Virus record (IMG/VR): IMGVR_UViG_3300005805_009577
Location: 32,001-96,000 of that record
Reading direction: 5' to 3' (one strand)
DNA from: a virus
Length of the DNA: 64,000 nt
The notes below the pieces were generated by a model. That model worked only from the letters and a program-made list of their open reading frames with translations, was not told the DNA's origin and searched no databases. The position numbers and the translations under genes are program-made. Positions 1-64,000 of the stretch are shown in pieces (the stretch's first letter is position 1; each line of letters begins with the position of its first letter).

Positions 1-1
1 A

Positions 2-514
2 AGTTATTTAGAAAGTTATTATAAAAGAGTTCAGCAAAGTGTAGACATAGATTTAATTAAAAAGCAAATAGGATACAATTTTTTACTGGTTAAAGAGACA
101 GGATTACTAGATCAGGAACAGTTTAATAATTTTCTTGAAAATTTATTAAAGTTTTACTCTGGTCCGATGTACAGAGTAGAGAGTCTTTTTAGAAAATGTA
201 AGTTTGCTTCTCATAAAGATTCCAGGATTGGCGACGAATTTGACCCCTTAAATTACAGAGAATATTCTCAAATAACCAACCCTTTAAGGAACAATGAAAA
301 TTTAATTAGCGAGGCATATCTTAGATATATTACTAAATGGCCAGAAGAAAACATAGAATATATTCATAGTTTTATATCTTTGGAAGATTTCGAAGATATT
401 CAGTCCGGAGATATACTCGGAGTAAAAGATTATAATAAGCCAGATAAATTAAAAATAATGGGAAATGTAAATAGACCAACTTCATATTTTGATGTTGATT
501 GGAGAACAAATTGA
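2..514 (+). CDS. Hypothetical protein, 5'-truncated by window edge
   Basis: The frame of ORF 167..514 is open back to base 2. Confidence 0.7.
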   Translation, partial: SYLESYYKRVQQSVDIDLIKKQIGYNFLLVKETGLLDQEQFNNFLENLLKFYSGPMYRVESLFRKCKFASHKDSRIGDEFDPLNYREYSQITNPLRNNENLISEAYLRYITKWPEENIEYIHSFISLEDFEDIQSGDILGVKDYNKPDKLKIMGNVNRPTSYFDVDWRTN

Positions 515-1290
515 TTAATTTGGATACAAGATTATCTGATATCGCTTATAAAAGTGCATCGCAAGCCAGAAAAGAAATAGGCATATCATATTTGGGCTCT
601 GTTAATTTGACAGCAAAACATTCTAAGGCTTTTGACTACGACGAACTGACTTACTCGCTCTATTTAGCCCCAGCAGATATGTCTGGATATGAAGTTTGTC
701 CCAAGAGAAATAAAGAATGTACTTTGCTTTGTCTGAATGAATCCGGTCATAATAAAATTGATGTAAAAGAAAACAGAATTAATAAAAGCAGAATAATTAA
801 AACAAAATTATTTTTTGAGAACAGAGAGGTTTTTGTTCGTTTGTTATCAGACGAAATTAATAGTACTAAAAAGAAAGCAGATAAGCAAAACTATAATTTT
901 TCTGTAAGACTTAATAATACAAGCGACGTAAGTCCTGAAAGATTTAGACTTGGTGAAAAAAACATACTTCAAATTTTTCCTGAATATAAATTTTATGACT
1001 ATACAAAGGTCTTTAGTAGAATACATTTATTAGAAAAGTACGAAAATTATGACTTGACTTTTAGTTACGACGGGTATAATTGGGACGATTGTCTGAAGGC
1101 TCTTGAAAAAAATGTTAGAGTGGCCGTCGTTTTCAAAGACAAAATACCGGATAAATATAGAGGCATAGATGTTTTAAATGGCGACAAATATGATATGAGA
1201 TATAGAGATCCTAAAAATGTTCTTATTGGACTGAAATTTAAAGAGGTCAGAAACAAAATAGATTCTTCAAATTTTGTTGTGAGTGTATAA
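499..1290 (+). CDS. Gp88-like phage protein
   Basis: Motifs EVCP, CLN.SG, RLN.TSD, FYDYTK, YDLTFS, VAVVF, GD.YD.R..D, GLKFK. Confidence 0.75.
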   Translation: MENKLINLDTRLSDIAYKSASQARKEIGISYLGSVNLTAKHSKAFDYDELTYSLYLAPADMSGYEVCPKRNKECTLLCLNESGHNKIDVKENRINKSRIIKTKLFFENREVFVRLLSDEINSTKKKADKQNYNFSVRLNNTSDVSPERFRLGEKNILQIFPEYKFYDYTKVFSRIHLLEKYENYDLTFSYDGYNWDDCLKALEKNVRVAVVFKDKIPDKYRGIDVLNGDKYDMRYRDPKNVLIGLKFKEVRNKIDSSNFVVSV

Positions 1291-1330
1291 AATTATCTTT
1301 TAAACACAAAAAAACTAAAAGCGTATAGGG

Positions 1331-1350
1331 AGTACGCTATCCCTGTGTCG
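1331..1350 (+). promoter_or_regulatory. Putative phage promoter AGTACG-N8-GTGTCG
   Basis: Same bipartite spacing at 14784, 49593 and 60930; intergenic, upstream of AAA gene. Confidence 0.6.
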
Positions 1351-1391
1351 TCGGGCTACATTATAAACCAAACTATAAAGGATTGAAAAAA

Positions 1392-2453
1392 ATGTCAACT
1401 GATCTTATTAATCGCAACATTATTTCCGAAAATCTTTCAGACGTTATTAAACGCAACCGAAAGCGTGATCGTCCTATTATGATTTTCGGAGCCCCTGGAG
1501 TTGGTAAGTCTGAACAAGTTCAGGCTTCTATTGAACAGGGCGAATACTGTATTGATCTTCGTCTTAATAATCTTGAGAGCATTGACCTTCGTGGTTTACC
1601 TATCATTAGTAATGATGAAAAAGGTAATCCTAAAAAGGTTACTTGGGTACGTCCAGAATTTCTTCCAGAGTTGGGCGGCGGCATTTTGTTTCTGGATGAA
1701 ATTAATACTGCCCCTCCGAGTGTGCAAAATCCTGCCTTGCAGCTTGTTTTAGATAGAAAGATTGGCAATCATCATCTTGGTGATGGCTGGTATATTGTTG
1801 CTGCTGGCAATCGAAGCGAAGATAAGGCACATGTTAATCCGCTTAGTTCTGCACTTATAGCAAGATTTGCGGTTTATGATTATGTTCCTAGTGTTGAAGG
1901 ATGGCTTGATTGGGCTATTAAGCATAATATTCATTCTGATGTTGTGGGCTTCATTAGCTTTAGGAAAGAGCTTTTGCTGCAACCTATTGTTGATGAATAT
2001 ACTCCTTCTGCAAATCCTAGAGCCTGGAGTTATGTTTCTGATGCTCTTAAACTTGATCATAGGATGCTTTGCGATGTTAGGGCTTGCGTTGGCGGTGCTG
2101 CCGGTGAGTTTATGGCATACCTTGACGTTTGCAAAAGCTTGCCTGATATGGATAAGTTAATTTCCGGAAAGAGCAAGTGGAAGGAAGATAAGAAAAAGAT
2201 TAGTGTGAGCTATGCTGTGGCAAGTGCTTTGGCTTCTCACTTAATTGAAAGTAAGGCACCTGAAAAGATTTTTGAGAATTGTGCAAACGTTCTGATTGAT
2301 ATTAGTCCTGAGCCTGCCGCTTTGTTTATCAAGCGGATTATGAATGATCCAAGGGCTAGTAAGATCAGAGAAATTGCTTATGAAAGCGAGAATATCTCTA
2401 AGTGGCTTGATAAAAACAATGAGCTGATTAAGACCAGCGTTGCACTTAGCTGA
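1392..2453 (+). CDS. MoxR-like AAA+ ATPase
   Basis: Walker A GAPGVGKS, DLRL, Walker B FLDE, AGNRSED, ARF; start taken at ATG 1392. Confidence 0.9.
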   Translation: MSTDLINRNIISENLSDVIKRNRKRDRPIMIFGAPGVGKSEQVQASIEQGEYCIDLRLNNLESIDLRGLPIISNDEKGNPKKVTWVRPEFLPELGGGILFLDEINTAPPSVQNPALQLVLDRKIGNHHLGDGWYIVAAGNRSEDKAHVNPLSSALIARFAVYDYVPSVEGWLDWAIKHNIHSDVVGFISFRKELLLQPIVDEYTPSANPRAWSYVSDALKLDHRMLCDVRACVGGAAGEFMAYLDVCKSLPDMDKLISGKSKWKEDKKKISVSYAVASALASHLIESKAPEKIFENCANVLIDISPEPAALFIKRIMNDPRASKIREIAYESENISKWLDKNNELIKTSVALS

Positions 2454-2469
2454 ATTAAAGGAGTTAATA

Positions 2470-3801
2470 ATGCCTGCAACAAAAAAGCCAAAAAAGACTG
2501 ATAGTTCTGTGGTTACACAAGAAGAAGAAGAGCTTTTTAGAAAACGCATAGACGCTATTCTTTTCGCTTTTGCACATCATTATCCTTTTTGGGGTGTGCT
2601 AAGCGAAAGGTGCAAGTATAGCGTAACTAAGACTGCTATTCCTACCGCTTGTGTGGACAAAGAAGGTCACATTTTATTTAACTACGACTTTTGCAAAGAG
2701 TTAACGGACCATCAGTTTCTTTTCTTGACTGCTCACGAAATTAGCCACTTTGTTTTTGAGCATAACCCAAGAAGAAGTAATAGAGATCCTCAAATTTGGA
2801 ATATTGCTGTAGATTACGCAGTTAATTTGATGCTCTGGTTTCAGTTCAGCCAGGACCGCTACTTTATTAAGGGTGGCGTTTTTGATGAAAGCTGGAGAAC
2901 AGATAAGCCTAAGTGGGAGGATATTAACGCAGAGCAGATTTATGCCGAGCTTATGAAAACTGCCACCAAGATTAAAATAAATATCATGGATATTATGGGT
3001 GACGAGCAAAATAGCAATGGTGAAGGTCAAGATGGAGAAGGCGGAGGAAAGGGCGAAGAAGAAGGCGAAGGAAATGGAAATGGAAATGGAAATGGAATAA
3101 CTGTTGTTCGCGATCGAAGAGTTCCTTTGCCTGATAAAAAGGGAAAATCTAAAGAGCAAGCTTCACAAGAACTTAAAGACTTTGTTGGCAAGGCTATTTG
3201 TGATGCTTATACTGTTGCTAAGTCTCAAGGCGATATGCCTGCTGGACTTGAGCGAGCAATTAATCGTCACTTAAAAGCAAAGGTTGACTGGATTACTGCA
3301 CTTCGCCAGAAGATGCGGTTTGGAACAAGCAGGCTTGAAAAGCGTGATACAACTTGGAATTATCCTAATAAAAGGTTTTTAGGAAGAAATTACGTTATTC
3401 CTAGTAGCACTGGTCCTACTTCTCCTAAGATTGCTTATGCAATTGATACTAGTGGAAGTATGAGCGAAGAGGACTTAGCTAATGCTATGGCTGAACTAGA
3501 AGACCTTAGAAAAAAGCTGAATGCTAAAGTTTACTTTTTAGATTGCGATGCTGGCGTATATGAAAGTCGTTGGATAAATCCCCAAGAACCTCTTCCGAAA
3601 CTTTCGGGTGGCGGCGGCACTGACTTTAGACCTGTATTTGAGCATCTTAAAAATAACGGCATCAAACCAGATTATTGTGTATTCTTTACAGATGGTTACG
3701 GTGAATTTGGAGACAAGCCTGCATTAGATGTTCTTTGGGTGCTTACTAGCGATGTTAAGCCTCCATTTGGCGAAGTTATTCGCTATAATGATTTAAATTA
3801 G
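2470..3801 (+). CDS. DUF2201-like metallopeptidase plus vWA domain protein
   Basis: HEISH (HEXXH), MIDAS DTSGS, GGGGTDF; AAGGAG RBS before ATG 2470; partner of upstream AAA. Confidence 0.85.
   Translation: MPATKKPKKTDSSVVTQEEEELFRKRIDAILFAFAHHYPFWGVLSERCKYSVTKTAIPTACVDKEGHILFNYDFCKELTDHQFLFLTAHEISHFVFEHNPRRSNRDPQIWNIAVDYAVNLMLWFQFSQDRYFIKGGVFDESWRTDKPKWEDINAEQIYAELMKTATKIKINIMDIMGDEQNSNGEGQDGEGGGKGEEEGEGNGNGNGNGITVVRDRRVPLPDKKGKSKEQASQELKDFVGKAICDAYTVAKSQGDMPAGLERAINRHLKAKVDWITALRQKMRFGTSRLEKRDTTWNYPNKRFLGRNYVIPSSTGPTSPKIAYAIDTSGSMSEEDLANAMAELEDLRKKLNAKVYFLDCDAGVYESRWINPQEPLPKLSGGGGTDFRPVFEHLKNNGIKPDYCVFFTDGYGEFGDKPALDVLWVLTSDVKPPFGEVIRYNDLN
3070..3099 (+). repeat. GGAAAT hexamer tandem repeat (GN linker)
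   Basis: (GGAAAT)x4 plus GGAATA inside the vWA gene. Confidence 0.8.
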
Positions 3802-3808
3802 AGTCGCA

Positions 3809-3982
3809 ATGAAATTTTGGCAACTAGAAAAATTTTGTTTAGAAAATGCTTACACTGTAAAGCGTATTGGTAAAAATTATCAATGGAAAAAGAACGGCGA
3901 AGATAAGTTTGGCGAAGCAGATACTGTTGTGGAGACATACGAAGAAATAAAAAAAGATATAGAAAATAATAAAAATGCCTAA
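3809..3982 (+). CDS. Small hypothetical protein (57 aa), probable paralog of 8809..9024
   Basis: Read manually: MKFWQLEKFCLENAYTVKRIGKNYQWKK...; below ORF-track threshold. Confidence 0.65.
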   Translation: MKFWQLEKFCLENAYTVKRIGKNYQWKKNGEDKFGEADTVVETYEEIKKDIENNKNA

Positions 3983-4823
3983 TTCTTATTTTGAATTTTT
4001 GAGCAATTTAGAATCAAAAGATGTTGATTCTACTATTGAAAAACTATTTGCAGAAACCAAAAAAATAAGCGGAAAATTTGACATATATGAACATCCATCG
4101 CCTGCGAAAAATCCAATTAACTGGATACTTTTTGTTAGAAGCGAAAAGTACTGCAGCACTTATGTCAATAATTACAAACTTATAGTTGGAGAGGATAAAG
4201 ATAGCTTTCCTTGCTTTAAAGTATTGATGGAAAAATGGCATCATTATGCAAAAACTAGTGCTTTGTTAGCTTTAGAGTATATGAAGTTTGTTGAATCATA
4301 TATGACAGCAGAGCAAAGATCTATTTGTGTGGGTTTGCCCAAAGAAGTATCAGAGGCAATGCCTTTAATACTAGACAACTCTGATGCGTCTTTAGGCTAT
4401 GCAATTCTTAAAGGTTCAAAACATGGTAAAAAAAGATTCTTAGAAGGCGAGTCAGCTATATTTAAATCTCCTACAAACACTTTAAAGTATATTACTTTTT
4501 TAGGATACGATACCAATAAAAACATTCCAGAAGATATTTTAGATAAAGTTGAAAAGTCTTTGAGCAAAGACGCAGAGTGTTCTTTAGAGTATGCCTTAAC
4601 AATAAAAAATAAAAGATTTCCTTTGGGAGAGAAGGCTATTTCTAAAGATGCTGCTTGTTCTTTCGCCTATGCAAAACAAATTATTTGTGGTAGATTTGAA
4701 ATGGGAGAGAAAGCAATCTCAGAGAGAGAAGACTTGAGTCTAAAGTATGCAGTCTCTGTTTTGGGTGGCGAACTTCCATACGAAATGCACAAAAAAATGA
4801 AGCTCGGCAGTTTTGCTAATTAA
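3975..4823 (+). CDS. Helical-repeat protein (YA..I..GR..E repeat family)
   Basis: About 23-aa repeats SLEYALTIKNKRFPLGEKAISKD / SFAYAKQIICGRFEMGEKAIS; C-cap LPYEMHKKM. Confidence 0.8.
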   Translation: MPNSYFEFLSNLESKDVDSTIEKLFAETKKISGKFDIYEHPSPAKNPINWILFVRSEKYCSTYVNNYKLIVGEDKDSFPCFKVLMEKWHHYAKTSALLALEYMKFVESYMTAEQRSICVGLPKEVSEAMPLILDNSDASLGYAILKGSKHGKKRFLEGESAIFKSPTNTLKYITFLGYDTNKNIPEDILDKVEKSLSKDAECSLEYALTIKNKRFPLGEKAISKDAACSFAYAKQIICGRFEMGEKAISEREDLSLKYAVSVLGGELPYEMHKKMKLGSFAN

Positions 4824-4829
4824 TCAAGG

Positions 4830-5147
4830 ATGGTAGAAATGAATCTGAAAAGTTTTTACGACAGAGTTGTTAAAAACCATTTTTATTTTTTAAATGATCC
4901 TGTAATAAGGATTTACGATGGCGTCAAACTGATTTCAGAATATGATTATTGTGTAGAAAGAGACAACGATCTTGTTTTTGTTGACAATACAGCTCAAACT
5001 CCTGCTTTTGCACTGCCTATTAATCAACAAATTTTAATTATTAAAGATGGTATTTTTCTAATACATCAAAATAAAAAAATTACAATTAAGTTTTATTCTT
5101 GTAATGATCAAATAACGAATTTAGAGAATTTATTCAATGAGTCTTAA
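4830..5147 (+). CDS. Hypothetical protein
   Basis: ORF track; packed in operon. Confidence 0.7.
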   Translation: MVEMNLKSFYDRVVKNHFYFLNDPVIRIYDGVKLISEYDYCVERDNDLVFVDNTAQTPAFALPINQQILIIKDGIFLIHQNKKITIKFYSCNDQITNLENLFNES

Positions 5148-5472
5148 TGAAGATCTTAAAAATAAATTGGTTGAAAACAAAATTATAAAAAAAGAAGACA
5201 TAGAAGATGCTCCTAACTGGGCACTTAATTTGGGAGCACTTCTTTTAAAGATGAGTGAAATAGAAGATTATTGTTCTCTTGGAGTTAATAAGTTTGATGA
5301 ACAAAAATTTTTAGAAGAAATTTATAAAGTTCAAGACTTGATAGATTTAAAAAATTGTGATAAAGTAAGCCAGAACTATGAAGAAAAAATGGAAAGCTTT
5401 CCTATAGGCGTTCCTGTAAAATTGATTCCTTGTTTAAGACAAGTTATGGGTGAATTAAAAGAAAAGTTGTAG
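5137..5472 (+). CDS. Hypothetical protein
   Basis: ORF track; overlaps upstream stop. Confidence 0.7.
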   Translation: MSLNEDLKNKLVENKIIKKEDIEDAPNWALNLGALLLKMSEIEDYCSLGVNKFDEQKFLEEIYKVQDLIDLKNCDKVSQNYEEKMESFPIGVPVKLIPCLRQVMGELKEKL

Positions 5473-5480
5473 AAAATTAA

Positions 5481-5565
5481 GCCGAGGTGGCGAAATTGGC
5501 GAAACGCAAGGGACTTAAAATCCCTCACATTAGAAACGCTGTGGGTTCGAATCCCACCCTCGGCA
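5481..5565 (+). tRNA. tRNA-Leu (anticodon TAA)
   Basis: Acceptor GCCGAGG/CCTCGGC, anticodon arm AGGGA-CTTAAAA-TCCCT, long variable arm, GGTTCGAATCC; no encoded CCA. Confidence 0.95.
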
Positions 5566-5568
5566 TTT

Positions 5569-5927
5569 ATGCCTTTTAAAGATGCAGAAAGAAAAAAAGC
5601 TTATAGCAAGGAATATTATAGGACCCACAAAAAAGAAACTAGGGAGTATTATTTAAAAAATAAAAATAGCTTCGAGAAGTTATTAATGAGTTTAAAAATA
5701 ATGGATCTTGTTTTCGTTGTGGCTGGAATGAACACCCGTGTGGACTAGATTTTCACCACATAAATCCAAAATTAAAAAAACTTTCAATTGCAAGATTAGT
5801 AAATTTTTCTTATGGAAAAGAAACCTTAATTAAAGAAGTTGAAAAATGCGTGTTGTTGTGTGCAAATTGTCATCGCATTTTTCACAAAGTAGGCTTTGAT
5901 ATATTCATACAAAAAACAAATGATTAA
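5569..5927 (+). pseudogene. Frameshifted HNH endonuclease
   Basis: 5' frame 5569..5748 (MPFKDAERKKAYSKEYY...); -1 frame 5670..5927 encodes CFRCG...LDFHHINP...KCVLLCANCHRIFH. Confidence 0.75.
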
Positions 5928-6684
5928 AATAATTAAACAGATTGTAAACAAGGATGACTTATACTTATTCAGTTTAAGTATGGGTGTAGATAGTGTAGCT
6001 GCCTTTATTTGGATGATAAACAAGGGCTACAATGTAATTCCCATTCATTTTAATCATAAATTAAGACCTCAAAATGATTTGATGGAAAAGAAATACAGAG
6101 AACTTTGTTCTGCTCTTGGTTGTGGCTGGCGATTCGCTAGTACGAGAAAAAATAAAGATCTCTTTGATCAAATTCAAGCTTATTTGCTGACACAACTAAG
6201 CGAAAATTTTAAAGCAAAAACAGAATCAGAATGCCGAGAAGAAAGACTAAACTTTTATCAAGAAGTTTGTAATAGAGCAAGAAGAATTTTTTACGGCAAT
6301 AAAACTCCAAAAATTATCACCGCACACCATTTGAATGATTATGTTGAAAGTTATTTGTTAAATTGTTTTAGAGGGCATCCAACTCACACGCCCATAGAAT
6401 TAGAAAGCACTTTCACACCAAGAGATTCAGAGAATACAGAGTTTAAGATTATTCATCCTTTTTTGTTAACTAAAAAATTTGATTTCAGGCAGTTTTTAGA
6501 AAGAAACAACTACATGAAGTATGTTGTTGAAGATGAAACAAATAAAACTATCAAAGGAAGTAGAAGAAATTGGATCAGAAATACTATACTTCCTGAAATG
6601 AAAAAAAACAAGCTATCTTTAGAGAAATTTGCAAAAAGAAAGATTGAGGACAACTTGAAATTGAATAGTTTTGTGTTAAACTAG
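5920..6684 (+). CDS. tilS: tRNA(Ile)-lysidine synthetase
   Basis: PP-loop SMGVDS, HFNHKLR, TAHHLNDYVES, DETN...RRNWIRNTILP; short form without C-terminal domains. Confidence 0.9.
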   Translation: MIKIIKQIVNKDDLYLFSLSMGVDSVAAFIWMINKGYNVIPIHFNHKLRPQNDLMEKKYRELCSALGCGWRFASTRKNKDLFDQIQAYLLTQLSENFKAKTESECREERLNFYQEVCNRARRIFYGNKTPKIITAHHLNDYVESYLLNCFRGHPTHTPIELESTFTPRDSENTEFKIIHPFLLTKKFDFRQFLERNNYMKYVVEDETNKTIKGSRRNWIRNTILPEMKKNKLSLEKFAKRKIEDNLKLNSFVLN

Positions 6685-6698
6685 ACCACAACAAAATT

Positions 6699-6771
6699 GG
6701 GACGTTAGCTCAGGGGTTAGAGCGGAAGACTCATAATCTTTTGGTCGGGGGTTCGATTCCCTCACGTCCCA
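6699..6771 (+). tRNA. tRNA-Ile2 (anticodon CAT, lysidine-modified, reads AUA)
   Basis: GGGACGT/ACGTCCC-A, loop CTCATAA; AGCTCAG..GGTTAGAGC and CTCATAATC..TTGGTCG resemble bacterial ileX; adjacent to tilS. Confidence 0.85.
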
Positions 6772-6810
6772 TTTAAAGGCTTAGTTGTCGAGATTTTGCT
6801 TTGCAAAGCC

Positions 6811-6838
6811 TTGACAAAAATGGACATTTTGGTAGAAT
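6811..6838 (+). promoter_or_regulatory. Sigma70-like promoter TTGACA-N16-TAGAAT
   Basis: Consensus match upstream of GGAG RBS and ATG 6864. Confidence 0.55.
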
Positions 6839-6863
6839 TCTCTTGTCTCCGGAGAAAAAATAT

Positions 6864-7073
6864 ATGAAGAAGAAAAGAAAATACAGTGTGCTTTCTCTTT
6901 CAAACGGAATGATAACTATACGAAAACCTTGCGGTTACTGTAACAAGAGACATGCTACTAAATTTCCTGTTGACGATATGTTTGTTAAAAGACGTATGCA
7001 TAGCTTATGCGATGTGTGCCAAGCCCAGCTAGAAGAAGTTAAGAAAAAGTATCCCGATATACTTGGTAAATGA
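6864..7073 (+). CDS. Small zinc-ribbon protein
   Basis: CGYC and CDVC pairs; start at ATG 6864 after GGAG. Confidence 0.65.
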   Translation: MKKKRKYSVLSLSNGMITIRKPCGYCNKRHATKFPVDDMFVKRRMHSLCDVCQAQLEEVKKKYPDILGK

Positions 7074-7306
7074 AAAAGAAAAACTTTAAGCCTGGCCAAT
7101 TAGTTAGTATAAACTTACGCACAAAAAAACTAGAATCTGTAATACTATCTAAAGACTTTAAAAAAGAAGGATTTTATTTCTTAGATTGGACCGTGTGCGG
7201 TTATAATCAAATACTTAATACTGTCTCTATAACGTCTGAAGTTTTATCAAGAAGGATGGAAAAATTCAAAAATGATGATTGTTCTGAACAAGCAATTGAA
7301 TTGTGA
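7070..7306 (+). CDS. Hypothetical protein
   Basis: ORF track; ATGA overlap. Confidence 0.65.
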   Translation: MKKKNFKPGQLVSINLRTKKLESVILSKDFKKEGFYFLDWTVCGYNQILNTVSITSEVLSRRMEKFKNDDCSEQAIEL

Positions 7307-7448
7307 TTATATTTGTAAGACTATTAATAATTATCTGACAAAAGAATTAAAGGATGCAAAAAATATATCTAATTATGCTTTAACTTTTACTTTAACTGAA
7401 ATAAAAGATTCTGAAATAATTCAAACAAAAAATATTAGTAAAAAATAA
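7272..7448 (+). CDS. Small hypothetical protein (58 aa)
   Basis: Read manually; fills gap. Confidence 0.5.
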   Translation: MMIVLNKQLNCDYICKTINNYLTKELKDAKNISNYALTFTLTEIKDSEIIQTKNISKK

Positions 7449-7449
7449 A

Positions 7450-7617
7450 ATGCCCGAAGATTCATACAATTTTGATGTCTATAGAATAAAATTAGAAAAA
7501 GCCGAAAGTTTTTTTAGTTTGCAAATTAGTAATGTTATTTCTTGGGATAGCATTGATATTAAAATGACAAAAGAAGAACTAATTCTTCTTATTGATTATT
7601 TAAAAAACAATAGCTAA
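7450..7617 (+). CDS. Small hypothetical protein (55 aa)
   Basis: Read manually (MPEDSYNFDVYRIKLEK...); abuts neighbours. Confidence 0.55.
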   Translation: MPEDSYNFDVYRIKLEKAESFFSLQISNVISWDSIDIKMTKEELILLIDYLKNNS

Positions 7618-7618
7618 A

Positions 7619-8314
7619 ATGAATGTTTGTATTTTAACTATTGCTACAAATAAATATATTGCGTTTTTTGATAGACTTTATAAAGATATTAATAATAACT
7701 TTCTTAATGACCATAACATAAAACATCTTTTATTCACAGATAGCAACTTGGAATCAAATGATAACTTAAAAATTTGTAAAATTAATCATGAGCCTTGGCC
7801 TATGCCGACTTTAAAAAGATATGAATACTTTTTAAAAGAAAAAGAATTTATTTATAAATTTGATTATTGTTATTATTTCGACGTAGACATGGGAGTATTT
7901 GATAAAATAGGCGACGAAGTTTTAGGCGATATGGTCTTTGTTCAACACCCTTATCAGTCTTTTTATTCAAAAGAAAAAAGAAGTTATGATAGAAACTTGA
8001 AGTCTCTTGCATATGTTCGTGAAGGAGAAGAGGGCGAAAATTATTATGCTGGTGGATTTAATGGAGGTTTAACAAAAAAATTTATTAAAATGTCGGAAAA
8101 GCTCGCAGCTTGTATAACCACAGATTTTAGCAAAAATATAATTGCTGTTTGGCATGATGAATCACATATGAATCGTTATTTAATTGACAATTCTCCGACA
8201 CTTACTTTGAATCCTTCTTATTGCTTTCCCGAAGAGCAAATAGATAACCCAAGATATCCATATAAACCAAAAATTGTTGCTCTAAAAAAGAATCATAATG
8301 AACTTAGATTTTAA
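7619..8314 (+). CDS. Glycosyltransferase family 6 (ABO-like alpha-1,3-Gal/GalNAc transferase)
   Basis: IAT.KY, WP..TL.RY, FDVDM (DXD), YY.GGF.GG, WHDESHMN. Confidence 0.9.
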   Translation: MNVCILTIATNKYIAFFDRLYKDINNNFLNDHNIKHLLFTDSNLESNDNLKICKINHEPWPMPTLKRYEYFLKEKEFIYKFDYCYYFDVDMGVFDKIGDEVLGDMVFVQHPYQSFYSKEKRSYDRNLKSLAYVREGEEGENYYAGGFNGGLTKKFIKMSEKLAACITTDFSKNIIAVWHDESHMNRYLIDNSPTLTLNPSYCFPEEQIDNPRYPYKPKIVALKKNHNELRF

Positions 8315-8352
8315 TAAATAAAAATTTAACTTTTAAAAAATAAAGTATCCGT

Positions 8353-8358
8353 AGTACG
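8353..8358 (+). promoter_or_regulatory. AGTACG motif
   Basis: Intergenic, 20 nt upstream of ATG 8378. Confidence 0.45.
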
Positions 8359-8377
8359 CTCTATCATAGAGGGCATT

Positions 8378-8818
8378 ATGCTTTTTAATCAAATAAGTCA
8401 TTTTCAGAAATTGGCTAGAAAGAATTTTGAAGATTTTGGTGAACTAGCACCAGTTATGTTTGGAGTATATAAAGATCCAGAAACTGGAGAATATATTCAA
8501 AAAATTATAGGATTGGTTTTTGGGCCAGAAGATAAAGATGCCTTTACTAATTTTTTGTGTAATGAAATTAGAAACAACAACTTAAAAGAATATTTACTTG
8601 TTTTAGAATCATGGATTACCGAATTTAATATAGAAGGAATTCCAAAAAAATCTGAATGCGTAATGATGGTTTATAGTAGTGCCAAGCAAGAAAAAGTTTG
8701 TATGAGCAGCATCTCACGTTCACCTGATAGATTGGGTGAATGGAAAGATTATAATGCTAAAAATATGCAAGGTAGATTTTTAGGTTTATATAAAAAGGCA
8801 GTTGCCGAATGGAATTAA
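8378..8818 (+). CDS. Hypothetical protein
   Basis: ORF track. Confidence 0.75.
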   Translation: MLFNQISHFQKLARKNFEDFGELAPVMFGVYKDPETGEYIQKIIGLVFGPEDKDAFTNFLCNEIRNNNLKEYLLVLESWITEFNIEGIPKKSECVMMVYSSAKQEKVCMSSISRSPDRLGEWKDYNAKNMQGRFLGLYKKAVAEWN

Positions 8819-9024
8819 AATGGGGCGAGATTAATCGCTGGGCAAAAAATCTAGGATATAAAATAACAAAAAGTGAAAAAGGTTTTTGTTGGATTAAGTT
8901 ATCGGATCAGAATAAAAACAACCAATCAAATAGTTTATCTTTAGTAGTTAAGCAAATTTATAATGATTATACTGATAACAAATGGTTAGATCACCAAAAT
9001 AGTTATCAGGGTTTAAATAAGTAG
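8809..9024 (+). CDS. Small hypothetical protein, probable paralog of 3809..3982
   Basis: MELKWGEINRWAKNLGYKITKSEKGFCWIK aligns by eye with 3809 ORF. Confidence 0.7.
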   Translation: MELKWGEINRWAKNLGYKITKSEKGFCWIKLSDQNKNNQSNSLSLVVKQIYNDYTDNKWLDHQNSYQGLNK

Positions 9025-9049
9025 TTTATTTTTATAAAGGAGGTTTGAT

Positions 9050-9940
9050 ATGAATAATGGTATTTTTAATCCGATTGTAAATGACACTTACTTCATTGAA
9101 GAAGACATTAGTGCTCTTTTTGGGAGAATAGAAAAAAACCGTCATAATAAAACACAAAAAATTCTTCTTCAAGGGCCGCACGGTGCAGGCAAAACAGAAA
9201 TGGCCATGCAATATGCTGCTTTAAACAATCTTCCCATGTTGATTATGGATTGTGCTAATTTGCGTGAGCCTAGAGATTGGTTTGGATACAAAAAGATTGA
9301 AAATGGAAATATAGTTTGGCAAGAAAGCCAGTTTGATAGAGCTATTCAAGCAGGCAATACAGTAATTCTTCTTGATGAAATTAATCGTGTTCATCCTAGT
9401 GTTTTAAATACTTTGCTTCCCCTTCTCGATAACAGAGAGTTCACTTATCTCGAAGAAAAAGGCAATAATATTAGACTCGGCAAAGGAATGGTTTTCTTTG
9501 CCACGATGAATGAGGGTGCCGGTTATAGTGGCACAAGTGCTACTGATTACGCTTTAAGAGATAGATTCAGCAGAGTTGTGGAAGTTAAATATCTACTTCC
9601 CACTAAAGAAAGAGAGCTTCTTGTTAAAAGAACTGGTATTGAAGAAGATGATGCTGCTTCGCTCATAGATATTGCCAATCAAATTAGAAAGAAAAGCGTC
9701 GGTTTAAACAGCAGTTATTCAGGCGGCTTTTCTACTCGACAATTAATTGCTGCTGCAGAGGATTTTGTTGATGGCGGAGTTGATAGTTTAACGTTCACTA
9801 TATCTAATTTGTTTAGTTCGGAGGGCGGAACCACTAGTGAGCGTGCAAGTGTTCTTCAATTAATTCAAGGCAAGTTTGGAATGTCTTCAAAAGCTAAGGA
9901 GACTAAAACTGGCAAGTCTAGGCTTATGGGGACCAAATAA
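9050..9940 (+). CDS. CbbQ/NirQ/CobS-like AAA+ ATPase
   Basis: GPHGAGKT, LLDEINR, ATMNEG.GY.GT, DRF; AAGGAGG RBS. Confidence 0.9.
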   Translation: MNNGIFNPIVNDTYFIEEDISALFGRIEKNRHNKTQKILLQGPHGAGKTEMAMQYAALNNLPMLIMDCANLREPRDWFGYKKIENGNIVWQESQFDRAIQAGNTVILLDEINRVHPSVLNTLLPLLDNREFTYLEEKGNNIRLGKGMVFFATMNEGAGYSGTSATDYALRDRFSRVVEVKYLLPTKERELLVKRTGIEEDDAASLIDIANQIRKKSVGLNSSYSGGFSTRQLIAAAEDFVDGGVDSLTFTISNLFSSEGGTTSERASVLQLIQGKFGMSSKAKETKTGKSRLMGTK

Positions 9941-9942
9941 TA

Positions 9943-11889
9943 ATGTGTGCTAGTTGGTGGCTCGATAAATACGACGTTAATAAAAGTTCATACAAGGCAT
10001 ACAAGTCCTCCAGTGGCGGATCTTGGTGGCGATCTTCTTATAAAAGTGCCACCAAAGGATGGATGGACAAGTTGGGAGGATTTGGATGGTTTGATCTTGA
10101 ATACTCTAATAGAGAAGATAAAAAGAGAAGACTTTATAAAAGAGTGCTAAATCAAATTCAAACTAGTATAAATGTTATTAGTGGGGACAAAGAATTAAAA
10201 GTAAGATGGAGTGATGGAGAAAGCCAAAATTCTCCTGATAGCAATATTGTACATGTCTCTCCAGACAACTTGATAGATGATAGTGAAGTTATAGTTGAAG
10301 ATACTTTGGATGTACTGACCGGGAAAGTATATCTTTCTAGCATATTAAACAAGCAAATTGTTAAAGAGGATTATGCTCTAGCTAATTTGTATAGATCAAA
10401 AGAAAATAGAGACTCTTCTTATGCTCCAACAATTAAACTTTGGGAAGCATTAGAAACTAATATAGCAAAAAAGTTTATAGAAGATAATTGGTGTGGTTTT
10501 ATGCCACATATTATCAAGCATGGAGAATCAATTTGTTCTAAAAAAGAAGCTGTACAGTCTTTTATTGATTCGACTTTATCTACTCCAAATCTGCAAGCTG
10601 TAATTTCTGGAATAGCTTGGAATCTAGTTAATTCTGATGATATGATCGTCATTCCAGATATTTATGAAAAGTGTGTAGATGCTGCTGTAGAAATTTTGGA
10701 AAATCCAGAGTCAGAAAATAAAAAGCTTAGTAGTTGTCGTGAAATAGTTAAAAAAGTCAAAGAAATATTGCAAGAACAACACCAAGAAAACGAAAAACAG
10801 CAAACTGACAACGACAACGACAATCACAATAACGACAACGACAATCACAATAACGACAACGACAATCACAATAACGACAACGACAAATTAAATAAAAGCA
10901 ATTTATCAAAAAGTTTTAAAAGTTTAAAAATAACAGATAGCGAACTTTTTGGATTAAAAGTAAAAAATTCTACTGATGAAAGCTTGGCTCAAATAAAAAA
11001 CGATAAGGATGAAACAGGAAAAGACAGTGTTACCGAAATAAATAGTGTTGATTTGTCTGCAAAATTCAGCAAATTCGTTATACCAGAATATGATTACGCT
11101 TATGATGAAAGCTATAAGAATATAGTTATTGATCTTAATAATTGTATAAATGCGGTAAAAAATAATTTTTATTTTATTAACAATAAAATGTTCTTAAACT
11201 CATTTGGGCATATTTCTGGCGATGTTGATGAAAATAATCTGCACAAGATATTTTTAAACGATGACCGTTTGATGCAAAGAAAAGATATAGTTTCGCAAAA
11301 GAAAATAGCTGTTTGTCTTTTAATAGATGAAAGTGGTTCAATGGAAGACAAATATATCGATGCAAGAAATACCGCTATCATTCTGGCAGAAGGATTAAAA
11401 AATTATTTTGATATATCGATATACGGACATACAGCCGAACAACAAACTAATTATGAGTTTATAAATGGCTGCTTGATTACCGAATATTACACTCCTAGAA
11501 ACAGACACATTCAAACTTGTGTAGAAATATCTTCAAAATCTGAAAACGTAGATGGATTAGCCATAGAACTTGTTGCCAAAAAGTTTGTTGAAGATTACCC
11601 TTATTCTAGAAGAATAATTTTTGTTATTTCTGACGGAGAGCCCGCGTCTACTTATTATGGTGGTGGAGAAGCAGAAGAGCATGTAAATAATGTTTGTGAG
11701 ATGGTAAGAAAGAGAATGGATACAGAAGTTTATGGAATTGGTGTTTGCGATGCATATTCCGACGAAACTGGAGAGTCCCTCTACAGAGAAGGAAATTATG
11801 TAATATTGGAAGATGTGATGTCTTCTGTTGGAATTATTACTAGATTTTTAAAGCAAATCTGTAATAAAAATAAAAGAGTATTGTCGTGA
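9943..11889 (+). CDS. CobT-like vWA domain protein
   Basis: MIDAS DESGS, ENVDG, SDGEP; follows AAA gene. Confidence 0.8.
   Translation: MCASWWLDKYDVNKSSYKAYKSSSGGSWWRSSYKSATKGWMDKLGGFGWFDLEYSNREDKKRRLYKRVLNQIQTSINVISGDKELKVRWSDGESQNSPDSNIVHVSPDNLIDDSEVIVEDTLDVLTGKVYLSSILNKQIVKEDYALANLYRSKENRDSSYAPTIKLWEALETNIAKKFIEDNWCGFMPHIIKHGESICSKKEAVQSFIDSTLSTPNLQAVISGIAWNLVNSDDMIVIPDIYEKCVDAAVEILENPESENKKLSSCREIVKKVKEILQEQHQENEKQQTDNDNDNHNNDNDNHNNDNDNHNNDNDKLNKSNLSKSFKSLKITDSELFGLKVKNSTDESLAQIKNDKDETGKDSVTEINSVDLSAKFSKFVIPEYDYAYDESYKNIVIDLNNCINAVKNNFYFINNKMFLNSFGHISGDVDENNLHKIFLNDDRLMQRKDIVSQKKIAVCLLIDESGSMEDKYIDARNTAIILAEGLKNYFDISIYGHTAEQQTNYEFINGCLITEYYTPRNRHIQTCVEISSKSENVDGLAIELVAKKFVEDYPYSRRIIFVISDGEPASTYYGGGEAEEHVNNVCEMVRKRMDTEVYGIGVCDAYSDETGESLYREGNYVILEDVMSSVGIITRFLKQICNKNKRVLS
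10807..10886 (+). repeat. 21-bp in-frame tandem repeat (AACGACAACGACAATCACAAT x about 3.7)
   Basis: Units start at 10810, 10831, 10852 and 10873 (partial); encodes NDNDNHN. Confidence 0.9.
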
Positions 11890-12392
11890 TTAATTGTCCA
11901 GCCACAAAAATGTCTAAGTCATACACTATTCCTGTCCTTCCAAAAAAAGTTATTTGTGTGAATGGCACAAAAACAAGAGTTTATGAAAGATCTATAGACT
12001 TTAATTGTCAAACGGGGGGTGATGGTTATTGGAGTGATTTGTGCATCGAAGTTAATCATCGAAAGATTGCTTTATTTACGCTAGACTCTTTTATTTTTGA
12101 ATTAAGAGTGTATTTTGATAACATTCAATGGAATGTAGATGAAGTAGGTTTAATTTACACTGACTCTCATTGGATAAAAGATTTTAAGCTTAATTTATCT
12201 AAATTAGGGTTTGACAAAAATGCCACAGACTGCCTAGAATACAGCGAACAAGGCATGCAGGGAAATGATTATGTTTCTTTGGATGTCGGAAGGCCAGCTT
12301 TAGGGTTTATAAAACAATATTTTGATTTGCTTTATAAAGATAAGAAAAAAAAACTAGATAGCTTTTCTAATTTAGAAATTTTAGGGTTTTAA
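11886..12392 (+). CDS. Hypothetical protein
   Basis: ORF track. Confidence 0.7.
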   Translation: MINCPATKMSKSYTIPVLPKKVICVNGTKTRVYERSIDFNCQTGGDGYWSDLCIEVNHRKIALFTLDSFIFELRVYFDNIQWNVDEVGLIYTDSHWIKDFKLNLSKLGFDKNATDCLEYSEQGMQGNDYVSLDVGRPALGFIKQYFDLLYKDKKKKLDSFSNLEILGF

Positions 12393-12394
12393 TT

Positions 12395-12823
12395 ATGAAA
12401 GTAGTCATAAATGACGGTGGTAGAAAAGAAGCTGGTTATGGTGGCAAAAATTCTAGAGATTGTGTTTGTCGTGCAATTGCTATAGCAACAAAACAAGATT
12501 ATCAAATTGTTTATGACTCATTAAACACACTGGCAGAAAGAGAAAGGCCTAGGGGGAATAAATCTAGAAGCCATGCCAACAAAGGTATTAGTCGGCCAAC
12601 TATTAAAAGATATATGAGTTCCATAGGATGGACTTGGACCCCTACTATGGGTGTAGGCACAGGATGTAAAGTCCATTTAAGAAAAGATGAATTGCCGGCT
12701 GGTCGCCTTGTAGTTAGTGTTAGCAAGCATTTGGTTGCTGTAATAGATGGTGTTATTCATGACAACCACGACCCTAGCAGGGGTGGAACTCGTTGTGTTT
12801 ACGGCTATTGGACTAAGGAATAA
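12395..12823 (+). CDS. Conserved phage protein (DCVCRAIAIA / H..AVIDGVIHD family)
   Basis: Recurrent phage motif pattern; possible Cys-His catalytic fold. Confidence 0.75.
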   Translation: MKVVINDGGRKEAGYGGKNSRDCVCRAIAIATKQDYQIVYDSLNTLAERERPRGNKSRSHANKGISRPTIKRYMSSIGWTWTPTMGVGTGCKVHLRKDELPAGRLVVSVSKHLVAVIDGVIHDNHDPSRGGTRCVYGYWTKE

Positions 12824-12826
12824 ATA

Positions 12827-13051
12827 ATGACAACAATATTTTGTTATAAAAAGATAACAACAAAAGAGCTTGAAAAAATTTTTAAGAATACAGTGAAAGA
12901 TATTTCTGCTTGGTTTGTTGAAAACCCAAAAAGAAGAGTGTGCAGAGCATCTTGGGTTTATGGTGAACATTTTAAAGTAAGAAAAAATTATGTAAAAGAA
13001 GATGTTGAAAAAATGTATCAAAAAACTATATTAGATACATTCAAATCTTGA
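12827..13051 (+). CDS. Hypothetical protein
   Basis: ORF track. Confidence 0.7.
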   Translation: MTTIFCYKKITTKELEKIFKNTVKDISAWFVENPKRRVCRASWVYGEHFKVRKNYVKEDVEKMYQKTILDTFKS

Positions 13052-13059
13052 GGTATATT

Positions 13060-13839
13060 ATGTTAAAAAATAGATGGAATTATTGGAGCTGCGGCAAATT
13101 CGCAGAATGGATTAGGGGCGAAAAGAAACCTTTGGCTCTTACTATGGAAGAGTGGGAGGCTTGGAGAAAGGAATTAAAGAAAAAATCTCCCTATAGGTAT
13201 TATTTTTCAGAAGTTCTTCTAAATAAAATTCAAAATATCGTTTGCTGGCCGAGTGATGTTGTTAATTCTATTAGAGCTTATATTGAAAATAGATACATAA
13301 CTAAAACTCATTATTTAAAAACCGGATTGGAGCCTGGGCAATATCACGAACTTGATGATCGAATTCTTTTTGGTCTTTTTAATGAATTGGTTGACTTTAT
13401 AGAAGTAGAACAGGCTTGGCTGTATTCATTGGGAAACAAAGAGAAAAAGTATATATTTAAAAAAGGTAGGTGTATAGAAGCAGGAGTAGACTATTTAAAT
13501 TGGGCCTCCGAACTTAAATACGAAGAAGATTGTGGTATTTATAAAGATGATCCTAATTATGGAGAGCCTACAAGACAAGCTTTGGCTGCTAAAAAAATTC
13601 TAGAATTATATAATTGGTGGAAAAATAGACCCAAAAGACCGGATCCAATGGACTTAAGTGGATGGTCAAAATATTGCGAAGACAATAAAAGTGAAGACGG
13701 AATATATCCATCATTTAAAAAAGATGAAAAAAAGTCTGAAATATTTGAAAAACTAGAAGAAATAGAAGAGCAATATGAAAAAGAAGATGAAGCTATGCTT
13801 ATAGATTTGATTAAAATAAGAAAAAGTTTGTGGACTTAA
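13060..13839 (+). CDS. Conserved large-phage hypothetical protein
   Basis: Trp-rich; FNELVDFIEVE.AW and ELYNWWK.RP motifs. Confidence 0.75.
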   Translation: MLKNRWNYWSCGKFAEWIRGEKKPLALTMEEWEAWRKELKKKSPYRYYFSEVLLNKIQNIVCWPSDVVNSIRAYIENRYITKTHYLKTGLEPGQYHELDDRILFGLFNELVDFIEVEQAWLYSLGNKEKKYIFKKGRCIEAGVDYLNWASELKYEEDCGIYKDDPNYGEPTRQALAAKKILELYNWWKNRPKRPDPMDLSGWSKYCEDNKSEDGIYPSFKKDEKKSEIFEKLEEIEEQYEKEDEAMLIDLIKIRKSLWT

Positions 13840-13850
13840 TTTTATAAAGC

Positions 13851-14594
13851 TTGAAAATGAAAATTGGAAAAGTTATACAAACTAATCGTAAAAAATTTAA
13901 TATAACTCAAAAAGAGTTGGCAAAGACCCTTAATGTGAGCCACATTACAGTCTGTAGATGGGAAACAAATAAGATCACCCCCACAGACAGTAATTGGGTT
14001 ATTTTGCAAAATTTATTTGGCCTGAGAAAAGATAATTTAGTAGTTCCGGTTAAAGGAAACGTTAAAGTTATTAAACCTTTAACAAAAACTGACAAACCTA
14101 AAAAATTCCGTACTTATAAAGGTTTGGCTACCAAAATGCAAAATCAATATAAATTAAGAAGACAAGAAATAGCTGAATTAAAATCTGCAGGAATATCTGC
14201 GGTAGAGATAGCAAAAAGATTCAATATATCCAGGCAGGCTGTTTATCAATTATTAAAAAAGGCAGATAAAGAAGGTGTACCTGTAACGTATAATAAGCAC
14301 GTTAAAAGAGTCAATATTTGTCATATTTGTAATAAAAAGTTTAATGGTTCTTCTAAAGACGTAAAAACTTGTAGCAGTGATTGTAGAGCTATACTTAGAA
14401 GTCGTTTTTTTGCTCAAAAAGAAAGTAAGTGGAGCAGACATTTTTTCTTAGAATTAACTTGTGATAATTGTTCTAAAAAATTTACAAGAACAAAATATTT
14501 AGATTCTATTGCAAAAAACGCTGTTAAACATAAAAAACATAAAAATAATTATTGTAGTAGAGATTGTTATCATAATAGAAACACTCGTAGTTAA
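13851..14594 (+). CDS. XRE-HTH plus second HTH plus zinc-finger regulator
   Basis: TQKELAKTLNVSHITVCRWE; EIAKRFNISRQAVYQ; CHIC..F..CSSDC and CDNC..F..YCSRDC. Confidence 0.8.
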   Translation: MKMKIGKVIQTNRKKFNITQKELAKTLNVSHITVCRWETNKITPTDSNWVILQNLFGLRKDNLVVPVKGNVKVIKPLTKTDKPKKFRTYKGLATKMQNQYKLRRQEIAELKSAGISAVEIAKRFNISRQAVYQLLKKADKEGVPVTYNKHVKRVNICHICNKKFNGSSKDVKTCSSDCRAILRSRFFAQKESKWSRHFFLELTCDNCSKKFTRTKYLDSIAKNAVKHKKHKNNYCSRDCYHNRNTRS

Positions 14595-14783
14595 GGCATA
14601 ACAAGATGGATATCACATTTTTTCAATATTCTTGTGCTATTTTGAGTTGCACCTTGATGGGTTTTGTGGTTGGGCTATCTTTTGCGGCTTTATTATTTAA
14701 TAAATAATTTAACACAATTTTTTTTAAATATTCTTAAAATCTATTTTAAATGTATTTGAACAAACAAATCAAATGATTCTTCT

Positions 14784-14803
14784 GGTACGTATAAAGGGTG
14801 TTG
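14784..14803 (+). promoter_or_regulatory. Putative phage promoter GGTACG-N8-GTGTTG
   Basis: Bipartite motif shared with 1331, 49593 and 60930. Confidence 0.6.
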
Positions 14804-14857
14804 CGACGATGGCACGTTGCTGTCGGTAACATGGTTGATGAAAAAAGGAGAATGATT

Positions 14858-15136
14858 ATGCCGCGTGTTAAGAATCAGGAGGCTGTTGCTCTTGATAAGT
14901 TTCTTGAGGCCGTTCACCGTCACGTTGCTGCCGGTCATACGGTTGAAGAGTGTGCTAAGGATCTTAATCTTAAGCCCGCTTCGGTTTCGGTTCGTCTTTC
15001 GCAGCTTCGCAAGAAGTTTAAGGACGCTGGGATTGAAATGGACATTCCTCGCTTCAAGGGTGGCGTTCGTAAGTCCACGCTTATCGACGAGGCCAAGGTT
15101 ATCCTTGAGCGGCTTCAGTCGAAGAAGAGCCGCTGA
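14858..15136 (+). CDS. Small basic HTH DNA-binding protein (paralog of 60992..61318)
   Basis: HTVEECAKDLNLKPASVSVRLSQLRKK; AAGGAG RBS 7 nt before ATG 14858; extreme codon bias. Confidence 0.8.
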   Translation: MPRVKNQEAVALDKFLEAVHRHVAAGHTVEECAKDLNLKPASVSVRLSQLRKKFKDAGIEMDIPRFKGGVRKSTLIDEAKVILERLQSKKSR

Positions 15137-15167
15137 TATTGTTCTGAACAAAAATAAAATTTTTTGT

Positions 15168-15202
15168 ATAACCGGCGTATTGACACGCCGGTTATTTTTT
15201 TT
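15168..15202 (+). terminator. Intrinsic terminator
   Basis: ATAACCGGCGT-ATTGAC-ACGCCGGTTAT followed by T-tract. Confidence 0.85.
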
Positions 15203-15208
15203 TATAAT
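15180..15208 (+). promoter_or_regulatory. Perfect sigma70 promoter TTGACA-N17-TATAAT
   Basis: -35 at 15180-15185 (in terminator loop), -10 at 15203-15208. Confidence 0.75.
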
Positions 15209-15234
15209 GGTAAAAATTAACAAGGAGTTTAAAT

Positions 15235-15450
15235 ATGAAACTAGAGCAATCTAAAATAGTTGAGTGGAAAAGCGAAGATGGAAAGAAGATACTGTGGATA
15301 ATCACCGACCAAGAAAACATGGGTGTTGTGATACACTCTGATGACTTGTTAAAGCTTGGCACAACAACTAATTTAAAAGATTATAATGTTGCACCTTTTA
15401 TCGGTTCGGTAAAAATTAATTCTGATGTGAGTAATGAACAAAGATCTTAG
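15235..15450 (+). CDS. Hypothetical protein
   Basis: AAGGAG RBS; ORF track. Confidence 0.75.
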   Translation: MKLEQSKIVEWKSEDGKKILWIITDQENMGVVIHSDDLLKLGTTTNLKDYNVAPFIGSVKINSDVSNEQRS

Positions 15451-15760
15451 GTATTTTGAAAATATAAAAAAAATAGAAATTGATTACCCAGATAAATATA
15501 CTTTTATTTGTTATAACGATATTTTAGATAAAATAAAAATTAAGATAAATGAAAAAGAAGTAGATAAATCTTCTTTGATTCTTAAGTCTAAATATCTTAA
15601 ACAAATAAAGTTTGAGACCGTTGTTTTTATTTGGTTAGAAAAAGAAGGTTATATTAAAAATTTTTCTGAATTTTGTGAAGATGCTATAATACCATCTGAT
15701 GAGTATTGTAAAAAAAATAATATTCAATTTTTGAGGTTTTACACATTTCACAAGGAGTAA
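15434..15760 (+). CDS. Hypothetical protein
   Basis: ORF track. Confidence 0.7.
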   Translation: MNKDLRYFENIKKIEIDYPDKYTFICYNDILDKIKIKINEKEVDKSSLILKSKYLKQIKFETVVFIWLEKEGYIKNFSEFCEDAIIPSDEYCKKNNIQFLRFYTFHKE

Positions 15761-15764
15761 AATT

Positions 15765-16127
15765 ATGCCATACATTGATTTGGAAAGAAGACAAAAACTT
15801 GATAATTCTATTAACCAAATGATTCTTTCTTTAAAAGAATTATTGGGAGCAGAAGACAATCTTTTTAATAAGGAAAAAATAAGTAATGAAGAGTTTGTCC
15901 AGCTTCTTGGCGACTTAAACTATTGTTTTTCTAGAGTTTTGTCTGGACTGATGACCGATGTTAGTTATTCTAAAATAGCGATGATTACCGGCGTATTGGA
16001 GAATATTAAACAAGAATACTATAGAAGAGTTGCAGTCCCATACGAAGATAAAAAAATTGATCAAAACGGGGATATAAAAGAATATCTAAAAAATCCACCA
16101 AATGAATGCCGCCATAGATGGAGATAA
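15765..16127 (+). CDS. Conserved phage protein (DUF6899-like)
   Basis: MPYI, G.LNY, GVLENIKQEYYRRVA.PYED.K...NGD. Confidence 0.7.
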   Translation: MPYIDLERRQKLDNSINQMILSLKELLGAEDNLFNKEKISNEEFVQLLGDLNYCFSRVLSGLMTDVSYSKIAMITGVLENIKQEYYRRVAVPYEDKKIDQNGDIKEYLKNPPNECRHRWR

Positions 16128-16738
16128 TTTTGGAAAAGCCTGGATTTATTCATATAACTAAAACAGGCGGAGCATGTATTAAAAATACAATAATGCAATC
16201 TTATAAAGATTATTTTTTATTAGATGGATTCTACAATGAATACCATGATTTAGATACTTCGTATTTTGAAAATCCGTTCGCCATAATTAGAGACCCAGTG
16301 GATAGATTTTTTTCTTTATATTATTATTGGAAGAACGGATCAGAAATTTTTAAAGAAAAATTACCAGATTACACAATCAGTGATTTTATTTATTTTTTGA
16401 AAATAGATGATTGTGCACTCAACACTAGTAGAACTTGGATAAGCTTTTTTAAACCACAATCGGAATGGATAAAAGAAGAAGATTATAAAAAAACTGTGAT
16501 TTTGATTTATAAAAAAAATCTTAACCAAACCTTTGATCAATTGCTTAATTATTACAATATACCAATTAGAAACGAATTATCTGAATTTAATGTTACTAAA
16601 AATAAAAGTGACAAACTAGGTGTTTATCTTTTTGCAAAAAATTTAAACGAGTTTATACAGACCAAATATCAATCTGATTTCGATCTGTATGATAAAGCTT
16701 TAAATAACCCGGAGTTATTTAGAAAAGTTATACTGTAA
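16118..16738 (+). CDS. Sulfotransferase family 2 protein
   Basis: FIHITKTGG (PAPS 5'-PSB), IRDPVDRFFS.Y, Y..DF.L. Confidence 0.85.
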   Translation: MEIILEKPGFIHITKTGGACIKNTIMQSYKDYFLLDGFYNEYHDLDTSYFENPFAIIRDPVDRFFSLYYYWKNGSEIFKEKLPDYTISDFIYFLKIDDCALNTSRTWISFFKPQSEWIKEEDYKKTVILIYKKNLNQTFDQLLNYYNIPIRNELSEFNVTKNKSDKLGVYLFAKNLNEFIQTKYQSDFDLYDKALNNPELFRKVIL

Positions 16739-16751
16739 GGAGGAATTTACA

Positions 16752-17507
16752 TTGATAGTTAAATATAGAAAATATTTAAATGATATTGTTGTTCCAAAGA
16801 AAATAAAAATAAAAGTGCCGGGTTGGGCTGGAAACCCTGGCTATGATGAACCAAGTCCTTGGCATTGTAAGCCTTTTATTGACGCTTGTTGCTATTCTTA
16901 CGAATTGTCTTATCCATTTGACGGAGAACTGTTTGTTAAAAAGCAAAACGGGAAAATTATTTTTGAATCTGAAAATAAACTTGCTTTAAAATACATAGAA
17001 GAATTTGCACCCAATTATTACAGCATATCTAGTTTTATAGATTTAATACCACCAGAGGGCTTTTTGACTAGATTAGAGCCTCATCCAAGATTTTATACCG
17101 ACCATACAGGTACTTGCCCTATTGCCGTTTCTGGTCACATTAAGAGATTCTGGTCTAGAGTTTTTTTTGTTGTGTTTAAAGCCCCGCTAGAGGGACAGGT
17201 TAACATTTTTTCTCATAATCAGCCTTATGCAAGCTTATTGTTTATTCCGGAAAATCCAAGCTTTGAATTAAGCAAAATGAACTCTGAGGAAATTAAGTCT
17301 AGGGAAAATTTAGAGGCAACAATACATGAAAAAAGCGATAAAATCGCCACTCACAAATGGACTGATGCCAAAGGAAATAATTTTAACAATAAGTATAAAG
17401 TTTTAAATAAAATATATGAAAAAAGCGGAATTGATGCCGTTTTTGGATTTTTAAATAAATTTAAGCCATTAAAAATTAAAAAATGTTTAATTAAATTTAA
17501 AAAATAG
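16752..17507 (+). CDS. DUF6065-like protein (distant paralog of 48542..49354)
   Basis: HCKPF..A..Y.YEL..P and downstream beta-rich pattern parallel the 48542 ORF. Confidence 0.5.
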   Translation: MIVKYRKYLNDIVVPKKIKIKVPGWAGNPGYDEPSPWHCKPFIDACCYSYELSYPFDGELFVKKQNGKIIFESENKLALKYIEEFAPNYYSISSFIDLIPPEGFLTRLEPHPRFYTDHTGTCPIAVSGHIKRFWSRVFFVVFKAPLEGQVNIFSHNQPYASLLFIPENPSFELSKMNSEEIKSRENLEATIHEKSDKIATHKWTDAKGNNFNNKYKVLNKIYEKSGIDAVFGFLNKFKPLKIKKCLIKFKK

Positions 17508-17525
17508 TTAATATATAATCTTGAA

Positions 17526-18209
17526 ATGTCGATTCAAGAAGATTATATATATAAATTAATACACGGCTATCGAGACATATATGAAAACTTTGACCATACA
17601 AAATATGAAGATATTTTATATGGATGGAACAGCGATAGCAAATTTTTTTATGAAGCTATTAATGAATCAAAACCTAATTACATATTAGAAATAGGTTCTT
17701 TTTTAGGAAAATCAGCAATACATATGGGGAATTATATTAAAAATAATTCTCTAAGCACAAAAATAATATGTGTAGATACTTGGCTTGGCTCACTAGAGAT
17801 GATAGCCGATAGATTTCCGGCTGAAAGAGAAAAAATAGTAAAAAATGGGATGCCAAGATTATATGATTATTTTTTAGCTAATGTTAAAAAGCACGGATTA
17901 GAAAATATAATTATACCTTTTCCTCAAACGTCTTACAATGCTTTGAAATTTTTTATGCAACATAACATATTTTTCGACCTAATATATTTGGATGGATCAA
18001 ATTATTATGAAGAATTAAAAAAAGATATAGATCTTTCTTGGGATGTTTTAAGCAATGATGGCATTATGTTTGGCGATGATTATAGAAATTTTAGCTGGCC
18101 TCAAATTGCAGTAGCAGTAAATGAATTCGTTGCAGACAATAAGTTAGCAGATAATTTCAAAGTAAATTATGATTGTTATTGGTCCTTAAAAAAAAAACAG
18201 GTGACCTAA
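17526..18209 (+). CDS. Class I SAM-dependent methyltransferase (Methyltransf_24-like)
   Basis: ILEIGSFLGKS, CVDTW.GS, FDLIYLDG, GDDY. Confidence 0.85.
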   Translation: MSIQEDYIYKLIHGYRDIYENFDHTKYEDILYGWNSDSKFFYEAINESKPNYILEIGSFLGKSAIHMGNYIKNNSLSTKIICVDTWLGSLEMIADRFPAEREKIVKNGMPRLYDYFLANVKKHGLENIIIPFPQTSYNALKFFMQHNIFFDLIYLDGSNYYEELKKDIDLSWDVLSNDGIMFGDDYRNFSWPQIAVAVNEFVADNKLADNFKVNYDCYWSLKKKQVT

Positions 18210-18883
18210 AATACATAATCACTTCTCATCCAAAATATACAAAAGCTTTAGAGCACTTGTTAGATAGCATGTATGTTGCCAAGATAAAGCCTTCAGATAT
18301 AATAGTTATCTTGGGCGATTGCAACACAAATGGCAAACATATAAATGAAAATATTAAAATAAGGCCTGGAGTTCATTATATTCCCATTGAAAATAATTTG
18401 TATGAATATAATTTTTTTATTGGTGTAATGAAGGCAATAGAATTGGGTGTATGTAAAAGAATAGATAGTTTTTTTCTTTTGCATGATACTTGTATGGTTG
18501 GAAATAGATTTTTAGAAAAAACTTTAGAAGCTCACCAAAACATGTCGGAACAAATTTTTTGGAACAATTTTAAAGGCAACTTCAATATAGGTATATTTAA
18601 ATACGCCGCAATTAAAGAGGGATATAATTTATTTAAAAAAATGAAAACTATGAATAAGCACGTTGCAATTTTAACAGAACACAACAAGCATCATTATAGT
18701 TTAAAAAGATTTCCCGTATCCCAGAAGTTTAATCCACAAGTAAAAAATATTAGACATTTTTTCAATCAAGATGTCTATAATGAGAAAAGAAAAAGAACTG
18801 TGGCTTATATTAGATTTTTTGATTTACTGAAATTTTTTCTTTGGGTTCCAAATGGTAATTGCCATCCAAATAATATTGAATAA
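18173..18883 (+). CDS. Putative glycosyltransferase-like protein
   Basis: IITS..Y, FFLLHDTC; lies in glycan-modification cluster. Confidence 0.45.
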   Translation: MLLVLKKKTGDLKYIITSHPKYTKALEHLLDSMYVAKIKPSDIIVILGDCNTNGKHINENIKIRPGVHYIPIENNLYEYNFFIGVMKAIELGVCKRIDSFFLLHDTCMVGNRFLEKTLEAHQNMSEQIFWNNFKGNFNIGIFKYAAIKEGYNLFKKMKTMNKHVAILTEHNKHHYSLKRFPVSQKFNPQVKNIRHFFNQDVYNEKRKRTVAYIRFFDLLKFFLWVPNGNCHPNNIE

Positions 18884-18923
18884 AATCATTTTTAATAAAA
18901 CCAATTTTTTACTATAACATTTT

Positions 18924-19304
18924 ATGCTTAACTTAAAAGAATATAATAAAAACAAAGACATAAAAAAATACATTCAAAAAATGTTTGAAGCAAGACATGT
19001 TGCACATAATGTCCACTTAAAAACAAAGAGCTATAGCCAGCACGTGGCGTTAAACAGTTTTTATGAAAATTTATTAGAAATGATAGATGATTTTGTAGAA
19101 ACATATCAAGGCCAATATGGAATAGTAAGCGATATTGATTTTTCTACACAGCCTGTTGAAAATATTGTTGAGTATTTAGAAGAGTTTTGTTCTTTGACAA
19201 AATCGGCTAGAGAATCTTTAAAAGAATCTCATTTACAAAATATGTTAGACGAAATATTATCTTTAGCATATAAAACAATTTACAAATTAAAATATTTAGT
19301 TTAG
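18924..19304 (+). CDS. DUF5856-like ferritin/Dps-fold phage protein
   Basis: AH..HL.T.SYSQH.AL..FY...D.FVE.YQG.YG, L.N.LDEI. Confidence 0.75.
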   Translation: MLNLKEYNKNKDIKKYIQKMFEARHVAHNVHLKTKSYSQHVALNSFYENLLEMIDDFVETYQGQYGIVSDIDFSTQPVENIVEYLEEFCSLTKSARESLKESHLQNMLDEILSLAYKTIYKLKYLV

Positions 19305-19310
19305 TAATTT

Positions 19311-19958
19311 ATGTCTAAAAAATTTTTAAGCTCTGAGTGTAAGTATTGTAATAAATTATTTTACTTTTCTAAATTTACTAAAAATAACAATTACTGTAGT
19401 GATTTTTGTGAAGACAAGCGTGGAAAATCTATATGTAAAATTTGTTTAAAAGAATTTAAAAATAACGCCGAGAGAGTAACTTGTAGTAAAAAATGTTTAT
19501 CTAAATATATAAAATATTTTTACAAAAAATGTAATAATAAAAATTTTTTTTGGCAATTACTATCTAAAGCCCTACAATCAAATTCTAAAATTGTAAGCAA
19601 ATCTTGGGGATTAGAAATACACTTTTGTAATAACAATAATTATTGTATGAAGTATTTGGTTTATTTTAAAAATAATCAATCTTCTTTTCATTTTCATGAA
19701 ATTAAAACAGAGCTATGGTATTGTCTTTACGGAAAATTTGATTGCATTATGCAAAAGGGTGGCAACAAAAAAATATTTAAAATAACTTCTGGCGATAAGT
19801 TAGAAATAAGTCCCAAGGTAAAGCACCAATTGAGAGCATTAGACAATTCTATAATATTGGAAGTATCAACTAGAGACTATCCAGAGGATAGTATAAAGTT
19901 AGCCCCTCCTTGTTTGACTCAAGGAGGGGCTAACAAATTTACATTCTTGTCAAAGTAG
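19311..19958 (+). CDS. Zinc-finger plus cupin (mannose-6-P-isomerase-like) fusion
   Basis: Two CxxC..F..CS..C units, then K.WG.E, SSFHFH..K.E.W, H.L.A...ILEVST. Confidence 0.75.
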   Translation: MSKKFLSSECKYCNKLFYFSKFTKNNNYCSDFCEDKRGKSICKICLKEFKNNAERVTCSKKCLSKYIKYFYKKCNNKNFFWQLLSKALQSNSKIVSKSWGLEIHFCNNNNYCMKYLVYFKNNQSSFHFHEIKTELWYCLYGKFDCIMQKGGNKKIFKITSGDKLEISPKVKHQLRALDNSIILEVSTRDYPEDSIKLAPPCLTQGGANKFTFLSK

Positions 19959-20163
19959 TTATTCCTAATGCCAAACTTATCATTCCTACAATAGAAATTG
20001 GAAATGGTGTCGATAGACACCAAAAAATTCCCAATATTATTGCCACAACAGCAAAAATTGCACTCAATACATAAAAATTAAAATATAAAAAAAACAATGA
20101 AACAGGACCAGACAATAAAACCGAAATAAATATAAGACTAACCATCAAAGCTAATGAAGCCAT
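19939..20163 (-). CDS. Small membrane protein
   Basis: Almost entirely hydrophobic; GGAGG RBS. Confidence 0.7.
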   Translation of the reverse strand: MASLALMVSLIFISVLLSGPVSLFFLYFNFYVLSAIFAVVAIILGIFWCLSTPFPISIVGMISLALGITTLTRM

Positions 20164-20186
20164 CTAACCTCCTTGTAAAAGATTTA

Positions 20187-20624
20187 TTAATCCAGCCAAT
20201 CTAAAAATTCTTTTTCTTTTTTATAACCATTTGATTCTTTTAAAACACTTTCGTCTTTGTCAATTATAAAGTAGCTTGGTATAGAAGAAACTTTATATTT
20301 TTTTGCTAAATTTTTATTTTTTGATATGTCAATATGACAAATTATATATTTGTCTAACTTGCTTGATACATCTTTATTGGACAATACTATTTTTTGTTTT
20401 TTGCACCAAGAGCAATATTCTCCTCCAAAAAATACAAAAACTTTTTTATCATTTTTTTTAGCTAATTCTAAAGACTCTTCATAACTTAAGTTTTTATTAC
20501 AATTGCAAGGATTGCAATGACATTGTTCGCCATTTTTTGTGCAATTACAATCGTGCGAATAAGAGTATGAAGGCATAAAAATTACAGACAATAAAATTAA
20601 CAGTTGTAATGATTTTTTAATCAT
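20187..20624 (-). CDS. Exported thioredoxin-like protein with Cys-rich N-terminal insert
   Basis: Signal peptide after GGAGG/ATG 20624; CNC..CHCNPCNC; CSWC active site; cis-Pro SIPSY. Confidence 0.8.
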   Translation of the reverse strand: MIKKSLQLLILLSVIFMPSYSYSHDCNCTKNGEQCHCNPCNCNKNLSYEESLELAKKNDKKVFVFFGGEYCSWCKKQKIVLSNKDVSSKLDKYIICHIDISKNKNLAKKYKVSSIPSYFIIDKDESVLKESNGYKKEKEFLDWLD

Positions 20625-20718
20625 TTGAAACCTCCGTGCTTCTATAATTATATACGCATCTGAATTGATTAAAATCTTTTTAAATAGAAAAATAGACAAA
20701 AAACACTCTTATTTTTTG

Positions 20719-20724
20719 GGTACG
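20719..20724 (+). promoter_or_regulatory. GGTACG motif
   Basis: Intergenic, 11 nt before ATG 20735. Confidence 0.45.
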
Positions 20725-20734
20725 TTATCTTTTT

Positions 20735-20920
20735 ATGGGAAAAGAAAAATCTGATAAGATTCGCAAAGAAATGTTAGTGGTTGATGGAAATGAAATCAAG
20801 AGAATCTGTAGAGATGAATTGGGCGGCATAACTTTTATTGCCGAAGTTCTTCATTCAAGAATTGTATTGACTGCTTGGACTGGCGAAAACGAAAAAGTTT
20901 TAGCAACACAAGTAAAGTAA
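20735..20920 (+). CDS. Hypothetical protein
   Basis: ORF track. Confidence 0.65.
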   Translation: MGKEKSDKIRKEMLVVDGNEIKRICRDELGGITFIAEVLHSRIVLTAWTGENEKVLATQVK

Positions 20921-20925
20921 TAATT

Positions 20926-21222
20926 ATGTCTAAGAAAAAGAAAAAACATACTTTGCCCTCGGCAGAAGAACAAAAGAAAGATATGATCAAAAGATATGGT
21001 CATTCTTGTAATTGGGTTAATGTTCAAATGCATTTGACTTATAATGAAATGATGGAATACTTTGGGTCACAATGCGAAGAATTTGAACCGCTTTGTGCTA
21101 ATTGTTCTAATTGGGTAATGTGGCACAAAACAGGAAAGGCTGAGATTTCTTTTGAGCGTGAAGAAATTTTGAGCATCTTAAAAGAAAATCATAATGGTCG
21201 TATTGGAGAACAAAACAAATGA
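20926..21222 (+). CDS. Hypothetical protein (Cys-containing)
   Basis: Start moved to ATG 20926. Confidence 0.7.
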   Translation: MSKKKKKHTLPSAEEQKKDMIKRYGHSCNWVNVQMHLTYNEMMEYFGSQCEEFEPLCANCSNWVMWHKTGKAEISFEREEILSILKENHNGRIGEQNK

Positions 21223-21527
21223 GAGATTTTATTGAATTGGGATCTGCCCCTTGCAATGAAGATTGTGCACAAGTTGGCTCTGATAATTATTTTGAAGAAT
21301 CCATTGCAGAGTCTAAAAGATATATAAATCTTTTAGAAAAGAAATTCGGAAAACACAAGCCTCTTAATTGTTCTTTTAAAAGAAAAAGTTTTCCGCATGA
21401 TTTCGGAAATTACTATGAGGTGGTTGTGATATTTGATTCTTCTGATGAAGAAAGCGTTAAATTTGCTTACTATGTGGAAAACAACCTTCCAGAAAACTGG
21501 TCGGACGATTCAGAAGTTCCTTTTTAA
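21219..21527 (+). CDS. Conserved phage protein
   Basis: ELGSAP..EDCAQVG, HDFG.YYEV. Confidence 0.75.
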   Translation: MRDFIELGSAPCNEDCAQVGSDNYFEESIAESKRYINLLEKKFGKHKPLNCSFKRKSFPHDFGNYYEVVVIFDSSDEESVKFAYYVENNLPENWSDDSEVPF

Positions 21528-21544
21528 ATGATATATATAATATA

Positions 21545-21877
21545 ATGATAGACTACAACGAAGATTATTTCTATTTTGGCAAAGGAAATAATGAAAATTG
21601 GTGGGATCATGAAGTATTTCAGGAAAAAGGCTTTTTAAAGTTTAAAGATAGAGTTTATTCTTATTTTGACAATGAGTTAAGTATTGAAAAGCTTTTAGTA
21701 GAGCTTATCTGTGATGACAACGGAAACGACTTTGAGTATAATGGGGCTCCTGTAGAAAAAAGACTTGACCTTCTGATTTGCTACGGCTACAAAAAAAACG
21801 AGAATGTCCCCAACGTTGCTTCAAATGTAATGAATTGGTTAATAACTAAAAACCTCATGCAACTGACAAATGATTGA
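21545..21877 (+). CDS. Hypothetical protein
   Basis: ORF track. Confidence 0.7.
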   Translation: MIDYNEDYFYFGKGNNENWWDHEVFQEKGFLKFKDRVYSYFDNELSIEKLLVELICDDNGNDFEYNGAPVEKRLDLLICYGYKKNENVPNVASNVMNWLITKNLMQLTND

Positions 21878-22259
21878 AAAAGCTTTTCATAAAATCTGTG
21901 ATAATGCCAAACCGGCTAAATCTTTATATGTGAGCCTTTATGTAAACATTCCTTATTATGGGGGTCCAGAAGAAGGCGGTTGGTGGGGCAAAGATACAAA
22001 GTTGGTAGCATATAAAGAATACTCTAGCATAGAAAGTGCAAAAGCAGCTTTACAGGCTGTCAACAAATACTCTCAAGAGCTAAACGATCAAGCTAAAGTT
22101 GAATTTGGCGAAAAATGTAAAGCAGAGTGCGAATGGCTTGACGAAAGAGGATTAGATGGCGATTATTTGCCAGAAGTTGATGGAGAAAGTGAATACTTTG
22201 TTGTAATAGAATCAACTCCCGGCGAAGGTAATAGTCAAGGCACTAGGCATTACGAATAA
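21870..22259 (+). CDS. Conserved phage protein (YGGPEEGGWW)
   Basis: Recurrent phage motif. Confidence 0.75.
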   Translation: MIEKAFHKICDNAKPAKSLYVSLYVNIPYYGGPEEGGWWGKDTKLVAYKEYSSIESAKAALQAVNKYSQELNDQAKVEFGEKCKAECEWLDERGLDGDYLPEVDGESEYFVVIESTPGEGNSQGTRHYE

Positions 22260-22260
22260 A

Positions 22261-22638
22261 ATGTATGACTACGAATTTTATTTTATTGACGATAAAAATG
22301 AAATAGGATTGGACTTTAACAAAACTATAAAAGTTTATGTTGACATAGAATATAGATGGTATGGTTCATACCACGATAATAGTGAAGGCGAAATGTGCAT
22401 AGAGTCGATAGACATTTCTACTGTTTTAATTGAAAGTAAATCTAATAATCTTTTAGAATCTTTTAAAAATGATAAAAATTATTGGGATGAATTAAGCGAA
22501 GAAAAAAAAGAATTGGTTAAAAATTGGGTTTGGCATAAATTAGAATCGAAAGAAATAATTGAAATATTAAAAGAAGAATATTTAGATCAATCTTGTGCGG
22601 CTGCTGAAAGATATTATGAAAGGTTGTCCGAGGGATAA
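22261..22638 (+). CDS. Hypothetical acidic protein
   Basis: ORF track. Confidence 0.7.
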   Translation: MYDYEFYFIDDKNEIGLDFNKTIKVYVDIEYRWYGSYHDNSEGEMCIESIDISTVLIESKSNNLLESFKNDKNYWDELSEEKKELVKNWVWHKLESKEIIEILKEEYLDQSCAAAERYYERLSEG

Positions 22639-22653
22639 AAGGATTTTAATACT

Positions 22654-23388
22654 ATGATAGAAGTTTTTATAAACAGAGTAATTATAAATTGTTTAAAAGA
22701 AGAAGCAAAATACTTCAAATCTAATATTTTGTATAATCTTTTTAAAAGTGTTCCTAATCTTGAAAGCATTAGTTTTACTAAATCTAATGAATATGACGAT
22801 AATAACTACTATGATAGTTTTCAAGTTAACGATATTAATGGTGTTTCTATAGAAGATGAATGTTATATTAAAGATGAAAATGGCAATGTATTTAGCGACT
22901 GGCAGGAAGATGAGATTGTAGAAAAAGACAAGTTGGTGGATGAAGATTTAATACCAACTATCATGGAAATTACTGATGAATATGCACAAGCATCTGGTTA
23001 TGATTACGGGGATCACACTATATACAAAGAAAGTTTTAGTAAACACGAAGGCGTTCCAAATAAAGCTTTTATCGAATACTATAACTCTCGTCTAACAGGC
23101 AAGCCGGTTGCAGATGAATCTGTTTTTAAGGGCAAACCTGAAATCGCACTTTGTTATGCCTATGATGTTTTAAAAGGAAGACTTTCTCCTAAAATAGAAA
23201 GTTGTTTAAAGGAAGACTTTTACTTATGTTACCTCTATGCAGTAAATGTTATTAAAGGAAAACTACCTAGAGAATTAGAAAATCACTTTAGCTTAAAGAG
23301 TTTTAAAAGTCTTAATAATCGAGAAAAAAAATATTTTAAATTATATAAAGAATTTTTAGAGAACTCTAATGTTACACAAAAAGTTTGA
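22654..23388 (+). CDS. Protein with C-terminal YA..V.KGR repeats
   Basis: ALCYAYDVLKGRLSPKIE / LYAVNVIKGKLPRELEN. Confidence 0.75.
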   Translation: MIEVFINRVIINCLKEEAKYFKSNILYNLFKSVPNLESISFTKSNEYDDNNYYDSFQVNDINGVSIEDECYIKDENGNVFSDWQEDEIVEKDKLVDEDLIPTIMEITDEYAQASGYDYGDHTIYKESFSKHEGVPNKAFIEYYNSRLTGKPVADESVFKGKPEIALCYAYDVLKGRLSPKIESCLKEDFYLCYLYAVNVIKGKLPRELENHFSLKSFKSLNNREKKYFKLYKEFLENSNVTQKV

Positions 23389-23902
23389 CTTTTATATAAA
23401 TTTAAATGAGTGCTTCATAAAAGATTATGAATTAAATAAGTTTTGTGAAACATTTCCAAAATTAAATTCATTAATTTTAGAAATGAAAAGTTGTTTAAAT
23501 TCAGATTTTAAAAATTATCTTGTAGACTTAATTGTTCAAGATTATAAAGTTGGTCAAAAAACTTGCTCTGATGTTAGATATCATTTTGATGGAGATTTTA
23601 ATAGAGATAATCAATATTGCATGTGGTTGTGTGGAGAAAATAGAACAGTTTTTAGCAAAGAAATTTTTACAAAAGATTCTACTTTATTAAAAGGCTTTAC
23701 GACCGACAGAAATCATCAAAGCGAAACACTAGAGAGCTTTCTTAAAGAAAAGCCATCCTTTATAATACCAGAAAAGACTATTTTAGTTTATGACAGTTTA
23801 GTGCCGCATAAAGGAGTGATTTGCAAGAAATCAGGAAAAAGAGTTTTAGTTAGGTTGATGGGCACAAATTATATTAAGCCTAAAAATTTTATTAAAAGAT
23901 AA
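23369..23902 (+). CDS. Putative 2OG-Fe(II) dioxygenase
   Basis: HFDG (HxD), distal PHKG, RVLVRL. Confidence 0.6.
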   Translation: MLHKKFDFYINLNECFIKDYELNKFCETFPKLNSLILEMKSCLNSDFKNYLVDLIVQDYKVGQKTCSDVRYHFDGDFNRDNQYCMWLCGENRTVFSKEIFTKDSTLLKGFTTDRNHQSETLESFLKEKPSFIIPEKTILVYDSLVPHKGVICKKSGKRVLVRLMGTNYIKPKNFIKR

Positions 23903-23903
23903 A

Positions 23904-24074
23904 TTACTGGTATTTGACATCGTATATTTCAACGTAACATTTGCCACATAATTGGCCTACACATTCTACATAAAACATTCTTTTATTTATATTGGTATTT
24001 TTATTTTCGTCTGTTTTTTTGTTACAAAGTACACAAACTTCTTTGTTTTCAAATTCTTTTAATAAATTATTCAC
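23904..24074 (-). CDS. Small zinc-finger protein (56 aa)
   Basis: Read manually from GTG 24074: EVCVLC...RMFYVECVGQLCGKCY. Confidence 0.65.
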   Translation of the reverse strand: MNNLLKEFENKEVCVLCNKKTDENKNTNINKRMFYVECVGQLCGKCYVEIYDVKYQ

Positions 24075-24091
24075 AAATACATTATAGTTAA

Positions 24092-24580
24092 ATGAACAAA
24101 ATTTATGAAAAATTGATTAAAGACGGTTATTGTCATGTATCTTATAAACATCATCCTAAAAAAATTAAAGATTCTATAAAGTTTGCCCGTTTTAGACCGA
24201 TGGCCAAACAATGTTTTTCAAACTCGCAAAAATTGGTAACAAGACAGAATATTTATAATCTGTATTACGCAGAAGGAATTGTTACAGGGGGTATTATTCC
24301 TTTTGAACATGCCTGGGTTATTGATGAAAAAGAAAATCATTATGATATAACGCTTGATCCCATGCCTAAAATTTTGTGTTATAAAAAGTATGATAAAAGT
24401 GTCGTTATAGAAAACATGAGAAAAACTATGTCATACACAGGAATTAATTGGCCTTGGTTAGAAGTCATGAAAATGGCTCTGTTGATGGGCGTATCGATAG
24501 ATTGCGATGAAAAAGAAATTTATAAAAAGGTTAATGAACAATTTTCTTTTCTTAAAAAGATTAACGAGCGTATAGATTAG
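24092..24580 (+). CDS. Transglutaminase/papain-fold-like protein
   Basis: CF.NS, Y.EG, HAWV, YD.T (Cys-His-Asp candidate triad). Confidence 0.5.
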   Translation: MNKIYEKLIKDGYCHVSYKHHPKKIKDSIKFARFRPMAKQCFSNSQKLVTRQNIYNLYYAEGIVTGGIIPFEHAWVIDEKENHYDITLDPMPKILCYKKYDKSVVIENMRKTMSYTGINWPWLEVMKMALLMGVSIDCDEKEIYKKVNEQFSFLKKINERID

Positions 24581-24989
24581 AAGTGCAATTTGGACATTTT
24601 TTTGCATATTTGCTTATTTCGCTCATGCAAAACTCACAGCATTTTTTATTTTCTTTTATATTTATTACTTTGCCTAAAAGCTTAACGTATACAATATAAA
24701 GAATGATGCTTGTTACTAAAAGTTCAAAAAAACTACTAAAAAAATTTCCTAATTCTATTTTTATATTTTTGTCTAACTGAATAGCAAAGCTAGACATCAT
24801 GCTGTTGGGCTTTATAAGTATGAAGTTTATTATTGGTTTGACTAAATTATTGCTTATTGAATTAACAACGTTATTTATTGAAGCACCTAGTAGAAAAGCG
24901 ATGCTCATTTTTATTATATCGCCTCTAAAAGCAAATTTTTTATATTGATTGATTTCTTCTATAGCAATGAATTCTCGTTTATTTTTCAC
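24561..24989 (-). CDS. mscL: Large-conductance mechanosensitive channel with C-terminal zinc ribbon
   Basis: KKFAFRGDIIKMSIAFLLGASINNVVNSI..NLVKPII (TM1), LGNFFSSFFELLV..IILY (TM2), CEFC..I...KCPNCTS; likely GTG start 24989. Confidence 0.85.
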   Translation of the reverse strand: MKNKREFIAIEEINQYKKFAFRGDIIKMSIAFLLGASINNVVNSISNNLVKPIINFILIKPNSMMSSFAIQLDKNIKIELGNFFSSFFELLVTSIILYIVYVKLLGKVINIKENKKCCEFCMSEISKYAKKCPNCTSNLYAR

Positions 24990-25146
24990 AATTATATATA
25001 TAATTTTTTTAGCAAAGAATATTTTTCCAAGAACTTGAACCAAACCAGAAATTTATCGTATACTCAGTTATGAGCTTTGTTTTTTTTCGGTAAACAAAGC
25101 AGCGTCAATGCTAAAAGTTCTGGAGGTTTAACCAAGGAGATCAAAA

Positions 25147-25407
25147 ATGAAAAAGCTTGATGTCACTTACGAAAAAAATGGTAAAAAAGTTTCTGACTCG
25201 CTTTGTGCAAAAGACATAAAAAAGCTTTTAAAAGATGTTGTAAGAATACAGATATCTACTAGATATGAGTCTGTGGACATCAAAGATTCCATAGAAAATT
25301 TTCTTAAGAATTATAAGAAATATGGAATTAAAAATTTAGCTAGCAAATATAATTCGAACGAGACAGACATAAAAGACAAACTTATGTCTTTAGGAGTATC
25401 CGGCTAG
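25147..25407 (+). CDS. Hypothetical protein
   Basis: AAGGAG RBS; ORF track. Confidence 0.75.
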   Translation: MKKLDVTYEKNGKKVSDSLCAKDIKKLLKDVVRIQISTRYESVDIKDSIENFLKNYKKYGIKNLASKYNSNETDIKDKLMSLGVSG

Positions 25408-25437
25408 TATTATAAAAAAATTTAAAAGATAAAAGTG

Positions 25438-25482
25438 GTACGCTAACTCTAGGGTCACGGAGCGGCCCTAGAGTTAGCGTAC
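25438..25482. repeat. Perfect 17-bp inverted repeat with 11-nt loop
   Basis: GTACGCTAACTCTAGGG-TCACGGAGCGG-CCCTAGAGTTAGCGTAC. Confidence 0.9.
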
Positions 25483-25507
25483 TGTTACTTATACAGGAAA
25501 AAATATA

Positions 25508-25990
25508 ATGACTATTAATGATTGTAGAGTAGGAATGAGAGTTTTTTTTGGTCGAGAAACAGGCGAAAAAACGACCGGCACTGTTGTAAAGATAAATGGC
25601 AAAAAAGCCAAAGTTAGAACAGATGAATCTCGTGGAAAGTTTCCGGCTGGCTCAGTTTGGAGTGTTCCTTATTCAATGCTTGAGCCTTTAGATTGTGCGA
25701 AGGATGAAGTAAATCTTGTCCGTCAGCCGATTCAGCCAATCGAATACTCTCCGTTTCAGGATAGAGTAGAGCAGTTGGCACTTGAAGCTATTGCTTGTTG
25801 CTATAATGGCTTAAGCCCGGAAAATTTATCTTGTGATGGCGAGGCACCTATGTATTTGATAAATCAAAAAAGAGCCAAGCTAAACAAGCAGCTTAAAGGC
25901 TTGTTTGCAGTCATAGGTAGAGAAGTTGATGAAATGACTGTTTATAATTGGCTTGATCAAAAAAGAAGCAGAAGCACAGAATATGAATAA
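25508..25990 (+). CDS. Hypothetical protein with KOW/SH3-like N-terminus
   Basis: VGMRV.F...GTVVKIN.KKAKV; LSPENLSCDGE. Confidence 0.7.
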   Translation: MTINDCRVGMRVFFGRETGEKTTGTVVKINGKKAKVRTDESRGKFPAGSVWSVPYSMLEPLDCAKDEVNLVRQPIQPIEYSPFQDRVEQLALEAIACCYNGLSPENLSCDGEAPMYLINQKRAKLNKQLKGLFAVIGREVDEMTVYNWLDQKRSRSTEYE

Positions 25991-26300
25991 AAAATTAAAT
26001 GTTTTTAAAGATTTCACTCTAGGTGATGTTCTAAATAGTATAAATGGTAAGTTTTTAGTTAGCGTGTCTAAAAACAATGAAGATTACTGCTTTTGCCAAG
26101 CAGTAATAGATGAAGCTGAAGAAAATGATGTTGGGTTTTTTGATGGCAGTAATTGTGTGCGTTGTCTTTCTTCAAAAGATGTTCTTAAATTAATTGATCA
26201 TAATGTTTTTAAAGTGATAAAAACAGAGCCTGTCGATTCCGATTATAATATTGGAGTTGTTTTAACTTTTTATTCATTAAAGCCGTATAGTTTTGTTTAG
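25983..26300 (+). CDS. Hypothetical protein
   Basis: Start moved to ATG 25983. Confidence 0.65.
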   Translation: MNKKLNVFKDFTLGDVLNSINGKFLVSVSKNNEDYCFCQAVIDEAEENDVGFFDGSNCVRCLSSKDVLKLIDHNVFKVIKTEPVDSDYNIGVVLTFYSLKPYSFV

Positions 26301-26309
26301 GAGAAATAA

Positions 26310-26729
26310 ATGTATAAGAAAAACAGAGCAGAGCCCAAAATTATAGTAAACAAAGTTTATGGCGATAAGTCAAATATAAAATTTTCTGTTTTGCTTGAAG
26401 GCGAAATAGATTGGAATGAATTTTTCGGAATGGAAAAAGCAGAAGACAGTTCTCTTTGTCACGAAAGATCCGAATTTCGTTATGGAGATGATTCTTTCTC
26501 TCAAAGTCTTGTTACCTTTATTTTAAGGGTTGCAAGCTATCAAGATGACTATGGCTTGTTTAAAAAGGCAACACTAACTAAACTAGAAGTTTGCAAAGAA
26601 GTTGAAGAATCATATCAAGAGTTCAGAAATCAAGTGGCTTCAAAAGAAAAAGCCAAAAAACTTGATCAATTAAAAGAAGCTGAAAAAGAAGTTGCTAGAT
26701 TAAAAAAAGAAGTTCTAAAAGAATTTTAA
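26310..26729 (+). CDS. Hypothetical protein
   Basis: GGAG RBS; ORF track. Confidence 0.75.
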   Translation: MYKKNRAEPKIIVNKVYGDKSNIKFSVLLEGEIDWNEFFGMEKAEDSSLCHERSEFRYGDDSFSQSLVTFILRVASYQDDYGLFKKATLTKLEVCKEVEESYQEFRNQVASKEKAKKLDQLKEAEKEVARLKKEVLKEF

Positions 26730-26999
26730 ATGAATAAATTAAATAGTTTTAAAAAAGATCCTTTATGGAATGTTTTAAAAATTTTACCCACCGACTATAG
26801 TTGTTACGGCGGAGAAGTTGCAAGATGGGAAGATGATAAAAAGTCTTATCCAGATTGCAGTTGTGGGTGTAGATATTTTGTTGAATTAAGCGGAAAAAGA
26901 GGTGCTGACTGGGGCGTTTGTTCTAATGAAAATAGCCCCAGGGCAGGTCTTTTAACTTGGGAACATCAAGCCGGTTTTGGTTGCTTTGTTGAAGAATAA
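26730..26999 (+). CDS. Cys-rich protein (DUF3027-like)
   Basis: CSCGC.YF..L...WGVC.N..SP..G. Confidence 0.6.
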   Translation: MNKLNSFKKDPLWNVLKILPTDYSCYGGEVARWEDDKKSYPDCSCGCRYFVELSGKRGADWGVCSNENSPRAGLLTWEHQAGFGCFVEE

Positions 27000-27000
27000 T

Positions 27001-27981
27001 ATGCCAGTTAAATATAAGAGCATTTTGCTGCGGGAAAACCAGTCTGTGGTTTTTAAGCTAGATAATAAAATTATAGAAAAGTTTGATAATTTTATTTATT
27101 TGCCAAGTGCTATGAATGCTTGCAACTTACTTCACAAGCATTTTAAAGCACAAGAAGTAGAAGACTACATAAAACAAACTTTGGGAGAAAATGCTACAAC
27201 GCTAGATTTGTTTAAAAATAAAGAGAACCAAGAAGAAGACTCCAGAGAAATTAGAAAAAAATATAAACTTCGTGCCTATAGAGGTTTTATTTCTAAATTT
27301 GGAATTAGCCCTTTAAACTTTAAAAGAGTATTTAATGCAATAATGTTAGAAATTTGGGCTGTGAAGCCGTATTTCTCTAGGTATTGTTATAATAAATATC
27401 GAATAAATGAAGATCTTTTAAAGAAAGTTCATAAAAACTTAAGTCTAATGAATAGTGCAAGAGACAAAGGTCTCGATAACATAGTTCCTTTTATTTTATA
27501 TTCTGGATTGTCCGCTAGTTCATTAAAAAAATTATTCGGAGCTAGTTTGTGGAAAAAATTAATATCTAACAGCCATCATAAAAACCACCTAATAGCCAAG
27601 AGGGTTTCTTATTCTCTTGATCTTTGCAGCAACAGTAAGGCAAAAGTAATAGGCAAAAGAAAAGAGTTGCTAACTTCATTAGAGTATTTTAATAAATTAC
27701 CATCTACTATATTAGAAGTTCCTCACTTCTTTGGTTTAAGCGATCCAGAAAAAGATACTATTTTTTCTCTATTAAATTGTTTAAAGGTTAAAGAGGTTGC
27801 AGAAGAATTAAATGATGGTCATTGGAGGGTTGGCGGTCTTTATACAACTATTTTTGAAACTATAAAACGATCAAAGGAATTAAACAAGAAATATTCTATT
27901 AATTGGACAAAAGAAGATTGGATCAAAAAATACGAAGAATACAAAGTTTTAGAATTTTACTCTACCAGCTTCAATAAATGA
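27001..27981 (+). CDS. Hypothetical protein (possibly PcfJ-associated N-terminal family)
   Basis: Start ATG 27001; weak resemblance only. Confidence 0.65.
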   Translation: MPVKYKSILLRENQSVVFKLDNKIIEKFDNFIYLPSAMNACNLLHKHFKAQEVEDYIKQTLGENATTLDLFKNKENQEEDSREIRKKYKLRAYRGFISKFGISPLNFKRVFNAIMLEIWAVKPYFSRYCYNKYRINEDLLKKVHKNLSLMNSARDKGLDNIVPFILYSGLSASSLKKLFGASLWKKLISNSHHKNHLIAKRVSYSLDLCSNSKAKVIGKRKELLTSLEYFNKLPSTILEVPHFFGLSDPEKDTIFSLLNCLKVKEVAEELNDGHWRVGGLYTTIFETIKRSKELNKKYSINWTKEDWIKKYEEYKVLEFYSTSFNK

Positions 27982-28003
27982 TTATCTGTAAAGGTGTGAT
28001 TAA

Positions 28004-28330
28004 ATGAACAACATATTAAAAGTTTTTAAGAATATGTCTGAAGAAGAAAAAAGGAAAGAAGTTGAAAAATTAGAACAAAAGTTTCCAGCTAATAGTCCTG
28101 GCTGGGAATTTAAGTTTAATAGAGCAGACGAAATAAACCTTTATATAGGTAGAATAATTAGCATTTTAGACGAATTTGGAGAAACTAACGACTGGTCGAA
28201 GTATATTTGCTATTCTGTGGATGAAACAGCAAAAAATTATGAAAAATTGGTTCTTAGGTTTGTAAAAGAGTATAAGCCTGAGTTGTTTTCTTACTACATG
28301 GAATACTATGGTATCGAGGAAAAAAATTAA
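28004..28330 (+). CDS. Hypothetical protein
   Basis: ORF track. Confidence 0.7.
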   Translation: MNNILKVFKNMSEEEKRKEVEKLEQKFPANSPGWEFKFNRADEINLYIGRIISILDEFGETNDWSKYICYSVDETAKNYEKLVLRFVKEYKPELFSYYMEYYGIEEKN

Positions 28331-28345
28331 ATTGGAGGTATTTTT

Positions 28346-28573
28346 ATGAAAGTTATCAAAGTACTGTTGGTCTCTATTTGTTTTTTTGGTATTAACACTT
28401 ATGCCGGTGGCTTTACAAACAAGCCCATTAGAAGCATATTGCAAGATATTAAAGAGCGAGGAAAGTGCAGACGTATAGCAGTTGAGGGGACTTCTGTTCG
28501 GGTTCATTTTATGAACTCCGAGGATGCAAGGATATTTGCCAATGATCTTGTTGATTTAATCAACGAAGAATAA
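28346..28573 (+). CDS. Secreted small protein
   Basis: GGAGG RBS; signal peptide MKVIKVLLVSICFFGINTYA. Confidence 0.7.
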   Translation: MKVIKVLLVSICFFGINTYAGGFTNKPIRSILQDIKERGKCRRIAVEGTSVRVHFMNSEDARIFANDLVDLINEE

Positions 28574-28601
28574 AACTAATAATTATTTTATTTTTTTATT
28601 G

Positions 28602-28621
28602 GGTACGTCGTAGTGTTGTCC
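28602..28621 (+). promoter_or_regulatory. GGTACG motif (N8-TTGTCC variant)
   Basis: Intergenic, before ATG 28623. Confidence 0.5.
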
Positions 28622-28622
28622 T

Positions 28623-29132
28623 ATGAAAGAAAAAGTTTTTATAAACAATGTTGAACATGAAATAGAAGTTCAGCCTGTTACTTTGGTTTATAATTCGACT
28701 CATTATGATACCGCTTATCAGAGAATAATGATCACACCTGAAATGACACTGAATCATTTCAAGGAAGCAAAAGATGTAAATGTTTATGAAGAGTGCTTTT
28801 TTAGACTAGTGATCACAGATTATAAAGAAAAATTTAATAAAGAAAATTTAAATAATTGCAATGTAGGAATTAAGCATATTTTTGGTTTAGTTTCTTTAAC
28901 ATTAAAATTATTTATTGAGAAAAAAAAATTTGGCTGGAGACACCCAGAAAGCTTTGTTCATCCTAAATACCAAGGAAACATAGCAGATCTTTTAATTTTA
29001 ATGAATACTCCGGATATGTTTATAAAATTTATAAATAACATTAAAAATGGAAGATTGTTAAATTGTGAAGATGTTCATGATAAATTTTTCAATGTAATTT
29101 GTTGCGAAAAATTGGAAAGTTTTGTAAAATAA
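28623..29132 (+). CDS. Hypothetical protein
   Basis: ORF track. Confidence 0.7.
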   Translation: MKEKVFINNVEHEIEVQPVTLVYNSTHYDTAYQRIMITPEMTLNHFKEAKDVNVYEECFFRLVITDYKEKFNKENLNNCNVGIKHIFGLVSLTLKLFIEKKKFGWRHPESFVHPKYQGNIADLLILMNTPDMFIKFINNIKNGRLLNCEDVHDKFFNVICCEKLESFVK

Positions 29133-29139
29133 TTCGGAC

Positions 29140-29211
29140 GGCCCCATAGTTAAATGGATATAACAACTGCCTTCTAAGCAGTTATTAGAGGTTCGATTCC
29201 TCTTGGGGCTA
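29140..29211 (+). tRNA. tRNA-Arg (anticodon TCT)
   Basis: GGCCCCA/TGGGGCT-A, ACTGC-CTTCTAA-GCAGT, GGTTCGATTCC; no CCA. Confidence 0.93.
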
Positions 29212-29222
29212 TTAAAAATATC

Positions 29223-29558
29223 ATGGAAGAAATTAACAAAAGAAGAGTAGAAGTAAATAAGTTTGCACTTCTATTATTAGACCACATACAGAATCATAAA
29301 TTTTATAATAAAATAAATCACATTTATCCAAACATAGACGTATCTATTAAGTCTAGCATAAAAGAAGATGATTACAAAATAAAACATCATCTTCATGCCA
29401 AATTTGCAGAAAAAATGAATGAAATTAATTATGAAACTCTTTGTGAAATAGCTTGTGATGTAAAAAAAATTACTGGCGAAGATTTGCCCAGAGATATTCA
29501 CAATAGAATAATTTTTGGTAAGATGAATGAGGCCACGAGAGATTACATTAAAATTTAA
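29223..29558 (+). CDS. Hypothetical protein with LP..IHN.I C-cap of the repeat family
   Basis: DLPRDIHNRIIFG...RDYIK. Confidence 0.65.
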   Translation: MEEINKRRVEVNKFALLLLDHIQNHKFYNKINHIYPNIDVSIKSSIKEDDYKIKHHLHAKFAEKMNEINYETLCEIACDVKKITGEDLPRDIHNRIIFGKMNEATRDYIKI

Positions 29559-29562
29559 AAAA

Positions 29563-29748
29563 ATGTCTATTTGTCCCACAACTGGTAAAAACCAATATAA
29601 AAATGAACAGGATGCACAATCCGGACTAACTAAATATAAAGAGCGTATGCCTTCTTATGAAGGCGAGGCTTATTATTGTCTTTATTGTGGAAGTTATCAT
29701 TTTGGAAGATCTAAAGAAAATCAAAAAAATAAATTAAAGAAAAATTAA
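29563..29748 (+). CDS. Small zinc-finger protein
   Basis: CPTTGK..Y..E..A, YYCLYCGSYH. Confidence 0.7.
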   Translation: MSICPTTGKNQYKNEQDAQSGLTKYKERMPSYEGEAYYCLYCGSYHFGRSKENQKNKLKKN

Positions 29749-29776
29749 ATACACTTTTGGCAAGGCAAGTATAAGA

Positions 29777-30163
29777 ATGATTAAACAAATAATTGTTATG
29801 AGGCGTAATTATCCTGATGGCAAGGGCGGATTTAAAAATTTAAGAACTGGCAAACTGATCGCCCAGGGAAGTCATGCAAGCATGGCTTTTATAACTAAAA
29901 GAATTGCTAAAAAAGAAGACTTAACCCCAGTTCAAAAAGAGTGGCTAGATAATAGTTTTGTTAAAATTTGCGTTTATGTGGAAAGCGAAGAAGAACTTTT
30001 AGAAATCCACAAAAAAGCACAAGAAATGAATGTAGAGTCACATCTAGTTACCGACAAAGGCTTAACCGAATTTAATGGAGTTCCCACAAATACATGTATT
30101 GCCCTAGGTCCAGAAAAATCAGAAATTTTAGATACCATTACTGGCAATCTTAAACTGCTTTAA
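29777..30163 (+). CDS. pth2: Peptidyl-tRNA hydrolase 2
   Basis: KQIIVMR, GKLIAQ.SHA, W...KI, D.GLTE...T.TC.A.GP...LD.ITG.LKLL. Confidence 0.9.
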   Translation: MIKQIIVMRRNYPDGKGGFKNLRTGKLIAQGSHASMAFITKRIAKKEDLTPVQKEWLDNSFVKICVYVESEEELLEIHKKAQEMNVESHLVTDKGLTEFNGVPTNTCIALGPEKSEILDTITGNLKLL

Positions 30164-30170
30164 AAAATTT

Positions 30171-30593
30171 ATGAAAGAAGAACTTCAAAAAGAACTTTAC
30201 AGTAGTTATCCTGTCTTGTTTTCTAATAAAGACAAGTCTGTACAAGAAAGTTGCATGGCTTGGGGAATAGAAACCGGTGCGGGATGGTTTGATATTTTAA
30301 AAAGCCTTTGTTATGAAATAAAGCAATATGAAGAGCATTTAGTCAATGAATCCTCACAGAGATATAAAAAAGATTATGTTCCTGTAAAGTTTGACCAAAT
30401 TAAAGAAAAATTTGGTGGACTGAGAATCTACTATTCAGGCGGCGATGATTTTATTGATGGATTAATTTCTATGGCGGAAGCAATTAGTTATAAAACCTGC
30501 GAGTCTTGTGGCAACAAAGGAAAGCCAAATGAAAGCGGTTGGATTGTAACTCTTTGCGAAGATTGCAGGAATAAAAATGAAAGTAGAATTTAA
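30171..30593 (+). CDS. Conserved phage protein (QIKEKFGGLR, C-terminal Zn finger)
   Basis: GW..I, QIKEKFGGLRIY, CE.CG..G, TLC..C. Confidence 0.75.
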   Translation: MKEELQKELYSSYPVLFSNKDKSVQESCMAWGIETGAGWFDILKSLCYEIKQYEEHLVNESSQRYKKDYVPVKFDQIKEKFGGLRIYYSGGDDFIDGLISMAEAISYKTCESCGNKGKPNESGWIVTLCEDCRNKNESRI

Positions 30594-31221
30594 CTTAAAA
30601 GATTTCGAAAACGATAAGCATTGGCTTCTTAGAACTCTTAGTGTTTTAAAAAGAAAAAATAAATTTAAAAGAACTAAAGAGTCTGATGAATTTTTTGTAA
30701 AGTCGCCTGCACTAGCATTTAAATATGTAGAAAGTCTAGTTAGCGAATATAAGGGCTATGACATCAGAAGTGATAAAACGATATATAAGAACACTAGGAT
30801 TAATAGACTTTCGCCAGAACTAGAAAAAGTTTTTTCTAGAAGTCCTAAATATGCTTTAAAATATCTCATTATTACAAATCAAAAAAGATTTAAAGACAAT
30901 AATTTGAATGAAAAGTTTACTAATAAACTCTACAGTCAGCCTTTTTTATCTTTTGTTTACTCTTCAAGAATTCTAGGCGGGAGAATTCCGTTTGATAAAG
31001 AAGAAGTCTTTCTTAAAGATTATAATGCTCTTTATCAATATGCCAAACAAATTATAAAAGGAAGATTCGAAGAAAAACTACATAATAAAATAAAAATGTT
31101 AGCTTTTTCAGAAGAAAATAAAAAGCGACCTGATTATAAATATTTAGAAAATTATATAAATTATATAGATGAGCCACAAGTATCAAGAAATGTAAGTACT
31201 TACTATGGAAAATATTTTTAA
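30577..31221 (+). CDS. Helical-repeat protein (YA..I.KGR family)
   Basis: FVYSSRILGGRI, YQYAKQIIKGRFEEKLHNKIKM. Confidence 0.75.
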   Translation: MKVEFNLKDFENDKHWLLRTLSVLKRKNKFKRTKESDEFFVKSPALAFKYVESLVSEYKGYDIRSDKTIYKNTRINRLSPELEKVFSRSPKYALKYLIITNQKRFKDNNLNEKFTNKLYSQPFLSFVYSSRILGGRIPFDKEEVFLKDYNALYQYAKQIIKGRFEEKLHNKIKMLAFSEENKKRPDYKYLENYINYIDEPQVSRNVSTYYGKYF

Positions 31222-31479
31222 ATGACTTGGGTTTTTGAATATATATATTCAGCTTTATTTGTAAAGTCTTTTACTAAGTTTACATACATGGTCACAGAAA
31301 GATATTTTGGCGATATTAATAATTTTAATTATGGTAAAACTGTTATGGATTGTCTTAAAGATTGTAATCTTAAAAAATATAAAGAAATATCAGGCGGAGA
31401 GTATGACTGTAGTATTGGAGAAAAAGAAGAAAGAAATATACATAAAACTTTGCTATACTTAAAAAATAATTGGAGATGA
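31222..31479 (+). CDS. Hypothetical protein
   Basis: ORF track. Confidence 0.65.
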   Translation: MTWVFEYIYSALFVKSFTKFTYMVTERYFGDINNFNYGKTVMDCLKDCNLKKYKEISGGEYDCSIGEKEERNIHKTLLYLKNNWR

Positions 31480-31483
31480 AAAT

Positions 31484-31735
31484 ATGAAAATTTTAAAACC
31501 AAAATTAGTTGATCAATTAGAAAATATAATTTGCGATGTTTGTGGAAACTTTTGCAAAAAAGAGTATAACATTGAATATGCTAAAATTATTGCAAATTGG
31601 GGATTTGAGACTAAAAAAGACGGACAGGTCTATGAAATAGATTTATGTGAAAATTGTTTTGATAAAACTTTGGAATTCATTAATTCTATTTCTAACAAAA
31701 AAATAGAAGCTAAAAACGATGAACTCACTTCTTAA
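31484..31735 (+). CDS. Small zinc-ribbon protein
   Basis: ICDVCG and DLCENCF. Confidence 0.7.
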   Translation: MKILKPKLVDQLENIICDVCGNFCKKEYNIEYAKIIANWGFETKKDGQVYEIDLCENCFDKTLEFINSISNKKIEAKNDELTS

Positions 31736-31916
31736 AGGTTTTATGAGTCTGTTTAGTTGGATGGATTGCTATCATTCTCTTTCGCCAAAAGAAAGAGTTG
31801 ATGAAATTCTAGATGACTTTTACTCAGATCATCCTTGGATAGAAAGAAACGACCAAAAAGCTTTAGAAAATGACTTTAAGACTCTTGCACAAGAGCATAA
31901 AAACTATGAAACCTGA
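31719..31916 (+). CDS. Hypothetical protein
   Basis: ORF track. Confidence 0.65.
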   Translation: MNSLLKGFMSLFSWMDCYHSLSPKERVDEILDDFYSDHPWIERNDQKALENDFKTLAQEHKNYET

Positions 31917-32181
31917 ATTTAAGATAGGCTCTGTATTAGTTTTTGAACCTAAAAATTTAAATCAAGAATATTGGGTTAAGCTTTCGCAAGAAGACAAAAT
32001 TAAATATTATGCAAAGTATGGTTATGGTCAAAAAAAGATCAAATACTTTGTTTTTATGTGCCCTGTAATTGATAGCAATGGAGACACAGGCCATTGTATT
32101 TTATGGGACATGCAAGAACAGAAAATGATACAAATGGCACACACATATGAATTTAGACTCGTTACAGAAGAAGAGTTTTAA
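31906..32181 (+). CDS. Hypothetical protein
   Basis: Start moved to ATG 31906. Confidence 0.7.
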   Translation: MKPEFKIGSVLVFEPKNLNQEYWVKLSQEDKIKYYAKYGYGQKKIKYFVFMCPVIDSNGDTGHCILWDMQEQKMIQMAHTYEFRLVTEEEF

Positions 32182-32546
32182 TGTACCCGAGAATAACACC
32201 GATACCAACTCAACTACCAGTGAGAGAAACATACTTTATAAAGCCTTGTTCTAAAGATCCAAGATTAGATTGCTTTTTAACCCCATATAAGCTTGTAAAT
32301 ACTTGTAGGTCTTATCCTGAGCAATACTTGATATACAAGGACGATAATCTTGTTGGTGCTGGAATAGTTGTAAATAATGAATTTTTAATAGAATCGACAG
32401 GCGAATTAAAAAAAATACTTTATAAATCTTTTTTAAATAACGCTAAAACGAACTATGATTCATTTGTAGATGATGAACAAAGATTAACTCAATTGAAAAA
32501 TGCTGTAAATTCATTAGACGATTATTATCTTTCTAAATCAGTTTGA
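32181..32546 (+). CDS. Hypothetical protein
   Basis: TAATG coupling. Confidence 0.7.
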   Translation: MYPRITPIPTQLPVRETYFIKPCSKDPRLDCFLTPYKLVNTCRSYPEQYLIYKDDNLVGAGIVVNNEFLIESTGELKKILYKSFLNNAKTNYDSFVDDEQRLTQLKNAVNSLDDYYLSKSV

Positions 32547-32576
32547 TAAAATTTTAAAAAGCTTTATACTGCTTGT

Positions 32577-34025
32577 ATGAAGCTTTACAAAAAATTTAAA
32601 AAACACACCGAAAAACTTTTTCACATTGAGTCCATCTCTAGTCTTTTAGGATGGGATCAAGAAATCTGCATGAGTCCCGATGCTATTGATTATCGGGCAA
32701 GTCAAATCTCTAATTTGACTTCGATGCATCATGATTTGTTCTTAAGCAAAGAATTTAAAAAAACTTTAAATTATTTATACCGCAATAAAACCTTAAGTTT
32801 AAAAAAAAGGAGAAATGTAGCATATTTTTATAAAAGCTATTTAGAGGCCACAAAACTTCCTAAAAAGTTTGTAGAAGAAACAAGTGAAATACAAACAAAA
32901 GCATATGATGCTTGGCTTGTCGCCAAAAAAGAAAGTGATTTTTCTTTATTTAAAGTACATCTTTCTAAATTAATAGAAAATACAAAAGAACATTTATCTT
33001 TTGTTAATCAAAAAGGTTATAACTCTATACTTAAAAGTTTTGACAAAGGATTAAATACAAATTATTTAGATAAATTATTTAGTAGGGTTAAAGACAGTTT
33101 AATTCCAATAATAAAAGAAAAAGAAGAATTATCAAAAAATATAAAATCTATATCTGGGGATTTCCCCAAAGAAAAACAAAAAGAATATTGTTTAAAAATA
33201 CTTGAAAAAATAGGCTATGATTTAAGAAGAGGAAGATTGGACGAGTCTGAACACCCTTTTTCTTTGTTGGTATCGCCCTGTGATTCAAGAATAACAGTTA
33301 ATTATCAACAAGAAAATTTGGTTTCAATATGGTCTGCTTTGCATGAGGGCGGACACGGAATATATGAACAAAATCTTAATTATAAAGATTATTCTCTGCC
33401 CTCTGGTCAAGCATTAAACTACAGCATTCATGAATCCCAAAGCAGATTTTATGAAATTCTTATAGGCAAAAATATTAATTTTTGGAAAAATGAATATAAA
33501 AGTTTTTCTAAATTTTTTGGCTTAGATTTAAGTTTAGAAGAATTTGTAAAAACTTTAAACAAGGTTGAACGCACAACCGTAAGGTTAGAAGCAGATGATG
33601 TTTCTTATCACATGCATATAATTATTAGATATGAAATAGAAAAGATGATTTTTGATGAAAATGTTCCAACTTCTGATCTTCAAGAAATTTGGAACGAAAA
33701 ATATAAAGCTTATCTTGGAAAAGAACCAGAAAATGATGCAAGATCTATTTTACAAGATTGCCATTGGGCTATGGGTGGCGGATTTGGATATTTTCCGACC
33801 TACAGTCTGGGAACATTTTATGCTCATCAATTTTTTGAAAAATTAAACAAAGAACACCCTGACTTACTTTTAAATATTAATATTGAAAACTTAAGAGAAA
33901 TTAAAAAATGGCTTAATAAAAAAGTGCACAAACTTGGAGGCCATTTAACAGCGGATGAAGTCTGTAAAAAAGTTACTGGTGAAAAATTAAACCCTGATTA
34001 TTTTTTGAATTATTATGGAAAATAA
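32577..34025 (+). CDS. M32 carboxypeptidase (carboxypeptidase Taq family)
   Basis: L.WDQ, GRLD.S.HPF, HEGGH (HEXXH), HESQSRFYE, YH.HIIIRYEIE, QD.HW..G.FGYFPTY.LG. Confidence 0.93.
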   Translation: MKLYKKFKKHTEKLFHIESISSLLGWDQEICMSPDAIDYRASQISNLTSMHHDLFLSKEFKKTLNYLYRNKTLSLKKRRNVAYFYKSYLEATKLPKKFVEETSEIQTKAYDAWLVAKKESDFSLFKVHLSKLIENTKEHLSFVNQKGYNSILKSFDKGLNTNYLDKLFSRVKDSLIPIIKEKEELSKNIKSISGDFPKEKQKEYCLKILEKIGYDLRRGRLDESEHPFSLLVSPCDSRITVNYQQENLVSIWSALHEGGHGIYEQNLNYKDYSLPSGQALNYSIHESQSRFYEILIGKNINFWKNEYKSFSKFFGLDLSLEEFVKTLNKVERTTVRLEADDVSYHMHIIIRYEIEKMIFDENVPTSDLQEIWNEKYKAYLGKEPENDARSILQDCHWAMGGGFGYFPTYSLGTFYAHQFFEKLNKEHPDLLLNINIENLREIKKWLNKKVHKLGGHLTADEVCKKVTGEKLNPDYFLNYYGK

Positions 34026-34383
34026 AAATTGTTTAAAAATAGTTTTTTTTGTTTCTATTTTTTTAAACTTATTTTTTTTGCTAATTATTTTATTTGCTTC
34101 AATTAAAAAAATAGAAAAAAAGGAATCAACTATGGATTTATCTCCTAAAAAACTATATAAAAAAATGATTGTTGCATATAAAAATCCATTCGGAACACAA
34201 TACGATCCTAGGTATTTATTAAAACTCGGCTCAGACCAAATTTTTAAATATAATCCAAAAAATAAACTAGCAATAGACATGCAAAATGCATGGAACAAAC
34301 CTTTTTCAAAAAAATATAACCATAGGGATTTGCTCAAATTGGGTGCAGAATACATAAAAGGAAGAATAGATGAAAAACTCTAA
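34015..34383 (+). CDS. Membrane-anchored hypothetical protein
   Basis: N-terminal TM helix; internal duplicated KKY..R.LLKLG.E. Confidence 0.65.
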   Translation: MENKNCLKIVFFVSIFLNLFFLLIILFASIKKIEKKESTMDLSPKKLYKKMIVAYKNPFGTQYDPRYLLKLGSDQIFKYNPKNKLAIDMQNAWNKPFSKKYNHRDLLKLGAEYIKGRIDEKL

Positions 34384-34723
34384 GACTTGGTTTATAGATT
34401 TTGATGGCACTTTAGTTTTACAAAAAAGTCATATGTCGGAAGATGATCATATTCTCCCTGGCACTGAGGACTTTTTCAACAAAATGGTTAAAGAAGATGA
34501 CCATGTAATAATAACTACCGCAAGAAAAAAAGAAGAACATGAAGAAAGAATAATCAGATTTTTAAAAAAATATAATATAAAATACAATAAAATAATTTGC
34601 GATCTTCCTTCTGGCAAGCGTGTATTAATAAATGATAAAAAACCAGATGGAACTTTGACTGCTTATTCTTATAATTTAGAAAGAGACAAAGGAATAGTTG
34701 TAGAAGAAATTGAAGGAATTTAA
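34370..34723 (+). CDS. HAD-family phosphatase
   Basis: FIDFDGTL, IITTAR, LIND.KP. Confidence 0.8.
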   Translation: MKNSKTWFIDFDGTLVLQKSHMSEDDHILPGTEDFFNKMVKEDDHVIITTARKKEEHEERIIRFLKKYNIKYNKIICDLPSGKRVLINDKKPDGTLTAYSYNLERDKGIVVEEIEGI

Positions 34724-34725
34724 AA

Positions 34726-34977
34726 ATGACCTTGCCTGACGAAAGATACAGGGCAGTTGAAAGAACTAAAAGTTTTTTAATTGATTTGTTAGATCCAAAA
34801 AAAACTCCTAAAGTTCCTAAAAACATAAGACTAGCAGCTTCTAGTTTGCTGAAACATTATCCTAGTAGTTATGAAATGGAAATCGTTGCCGATACCTGCC
34901 CTAACATTTTTTCCAAAGATTCAATTTGGTATTTAAATAAGTTTAAAAAAGATGATCAAAATGAAAACGACTTTTAA
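34726..34977 (+). CDS. BPSL0761-like protein
   Basis: MTLPDERYRAV...FL..LL.P..TP.VP..IR..A..LL.HYP. Confidence 0.7.
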   Translation: MTLPDERYRAVERTKSFLIDLLDPKKTPKVPKNIRLAASSLLKHYPSSYEMEIVADTCPNIFSKDSIWYLNKFKKDDQNENDF

Positions 34978-35416
34978 AAATAAAGCTTTGAGTCAATTTA
35001 AAGATTTGCCATCAAATTTCTTAGAATGGCTCCTCCAACCCGCAATAAATATTGGCTGGCATAAATATTCTTTGGAAGATGCTAAAAAAATTTATAAAGA
35101 AAATAGCGAAAAAGATTTAGGTTTTATTTATAGAAAATATCATCCTATGTCTGCCTCATTAGATAATAGCTGGTATGATGAATATGATGTTATTAATAGA
35201 ATAGAATTGAATATTTCTTCTATAGGCGAGCCAAATATTTTTTTTGGTTCTATTATTAATTATAAAACATTATTAGGCAACTTAATAATAGACAATAACA
35301 TTTCTCCTGTTAAAAATAGTTATAATGTTGTTGGTCCTTTGAGAAATTTTTATCAATTTGGTCAAATTTATTGCTTTAAAGAAAGTAAAATTAAAAACCC
35401 AATAGATATTTTTTAA
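34952..35416 (+). CDS. Hypothetical protein
   Basis: ORF track. Confidence 0.65.
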   Translation: MIKMKTTFKNKALSQFKDLPSNFLEWLLQPAINIGWHKYSLEDAKKIYKENSEKDLGFIYRKYHPMSASLDNSWYDEYDVINRIELNISSIGEPNIFFGSIINYKTLLGNLIIDNNISPVKNSYNVVGPLRNFYQFGQIYCFKESKIKNPIDIF

Positions 35417-35450
35417 AAATTTTTTATTTGAATTATTAAATTTTTTAGTT

Positions 35451-35696
35451 ATGATTCTAATTATGAAAACTTTCTGGAATTATCGAGTCATGAGAATCCA
35501 ACATCATGATAAAAATGATGAATATGGAGTTTTTGAGGTTTATTACAATAAAGATGGAAGTGTAGATGGTTGGACCGAAGACGCGGTTAGAATATACACA
35601 GATAACATAGAAGAGATTGAAGAAACTTTATTAAAAATGCAAGAATCTTTAAAAAAACCAATTTTAGATTATCAGACAGGTAAAGAAGTCAAATGA
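35451..35696 (+). CDS. Conserved phage protein
   Basis: WNYRV, YGVFEVYY..DG...GWTE. Confidence 0.75.
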   Translation: MILIMKTFWNYRVMRIQHHDKNDEYGVFEVYYNKDGSVDGWTEDAVRIYTDNIEEIEETLLKMQESLKKPILDYQTGKEVK

Positions 35697-36133
35697 AAGT
35701 TCTTTTTTTGGACATAGATGGGGTTTTAAATACAAATAAAGATTTATATGAACATGGACCAACATATATAAATCCTTACTTGATTCATTTTTTAAAATTT
35801 ATAGTTCTTTCTACAAACGCTTCTATAGTATTGAGTTCTAGTTGGCGTTTGTTTGATGAGGCGAAAAAAATAGTAGAAGAAAATTTGTATATAAAAAAAC
35901 TTCATTTATTAGACACCACCCCTCATATGATTAAAAAGTTATCGATGTGGACACCTAGATCGGAAGAAATTGGAGTTTGGCTTACCAAGCACCCACAAGT
36001 TAAAAAATTTGCTATACTGGACGATGATTTAGATGCGGGAGAAGGCTTTTTGGAAAGTTTTTTTCAAACAGATCCTGAAGTTGGACTAACTATTGATCTG
36101 GCCGAAGAAGTTGTTAATCACTTGAACAGATAG
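35693..36133 (+). CDS. HAD domain protein (Swiss-army-knife RNA-repair-like HAD)
   Basis: FLDIDGVLN, IVLSSSWR, R..EI..WL, AILDDD, TDP..GLT. Confidence 0.85.
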   Translation: MKVLFLDIDGVLNTNKDLYEHGPTYINPYLIHFLKFIVLSTNASIVLSSSWRLFDEAKKIVEENLYIKKLHLLDTTPHMIKKLSMWTPRSEEIGVWLTKHPQVKKFAILDDDLDAGEGFLESFFQTDPEVGLTIDLAEEVVNHLNR

Positions 36134-36141
36134 AAAGAAAC

Positions 36142-36858
36142 ATGGGCATTTTTGATTATATAAAATTTGAAGATCAGGTTTCTATACCTAAGCCAGAAAA
36201 TTTTAACTTGGATTTAAAGGACTTAGAATTTCAAACTAAGTCTTTTGATCCAAGCATGTCTTTATATATCGTTAAAAATGACGGCAGCTTATACCAAGAA
36301 GGATTTTTTAATGATAAGAAAGAAGTGCAAGTAAATTTTCATGGAAAAGTTATATTTTACGCTTATCATCAAACTGATTTGGCTGATTATATTTTAGATT
36401 ATGAAGCAAAATTTACTGACGGCTTATTAAAAGAAATAAAGCTTATTAACTATGAGGTTGTTGAACATGAATCTTTAAAGTTAAAAAGAGAGAAACTTTT
36501 AAAAGAAATAAATAAAGAAAACAATAGAATAACAAGAAAGCTTTGCTTTCTACTAAGCAAAATATTTATTATATATCCTCTTGGTTTTTTTGGAATAAAA
36601 GTCGTAACACTAAGCCCTGGATCTTTTAGAGGTAAGAACTATCTGCTGACCTTCCACAAGCCAGAAATTATTTTTGGATATAAAAAAGATTCTTTTAAAA
36701 GAAAAATTTATGGAATTTCTTTTAATAAGATAACTACTGAATTGTGTGTTGTAAAAGCAAGCGTGTCAAAAGAGTTTTCTTTTAAAATTTTAGGCTTTGG
36801 AATCGTTCTTTCTATTTTTGAAAAAATTAACTTTGAAATAACAAAAGGAGAAAATTAA
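36142..36858 (+). CDS. Conserved phage protein
   Basis: MG.FDYI, FQTKSFD, Y.AKF.DG. Confidence 0.7.
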   Translation: MGIFDYIKFEDQVSIPKPENFNLDLKDLEFQTKSFDPSMSLYIVKNDGSLYQEGFFNDKKEVQVNFHGKVIFYAYHQTDLADYILDYEAKFTDGLLKEIKLINYEVVEHESLKLKREKLLKEINKENNRITRKLCFLLSKIFIIYPLGFFGIKVVTLSPGSFRGKNYLLTFHKPEIIFGYKKDSFKRKIYGISFNKITTELCVVKASVSKEFSFKILGFGIVLSIFEKINFEITKGEN

Positions 36859-37115
36859 TGCCTTTATTTGAACTAGATTCAATATCGATTTTTAAACATA
36901 AATACATTATAGAAGCAGATACTTTAGATAAAGCCATAAATTCTTTGGGTAAGTATAACTTAGAAGAATTAACACAAAAACATGTATCTGAAAATGTCAT
37001 AGAAAGTAAAAAAATAACAAAAAAAGAATTCAACGAGCTTATTAAAAAAGTAAATAAAAGCGACGTAATTTTATCAAATGCACATTTAGGAGAAAAAATT
37101 ATATTTAGGGCTTAG
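36858..37115 (+). CDS. Hypothetical protein
   Basis: AAGGAG RBS. Confidence 0.7.
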   Translation: MPLFELDSISIFKHKYIIEADTLDKAINSLGKYNLEELTQKHVSENVIESKKITKKEFNELIKKVNKSDVILSNAHLGEKIIFRA

Positions 37116-37403
37116 CTATAGAAGAAAAGTATAAAAGGCTAATGAATGGACTTTATCGCTATAATTACAAGCTAACATTTAAAGATAAGCTGTACACAAT
37201 GGTTGAACTTAAAAAAATACATTTAAAGCATAACTAGTATTAATATGCAAAATGAGATTTCTATTTTATTAGAAAGAATTGAAATTTTAAGCAATAAAAT
37301 TTTTTTGTTGGAAGCAAAGAATGAAGAATTAGCAGAAAAAATAAAAAGTTTGAACGAAGAAATAAAAAAAGATAAAATAGGACTTTACGAAAAATGATTA
37401 AAT

Positions 37404-37616
37404 ATGTTTGATTTTATTTTTTCTTTTACTTTTTATATTTTATTTTCTTTATTGCTTTTCTATCCTTTATTTTCTTTTTTTGCAATTAATCTAATAAGTT
37501 GTTTTAAATTATATAATTTAAGCTGCTATAATGGAAAATTTATTCTAAAATTTATAATAATTTTGAGTTTATTTCCCAGTTTTGTTATTTTAATGATAAA
37601 ATATGGTTTAATTTGA
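37404..37616 (+). CDS. Small membrane protein
   Basis: Two hydrophobic helices. Confidence 0.55.
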   Translation: MFDFIFSFTFYILFSLLLFYPLFSFFAINLISCFKLYNLSCYNGKFILKFIIILSLFPSFVILMIKYGLI

Positions 37617-38104
37617 TCTATATATCTGGTATGTCTTATAAAGAAATAGAAATTATTAAGAATATAGAAAAAAAATCATACCCGCAATTTATGTGGCAAT
37701 ATGACGAGGCAGAAAGTCTAGATGATATATACGCCATAGTTAATAAAGATAAAAAAGAAGGCAAGCTTTTTTGTCATGTAGAGGAAAGTTGGTATCTGGT
37801 GGGGGTTGACAGAAAAGATGAAATAGCCATTTCCGATTTAGCCAGCACTAAAAATTTAGGTTTTTCAGAAATGAATCTCATGCTCAGTTTTATTAAAAAA
37901 TTAGGAAATAAAAAAGTAATAGCTGACTGTAGAGATTTGACAAGTTATAACCTTTTAAAACTTTTAGAACAAAGAGGTACAATAAAAATTATTAGCGAAA
38001 GCCCTTGGATTTGGGGCAATGAAAAAATGTATGAATTGACTTTTTCTATAAAGCCAAAAGGTTTTAGTGACTGGCTCAGATATACAGAATCAAAAAATGA
38101 ATAA
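37613..38104 (+). CDS. Hypothetical protein (possible GNAT-like fold)
   Basis: E.I..IE..S.P..W; ISDLAS. Confidence 0.65.
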   Translation: MIYISGMSYKEIEIIKNIEKKSYPQFMWQYDEAESLDDIYAIVNKDKKEGKLFCHVEESWYLVGVDRKDEIAISDLASTKNLGFSEMNLMLSFIKKLGNKKVIADCRDLTSYNLLKLLEQRGTIKIISESPWIWGNEKMYELTFSIKPKGFSDWLRYTESKNE

Positions 38105-38115
38105 TAAATACTTTT

Positions 38116-39636
38116 ATGTCTATTAACTTCTATCAATTTCATAAACTTTTGAGTGAGTATGGCCAAAATCTAGTTCAAGACTTAATACAAAAGTTTCAAA
38201 AAGAAGATGCCGCCCTCACACCAGAAATAATAAAAATTTATATCGACAAATTTGAAAAAATAAAAAATACTCTTGCCGAAAAAGATATAAACAAATATTC
38301 TTGGAAAGAGCTAGAATCAACAATCGATAGCAGACAACCTAAGCAAAGAATAAAAGCAGGTAAATTAGATCCAACAGTAATAGACGCAAATCTTTTATAC
38401 AATAAAGATGGAATAAGAATCTATATTGGCAAAGATAAAAAAAGCTGTATTAGATATAGCAATGGATACAACTTTTGTATTGGTGCTAGAGGCGAAGATA
38501 GTATGTATAATTATTATAGAATAGGCAAAAAAGGATTGCCTTATTTTATATTTAATGATAATTTGCCACCCAGAGATGATAGACACTTATTAGTATTGTT
38601 TGTTTATGACAACTACGCTTTGCCCATTCCAACAAAATATAGATACTCCCTAACAAGAGCTAATAATGAAGGTGAAGATAACTATGAAAAGTTAATAGAG
38701 ATAATAAGAGACTATCCTTGGGTTTCCCCTATAGGACAATTTGTTGATGATAACAAAAAAGGAACCCTAGAGCCTGATCCTTTTGAGATCATAGAATATA
38801 CTTTTTACAACGCTTTGACTAATAAAAAAAGATTGCTAGAGAGTTCTTATTCTGGTCTAGGAAAGCCCTGGTCAACAATTAAATTTGGCGTACCTTACGA
38901 TGGTAAGTTAGAACATTTTGAAAAACGAGGACTTAGAAATCTTTTTATATCACTTAAAGAATTAATTTTTAATAAAGATCCATTGACTATCAATAATTTT
39001 ATAGAACAAAAAGATAATCAGAAAATTGCTTTTATAAGAATATATGAATCTAATAAAGATAATTCAATCTTTTCCTGGCCCAGAATGTTTTGTGTTTTTT
39101 GTAAAAATTCTGATGAGCTTTTGAAAGAAATTAGAAGAATAGCAAAGAATATAATAAAAGAGCCAAGCATTCATGGTGGTGAGTGGCCTAACGTTATTTC
39201 TAATTTGCAACCCAGCAAAAAAAATATAGAATCTTTGCTTGAGCCAATAGAAAAAAGCAAAAATAAGATATATGAATTATTAAGTAAAAATAAAGAATTA
39301 AGAGACAACATACCTGTTTTTATAAGTTATCAAGACAATAAGCCAGATTTTAGAGATGCAATAATGATGCCTTATTTTTTAGTTCAAATAAATGATATTA
39401 GAGAAATAGCATTGGACGTTATAGGACACAATAAAGAAATAGTAGAAGACTTGAATAATATTAAAACTAAATATAATAAGTATTTAGAATTAATAAAAAG
39501 CTTAAATAAAGAGCAGCAAAGCTTATTATTAGAAAAAATAGAAAGAATTGGAAAAGAAAACAAAGTAACTATTAATCAATTAAATTTCCCAATAACTATT
39601 ATTTTTGAGGCAGTAGAAGAATTTTTTAATTTATAA
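38116..39636 (+). CDS. Large hypothetical protein, candidate virion-internal protein
   Basis: N-terminus INFYQFHKLLSE; AATAAATA upstream. Confidence 0.75.
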   Translation: MSINFYQFHKLLSEYGQNLVQDLIQKFQKEDAALTPEIIKIYIDKFEKIKNTLAEKDINKYSWKELESTIDSRQPKQRIKAGKLDPTVIDANLLYNKDGIRIYIGKDKKSCIRYSNGYNFCIGARGEDSMYNYYRIGKKGLPYFIFNDNLPPRDDRHLLVLFVYDNYALPIPTKYRYSLTRANNEGEDNYEKLIEIIRDYPWVSPIGQFVDDNKKGTLEPDPFEIIEYTFYNALTNKKRLLESSYSGLGKPWSTIKFGVPYDGKLEHFEKRGLRNLFISLKELIFNKDPLTINNFIEQKDNQKIAFIRIYESNKDNSIFSWPRMFCVFCKNSDELLKEIRRIAKNIIKEPSIHGGEWPNVISNLQPSKKNIESLLEPIEKSKNKIYELLSKNKELRDNIPVFISYQDNKPDFRDAIMMPYFLVQINDIREIALDVIGHNKEIVEDLNNIKTKYNKYLELIKSLNKEQQSLLLEKIERIGKENKVTINQLNFPITIIFEAVEEFFNL

Positions 39637-40396
39637 TAGGCCTAAATAATTTTGTTCTTTTATTATTTTGCCTTTCTACATATCTCGAATAATCGTAGGC
39701 CCAGTGTGGTTTTAATTTATATCTTCCAAATATCTTATTATCATTTTTTACATAATCTTCGGCCTTTTTTGATAAATTAGTTTTCAATGATATTGCATGA
39801 TAACTATTATTGTTTAATCTATAAATATAAAACATATTATCTAAGTTTATTTTTTCGCTATTATATTTTTCTTGTTTAAAAAATTTGTTAATTGTTAATT
39901 GATCTAATTCCAAGTCATCTGTTTCTAAATACCCTCCTGCCTGTTTAAAAGCAGATTTGTATATTGCCAAATTTGAGTGAAAAAGAGGAAATATTCCCCA
40001 ATACTTTAACGCACTAATTATTTTTGTTTTTTCCACCTCCACATAGCCCATTCTTGTATGAAATATATTTTTTTTATTTTCAAACATTTTGTTTATTGTA
40101 TAGCTAATCCTATGCGGCAGATATATATCATCATCCTCCCAGGCAAATAATATTTCCCCAGAACACAAATCAATCGTATTATTAAATTTTTCTCCTAAAA
40201 GATGAATTTTCTTTTTTAGATTAAAAACCTTTACTTCTGGGTGGTCAATATATAATTCGTGGTAAGGGCAATCATTTAATATTATAAGTTCTTTTTCACC
40301 CTTATAGTCTTGTCTTATAAAACTTTCTATTGCTTCCTCTAGTATTCTTGGGCGACCATAAGTTGCACAGTAAGCACTAACTTTCGGGAAATACAT
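39626..40396 (-). CDS. Glycosyltransferase family 2
   Basis: YCATYGRP..LEEAIESF..QDY.GEKELIILND, WEDDDIYLP.R. Confidence 0.88.
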   Translation of the reverse strand: MYFPKVSAYCATYGRPRILEEAIESFIRQDYKGEKELIILNDCPYHELYIDHPEVKVFNLKKKIHLLGEKFNNTIDLCSGEILFAWEDDDIYLPHRISYTINKMFENKKNIFHTRMGYVEVEKTKIISALKYWGIFPLFHSNLAIYKSAFKQAGGYLETDDLELDQLTINKFFKQEKYNSEKINLDNMFYIYRLNNNSYHAISLKTNLSKKAEDYVKNDNKIFGRYKLKPHWAYDYSRYVERQNNKRTKLFRPIIN

Positions 40397-40428
40397 AAAC
40401 TAATTATAGAAAAAAATACAGCTTTGTT

Positions 40429-40436
40429 TATAAATA
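40429..40436 (+). promoter_or_regulatory. T4-type late promoter TATAAATA
   Basis: Exact T4 gp55 consensus 5 nt before ATG 40442. Confidence 0.55.
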
Positions 40437-40441
40437 TCTTT

Positions 40442-40708
40442 ATGAAAACATTTCAAGAATATATAAATTTAAACGAAGCAAACAATAGCAAAAAAGAGTC
40501 TAAAAAAGACAAAGATGAAACAAATAAGATTGACTGTGTTATGGATCTAGCCAAGGCCATACAAGACGTATTTAAAGATTATAGTCTAAACACAAGAAAA
40601 GAGGCTTGGAAGAGAATTAATTCTACCAAAGCTAAAGATTTGTTTCAAAAATTACTAGTAACTCCTAGCAAGTCTTTAAGTCCTTTTAAGAGCATAGCGG
40701 ATAAATAA
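40442..40708 (+). CDS. Small protein with T4-like capsid-targeting N-terminus
   Basis: MKTFQEYINLNE versus T4 IPIII MKTYQEFIAE. Confidence 0.7.
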   Translation: MKTFQEYINLNEANNSKKESKKDKDETNKIDCVMDLAKAIQDVFKDYSLNTRKEAWKRINSTKAKDLFQKLLVTPSKSLSPFKSIADK

Positions 40709-40815
40709 AATGAAAAGAAAAGCTATTTCTTTATTGATTATAACATTTGCTTTTTTTATTGGTTATTTTTTAGGTTTAGTGTTTTAAATTTAATAATAAA
40801 TAAAAACCGTGGCGG

Positions 40816-40897
40816 GGTACGTAAAAATTCCGGGATTATTTACTCATTAAATAATCCCGGTTAACCAAAGGAGTAAGTGATTGTCTCCGAATCACTT
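40816..40897 (+). other. GGTACG motif followed by two hairpins (candidate structured RNA/leader)
   Basis: 13-bp stem 40830-40860; 8-bp stem 40875-40897. Confidence 0.5.
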
Positions 40898-40953
40898 TGT
40901 AGACTTATCTTTTTAGTGCTACAAAATAGTAAAGTATAAAATTTATTATTTTT

Positions 40954-41310
40954 ATGAGAATAATTGAATCAAAAATGATTGAAGCCATTAAAAATAAGAA
41001 AAATTATAATGGCGGAAATACAAAAGTTATAACAAAAAAGAACAAATCTTTTGTTTATTTGTTTAATAATTTAATAGCCGAGATAACAGATAAAAAAGTA
41101 AGAATTAATAATTGTGGCTATAAAACAAAAACTACAAAAAGTAGATTGAATGCAATTTTAAACGAATTTGTCGGAGATAGACAAATTTACCAAAAGGATT
41201 TTAATTGGTATATTAGCGGAGAAATTTTAGAGGGATATTATTCTTGCGATTTCCCAAGTGGTTGGGTAGAATTTACAAATAAATTTATTTTAAACACTTT
41301 TAAAGCTTAA
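40954..41310 (+). CDS. Conserved phage protein
   Basis: MR.IE..MI.AI, VYL..NLIA.I, T.TTKSRLNAIL, QK...WY. Confidence 0.75.
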   Translation: MRIIESKMIEAIKNKKNYNGGNTKVITKKNKSFVYLFNNLIAEITDKKVRINNCGYKTKTTKSRLNAILNEFVGDRQIYQKDFNWYISGEILEGYYSCDFPSGWVEFTNKFILNTFKA

Positions 41311-41311
41311 A

Positions 41312-41842
41312 ATGAACGTACTTGATAAATATAAAGAGTATGGTTGGAATGTAGATTTAATTAAGCAAGATATAGAAAAAAATACATTCCCTTATGCTGT
41401 CCTTATGGAAAATTTTAGAGGGGATTTCACTATAGGAAGTGTTTTAAGAAGCTGTAATGCTTTAGGCGGCAAGGAGATGTACTACTATGGCAGAAAAAAG
41501 TACGACAGAAGGGCTACTGTTGGTACTTATCATTATACGAGCATGATAAATATTAAAGATTTGGAAGGACTAATAAGTCTTAAAAGCAAGTATAAGTTTG
41601 TTGCTTTAGAAAACAATATTGAAAACACTATTCCTATTTATGATTATGAATGGAGTGAAAACTCTTTGATAGTCGTTGGAGAAGAGGGAACAGGTATCTC
41701 CAAGGAAGTTCTTGAAATTTGTGACGATTTCATTCATATTCCACAATACGGTAGTGTGAGAAGCATGAATGCCGCCGTTGCTGCAAGTATAGCAATGAAT
41801 GATTACGTTGGAAAATATTTAAGGAAAAAAAGTGAATACTGA
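41312..41842 (+). CDS. TrmH/SpoU-family RNA 2'-O-methyltransferase
   Basis: N.GS..RS..A.G, VGEE..GI, IPQ.G..RS.NAAVAASIA. Confidence 0.9.
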   Translation: MNVLDKYKEYGWNVDLIKQDIEKNTFPYAVLMENFRGDFTIGSVLRSCNALGGKEMYYYGRKKYDRRATVGTYHYTSMINIKDLEGLISLKSKYKFVALENNIENTIPIYDYEWSENSLIVVGEEGTGISKEVLEICDDFIHIPQYGSVRSMNAAVAASIAMNDYVGKYLRKKSEY

Positions 41843-42170
41843 TCTTAATTCTTTTATAAAATCACCAAAGTTAACAAATAAATCAACAGACTCCACAAGT
41901 TATTATGGAATGGACATAAGAACAACTATGGGAAATCTAATAAAAATATTAGGCCTCCCTAATGGTGAAGGTTGTGTAAAAGTTAACTATTGTTGGAACT
42001 GCGAACTTTCTACCGGAGAAGTTTTTACTATTTATGATTGGAAGTCACCTAAAAAAATAGAGATGAATGATATTGTGAGCTTTCATATAGGCGGCTTTAA
42101 TAAAAATGATACAGTTAGGGCTCGTAATGTTATTTTAAAAGAACTTGGAGATAATCACTATAATGGGTAG
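41832..42170 (+). CDS. Conserved phage protein
   Basis: LI..LG.P, KV..W, FTIYDWK, FHIGG. Confidence 0.7.
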   Translation: MNTDLNSFIKSPKLTNKSTDSTSYYGMDIRTTMGNLIKILGLPNGEGCVKVNYCWNCELSTGEVFTIYDWKSPKKIEMNDIVSFHIGGFNKNDTVRARNVILKELGDNHYNG

Positions 42171-42687
42171 TTATTCTGGTGAGGATTCGGTTAATATTGA
42201 GTGGACACTTCGTATATTTGAAAACTTCAATTCTCTTTTAGATAATTTTAAGAATGAAGAGAAAGAAAATTTTATAGATGTTCATATTGATAAAGAAAAT
42301 AAAATTCAAAAGTTTTATTTAAAACCTCTTGATATAGATATAAAAGAAGTTGTCACCGAAAAAGCTGCCAACTTTTTACTTGAAATTTTAGGAAGGCAAG
42401 AAAAGTATCTTTATGTAGACATGGAAATACAATACAGCGTTAATGGATACTATGACCCAGGCTGTACTTATGGACCACCTGAAAATTGTTATCCTCCTGA
42501 AAGTGACGAAGAAAGAACCGTGGAATACTCTACTTTGTGTTTAGCCAAAGATATATCGGTTGATATTCCGGATACTCATTTTAATAAAATCTATGATGCT
42601 TTTGAAAAGGAAATAACCAGCAGAGATTTTACACCAGACGACGACGGTGATTACGATTATGATTACGATGATCGAGATGATTATTAA
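42163..42687 (+). CDS. Hypothetical acidic protein
   Basis: YGPPENCYPPE; D/Y-rich tail. Confidence 0.7.
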   Translation: MGSYSGEDSVNIEWTLRIFENFNSLLDNFKNEEKENFIDVHIDKENKIQKFYLKPLDIDIKEVVTEKAANFLLEILGRQEKYLYVDMEIQYSVNGYYDPGCTYGPPENCYPPESDEERTVEYSTLCLAKDISVDIPDTHFNKIYDAFEKEITSRDFTPDDDGDYDYDYDDRDDY

Positions 42688-42832
42688 TGAAAAACAACTG
42701 TAAATTTGAAGATTTAAATCAAACTTTATTAAAAGAAGATTTTGATAAAATGATTGCAGAAACGATATGGATGGCAGATAGGCCAAGAACTTGGTATGAG
42801 TGGTTTGTTTGGACTTTTTGGAACCAATTTAA

Positions 42833-43345
42833 ATGAGCTATTTTGTTGTTGATGTCGAAAGTGACGGCCCAATACCACCAGATTATTCTATGGTTTGTTT
42901 TGGTGCTGTTGTTTTGGATGAGTTTTTAAATAAAACTTTTTACGGAATGACAAAACCTATTTCTAAAAACTATCAACCACAAACACTTGAAATAAGTGGG
43001 GTCAGCAGAGAGAAACACGAGTCTTTTGAAGATCCTAAAGAAGTTTTTTTAAAATTCTTAGAATGGATCGAAAGCAATTCAATTGGAAAACCTATTTTTA
43101 TAAGCGATAATCCTTGCTATGATTGGCAGTGGATAAATTACTATTTTCATCATTTTATGGGTAAAAATCCATTTGGATATTCTGGCAGGAGAATAGGCGA
43201 TCTTTATTGCGGTCTTGTTAGAGATACAAGAGCACAATGGAAACATCTTAGAAAAACTATTCACGATCACAACCCAGTTAATGACGCTATAGGTAATGCA
43301 GAAGCTTTACTTGCTATAGAAAAAATGGGTTTAAAAATAAGGTAA
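42833..43345 (+). CDS. DEDD 3'-5' exonuclease (Rv2179c/RNase AS-like)
   Basis: VDVESDGP, SDN..YDW..INYYF, H....DA..NA. Confidence 0.88.
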   Translation: MSYFVVDVESDGPIPPDYSMVCFGAVVLDEFLNKTFYGMTKPISKNYQPQTLEISGVSREKHESFEDPKEVFLKFLEWIESNSIGKPIFISDNPCYDWQWINYYFHHFMGKNPFGYSGRRIGDLYCGLVRDTRAQWKHLRKTIHDHNPVNDAIGNAEALLAIEKMGLKIR

Positions 43346-43350
43346 CACTA

Positions 43351-43752
43351 ATGTCAAAAAAGTTTCATTTTGACTGCGATTTAGATGGCTCTATTATAGT
43401 TTTGTGTGCATTGCAAAGTGTTTTAAAATATTCTTTATCTTCCCAAGAATCTGTAATTAAGCCTTTTCAAAGATGGATTAAAAATTATTGGGAAGATTTA
43501 GATGAAAATACAAGATTTATAATTGTTAGAGATATATTTGATTATTTAAAAAGTAATAGTAATCAAAAAGAAAGTTTTAATGGTTTGCAATCTTCATCAG
43601 ATAAATTTTACAAACTATTATTGTTGTGGAAAAAGTTTGTTGTGGAAAGATATTTAGATTTAAATTCAAAAGAAAAAATATACATTGATATGTATTTTCA
43701 CAAAGATGAATGGTATAACAAAAACTTCACACTAGATATCTTTAAGAAGTAA
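43351..43752 (+). CDS. Hypothetical protein
   Basis: ORF track. Confidence 0.65.
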   Translation: MSKKFHFDCDLDGSIIVLCALQSVLKYSLSSQESVIKPFQRWIKNYWEDLDENTRFIIVRDIFDYLKSNSNQKESFNGLQSSSDKFYKLLLLWKKFVVERYLDLNSKEKIYIDMYFHKDEWYNKNFTLDIFKK

Positions 43753-43797
43753 ATAAGTTTTAAAGATTATTTTTTACAACCCACTACAATGTAAATC

Positions 43798-44826
43798 ATG
43801 AGAAAGCTAGCTAGCATACAACAAATTAAGTATAAAAAAGAAATATCAAACGCAGACTCTATAGAGTGCGTAGGTGTATTGGGATGGGAGTGTGTATCTA
43901 AAAAAAATGAATTTAAAGAAGGCGATAAGTGCATTTATATAGAAATTGATAGTCTTTTGCCCGTTATACCAGAATTCGAATTTCTTAGAAAAGGTTGCTA
44001 TAATCCTAATCTCGACAAGTTTAGAATAAAAAGCATAAAACTTAGAAAAACTTTGTCTCAAGGTATTGCCCTCCCGATTTCTTTGTTTCCTAGATTAATT
44101 GATTTAGAAATAGGAACAGACATAACAGATATTTTGGGAGTTATAAAATACGAACCTCCAATTCCTGCTCAAATTGCAGGTGATGCTCGAAGTTTTTCTT
44201 GGCCTATAGAAAAAACAGATGAAATCAGAGTTCAGCAAGATGATGAATATAATTTTATTAAAAGTTTGTCTGGCAAACCTTATTATATATCTCTTAAATT
44301 AGATGGAACAAGTTGCTCTTTTATACTAAATCCCGCTGATGGCGAGTTTCATGTATGTGGAAGAAACTATAGTTACAAAAAAAATGATTCACATAGTTTT
44401 TGGAAAATTGAAAATAAGTATGGAATAGAAAAAAATCTTAGAGACTTCGCAGAAAAAAATAAAATAATAGCACTTCAAGGGGAGTGCGTAGGCCCAGGAA
44501 TTCAAAAAAATCCTTTAGGGTTAAAAGAAGTAGACTTTTATGTATTTAATGTAATAGATGTATCTTCTAATAAGAGGCTTCATATAGAGGAGTCTGAAAA
44601 AATAGTTCGTGATTTTAATTTAAATTTTGTGCCTATTCTTGAAAAAGAAACAAAATTTAATTATTTGCAAGAACAACTTTTAGAAAAAGCAAAAGGAAAA
44701 TATTTTGAACACTTTAAATCAGCAAAACCAGACCAAGACAGAGAAGGAATTGTAATAAGAAGTTTGTGTGGAGAAATTAGTTTTAAAGCTATTAATAATG
44801 ATTTTCTTTTAAAGGAAAAAGATTGA
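43798..44826 (+). CDS. RNA ligase (DRB0094/Rnl2-like)
   Basis: RKLASIQ, YIEIDS, KLDGTS, GE..GPGIQ.N, REGIV, SFKAIN..FLL. Confidence 0.9.
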   Translation: MRKLASIQQIKYKKEISNADSIECVGVLGWECVSKKNEFKEGDKCIYIEIDSLLPVIPEFEFLRKGCYNPNLDKFRIKSIKLRKTLSQGIALPISLFPRLIDLEIGTDITDILGVIKYEPPIPAQIAGDARSFSWPIEKTDEIRVQQDDEYNFIKSLSGKPYYISLKLDGTSCSFILNPADGEFHVCGRNYSYKKNDSHSFWKIENKYGIEKNLRDFAEKNKIIALQGECVGPGIQKNPLGLKEVDFYVFNVIDVSSNKRLHIEESEKIVRDFNLNFVPILEKETKFNYLQEQLLEKAKGKYFEHFKSAKPDQDREGIVIRSLCGEISFKAINNDFLLKEKD

Positions 44827-44906
44827 TGCCATAAATCAAACAAATTCTCCATCTAGCAAATAATATTTTTTTTGTTATATTTGTCTCAGACTTCTGAGGC
44901 TAAAAC

Positions 44907-45584
44907 ATGACTAAAAAAATTAAAACTCGTTGGACAAAAGAAGAAATAAATAATTTAAAAAATGGAAAAGTAGTCCCCGGTAGGACTTTGCATTCTATTA
45001 AAAATCAAATTTTAAGGTTGGGTTTAATATCAAAGAAAAAAGCTAGAAGACCATGGACGGAAAAAGAAGTTGAAAAATTAAAAGAATTGCATATCCAAGG
45101 TTTTTCTGCAAAACAAATCTATGAAATGAAAATATTTAATACGGGTATTTTTGGAATACAACATAAGCTAAGAAGAATAGGATTGGTTCGTGGCAAAAAT
45201 ATACACAAGCTAAACAAAGAGACAAGAGAAAAACTCAAAGACTTTTTATTAAATAACTATCAAGGTAAAACACCAAAAGAACTAACGGATATTTGGAATA
45301 AAGAAAATTGTATCAAAATTTCTTACAAAAAGGTTCTTTCGTATCTTTATGTTTTGAAAATAAAAATACCTTACTACGAAGTTCAAAAAATTAATACTCT
45401 TCGTAAAAAAGAAAAAAAGTTAATTGAAGGCTCTAAATCAATAAGCACATCTGTTCAAACCGCTATAAGAGCAGAGAGAGTTAGGCTTATGAGAAAAAGA
45501 GTTGAGAGAAATTTAGATATTTGGAGCGGCTTGAAAATTGATAATCTTCAAGAAGTTTTAAAAGACGATGAATTGCTAATTTAG
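44907..45584 (+). CDS. Myb/HTH-repeat DNA-binding protein
   Basis: RWTKEE..NL and PWT.KE.EKLKEL repeats. Confidence 0.65.
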   Translation: MTKKIKTRWTKEEINNLKNGKVVPGRTLHSIKNQILRLGLISKKKARRPWTEKEVEKLKELHIQGFSAKQIYEMKIFNTGIFGIQHKLRRIGLVRGKNIHKLNKETREKLKDFLLNNYQGKTPKELTDIWNKENCIKISYKKVLSYLYVLKIKIPYYEVQKINTLRKKEKKLIEGSKSISTSVQTAIRAERVRLMRKRVERNLDIWSGLKIDNLQEVLKDDELLI

Positions 45585-45766
45585 TCATGCACTTTTATGC
45601 TAGGTTTTTTGCCACAGGTACACTTGTGGCAACAAGGGTTACCTGGTATGCAATTTTTTTCTGTGCATATGTTTCTGCATTCCATACCACAATTATTACA
45701 TTTGCATACACAAGGCATTTGGCAGCCTAGCGAAAAAATGACAGCCAAAAATATTAAAGCTCTCAT
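45581..45766 (-). CDS. Exported/lipoprotein metallothionein-like Cys-rich peptide (61 aa)
   Basis: MRALIFLAVIFSLG-C then 12 Cys in about 38 residues. Confidence 0.65.
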   Translation of the reverse strand: MRALIFLAVIFSLGCQMPCVCKCNNCGMECRNICTEKNCIPGNPCCHKCTCGKKPSIKVHD

Positions 45767-45791
45767 ACTATTATGTATGTAGAAGCATATT

Positions 45792-46220
45792 ATGTTTAAT
45801 TCAATATTTACGTTTTTTAAAAATTTAGCCAAATATAAAGGAGAAATAAGTAGTTTATCTCCAGAAAAAGTAGAATTGTTAATTAGGTACAAAGGGGAAA
45901 TAGGCAGCTTATCTGCCGAAGAAATAGAAGTATTAAGTCTGCCGAGAAGTCCTTTTTGGAAAAAATTAAGAGAAGAGCATCTTCGAAAATCTCCAAATTG
46001 TTCAGTTTGCGGTAGCATAAAATCTGTTGTTCCTCATCATATTATTCCTTTTCATGTAAATCCTCAATTAGAATTAGACCCTAACAATCTTATAAGTTTG
46101 TGCGAAGGAGACACTTTTAACTGTCATTTATTTTTTGGTCATTTTAGAAAATGGACAAAGCACAATCCGGATGTTGTGCAAGATTCTTTGGAGTGGAGCA
46201 AAAAAATTAAAGGCATCTAA
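45792..46220 (+). CDS. HNH endonuclease
   Basis: W..LR..HL...P.CSVCG, HHI.P, NLISLC...CH; N-terminal 18-aa duplication YKGEI.SLS.E. Confidence 0.85.
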   Translation: MFNSIFTFFKNLAKYKGEISSLSPEKVELLIRYKGEIGSLSAEEIEVLSLPRSPFWKKLREEHLRKSPNCSVCGSIKSVVPHHIIPFHVNPQLELDPNNLISLCEGDTFNCHLFFGHFRKWTKHNPDVVQDSLEWSKKIKGI

Positions 46221-47281
46221 TGAATTGGGAAGAAAATTGCTTAAAAGCTTTAGAATTGGCGTTCGATGAAAAGAAGCTTTTAGATCCTTTAAAACAACAA
46301 AATTTTGAAGAAGCTATTAACTTGTTTGAAGATTCAATAAAATTAAATCCAAATAGAGCTTGGCCATATTTAAAATTTGCCGATATGAAGGAAAAAGATG
46401 AAGATAAAATTTCTCTATATATCAAGTCTCTAATAGCAGAAGATAACAGTTATGCAAAACAACATATTAAAAATATACTAAAAAAATATTTTACAAATAA
46501 AGATATTATTGACAACTGTATAATAATAAACGGACTTGTTGTAATAGCGAATGACGATTTCTTGCGAGAGCGGTTAATAAATATTATGCCCAGCCTAGGA
46601 TGGATAAAAGATAGATTTATAAAAGATATTCTAAAAGTTTTGATAGTTGGAAAAGAAGAAAAATTTATTCCTTTTGCTGGGGATGTTTATTATTGGTTTG
46701 GAGAAGATGTAAATTTTGGTTTTAAAAAATTAAAAATAAAGCCTCAAGAAAAGTCCAAAGTAATAAGGCTTGGGTATATCGGACAAATCACAGAAGATAG
46801 TAATATAGATAAATTAATAAACGCTGTTATTAAAATTAACCAAGAAGAAAAAAAGTATTCTTTGAACATATTAACAAAAAAGTATATTAACGAATATCAA
46901 TCTTTATACAATAAATTAAAAAATATAAAAATTGAAGAAAAAGACTATAAAGAAGAAGATCTAATACAGTATTATTCAAATATAGATTGTTATGTTTCTG
47001 TCTGTGAAGAAACTATTCATTGTGAACATCCATATGAATCTATTTACTTAGAAATTCCATCAATACTATCTGATATAAAAGCACATAAAAAAATAAAAAA
47101 ATATTGTTGTATGGCAAGCGGAAAATACGGAGTAACTGAACAAAGTTTAACAAGGTGTTTAAAAGAATTTCATCAAAATTACAATAAATATAAAGAAATG
47201 GCCAAGATGGGCTCTTCTGACTTGTTAACTTTTTATTCTTGGAAGGGCGGATTAGAAAAAGTTTTATTTGAAATTTATTGA
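46220..47281 (+). CDS. TPR plus GT-B-like glycosyltransferase protein
   Basis: TPR (FEEAI..F..SI.LNP); GYIG, YYSNIDCYV, E..YL.IP.I.SD. Confidence 0.55.
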   Translation: MNWEENCLKALELAFDEKKLLDPLKQQNFEEAINLFEDSIKLNPNRAWPYLKFADMKEKDEDKISLYIKSLIAEDNSYAKQHIKNILKKYFTNKDIIDNCIIINGLVVIANDDFLRERLINIMPSLGWIKDRFIKDILKVLIVGKEEKFIPFAGDVYYWFGEDVNFGFKKLKIKPQEKSKVIRLGYIGQITEDSNIDKLINAVIKINQEEKKYSLNILTKKYINEYQSLYNKLKNIKIEEKDYKEEDLIQYYSNIDCYVSVCEETIHCEHPYESIYLEIPSILSDIKAHKKIKKYCCMASGKYGVTEQSLTRCLKEFHQNYNKYKEMAKMGSSDLLTFYSWKGGLEKVLFEIY

Positions 47282-47293
47282 AATACTTTTGGT

Positions 47294-47299
47294 AGTACG
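47294..47299 (+). promoter_or_regulatory. AGTACG motif
   Basis: Intergenic, 11 nt before ATG 47310. Confidence 0.45.
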
Positions 47300-47309
47300 T
47301 TTTTAGTTT

Positions 47310-47546
47310 ATGAAAATCGAAGAAGCATCCAAATATAGCATAAGAAACAAAGACTTCATCGAGAAGTCAGACCTTTGCAGTTGCTATTATTGTTTTTCGA
47401 CTTTTAAAAAAGAAGAAATAGACAACTGGGCTGATTCTGGTCAGACAGCCATTTGTCCAAAATGTAGTGTTGATTCTGTTCTAGGGGACTATACAATAAA
47501 GTTTGACAAAGAATTTTTTGAAAAACTTCACGAATATTGGTTCTAA
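47310..47546 (+). CDS. Small Zn-binding conserved protein
   Basis: CSCYYC, EI..W.D, TA.CP.CS.DSVLG. Confidence 0.75.
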   Translation: MKIEEASKYSIRNKDFIEKSDLCSCYYCFSTFKKEEIDNWADSGQTAICPKCSVDSVLGDYTIKFDKEFFEKLHEYWF

Positions 47547-47556
47547 ATAGAATAAA

Positions 47557-47907
47557 GGGGGCGAAAAGTATCGATTGGATAAATGTTTGCATAATGTGCA
47601 AGTAGAAGTTAATCGAGCGGCTTCTATAAAACTCGATTAAACGCTTTAACTGGCGTAAATCAGTTAGCCCTTGCTGCCTGATAAAAAAGGCCGCAACAGT
47701 TTTAGGAAGCGATAAAGGTAGCGTCCGAAAAACTGTCGTAAAATCCTTTTGCTTCGGGTGATTCAACTAATCCCGATTAAGACTTAGTTGAAAGAAAAGA
47801 ACTGGGATTTGTTTTTTGTTCCCATCTTTTCTAACAAACAAAAGACTAAACTTGTAGATCATATGTGAATTTTATCGCAAGACTTGGCTGCGATGCCAAC
47901 GCCTCCA
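47557..47907 (+). ncRNA. ssrA: tmRNA, tag (A)GVNQLALAA
   Basis: GGGGGCG/CGCCTCC-A acceptor with G3-U70; tag ORF 47652-47681 after TAACT ending LAA-TGA-TAA; 351 nt. Confidence 0.92.
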
Positions 47908-47910
47908 CTT

Positions 47911-47945
47911 AACCCTAGCCATTAATTAATGGCTAGGGTTTTTTA
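47911..47945 (+). terminator. Intrinsic terminator after tmRNA
   Basis: AACCCTAGCCATTA/TAATGGCTAGGGTT plus T-tract. Confidence 0.85.
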
Positions 47946-48007
47946 TTTATTTTTTTTATTTATTTATTTATTTGAAGTAAAAAAATGATTAAATATAATA
48001 GAAGTTA

Positions 48008-48538
48008 ATGGCTTCTATTATTGTTAAGTGCTATAATTGCGAAAAGAGTTTCAAAAGAAATTCTTCTGAAATTAATAGAAACAAAAAGAAAAAAAGAAAA
48101 ACTTTTTGCAACCTATCTTGTGCAGGCAAATATACAATAAAAAACATTCCAAAAAATAAAAAAAGATGGGACCATTTAAATCCAGCGAACAGAAAAGATG
48201 AATATTCAAAGTTTAGATTTTTTTTAAAAGTGTGCAGAAAAAGATCTAAGCAAAAAAATAGAAAAATTAATATAACCTTACAAGATTTAAAGAATCAATG
48301 GAACAAACAAAAAGGAATCTGCCCTTACACAGGTTGGAAATTAATTGCCTTTAAAACAACTAACAATATTTTGCCCAAAACACCCGATAGGGCAAGTTTA
48401 GATAGAATAGACTCGTCTAAAGGTTATGTTAAAGGAAATGTACAATTTATATCATTAATAGCTCAATATGCTAAAAATGATTGGGATAAGAATGTAATTT
48501 TTAAGTTTTGCAAAAGCGTTGAAAAAAGAAAGAAATAA
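48008..48538 (+). CDS. Zinc-finger homing-type (HNH-like) endonuclease
   Basis: CYNC..F...FCN..C; W.KQ.G.CPYTG, SLDRIDSSKGY..GNVQ. Confidence 0.8.
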   Translation: MASIIVKCYNCEKSFKRNSSEINRNKKKKRKTFCNLSCAGKYTIKNIPKNKKRWDHLNPANRKDEYSKFRFFLKVCRKRSKQKNRKINITLQDLKNQWNKQKGICPYTGWKLIAFKTTNNILPKTPDRASLDRIDSSKGYVKGNVQFISLIAQYAKNDWDKNVIFKFCKSVEKRKK

Positions 48539-48541
48539 AAT

Positions 48542-49354
48542 ATGGAGAAAGACAAAAAAATCATTAAGTGGATATTACCAGCACAAAAAAAATCCGCTTA
48601 TAAAGTGAAGTTGCCTGAAAAAAAAAGAGAGTGGATGGATGTAAATAACGGACACGCATATAAGTGTTTGCCTTTAACGGTTGCAAATGGTTATGGATGG
48701 GAAGTGCTTAATCCAGTAAAGTTTGATGCAACATGGACTGGCGATTTGTCTCCAAAAAATCAAATAAAATTTAATTTTTATCCAGAGAATGAAGAGGAGC
48801 AAAGACTTACAAAGCAAATTTATTCTCATTTTGGGAACGGAATAATAACTTTTTCTTCTTTAAATTTTATATTCAGAACAACTGAAGGCCACAATCTTTT
48901 TATAAAAGGGCCAACAAATCATTTTAAGCATGGGGCACACGCATTAGAAGCAATTGTAGAAACGGATTGGCTTCCTTATACTTTTACTCTAAATTGGAAA
49001 TTAACCAAAGCAAATGAAACAGTTTTTTTTGAAAAAGGAGAACCAATCTCTTGTATTTTTCCCATACAAAGAGGATATTTAGAAAGTTTTGACGCAGTTG
49101 AATATTTGGGTGATCCGGATTCTGAATTCAGCAAACAACATGATTTTTGGGCCAATAAAAGAAGCGAGTTAAAAACAAATAAAAATAGAGATCATGCTTA
49201 TTATATTAAAGGTCTCCAGGATGCAGAAGAAAAAAGAGTTTATGAAAGTCATCAAAAAGTAATAAGGGCATCAGAATTTAGGGTCTTAGAGTTTGATCAA
49301 ATTAAAGAGCATGAAAATAAATTTATATTCGAACAAGAAAACACAAACAAATAA
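48542..49354 (+). CDS. DUF6065 family protein
   Basis: HAY.CLPL..AN..GW, HFG.G.ITF, GP.N, ETDW.PYTFT.NW. Confidence 0.8.
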   Translation: MEKDKKIIKWILPAQKKSAYKVKLPEKKREWMDVNNGHAYKCLPLTVANGYGWEVLNPVKFDATWTGDLSPKNQIKFNFYPENEEEQRLTKQIYSHFGNGIITFSSLNFIFRTTEGHNLFIKGPTNHFKHGAHALEAIVETDWLPYTFTLNWKLTKANETVFFEKGEPISCIFPIQRGYLESFDAVEYLGDPDSEFSKQHDFWANKRSELKTNKNRDHAYYIKGLQDAEEKRVYESHQKVIRASEFRVLEFDQIKEHENKFIFEQENTNK

Positions 49355-49446
49355 AAGGAAAGCTATTTTTTGGACTTTTGATAAAAATAAAGCTTTAAAT
49401 TATATAAATTGGGATTAACAATATTCTAACAAAAATGTGCAAAATA

Positions 49447-49474
49447 TTGACATAAATATTTTGTATGTTACAAT
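49447..49474 (+). promoter_or_regulatory. Sigma70-like promoter TTGACA-N16-TACAAT (extended -10 TG)
   Basis: Consensus match in 290-bp intergenic region. Confidence 0.55.
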
Positions 49475-49592
49475 ATTTTACAAAGTTCTTTAAGAAAAAA
49501 ACAAAAAACAAAAAACAAATAATTAAATACAAGTTTGATTATTTGAAAAAAAAATCATAAAAAATTTAATTGGTTTTTTAACACCGTATATG

Positions 49593-49612
49593 GGTACGGT
49601 TTTTTTATGTCG
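49593..49612 (+). promoter_or_regulatory. Putative phage promoter GGTACG-N8-ATGTCG
   Basis: Same spacing as 1331, 14784, 60930; overlaps ACCGTA/TACGGT hairpin. Confidence 0.55.
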
Positions 49613-49646
49613 AGTTTAATTACTTAAAAAGGAGTGCTATTTTTTT

Positions 49647-49928
49647 ATGACGACCGTTAGGCAACTTCGTCAAAATGGATATAAAGTCAGGGTTTTGCAT
49701 CATCGAATCAAGCGAATTGTAGCCATTGAAAATAATCCAAACGGCCATAAAAAAGAAATTATACACAATTTAGGTGGTAGCACCCAAATTATTATTGACG
49801 GCCCGGATGGCGAGCATTTTGAGGGCAAGGCTATTTGTTCTATGGTCGATAACTACAACAAAAAGCTTGGAGTTCAAATTGCTCTAGGTCGAGCAATGCT
49901 TAATCCTTTAAATTCGGTGAACTCATGA
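49647..49928 (+). CDS. Conserved phage protein
   Basis: LR..GYKVRV.H, GG.T, A.CS..DN..KK.G..IALGRA; AAGGAG RBS. Confidence 0.75.
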   Translation: MTTVRQLRQNGYKVRVLHHRIKRIVAIENNPNGHKKEIIHNLGGSTQIIIDGPDGEHFEGKAICSMVDNYNKKLGVQIALGRAMLNPLNSVNS

Positions 49929-50066
49929 TAATTGCATTTTATTGTCTCACCGTTTTTCTTCTTTTATACTGCGTTTATTTAACTTATAGGCTTGGAGAGG
50001 TTTTTATATTTGTTTTGTCTTTAAAAGAAAGGCTAAACATGATACAGGCTAAAGAATCTAATAAAA

Positions 50067-50315
50067 TTGATTGAGTTTTTATTAAACATACTTAATAATA
50101 TAGTACACTATATTATTATCCAATTAAGCTCTCTATTTAACCAGATTTACTGGTTCTTGTGGTCTTATTTAGACGAAGTGAAGGTTAATGGTTACTTTAT
50201 TTTGGGTTATATAATTTTTCTAGAAGTGACAGGGATTACGAGCATTACAATAGACATTATAATTGAAGATATATTAAAACCAAGAAAGTTAAAAATAATA
50301 AAATATAAACAGTGA
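50067..50315 (+). CDS. Putative membrane protein
   Basis: Hydrophobic ORF. Confidence 0.5.
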   Translation: MIEFLLNILNNIVHYIIIQLSSLFNQIYWFLWSYLDEVKVNGYFILGYIIFLEVTGITSITIDIIIEDILKPRKLKIIKYKQ

Positions 50316-50436
50316 GTTATCCAATCAAATTGTACACAGCGATTAATCAAATCAATAAATATTTTAAAAGTTTTACCCGGTATGCCGATATTTTGGAATA
50401 ATTGTAGAATTAATTAAATATTTTTAGTTCAACAAA

Positions 50437-50889
50437 ATGTTTGCTACTATCTACACAGACGCATCTAGCAATAATAAACAAAAAATTTGGAGCTATGCTT
50501 ATTATACTCGCTGCGATAAAGGAGTATATTCTGGCTCTGGTGTTGTTTCTGAATATTGTCAAGACATAAATTATGCAGAAATGTATTGTATAGTGAAAGC
50601 CGTAGAAGAAAGTATCGAAAAGTTTAGAAGTATTTCAAGAATTTTAGTTGTTACAGATAGTATATCTGCCCAATATTCTCTTTGGAGAGGCAGCAAAAAA
50701 CCTAAATATCAAAATATAATTAGAGAGTTCAGACAATTAGAAAAAAAAGTAGAAAAAATAATGATTAAGTGGACCAAAGGCCATAGGTCAGATGATAGTG
50801 ATCGTGCTTATTTAAATAACAAATGTGATGAAAGAGCTAAGCAAGTTATAAAAAATTTAGATGACACCCATATTGTTTTAGAGTGGTAA
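50437..50889 (+). CDS. Ribonuclease H family protein
   Basis: IYTDAS, N.AE, VVTDS, W.KGH, N..CD..A. Confidence 0.88.
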   Translation: MFATIYTDASSNNKQKIWSYAYYTRCDKGVYSGSGVVSEYCQDINYAEMYCIVKAVEESIEKFRSISRILVVTDSISAQYSLWRGSKKPKYQNIIREFRQLEKKVEKIMIKWTKGHRSDDSDRAYLNNKCDERAKQVIKNLDDTHIVLEW

Positions 50890-50897
50890 AGCGGTAA

Positions 50898-51452
50898 TTG
50901 ATGACTATTCATTCTGATTATATTCGCTTAAATTTAAAAGAATTATCTGACTTTCCAAAAATGCTTGTAGAGAAAGCATTTGAATTTTTAAACATAGAAA
51001 TAAAAGATCTTAGTTTAAGATTAAATTTTACAGATGTTAGTAATAGTCATGGAGCCCCTATTGGCAAAAAAACTAATTGGGGAGGCAGAGATCCTGACGA
51101 ACCGAGAAGTTATTTAGGTTGGCAAGGACAAATTTATTGTGTTGTTCTTGACAAAAGAGAAAATAATCATTATTGGTCAACAAGTGCCGGTCAAGTTCTT
51201 TTTGGAAGCGGACAATTTTATGACAAATATGGAAACGGGTTTAATGGGTTCCATACAGGAACAGGTTGTCCTGGTTATCCGAATGGAAATTCTGCTATGA
51301 ATATTAGTTTTTATTTCTTTTTAGATGATTTTCCTTTATTAAAATCTAATTACGAAAAGTGGAAATCTTTAACAAGCTTTAAAAATGAAAAAGAAGATTG
51401 GAAAAATATTAAATTAAAATATGGGCAATTTATTAATAAAGACTGGATTTAG
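50898..51452 (+). CDS. Hypothetical protein
   Basis: ORF track. Confidence 0.7.
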   Translation: MMTIHSDYIRLNLKELSDFPKMLVEKAFEFLNIEIKDLSLRLNFTDVSNSHGAPIGKKTNWGGRDPDEPRSYLGWQGQIYCVVLDKRENNHYWSTSAGQVLFGSGQFYDKYGNGFNGFHTGTGCPGYPNGNSAMNISFYFFLDDFPLLKSNYEKWKSLTSFKNEKEDWKNIKLKYGQFINKDWI

Positions 51453-51454
51453 AC

Positions 51455-51850
51455 ATGGATATTAAAGAATGTGTGATTATTAAAAATTATATCAAAAATT
51501 TAATTGATTATCATGTAAGGTTGGCAACGCCTAAATATAAAATATATGAAAAAGAACTAAAACAATTAGTAAAAGTTTCAAAAGATATATTTTGCATGAT
51601 GTATGAAGATAAACATATATCTACGCAAAATCAGTTTCTTTTATATTTAGATGATATAGTATTTTTAGATATTAACTATAATGATTTTAGAAAAAAATAC
51701 TTTCCAGTACACATGGCTACTAATAATAGAGAAGTTATAATTTTTGGTAGCAGGCAGTTTGGAGATTTTCTTATAATTACTATCGAGGATGCAAAAAAAA
51801 TATTAAAGCGTTCTCGTTTAAAAACTTTTCAAAGGAATCAAAATGAATAA
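51455..51850 (+). CDS. Hypothetical protein
   Basis: ORF track. Confidence 0.65.
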   Translation: MDIKECVIIKNYIKNLIDYHVRLATPKYKIYEKELKQLVKVSKDIFCMMYEDKHISTQNQFLLYLDDIVFLDINYNDFRKKYFPVHMATNNREVIIFGSRQFGDFLIITIEDAKKILKRSRLKTFQRNQNE

Positions 51851-52040
51851 AGAAGAAAAAACAAGATATTATTTAGATTTATGTAGTCTTATATTTGTGA
51901 TCACAGGCTACTTGCTAATTTATTATGCTCTTGGATTTTTGCCTGTCTTGGGTTTATTTTTAATTAGCTGGGGTGAAAATATAAATGCTTGTAGAAGATT
52001 AGAAAAAATTGGCGTAAAAGATTTTTGGACAAAAATATGA
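51843..52040 (+). CDS. Small membrane protein
   Basis: Hydrophobic core. Confidence 0.65.
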   Translation: MNKEEKTRYYLDLCSLIFVITGYLLIYYALGFLPVLGLFLISWGENINACRRLEKIGVKDFWTKI

Positions 52041-52069
52041 ATATGCTCTTTTCAAGAAAGTTTTAATAA

Positions 52070-52393
52070 ATGAATCTTTTAGAAATTTTCACAGATATAA
52101 TTAAAGAAGAGTGTGATAATGCCAAAAACTATAAAATATTTGGCACACAAGACTTTCATATTGAATCTATTGAAAAAATTGAAGATAAAGACGGAGCACT
52201 TTGTTTCAAAGTTACTACATGGAACGAAGTGCCAGAAAATTTTGATGAGAGTTCTAGACAAGTGAAAGAAATGAGTCTTTTTGAAATAATGGATCTTTTA
52301 GGAAGGATTATTGGTCATAGAGGTTGCAACAAGGCCGTTGATATTTTCATTTCTAATTCTCGACCAAAATGGCGGGGCATAAATTCAGATTAG
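52070..52393 (+). CDS. Hypothetical protein
   Basis: ORF track. Confidence 0.65.
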   Translation: MNLLEIFTDIIKEECDNAKNYKIFGTQDFHIESIEKIEDKDGALCFKVTTWNEVPENFDESSRQVKEMSLFEIMDLLGRIIGHRGCNKAVDIFISNSRPKWRGINSD

Positions 52394-52448
52394 TTTTCTG
52401 TTTCATCAAATAGACAAAAAAATAAAAAAAGAATAAAATAGTGTTATT

Positions 52449-52521
52449 GGCACCTTGACCCGAGAGGCTAGGGAGCGGATTGCAAATCCGTTTTACGCCG
52501 GTTCGAATCCGGCAGGTGCCT
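52449..52521 (+). tRNA. tRNA-Cys (anticodon GCA)
   Basis: GGCACCT/AGGTGCC-T (U73), GCGGA-TTGCAAA-TCCGT, GGTTCGAATCC. Confidence 0.93.
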
Positions 52522-52523
52522 TT

Positions 52524-52703
52524 ATGAACAATAAAGACTTGCTAAATAATTTTAAAAAAGAAAATTGTTCAAAATGCGGACAACCAACTAATAGAAAACA
52601 AACACGTTTAGAAAAAATGATTGGAACAATTTGGTGCAAAGACTGCATTTACAGCTACACTGTCCCTTTTGGCGGTAAAACAAATGACGTTGGTCCAAAA
52701 TAA
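52524..52703 (+). CDS. Zinc-ribbon protein (tandem paralog 1)
   Basis: LLNNFKKENCSKC...WCKDC. Confidence 0.7.
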   Translation: MNNKDLLNNFKKENCSKCGQPTNRKQTRLEKMIGTIWCKDCIYSYTVPFGGKTNDVGPK

Positions 52704-52935
52704 ATTAGATAATTTTAGAAAAAAAACTTGCTCTTTTTGCCGAAAAATAACATATGAAGAGTCAATGAAAATATTATTTAATAACAAAGAAATTGAAGCT
52801 ACTTTTTGTCAAAAATGCCAAGATATTAGCGAAGAAGAAAAAGCAATTATATGCCTAGGTCAAATAATTAAAAGTAACCCAGATAAGAATGTATCGGACA
52901 TACTAAAAATAATGGGCATGAATATTGATGAATGA
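52684..52935 (+). CDS. Zinc-ribbon protein (tandem paralog 2)
   Basis: LDNFRKKTCSFC...FCQKC. Confidence 0.7.
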   Translation: MTLVQNKLDNFRKKTCSFCRKITYEESMKILFNNKEIEATFCQKCQDISEEEKAIICLGQIIKSNPDKNVSDILKIMGMNIDE

Positions 52936-53134
52936 TGATTTAGAAAAATTTGAAAAGAAAAAATGTAGTTCTTGCAACAATTACTTTTATGAACTTCATG
53001 TGGAGCTTCCAAAATATAAAATTTTTATTTGCAAAGGTTGTAGTGAAAAAAACAACAACAAAACTACCGACATGTTTATTAGTATGTTAAAGTATGGTCG
53101 AATTAATATTAAAAATCAAAACAAGAAGTATTAA
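52925..53134 (+). CDS. Zinc-ribbon protein (tandem paralog 3)
   Basis: LEKFEKKKCSSC...ICKGC. Confidence 0.7.
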   Translation: MMNDDLEKFEKKKCSSCNNYFYELHVELPKYKIFICKGCSEKNNNKTTDMFISMLKYGRINIKNQNKKY

Positions 53135-53410
53135 ATGCTAATTACAAAAAACCTTGTTCTTACAAACGAAGTAAACGAAAAAGTAAGAGAAGCTTCTGCA
53201 TTTAGGGCTTTTATTAACAGTTGTATAAAAAGACATTTTAATTTAGATTTTGGAAACATAGATGATCACGACAAAGAAATTAACTTAAAAGCAGTTAAAT
53301 TCGGCGGAAGAGTAATGTCTGTATACGAATACAGCCCGATAACTAAAATTTATATTATCACAGAAGCAGATAGATCTGTAACCACTATACTTTTTCCAGA
53401 GGAATACTAA
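53135..53410 (+). CDS. Conserved plasmid/phage protein
   Basis: RH...DFG, R.MS.Y, IITEADRS.TTIL.PEEY. Confidence 0.75.
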   Translation: MLITKNLVLTNEVNEKVREASAFRAFINSCIKRHFNLDFGNIDDHDKEINLKAVKFGGRVMSVYEYSPITKIYIITEADRSVTTILFPEEY

Positions 53411-53934
53411 TGGGATATTTGACTACATTTACAATTTATAATGATGGCGTGGACTTGTTAGACGATAAAGAAAAGGCACTGAAGTTTGTTGAAGAATTAA
53501 AAGATGCTGCCCATGGTTTGCAAGAAAAAGATATATCTTTAGGAAGCTTTTGCAACTTTTGTAGAGTGCAAAAGCCTAGACATGCTGACGATAGAACAAT
53601 TTATGTTCATGCCGGAAATACTGTGCTTAACGTGGATCCTTATACGACAAATAAAATAATGGATGGAAATAAAGTTGTTGACGAGAGATTGATGAAATCA
53701 ATGTATAAAAGAAATAAAAATTATTTTAAGAAAATATTAGAAACAATAGCCCAAGATACAAAAGAATTGGTAGATATGATGGAAGAAGAGGACGTAAAGC
53801 AGTGCATAATCGAAGATACAGGCATTCTTCCCAATAAGAAATTATCAGACAAAATTCACCAAGAATTGATGCTTGAAGGTTTTAGAAACAAAGAAAATTT
53901 CACTTTGAACAACTATATTAAACTTTTTAATTAA
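53410..53934 (+). CDS. Hypothetical protein
   Basis: TAATG coupling. Confidence 0.7.
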   Translation: MGYLTTFTIYNDGVDLLDDKEKALKFVEELKDAAHGLQEKDISLGSFCNFCRVQKPRHADDRTIYVHAGNTVLNVDPYTTNKIMDGNKVVDERLMKSMYKRNKNYFKKILETIAQDTKELVDMMEEEDVKQCIIEDTGILPNKKLSDKIHQELMLEGFRNKENFTLNNYIKLFN

Positions 53935-53947
53935 AGGAATAATAAAG

Positions 53948-55282
53948 ATGGCTACTATTAAATCTTTTAAAAAAGGCAAAAAACAAGCAAAGATTGAATT
54001 GAATGGATTTACTATAAACGAATTAATAAACGTATTACAACAAGAAAAAAAGAAGAAAAAAGAAAAAGCTAAAATTACTATTTATGATAATTTACAAAGC
54101 ATATACGAATCAGAAGATAAAAAAGCGATAGTTTTTTCTTTTGAAAATGGAAACAAGTTTAAATTTAATTTACCCGACAGCAGATTTTATCATGCACATA
54201 GTAACAAATTAATTAATTCTAATAATTTTGATATAAAATGTTACGATTTAAGTTCTGCAGAAATGTCTAATTTATCTACAGAAACTTGGATTAAAACTTT
54301 TTTTAACTTGATAGAAAATCTTGCTCCTTACGGAAGAAGACAATTATTAGATATAATAGATGCTTCTTTTTCTAAAAGGAAAGTCGATAAAGATATTCTT
54401 TTTTTATGGGAACAAGCAAGCAAACAAGAGTTTGTACAGAAACTAAATAAAGATCAGATAAGTCTTTTAGCCGAGATTATAAGCGATAATGATGATTACT
54501 CTATACTTAGAGAAATTATAAAAAATAAAAAAGATTATTGTTGGCTTTTTGAAAACTACTCACGCAGAAATGTTAATATTGACAGACACGACGGAACAAT
54601 TTTGTTTTTCTTTAATATCGCAAAAAGACTTGGTTGTTTGGAGCATTTAAAATATGCTTTCGACAACTATAGGTATGTGTTTAGCCATGAAGATTGGGAA
54701 ATTATTAAATATCTCTTGAAGAATGGCTATGAAGCAACAAGGCTATTAACTTATATCTGTCGAGATATGCCCAATCAAGGAATAGATTATTATAATCATG
54801 ATAATGATGAGTGTTGTTTGCATATACTGCGTGATTATGTAAGAATGAACATTCAAATGAAAAATGATTTTGAAAAATATCCAAGATATCTTAGAACTTA
54901 TCATGATGTAACTGTTAAGAATTACAATATAGCAAAAAATAAGTCTTTTAATACAAGAATGAAAAGAGTTGCCAAGAGCTTAGAAAAATATCATTACCAA
55001 AATGATGTTTATTCTATTGTTGCTCCAAAGTCTGCTGAAGATTTGATAGAAGAAGGCATAAGGCTTAACCATTGCGTAGCAAGCTATATAGAAGATGTCG
55101 CAAATAAAGAAACAGCGATATTATTTCTTAGAAAAAATAGTGATTTGAAAAGTTCTTTAGTTACCATGGAAATAAAAAATAATAGAATAGTTCAAGCAAA
55201 AGGTAAAAATAACTCTAATCCACAGCCTGAAGAAAAAAGGTTTATAGATGATTATAAGAAGTATTTGGCCAATATAAAATGA
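53948..55282 (+). CDS. PcfJ-like domain protein
   Basis: DY..M, YP..L...HD, P....L..EG..L.HCV.SY, I.FLR, T.EI....Q..G..N. Confidence 0.88.
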   Translation: MATIKSFKKGKKQAKIELNGFTINELINVLQQEKKKKKEKAKITIYDNLQSIYESEDKKAIVFSFENGNKFKFNLPDSRFYHAHSNKLINSNNFDIKCYDLSSAEMSNLSTETWIKTFFNLIENLAPYGRRQLLDIIDASFSKRKVDKDILFLWEQASKQEFVQKLNKDQISLLAEIISDNDDYSILREIIKNKKDYCWLFENYSRRNVNIDRHDGTILFFFNIAKRLGCLEHLKYAFDNYRYVFSHEDWEIIKYLLKNGYEATRLLTYICRDMPNQGIDYYNHDNDECCLHILRDYVRMNIQMKNDFEKYPRYLRTYHDVTVKNYNIAKNKSFNTRMKRVAKSLEKYHYQNDVYSIVAPKSAEDLIEEGIRLNHCVASYIEDVANKETAILFLRKNSDLKSSLVTMEIKNNRIVQAKGKNNSNPQPEEKRFIDDYKKYLANIK

Positions 55283-55839
55283 GCAAGTCAATATTTTCTT
55301 CATGTAAATTAGCAACTCCTTTGGCAAAGAAATATTGCAAGGGTGGCATATTAACTTTAGAATATGACAAAGATATAAAAAATCTTAGGGTAGGACCCAA
55401 GTTAAATGCACTTAGTCCTAAAATAGAAGTGGCAGAAAAAATGAGGCAAATACATGCCATATTTTACATGCGTCAACTTTATCCAAATATAGAAAATATT
55501 CCAACTTTCCCTGATTACGAGAAAGAAATAAAAAGATATCCTTTTCCCAGCTTTATTTATTCCTATTACTTTCTTAAAAAACCGTGGCCAGAAGCAGAAA
55601 GAATAATATCGCAAGACAAAACGGCCAGCATACTATACTCGATACATGTTTTAAAAAGAAGATTTGAATTGGGTGAAGATGCCATGAAAAATGACCCTGA
55701 AATTTGCCTTGCATATTGCATAAAAATATTTAAAAGAAAAAGACTACCAAATAAAATGCACCAAGCAATGTTATTAAATTCGCTAAAAGAGAGCAACCGA
55801 TCAATCGAAAGATATTTAAATTACAAGAATGTAAAATAA
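55279..55839 (+). CDS. Helical-repeat protein (Y...L..RF..GE family)
   Basis: YSYYFLKKPWPEAE, YSIHVLKRRFELGE, RLPNKMHQAMLL. Confidence 0.75.
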   Translation: MSKSIFSSCKLATPLAKKYCKGGILTLEYDKDIKNLRVGPKLNALSPKIEVAEKMRQIHAIFYMRQLYPNIENIPTFPDYEKEIKRYPFPSFIYSYYFLKKPWPEAERIISQDKTASILYSIHVLKRRFELGEDAMKNDPEICLAYCIKIFKRKRLPNKMHQAMLLNSLKESNRSIERYLNYKNVK

Positions 55840-55841
55840 AA

Positions 55842-55873
55842 CACCCCGCATAAACTTGCATCTATGCGGGGTG
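55842..55873. terminator. Hairpin between convergent genes
   Basis: CACCCCGCATA/TATGCGGGGTG. Confidence 0.75.
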
Positions 55874-55893
55874 CTATTGGATAATAAAATAAA

Positions 55894-56109
55894 TTATACT
55901 AAGAAATCTAACTCTTCGACATAAGGAACATCGGCATTAAAAACATCGCCATCTTTTTTTCTTCCAATTACTTTTCCCACAACACTTAGCATTTCAACCG
56001 TTCTTTGATTGCTTAATCCATTACGAACACTTGTATCTAAACAACCTTCTGTGGTGTACTTATCATTAACTATATTTGTCAATTTAACTGTGTAATTAAC
56101 TGCTGCCAT
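55894..56109 (-). CDS. Small hypothetical protein
   Basis: AAGGAGG RBS before ATG 56109. Confidence 0.75.
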   Translation of the reverse strand: MAAVNYTVKLTNIVNDKYTTEGCLDTSVRNGLSNQRTVEMLSVVGKVIGRKKDGDVFNADVPYVEELDFLV

Positions 56110-56131
56110 TGAAATCCTCCTTGTTAAAGTA

Positions 56132-56152
56132 ATAGATGAATAATTCATCTAT
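56132..56152. promoter_or_regulatory. Perfect 10-1-10 palindrome in divergent intergenic region
   Basis: ATAGATGAAT-A-ATTCATCTAT. Confidence 0.5.
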
Positions 56153-56172
56153 AATTATTTATTAAAACAAAT

Positions 56173-56670
56173 ATGAATTTTTTACAAAATATTTATAAAA
56201 AAGCAAAAGAATTTTCTAGAGATGCTCACGAAAGCATAGGTCAGAAAAGAAAAGTAAGTGGCGGGAAATATTATCTTCACACATGGGCTGTGGCCGAGCT
56301 TGTTTATACAAAAACAAAAGACGAAGAAATTTTGGCTGCTGCTTGTTTGCACGATGTAATAGAAGATGTTTTCCCTAAAAATCCTATTTACAATGCCGGC
56401 TTGATACAACAGGAATTTGGAGAAAGAGTTTTAGGCTTAGTTTTAGAGCTTACAGATGAATACACAAAAACAAATTATCCAGACCTCAGTAGAAAAGAAA
56501 GAAAAAGATTAGAGGCAATTAGAATAAGCCAAATATCCGAAGATGCAAAATTAATAAAAAGAGCTGATTTACATCATAATTCCCTAGAAATAGGAGTAGA
56601 TGAATTTTTTAATAAAACTTGGTTGGCCGAAAAAGAAAATATTGAAAAATTTATAGGTAAATGGCAATAA
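56173..56670 (+). CDS. HD-domain RelA/SpoT-type small alarmone hydrolase-like protein
   Basis: AH..Q.RK..G..Y..H...VA, AA.LHDVIED, FG.RV..LV.ELTD, A.LIK.AD..HN. Confidence 0.85.
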   Translation: MNFLQNIYKKAKEFSRDAHESIGQKRKVSGGKYYLHTWAVAELVYTKTKDEEILAAACLHDVIEDVFPKNPIYNAGLIQQEFGERVLGLVLELTDEYTKTNYPDLSRKERKRLEAIRISQISEDAKLIKRADLHHNSLEIGVDEFFNKTWLAEKENIEKFIGKWQ

Positions 56671-56685
56671 ATATTCATTGCCACT

Positions 56686-57369
56686 ATGAATTTTGAATTA
56701 ATTAAAACAATTTCTCATGATATAAACGCTTATACACAAGGATATTTTTTTAAAGATGGCTTTTTGTATGAGAGTACAGGTTTATACGGTAAGTCTTCTT
56801 TAAGAAAAATAAGCACAGAAGACGGCAGTATAATCAAAAATATAAATATAGAAAAAAAATATTTTTCAGAAGGAATTGAATATTATAAAAATAATATTTA
56901 TATGTTGACCTGGCGTGAGCAGGTTTGCAAAGTTTTTGATTTTAATAATTTTCAAGAAATAAAAAACTTTCAATATTCCGGCGAAGGCTGGGGCATTTCT
57001 TTATTTAAAAGTAAATTTTATATGAGCAATGGATCTAATACCATTAAAGTATTAGATCCAGAAAATTTTAATACACTAGAAGAGTTTAATGTTTTTGATG
57101 AAAATAAAAACCCTATAAAATGGTTGAATGAACTCCAAGTGGTTGACAACTTTCTTTTAGCCAATATATGGTTTACAGATAAAATTGTTGTTATAGACAT
57201 AGAAAATAAGAAATTTATCAAGACAATAGATTTTAGCAGCCTAAGAGTTTATTTAAAAAACAAGAACGCAGAAGTTATGAATGGAATAGCATATGATGAA
57301 AAAGAAAAAATATTTTATATAACTGGCAAGTTTTGGGATCTTTCTTTTAAAACAAAAATTTATTTTTAG
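56686..57369 (+). CDS. Glutaminyl-peptide cyclotransferase (beta-propeller type)
   Basis: YTQG, LYESTG.YG.S, F.EG, LTW.E, GEGWG, SNGS, LNEL, ANIW, NGIAYD, TGK.W; no signal peptide. Confidence 0.92.
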   Translation: MNFELIKTISHDINAYTQGYFFKDGFLYESTGLYGKSSLRKISTEDGSIIKNINIEKKYFSEGIEYYKNNIYMLTWREQVCKVFDFNNFQEIKNFQYSGEGWGISLFKSKFYMSNGSNTIKVLDPENFNTLEEFNVFDENKNPIKWLNELQVVDNFLLANIWFTDKIVVIDIENKKFIKTIDFSSLRVYLKNKNAEVMNGIAYDEKEKIFYITGKFWDLSFKTKIYF

Positions 57370-57542
57370 TTATTCGTCTTTGTTAAACAACATTTGAATC
57401 ATGGCTGTAACGCATAAAAGACTAAAAACTGCAATAACTGAAGTAAGAGAAACCAACAAAACTACAGAACATATTTGTAAAATATTTGAAACTAACATAA
57501 CATAAATATAGTTAAATTAAAAAAAAATTAATTGCTAAACTG

Positions 57543-57548
57543 GGTACG
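57543..57548 (+). promoter_or_regulatory. GGTACG motif
   Basis: Intergenic, upstream of sigma70-like promoter. Confidence 0.45.
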
Positions 57549-57585
57549 CCTAGAAAATGGTTATTTTATACTAAAAATTATTTGC

Positions 57586-57615
57586 TTGACAAAAATGATT
57601 AAAAATTAGTATAAT
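57586..57615 (+). promoter_or_regulatory. Sigma70-like promoter TTGACA-N18-TATAAT
   Basis: Exact hexamers. Confidence 0.6.
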
Positions 57616-57750
57616 TTGATTTTAATCACGGAGGGTTGAAATGAATTTTGATTTTTATAGTGCTGCTGTTGGGTTTTTTATAGGTATTTTTGCAAGTTAT
57701 TTTGTAAGCGACTTGGTTTTTGCATACTGGTTTAAAAAGAAGGACTAAAA

Positions 57751-57963
57751 ATGGAAAAAAGCACGGTTGAAACATTTTGCCAAGTTGCCAAAAAAATTTC
57801 TCAAGCAAGGACGTTTGTTGATCGAGAGACAAAAATTATACTAAACGACGCTCTTGAATTAATGGCTTTGCATTGTGATTGCTCTGTGGACAAGTTGATA
57901 AGAAACATGTCCGATCAAATTTTTGAAAATATTGAGCATGATCAACAAAAAAAGCTTAAATGA
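57751..57963 (+). CDS. Hypothetical protein
   Basis: ORF track. Confidence 0.7.
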   Translation: MEKSTVETFCQVAKKISQARTFVDRETKIILNDALELMALHCDCSVDKLIRNMSDQIFENIEHDQQKKLK

Positions 57964-58249
57964 CTTTATAAATTTAAATGACTTGCCTCCCATAGATAAA
58001 TACAAAGGAGGACATATAGAGGCTTTATATTTTTTAAAAATATATAGTGCCATTTTAAAAAAAGGTGGCGGAAGAGAATTGATGGCAAAATACATTGGTA
58101 GAAAGCCAATGAGCGTTAAGAAAAAGTTAAAAAGTATTATAAAAGAATATAACAAAAGGCAACTTTGGCACAACCATTTTGGGTTAGTGGTTATAAAAGA
58201 TATAGCACACTTAGAAGAAGGATTGTTAAACAGTACTTTGGAGTATTAA
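57938..58249 (+). CDS. Hypothetical protein (possible HTH)
   Basis: RELMAKYIGRKPMSVKKKL. Confidence 0.55.
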   Translation: MINKKSLNDFINLNDLPPIDKYKGGHIEALYFLKIYSAILKKGGGRELMAKYIGRKPMSVKKKLKSIIKEYNKRQLWHNHFGLVVIKDIAHLEEGLLNSTLEY

Positions 58250-58250
58250 A

Positions 58251-58511
58251 ATGAGTGCTGACAATGGAATATACATTGCAAAGTTTAACAGTGGATATAA
58301 AGTTATACACGCAGGATGTATTGATAACTTAGACTATTATGATGTTGGTACTAAAAAAAGAAAACAAATTTGGAAAAAATACTTTAAGGATGCTAAAACT
58401 TTTAAGGAAAAAAGCAATGCCTTAGAATACGCTATTAAACTTTTCGAGGCAGAAACCATAGTTGAGTATGGCATTGTAGATCTTGGACAAGGAGAAGAAT
58501 ATGAAGACTAA
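58251..58511 (+). CDS. Conserved phage protein
   Basis: MSADNGIYI, A..IDN, EYGI. Confidence 0.7.
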   Translation: MSADNGIYIAKFNSGYKVIHAGCIDNLDYYDVGTKKRKQIWKKYFKDAKTFKEKSNALEYAIKLFEAETIVEYGIVDLGQGEEYED

Positions 58512-58686
58512 AATAGTTGAACTTAATATAAACGGCGATCCTTATGGGCGGGGCTACACGGGATCTGAATCTTCCGATGGAGGAAAAACTTGGTATTATA
58601 GGGGCGATGTAGGTGCCATGCCTAGAAGTTGGTGGAGAATGTATTGTAGGAAAAACAACATAATTTTAAGAGAGGTCAGGAGATAA
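58501..58686 (+). CDS. Hypothetical protein
   Basis: GGAG RBS before ATG 58501. Confidence 0.7.
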   Translation: MKTKIVELNINGDPYGRGYTGSESSDGGKTWYYRGDVGAMPRSWWRMYCRKNNIILREVRR

Positions 58687-58982
58687 TGTCGTATAAAATG
58701 TTTTTAGACGACGAAAGAAAGCCACCAGACAATGAATATGTTGTGTGTAGAAGTACAGATGAGGCTTTAGATTATATTAAAAAAAATGGTTGGCCTTATC
58801 ATTTTAGCTTTGATCATGATTTAGGTGGCGAAGATACTACTATGGTTTTTCTAAAAAAACTGTATAATTATTGGGATGAGAAAACTACAATTCCATCTTA
58901 TTATGTTCATTCTGCTAATCCTATTGGCAAAAAGAATATAATAAGTTTTATGGATAGTTGGAAGAAGGCGTATGATGATTGA
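58686..58982 (+). CDS. Cyclic-phosphate-processing receiver-like domain protein
   Basis: MFLDDER.PP, SFDHDLG, VHSANP.G..NI. Confidence 0.8.
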   Translation: MSYKMFLDDERKPPDNEYVVCRSTDEALDYIKKNGWPYHFSFDHDLGGEDTTMVFLKKLYNYWDEKTTIPSYYVHSANPIGKKNIISFMDSWKKAYDD

Positions 58983-59418
58983 AACACTCAAAAAATACTT
59001 AGGCGAATTTAGTCTTCATGCAACTAATGTGAAAGAAAACAGTCCAGAAGGCTGGATAAGCGTTGAGTTCTTTTCTGCTTATCAAGTAGAAAGATTTTTT
59101 AATATGATCGCATTGTATGATGTAGATCCCAACTCTATGTATAATCGAATTAGAAAGGAATGGGATAAAGAAGATAAAAGTGATTTTTGGAAATATGTGG
59201 TTAAGCCTGTCGATTATGGCGTAGAACAAAAAGAAGAAAATGGAAATATAACGGAAAAATTTAAAGGGGGATCTTTATTTAAACTTGCTATTATTGTTAA
59301 GTTTCCTGTAAAAGATTTAGAAGAAGTTTGCAAAAATTTTAGAGATTATAAATATATGTTTGCTAAACCTGAAACCGAGGATAGCAAAGATTCTAAAGAT
59401 AAAATAGAAAATGAATAA
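58972..59418 (+). CDS. Hypothetical protein
   Basis: ORF track. Confidence 0.7.
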   Translation: MMIETLKKYLGEFSLHATNVKENSPEGWISVEFFSAYQVERFFNMIALYDVDPNSMYNRIRKEWDKEDKSDFWKYVVKPVDYGVEQKEENGNITEKFKGGSLFKLAIIVKFPVKDLEEVCKNFRDYKYMFAKPETEDSKDSKDKIENE

Positions 59419-60064
59419 AGAAATTAATATTTTTAGGAAAAGAATAAAAAATTTAGAGGAAGATTTATCCTGCTTTAGGAAAATAGAAAACGCTAAACTA
59501 CTTGTACAAATTTTAAACAATAAAAATTCCATATCTAGTCTTGAAAATATTATAGACATAGATCATCTAAGAAAAGAAAAAGAAAATTCCTGGTCTGCTA
59601 ATTGTTTTTTAGAAAGTTACGACGAACAGAAAATAGAAAAAATAATTTTGGATTTTGCAGTTTATGATGGTCACCCCAAAATATTTAACAGATACATAAA
59701 AGATAGAGATTTATTTCTTAATTTTTTTGGATCAGTATATTCTAGGCAAAAAATAGTACTAATAAAAAGAATTTTTAAATTCAATAAAATAGAACCTAAA
59801 GATTTCTGCAGAACATATGAATTGGATTTTAAAGATATTTTAAAAATGTATTATGGCAATGTGGAATTGCCAAATGAACATTACTCCAATTCAGAACGAG
59901 ATCTTGTAATAAACTTGTGTAAATACTTTGGAATAAAAATCCCAGAAAGTTTTAAAGATCCATATAAAAATTGTAGATGCTTAATTTGTGGTGAAAGTTA
60001 TAGGTCTGAATTTGTTTTAAAATTGCATTTAAAAGAAAATCATGGGATTAAAAGTGAAGACTAA
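59411..60064 (+). CDS. Hypothetical protein with C-terminal C2H2 zinc finger
   Basis: CLICGESY..E..LKLHLKENH. Confidence 0.7.
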   Translation: MNKEINIFRKRIKNLEEDLSCFRKIENAKLLVQILNNKNSISSLENIIDIDHLRKEKENSWSANCFLESYDEQKIEKIILDFAVYDGHPKIFNRYIKDRDLFLNFFGSVYSRQKIVLIKRIFKFNKIEPKDFCRTYELDFKDILKMYYGNVELPNEHYSNSERDLVINLCKYFGIKIPESFKDPYKNCRCLICGESYRSEFVLKLHLKENHGIKSED

Positions 60065-60893
60065 AATAGCTAATTATATTCCAAACAGTTTAATCACAAG
60101 CAATAATTCTTGTCTTAGTAAGAAAAAAATTAAACTTATAGTCCAGGTTTTACAAGATGAAAAACCAATGTCGGCTTTAGACTTTGACTTTGAAAAGTTT
60201 AATCAAGAGTGTGAAAATGATAAAGAATTTAAAGATGATTATGGTTGGTTTTCTTTGACCAAGGAAAGCCTTATAAAATTAGTAACAGATTGGACGGCAT
60301 CAGAGGCAGAGCAAGGAGATCAATATAACGAAGAGTGGTACATACCAGAATATTTTATAAAGTATTTAGACTTAAAAGTATTTTTAAGTGTTTATGCGTT
60401 CTTATGTAAGTGTTCTTATGGTATAAAAGACTTTAATAAAAAGTCTTTTATATCTAATAGGCATAATTGTTATAAAATCCTAGAAGAATATGTTGATAAA
60501 AATAATAAGCACAAAAACTATAGGCTATATAACTTTTTGAAAAAGGAAATAGAATATAATCATGTGTATGATGAGTTTCAATCTGTAATTATAGATCAAA
60601 TTGAAGATGATTCGATAGATGGAAATCTCAAGATAATACTCTGTATCAGCGATAGCATAAAATTTGCTAAATCTTTAGAATTAAAAATAGATTATATTAA
60701 AGACTACACAAGTCGTTTTTTAGAAATGGAAGAGGACTATCGTATTAATGAAAATCTTTTTAATGCCGAAATACAATTTTTGGCTAATGATGTCGGTCTG
60801 CCAGAGGAAGAAATTAAAGAAATCGTAAATAATTTTAAAAGCTTTTTTAAAGAGTGGTATTCTGATCACTTCTATAAGAAGTATATTGATTAA
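60042..60893 (+). CDS. Hypothetical protein
   Basis: ORF track. Confidence 0.7.
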   Translation: MGLKVKTKIANYIPNSLITSNNSCLSKKKIKLIVQVLQDEKPMSALDFDFEKFNQECENDKEFKDDYGWFSLTKESLIKLVTDWTASEAEQGDQYNEEWYIPEYFIKYLDLKVFLSVYAFLCKCSYGIKDFNKKSFISNRHNCYKILEEYVDKNNKHKNYRLYNFLKKEIEYNHVYDEFQSVIIDQIEDDSIDGNLKIILCISDSIKFAKSLELKIDYIKDYTSRFLEMEEDYRINENLFNAEIQFLANDVGLPEEEIKEIVNNFKSFFKEWYSDHFYKKYID

Positions 60894-60929
60894 ATCTTGG
60901 CAATCTACTTGGCTAAAAAGTCTTTTTTG

Positions 60930-60949
60930 GGTACGTCTCTCCGGTGTCG
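60930..60949 (+). promoter_or_regulatory. Putative phage promoter GGTACG-N8-GTGTCG
   Basis: Bipartite motif shared with 1331, 14784, 49593. Confidence 0.6.
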
Positions 60950-60991
60950 TTCGTCTGCAAACATAATCTAAAATAATTGGAGAAAAATTTT

Positions 60992-61318
60992 ATGGGTCGC
61001 CCTCCTGCTGGCACTGGTATTGACATGGATCACTTCATTACTGTATGGATTGAGGCTTACAAGTCCGGAAAGAATCAAAGTGATGTTAGCCGAATCCTTG
61101 GAGTGACTCCTGCTGCTGTTTCAACCAAGGCTAAGAAGTTTCGTGAAATGGGCATTGAACTTCCCGAACTTCAGCGGTCTAGTGGCGTTAACACTGTGAA
61201 TGTGAGTGCGGCAAAGCAGTTAATGAGCCGTCTTATGAATGAAGTCAATCAGGAGACTGACCGACAGATCAAGGAAGTTGAAAAGAATGAGTTTGATGAT
61301 GGCGGAGATTTTCTGTGA
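60992..61318 (+). CDS. Small HTH DNA-binding protein (paralog of 14858..15136)
   Basis: NQSDVSRILGVTPAAVSTKAKKFREMGIELP; GGAG RBS; strong codon bias. Confidence 0.8.
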   Translation: MGRPPAGTGIDMDHFITVWIEAYKSGKNQSDVSRILGVTPAAVSTKAKKFREMGIELPELQRSSGVNTVNVSAAKQLMSRLMNEVNQETDRQIKEVEKNEFDDGGDFL

Positions 61319-61620
61319 ACAATGTAAGAAGTTTTCTCGAAAAAGGTTTTCCATGTAGGTCAATTACTATTAGATACCATATAAGTGGTGCTAGGGTTTC
61401 AATTAGCGACTTTGAACATGGAGAAGTAATTAGTCGAGTTAAATCTACCGTCGAACAAGCCCTTCAATCTTGTATGGATGATTTTGATGAAAGTATTAAG
61501 CTTAAAGTTTCTGAGAAGGTTGAGCGTTTAGAAAAAAAGAGAAAAGAGATAGAAAAGGAATTAAATTCTATTTCACGAGATATTAGTAGTCTTAAACTTA
61601 ATTATTTTAAGGATAAGTAA
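61315..61620 (+). CDS. Hypothetical protein with C-terminal coiled coil
   Basis: ORF track; GTGA overlap. Confidence 0.7.
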   Translation: MNNVRSFLEKGFPCRSITIRYHISGARVSISDFEHGEVISRVKSTVEQALQSCMDDFDESIKLKVSEKVERLEKKRKEIEKELNSISRDISSLKLNYFKDK

Positions 61621-61811
61621 TGTTATACTACGATGACAATTTTGGCGAATATAACATCGAAAGCGAAGAAGATATTGAGTTTTATCATGAAATGCAAAAA
61701 ATGTCCGTAGAAAAAATTTGCGTAGATTGTGGTAAAACTGTTCGAATAAAGTCTGATTATGAAGTTTGTAATAATTGTGCTGATCGTAGAGAGCGTGGAT
61801 TAGCGTATTAA
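61620..61811 (+). CDS. Small zinc-ribbon protein
   Basis: YYDDNFG, CVDCG, VCNNCA. Confidence 0.75.
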   Translation: MLYYDDNFGEYNIESEEDIEFYHEMQKMSVEKICVDCGKTVRIKSDYEVCNNCADRRERGLAY

Positions 61812-61822
61812 GAGGTATAATT

Positions 61823-62053
61823 ATGTTTTTTATTAACATAAACGGATACGAAGTTCCGGAAAATTATAGCGAAAAAAGCAAGAAAGTAATTAAAACTCTT
61901 TCAGAGTGTGGATGTGTAGAAGTTCAATTTGACGATGAAACAATTTTTGTTAGTAGTGAACTTTTAAGTTTTGCTGTTGAAAAGGGCGTAACAGCCTACA
62001 AAAAAGATTATAGTTTAATTCTTTGCGACAACCCTGTTAAACATACTTTTTAG
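61823..62053 (+). CDS. Hypothetical protein
   Basis: GAGG RBS. Confidence 0.7.
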   Translation: MFFININGYEVPENYSEKSKKVIKTLSECGCVEVQFDDETIFVSSELLSFAVEKGVTAYKKDYSLILCDNPVKHTF

Positions 62054-62063
62054 GAGATTTGAT

Positions 62064-62336
62064 ATGAACATTAATGTTAATAAAAACTACGATAAACTCT
62101 CTGTGACGGTAAACGAATATTCTGATGACCCGAATGTTGATATTAAATTTTTGACCACCACACCAGATGATGTAACAAGTTCTTTTGATTTTATTAATAT
62201 AACTGTCTTTGACAAAGAATATAAAGAAAGTGCTAATATTACTTTTGCAAAAGACGCACTTGAAAAATTTGTTTGCAGGATGGAAAAAGCTATTAAGGCT
62301 TATAGGGAAAAAAATCTTATTTCTATCGAATCTTAA
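62064..62336 (+). CDS. Hypothetical protein
   Basis: GGAG RBS. Confidence 0.7.
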   Translation: MNINVNKNYDKLSVTVNEYSDDPNVDIKFLTTTPDDVTSSFDFINITVFDKEYKESANITFAKDALEKFVCRMEKAIKAYREKNLISIES

Positions 62337-62348
62337 TTTGGAGATAAA

Positions 62349-62678
62349 ATGAAAAATAAAATTATAATGTGGATGGACGAAAATACAGGCAAGTATTATT
62401 CTTGTGAGGTCACTAAGAACTATAGAGTTGCTTTTGGAGATAATATCGAAGAATGCGTGCAAAACATCGAACCAGAAATTTACGAAAAGGCTTCTATTGC
62501 AAAAGATGTTGCTAAAAAAGTTGTTGCCAACACAGGCATGAGTGCTTTGGTTTTACATGTAACCAAATATAAAAGCTTTCCGCAAAATCAGACAAAAGAC
62601 AAGAAAGTAAAGATTGTCCATATGATTATGGGCAAGAATGAAAAGAATCGTGTTCGTAAGACCTTAGCTAATAGCTAG
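62349..62678 (+). CDS. Hypothetical protein
   Basis: GGAG RBS. Confidence 0.7.
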   Translation: MKNKIIMWMDENTGKYYSCEVTKNYRVAFGDNIEECVQNIEPEIYEKASIAKDVAKKVVANTGMSALVLHVTKYKSFPQNQTKDKKVKIVHMIMGKNEKNRVRKTLANS

Positions 62679-62695
62679 TTTTTAAAAGGGAAAAA

Positions 62696-62944
62696 ATGAA
62701 TAATCAACAAAATGGTTGTGGTTTTTTGCTTGCAATGATTTTCGGTGCCGCCTTGTTATCTTCTATGATTCAATCTTGTAATGGTTCTTCAAGTAATTAT
62801 GTTCCTCAAAGTAACACAAATAGTTTTGAGCATAGATATGTAAAAGAACGGGTAAAATTAGAAGGATATTCTGACGCAGAAGCAAAACAAGCGGCAGACG
62901 CTATTATCCGGTTTCATGAGGCTCAAAAAGCCAGACAACGGTAA
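62696..62944 (+). CDS. Membrane/lipoprotein-like small protein
   Basis: GCGFLLAMIFGAALLSSMIQSC. Confidence 0.7.
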   Translation: MNNQQNGCGFLLAMIFGAALLSSMIQSCNGSSSNYVPQSNTNSFEHRYVKERVKLEGYSDAEAKQAADAIIRFHEAQKARQR

Positions 62945-62969
62945 AATATTTTTTAAAATTACTTTAAAC

Positions 62970-63002
62970 AAAACCCATGCTATTTATAGCATGGGTTTTT
63001 TT
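62970..63002 (+). terminator. Intrinsic terminator
   Basis: AAAACCCATGCTAT-TT-ATAGCATGGGTTTT plus T-tract. Confidence 0.85.
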
Positions 63003-63047
63003 ATTAAAATTTTTTAATAATTTAATATATAAGTAGTGGAGAAAATT

Positions 63048-63407
63048 ATGAATTTTAACAAATTAAATAAAATAATTTCCGAAGACAAAACGTGGAAATT
63101 AGAAGAAGAAATGGCACCTAGCCTTCCAATGAATGGCCAAACGAACAGTCAGATAAATAATCCTGCCCAAGATATACGGGGCAATCTAAATATTCAAATG
63201 CTGACCAAATATCTTCCTAGCCAAGATCCTGTAAAGCTGAAGATTGCCATTTCTAATGTTATGAAGGGTAGCAGGCTGAACAACATACAGTTGATGTCTC
63301 TTGGAAATGCTTTTATTGATTTGTTAAAAGCCAATACCCAAGAAACTATGAAGGTCATGAATTTACTAAAAAGAGTTTCTATGGAAAATGATGGAGGACA
63401 AAATTAA
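63048..63407 (+). CDS. Hypothetical protein, candidate late/virion-internal protein
   Basis: TATAAGTA upstream; N-terminus MNFNKLNKIISED. Confidence 0.7.
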   Translation: MNFNKLNKIISEDKTWKLEEEMAPSLPMNGQTNSQINNPAQDIRGNLNIQMLTKYLPSQDPVKLKIAISNVMKGSRLNNIQLMSLGNAFIDLLKANTQETMKVMNLLKRVSMENDGGQN

Positions 63408-63408
63408 A

Positions 63409-63573
63409 ATGAAAAAGTTTAATGATTGGATGAAAGAAAAAGCTTTGGGAATGAAAAAAGAACATCCACATAAAATAGAGGAACCAGGAACAGTGAAAGA
63501 TGTTCAAGTTAAGCCTGGCACTGTGGACGGCGATAAGTCAAAGCCAGTTAAAAAAGACAAAGAAAGTCTTTAA
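63409..63573 (+). CDS. Small protein with capsid-targeting-like N-terminus
   Basis: MKKFNDWMKE; GGAGG RBS. Confidence 0.65.
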   Translation: MKKFNDWMKEKALGMKKEHPHKIEEPGTVKDVQVKPGTVDGDKSKPVKKDKESL

Positions 63574-63614
63574 TTTTTATTAGATAAAAAATATTTTTTT
63601 AATATAATAAGGTT

Positions 63615-64000
63615 ATGAAAATCAAACTAACCTTATTGCTTCTTTTTTTAGTTTTAGCTCTCGCTCTTAATGAGTACTACCAGAATAAATATAGCATAAA
63701 AAAGACTATAGAGACCGAAAAAAGCTTGTCTTTTTTAGTAGACAAAGAATTTTCCTTAATTAGAAAATCTTTAGTTCAAGGTAAATTCGAGGAAGAAATA
63801 TTAAAAATAAATAATGCCACTGTTTTAGAAAAAAAATGGAATGATTTAAATCTTTATTTAGAGAGGCCTTTAAGAAAAGACAGGTATTGGGATCTTAAAG
63901 GAAATATGATTGCTAAAATTAAAATAAATAATGATAACACAGGCAAAGAAGAAATAGAGATGAATCATAATATTGAAGTGGGAAGTTCAAATGTAAAAAT
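63615..64000 (+). CDS. Membrane-anchored/secreted protein, 3'-truncated
   Basis: MKIKLTLLLLFLVLALAL; frame open to window end. Confidence 0.7.
   Translation, partial: MKIKLTLLLLFLVLALALNEYYQNKYSIKKTIETEKSLSFLVDKEFSLIRKSLVQGKFEEEILKINNATVLEKKWNDLNLYLERPLRKDRYWDLKGNMIAKIKINNDNTGKEEIEMNHNIEVGSSNVK

Follow-up and report, generated by a model that had tools for sequence, protein, structure and literature searches.

Codon-usage classes in phage T4 were reportedly linked to time of expression by Cowe and Sharp in 1991, and low-GC, tRNA-rich cyanomyoviruses that infect higher-GC hosts are said to have been the subject of work by Limor-Waisberg in 2011 and Enav in 2012. Phage genomes also contain morons, which are promoter-gene-terminator units of deviant composition. 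Phage codon-usage classes tied to expression time, with phage tRNAs serving one class, have been described (Mioduser et al. 2017, PMC5683454), and the same theme appears in a study of Shigella phage Sf14 (Ross & Doore 2025, PMC12482277) and in an opinion piece (PMC11025619). It is already established that early and late phage genes differ in codon usage and that phage tRNAs serve late or phage-typical codons. In T4-like phages, the promoter-early stem-loop (PeSL) cassettes provide composite terminator/promoter elements that bound small variable genes (PMC2839356, PMC4122927).

The gene described here lies on one 181,145-bp viral contig with a GC content of 30.5% and a completeness estimate of 78% (CheckV). 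The window, meaning the whole 64,000-nucleotide stretch that was analyzed, corresponds to bases 32001-96000 of this contig, and coordinates below refer to the window unless they are marked as genome positions. The contig encodes rIIA, an ATP-dependent DNA ligase, a MoxR-like AAA ATPase with a DUF2201 vWA partner, a sigma70-family factor, a PP-loop TilS-like protein, and 14 tRNAs. The target gene (14858..15136, + strand) encodes a 92-aa helix-turn-helix (HTH) protein.

As in the two-class phages of the T4 type, the genes of this phage fall into discrete synonymous classes, and the phage tRNAs are cognate to the codons of one class. The split is far more extreme here, however (AAA 11% vs 80% and ATA 0% vs 49% in the two classes), class membership is tied to a sequence motif whereas theirs is tied to measured timing, and the biased set is dominated by a multicopy HTH family. 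The likeness to PeSL cassettes lies in the stem-loop terminator of the target, which is fused to a sigma70-type promoter, and in a dense array at genome 131-143 kb. In contrast to PeSL cassettes, the recurring upstream element here (TTTTnGGGTACG) is not a sigma70 promoter, and no T4 core genes were recognized on the source contig. Like a moron, the target is an autonomous one-gene unit with a base composition sharply unlike that of its surroundings, but the position of the unit is kept in a diverged relative, the unit is part of a regulon of ~50 sites, and its composition is apparently held by selection rather than reflecting recent import. The comparison with cyanomyoviruses rests on an AT-rich phage that carries tRNAs for the A/T-ending codons favored by its genes; there, however, the tRNAs are discussed genome-wide or for host range, with no promoter-marked subset of codon-avoiding genes. 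What is unusual in this phage is the near-complete separation of two codon dialects, their link to a motif, the dominance of a 12-copy HTH family, and the fact that tRNA genes also fall in this motif class.

The target is a one-gene unit made up of a GGTACG motif, a GC-rich leader, a strong Shine-Dalgarno (SD) sequence, the HTH regulator gene, and a composite of terminator and sigma70-type promoter. Its promoter-like motif, GGTACG-N8-GTGTTG (14784..14803, +), is a weaker member of the TTTTnGGGTACG class, with a position weight matrix (PWM) score of 15.4. The 68-nt GC-rich 5′ leader (14790..14857, +) has a predicted hairpin at ~14798-14832 and the SD sequence AAGGAG at 14845-14850; the z-score for the fold of this leader is only -1.3, and the structure is not significant. 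The unit is closed by an intrinsic terminator with an 11-bp stem followed by a T-run (15168..15203, +). The terminator hairpin, at 15168-15195, carries in its loop the TTGACA (-35) of a perfect sigma70-type promoter, TTGACA-N17-TATAAT (15180..15208, +, with TATAAT at 15203-15208), which serves the next gene, an ordinary-codon gene at 15235.

The original prediction was built on a hand count of codons in the target, and that count proved exact. All 9 Leu codons are CTT, all 12 Lys codons are AAG, all 8 Arg codons are CGN (CGT 4, CGC 3, CGG 1), and all 4 Ile codons are ATT or ATC (2 each), leaving zero TTA, AGA, ATA, or AAA. Under the ordinary usage of this genome, the probability that none of TTA/AAA/AGA/ATA would occur in these 33 Leu/Lys/Arg/Ile codons is ~1e-16. 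The GC content of the gene is 0.513 vs 0.305 for the genome. Its A3, the share of A-ending codons, is 0.02, the lowest of 317 genes, and steps to 0.34 in the next gene; T3 in the target is 0.45. A 160-aa ORF on the opposite strand (14741..15223, -) was rejected as a gene: it is in register with the target codons and is a by-product, open because the sense strand is without TTA, CTA, and TCA.

Genes were called across the contig with a two-model codon scorer, giving 20 atypical and 297 ordinary genes among the 317. The atypical genes are all on the + strand and have an A3 of ~0.02-0.2 compared with a median of 0.38, and a distinct low tail is visible in the A3 histogram. Besides the AAA and ATA shares given above, TTA falls from 46% in ordinary genes to 2% in atypical genes, AGA from 68% to 1%, CCA from 41% to 4%, and GCA from 40% to 9%, and there is no correlation between the two classes in relative synonymous codon usage (RSCU; r = 0.02). 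The depletion of A is confined to the third position, where the composition is A 0.12, T 0.44, G 0.25, C 0.20 in atypical genes and A 0.38, T 0.40, G 0.11, C 0.12 in ordinary genes. At codon positions 1 and 2 of atypical genes A is not depleted relative to T, and the untranslated leader contains A at 0.26 and T at 0.29. GAA is the preferred Glu codon in the atypical class (72%), and GGA is partly used there despite a phage tRNA. One HTH family accounts for 12 of the 20 atypical genes, and common descent inflates this count. In the HTH genes, codon positions 1 and 2 have a GC of 0.5-0.59, compared with 0.33 in ordinary genes; the amino-acid composition of the HTH genes is also GC-shifted, and the GC excess is therefore not wholly synonymous. 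Cassette leaders and hairpins are GC-rich as well. Among long genes the strongest bias is found in a gene for a 227-aa protein with no assigned function. The possibility that the bias changes with distance from the promoter was considered and rejected, as the long biased genes are without an internal gradient.

Three further genes had been grouped with the target for their codon content. The first is an HTH paralogue gene (60992..61318) that together with a motif of score 30.8 spans 60930..61318 on the + strand; it has one TTA and is free of AGA, ATA, and AAA, in agreement with the earlier count, and its A3 is 0.15 and its GC 0.46. In the gene for the MoxR-like AAA ATPase (1392..2453, or 1331..2453 with its motif, +), the first 100 codons do contain one TTA, no AGA, and no ATA. 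Over its entire length this gene has 4 TTA, 4 AGA, 1 ATA, and 8 AAA, and its A3 of 0.16 represents a moderate bias; the DUF2201 gene that follows (2470..3801, +) is intermediate, with an A3 of 0.25. The third is a 93-aa gene without assigned function (49647..49928, or 49593..49928 with its motif, +), for which the reported 0 AGA, 1 ATA, and 2 TTA are correct but the bias is only mild (AAA 4 vs AAG 3, 2 AGG, A3 0.25). The neighboring gene at 15434, which had been put forward as rich in ATA and AAA, contains 7 ATA and 14 AAA.

The motif named in the original prediction, RGTACG-N8-RTGTYG, occurs as 4 exact copies in the window and 7 in the genome, all on the + strand, where 0 are expected. It is real, but it represents only a subset of a wider class with ~50 copies of TTTTnGGGTACG, ~7x the number first recognized. 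A PWM scan returned 51 sites on the + strand vs 2 on the - strand. The motif can be outlined as TTAAAA..CCTTTTnGGGTACG..N8..TTG, and its sites are mostly found between genes, with a start codon 15-70 nt downstream. We infer that the TTTTnGGGTACG element is a promoter of an unassigned type. The motif PWM is without TTGACA or TATAAT at the proper spacing, and the element is not a sigma70 promoter. A sigma54 promoter (GG-N10-GC) was also rejected, since GGTACG resembles GGCACG but the downstream TTG is 4 nt too far. GGGTAC presumably resembles the -10 box of sigB/sigF-type promoters, and no properly spaced -35 box for that reading was found. When a 14-base version of the motif was scanned across viral contigs, only single chance matches were returned. 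The sigma70-family factor of the phage (genome 23328-24230) is a 300-aa protein that consists of regions 2 and 4 only, is written in ordinary codons, and fits no sigma70 subgroup; the GGGTACG motif may be recognized by this factor.

Two wide-class sites have an unusual layout. At 20720..20737 (+) there is no SD sequence and an ATG lies exactly 10 nt after GTACG, and the site at 47295-47312 has the same arrangement. The sequence suggests that transcription would start ~12 nt after the G of GTACG, and the mRNAs produced from the 20720 and 47295 sites may be leaderless.

A genome-wide association between motif and codon avoidance had been anticipated and was found: of the 20 atypical genes, 18 directly follow a site at a distance of no more than 150 nt (Fisher p = 2e-18), and with the HTH family collapsed to one the association holds at p = 1e-7. 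The link runs one way. Ordinary codons are used by 15 of the 33 motif-first genes, including rIIA and DNA ligase, and with about half of the motif-first genes in the ordinary group the promoter class does not define the codon class. In these ordinary motif-first genes the four codons are slightly less frequent than in the rest of the ordinary class. The full motif alone, on which the original prediction relied, does not predict the bias either, as its 7 genes comprise 4 with strong bias, 2 intermediate cases, and 1 ordinary gene (genome 115747).

Among the 14 phage tRNAs, nine have U34 (Leu-UAA x2, Arg-UCU, Lys-UUU, Glu-UUC, Ile-UAU, Ala-UGC, Gly-UCC, and Pro-UGG), and together with the CAU tRNA they bring to 10 the number that read A-ending codons. 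The Leu-UAA, CAU, and Arg-UCU tRNAs are present in the window as described earlier, and the tRNA-Lys(UUU) that had been predicted to lie elsewhere in the genome was found at genome 119523. Several of these genes are located behind motif sites. Downstream of the AAA operon are tRNA-Leu(UAA) (5481..5565, +), the TilS-like gene, and tRNA(CAU) (6698..6772), with no convincing terminator in between, nor one between tRNA-Leu(UAA) and the motif at 1331; the TilS-like gene and tRNA(CAU) are 14 nt apart and together span 5980..6772 (+). A wide-class motif (score 24.2) is followed by a 169-aa ordinary-codon gene and tRNA-Arg(UCU) (29140..29211) in a unit at 28603..29211 (+). The gene for tRNA-Lys(UUU) lies 80 nt past the best-scoring motif site, Glu-UUC comes after a two-gene atypical unit behind a motif, and Ile-UAU and Leu-UAA come after the site at genome 132113. 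The TilS-like gene encodes an N-terminal domain only: in structural comparisons it matches cellular TilS over the N-terminal domain and no further, and its closest clusters consist of viral PP-loop proteins 200-250 aa long. A TilS role for this PP-loop gene is supported because it adjoins tRNA(CAU).

The proposal that the biased genes avoid the codons supplied by the phage's own tRNAs fits TTA, AGA, ATA, AAA, GCA, CCA, and GGA, but it fails for GAA, which is kept at 72% despite tRNA-Glu(UUC). GTA, ACA, TCA, CAA, and CTA are avoided even though this incomplete contig has no phage tRNA for them, and A-ending codons without a phage tRNA on the contig have a share of 0.07 in atypical genes vs 0.25. 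The rule followed by these genes is to avoid NNA, not to avoid codons with a phage tRNA.

The bias is also found in relatives. One of these, IMGVR_UViG_3300036770_008686 (designated G001), aligns with the source phage only in patches, with ~65-75% nucleotide identity over the aligned stretches. The target's unit holds the same genomic position in G001, and the orthologues of the HTH gene, the gene for the 227-aa protein, and the AAA ATPase gene are all atypical, with the bias kept though 32-43% of conserved residues switch to a different synonymous codon. For the HTH gene the figure is 32%, and 4 of its 23 changes involve A3, compared with 131 of 237 synonymous changes in rIIA. The association with the motif is present as well, with 6 of 8 atypical genes in G001 following RGTACG (p = 1.5e-5). 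Upstream of the target orthologue the GGTACG core is kept and the flanks have diverged, and the same core precedes homologues on small metagenome contigs. G001 also carries tRNA-Lys(UUU). One orthologue on a metagenome contig retains the GC excess with a much weaker bias (A3 0.28). A more distant relative, a 385.6-kb jumbo-phage contig, has the same AAA-DUF2201-HTH synteny and ~50% GC in the 12-kb stretch examined, and its RSCU agrees with that of the atypical class of the source phage (r = 0.66), with no such agreement for the ordinary class (r = -0.28).

What was observed directly is that a second dialect exists, that it goes with the motif, that it affects third positions only, that relatives have retained it, and that the phage carries the tRNAs listed above. 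On these grounds we lean towards the view that the bias is the product of selection for translation that needs no U34 (phage-type) tRNAs. AT pressure is fully expressed at T3 and is blocked only at A3, which argues for selection on decoding rather than for drift to the genome composition. The retention of GAA at 72% argues against a general avoidance of A or a simple effect of GC, and it fits the logic of decoding. The bias is delimited by genes, survives synonymous turnover, and recurs as the same dialect in a distant relative, which again points to selection on decoding. A transcription-linked mutational skew was considered and rejected, as it does not fit a bias that is specific to the third position and to A, delimited by genes, and able to survive turnover. 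The mechanism that we envisage is as follows. NNA codons would need U34 tRNAs, and the phage would supply these itself (nine U34 tRNAs, plus the CAU tRNA beside the TilS-like enzyme). Judging from this tRNA set, the host tRNA pool probably reads NNA poorly, and the codons preferred in the atypical genes would be those of the host. Genes free of NNA could then be translated at full rate on host tRNAs alone, and the NNA-rich bulk of the genome would depend on phage tRNAs. We speculate that phage tRNAs are not yet available, or are not needed, when the NNA-free genes act. If either timing or independence from tRNA supply is true, this phage would represent an unusually clean natural case of codon choice and viral tRNAs scheduling expression, and it would also show how a virus splits its genes between the decoding capacity of the host and its own. 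Since the two dialects hardly overlap and a simple motif marks them, the hypothesis is directly testable. Even without timing, the pattern of avoided A and tolerated T at the third position separates selection on decoding from base composition, which is useful where phage islands of deviant GC get read as horizontal transfer.

The original prediction went further than selection on decoding and placed the NNA-free genes in an immediate-early class, with later genes gated by the supply of phage tRNAs and TilS, so that a translational timer is tied to a promoter class. All of the support for selection on decoding applies to this model. The motif precedes rIIA, DNA ligase, small HTH regulators, and small-ORF arrays, and tRNA genes are found behind the same motif. 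In T4, rIIA and DNA ligase are pre-replicative. We nevertheless regard the full model as possible rather than probable, since the motif is not sigma70-like and consensus sigma70 promoters front ordinary-codon genes, which by analogy with T4 would form the true early class. Perfect copies of TTGACA-N17-TATAAT number 4 on the + strand vs ~0.3 expected by our own estimate from base composition. The phage's own sigma factor is written in ordinary codons, as is about half of the motif class, and both facts argue against the model. Given that sigma70 promoters front ordinary genes and that the phage encodes a sigma factor, the motif class could be middle rather than immediate-early. A further reading is that one promoter class wires a feed-forward translational timer, with NNA-free regulators, U34 tRNA/TilS genes, and NNA-rich enzymes all behind the same GGTACG promoters. 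Under such a scheme the regulators (12 HTH paralogues, the AAA ATPase, and others) would be made at once on host tRNAs, and co-transcribed NNA-rich neighbors, for example rIIA and ligase, would be made efficiently only once phage tRNAs mature. We consider this arrangement unlikely.

The level of expression could instead account for the bias by itself, with the biased genes being those most heavily translated, at any timing, through classical translational selection. An SD match of at least 5 nt is present in 75% of atypical vs 28% of ordinary genes, the biased genes are promoter-proximal and stand in one-gene units with their own terminators, and the strongest bias among long genes belongs to the 227-aa protein, all in favor of heavy translation. 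We doubt this explanation, however, as the genes concerned are mostly small regulators in 12 copies, unlike the proteins that are usually very abundant, and classical tuning to the pool of the infected cell, in which phage tRNAs are included, should not exclude the codons that those tRNAs read.

A foreign origin, with cassettes brought in by PeSL-like shuffling from the host or from related phages of higher GC and not yet adjusted to the composition of this genome, would agree with the shared dialect of the 385-kb related contig at ~50% GC in its 12-kb stretch, with units bounded by repeated promoter and terminator elements, and with the raised GC at codon positions 1 and 2 and in hairpins. 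It is quite improbable even so, because the bias is unchanged in orthologues at ~70-74% nucleotide identity that have undergone many synonymous changes, because a T3 of 0.44 follows AT pressure with only A3 blocked, as simple drift would not do, and because searches of viral and bacterial collections turned up no close donor. Selection at the RNA or DNA level, whereby A-poor, GC-rich transcripts would resist an AU-specific ribonuclease, fold stably, or escape silencing of AT-rich DNA, is very improbable, for although leaders, terminators, and the ORF-less units of the cassette array are also GC-rich, A is strongly depleted only at third positions and is about as frequent as T in the leader, GAA is preferred over GAG, and the leader fold is not significant.

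The target belongs to a 12-copy paralogous winged-HTH family, of which it is the most diverged member at 23-29% identity. Its Pfam scores are below the cut-offs (Sigma70_r4_2, 19.4 bits against 25.7; GerE, 19.3 bits against 23.5), its paralogues score 21.5-21.8 bits with HTH_24, just under the cut-off of 21.9, and multi-repeat relatives match HTH_24 at 1.9e-74. The predicted model of the target has three helices and a C-terminal helix (pLDDT 64), and a Foldseek comparison of this model with the PDB gave only generic, non-significant HTH matches. The target product is likely to have a DNA-binding regulatory role, and one possibility is a putative binding of the HTH protein to the GGGTACG element. 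A profile search with the family returned 1427 proteins, some of which, among them proteins encoded by related phage contigs, have a single domain and a length of ~80-110 aa. Many of the rest (P0002, P0005, and ~100 more) are metagenome proteins of 300-900 aa that contain 5-12 tandem HTH copies and have a common C-terminal tail, an architecture described by no specific Pfam family. A pattern search with the alignment of the core HTH subfamily found no relatives in viral or bacterial genome collections.

Nine of the 12 HTH paralogues are located outside the window in the array at genome 131-143 kb, where ~25 motif-headed mini-units are densely packed and local GC reaches 0.55. Each unit has a motif, a leader, a small gene or no ORF, and a hairpin containing CCTAGG.

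Searches for near-identical phage records were negative, and deposited phages include no close relative. Neither the source contig, at 78% completeness, nor G001 yielded members of the capsid, terminase, or sheath families, and no tmRNA was detected anywhere in the window (ARAGORN; Rfam at the gathering threshold). For rIIA and a 648-aa protein only distant matches were obtained, which were uninformative on the host. TAnnTTTG promoters of the Bacteroidota type are not enriched, and the strong use of SD sequences argues against a host of that kind. A gene presumed to be GmhA-like appears by eye to be a HAD-type phosphatase fusion and was of no help for host assignment. Some of the relatives come from metagenome records labelled KRAE22-1, which we take to be perhaps lake samples.

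Several smaller observations concern the tRNA genes and the distant relative. The best-scoring motif is separated from tRNA-Lys(UUU) by a near-consensus promoter, TTGACG-N17-TATAAT (genome 119456-119484), whose -35 box begins at the downstream TTG of the motif. A tRNA-Ile with anticodon UAU is uncommon in bacteria; the phage encodes one at genome 132449-132520 in addition to the TilS-like/CAU pair, and it may have two routes to read ATA. In the 385.6-kb relative, an ORF-less stretch of ~600 bp (L142:1200-2000) contains four copies of GGTACGGC, and based on these copies the motif core may be older than the AT-rich lineage. The same contig also contains the reverse of the situation described for the target: at L142:7790-8239 an AT-rich gene (GC 0.32, A3 0.38, 20 AAA) is found amid sequence of ~50% GC.
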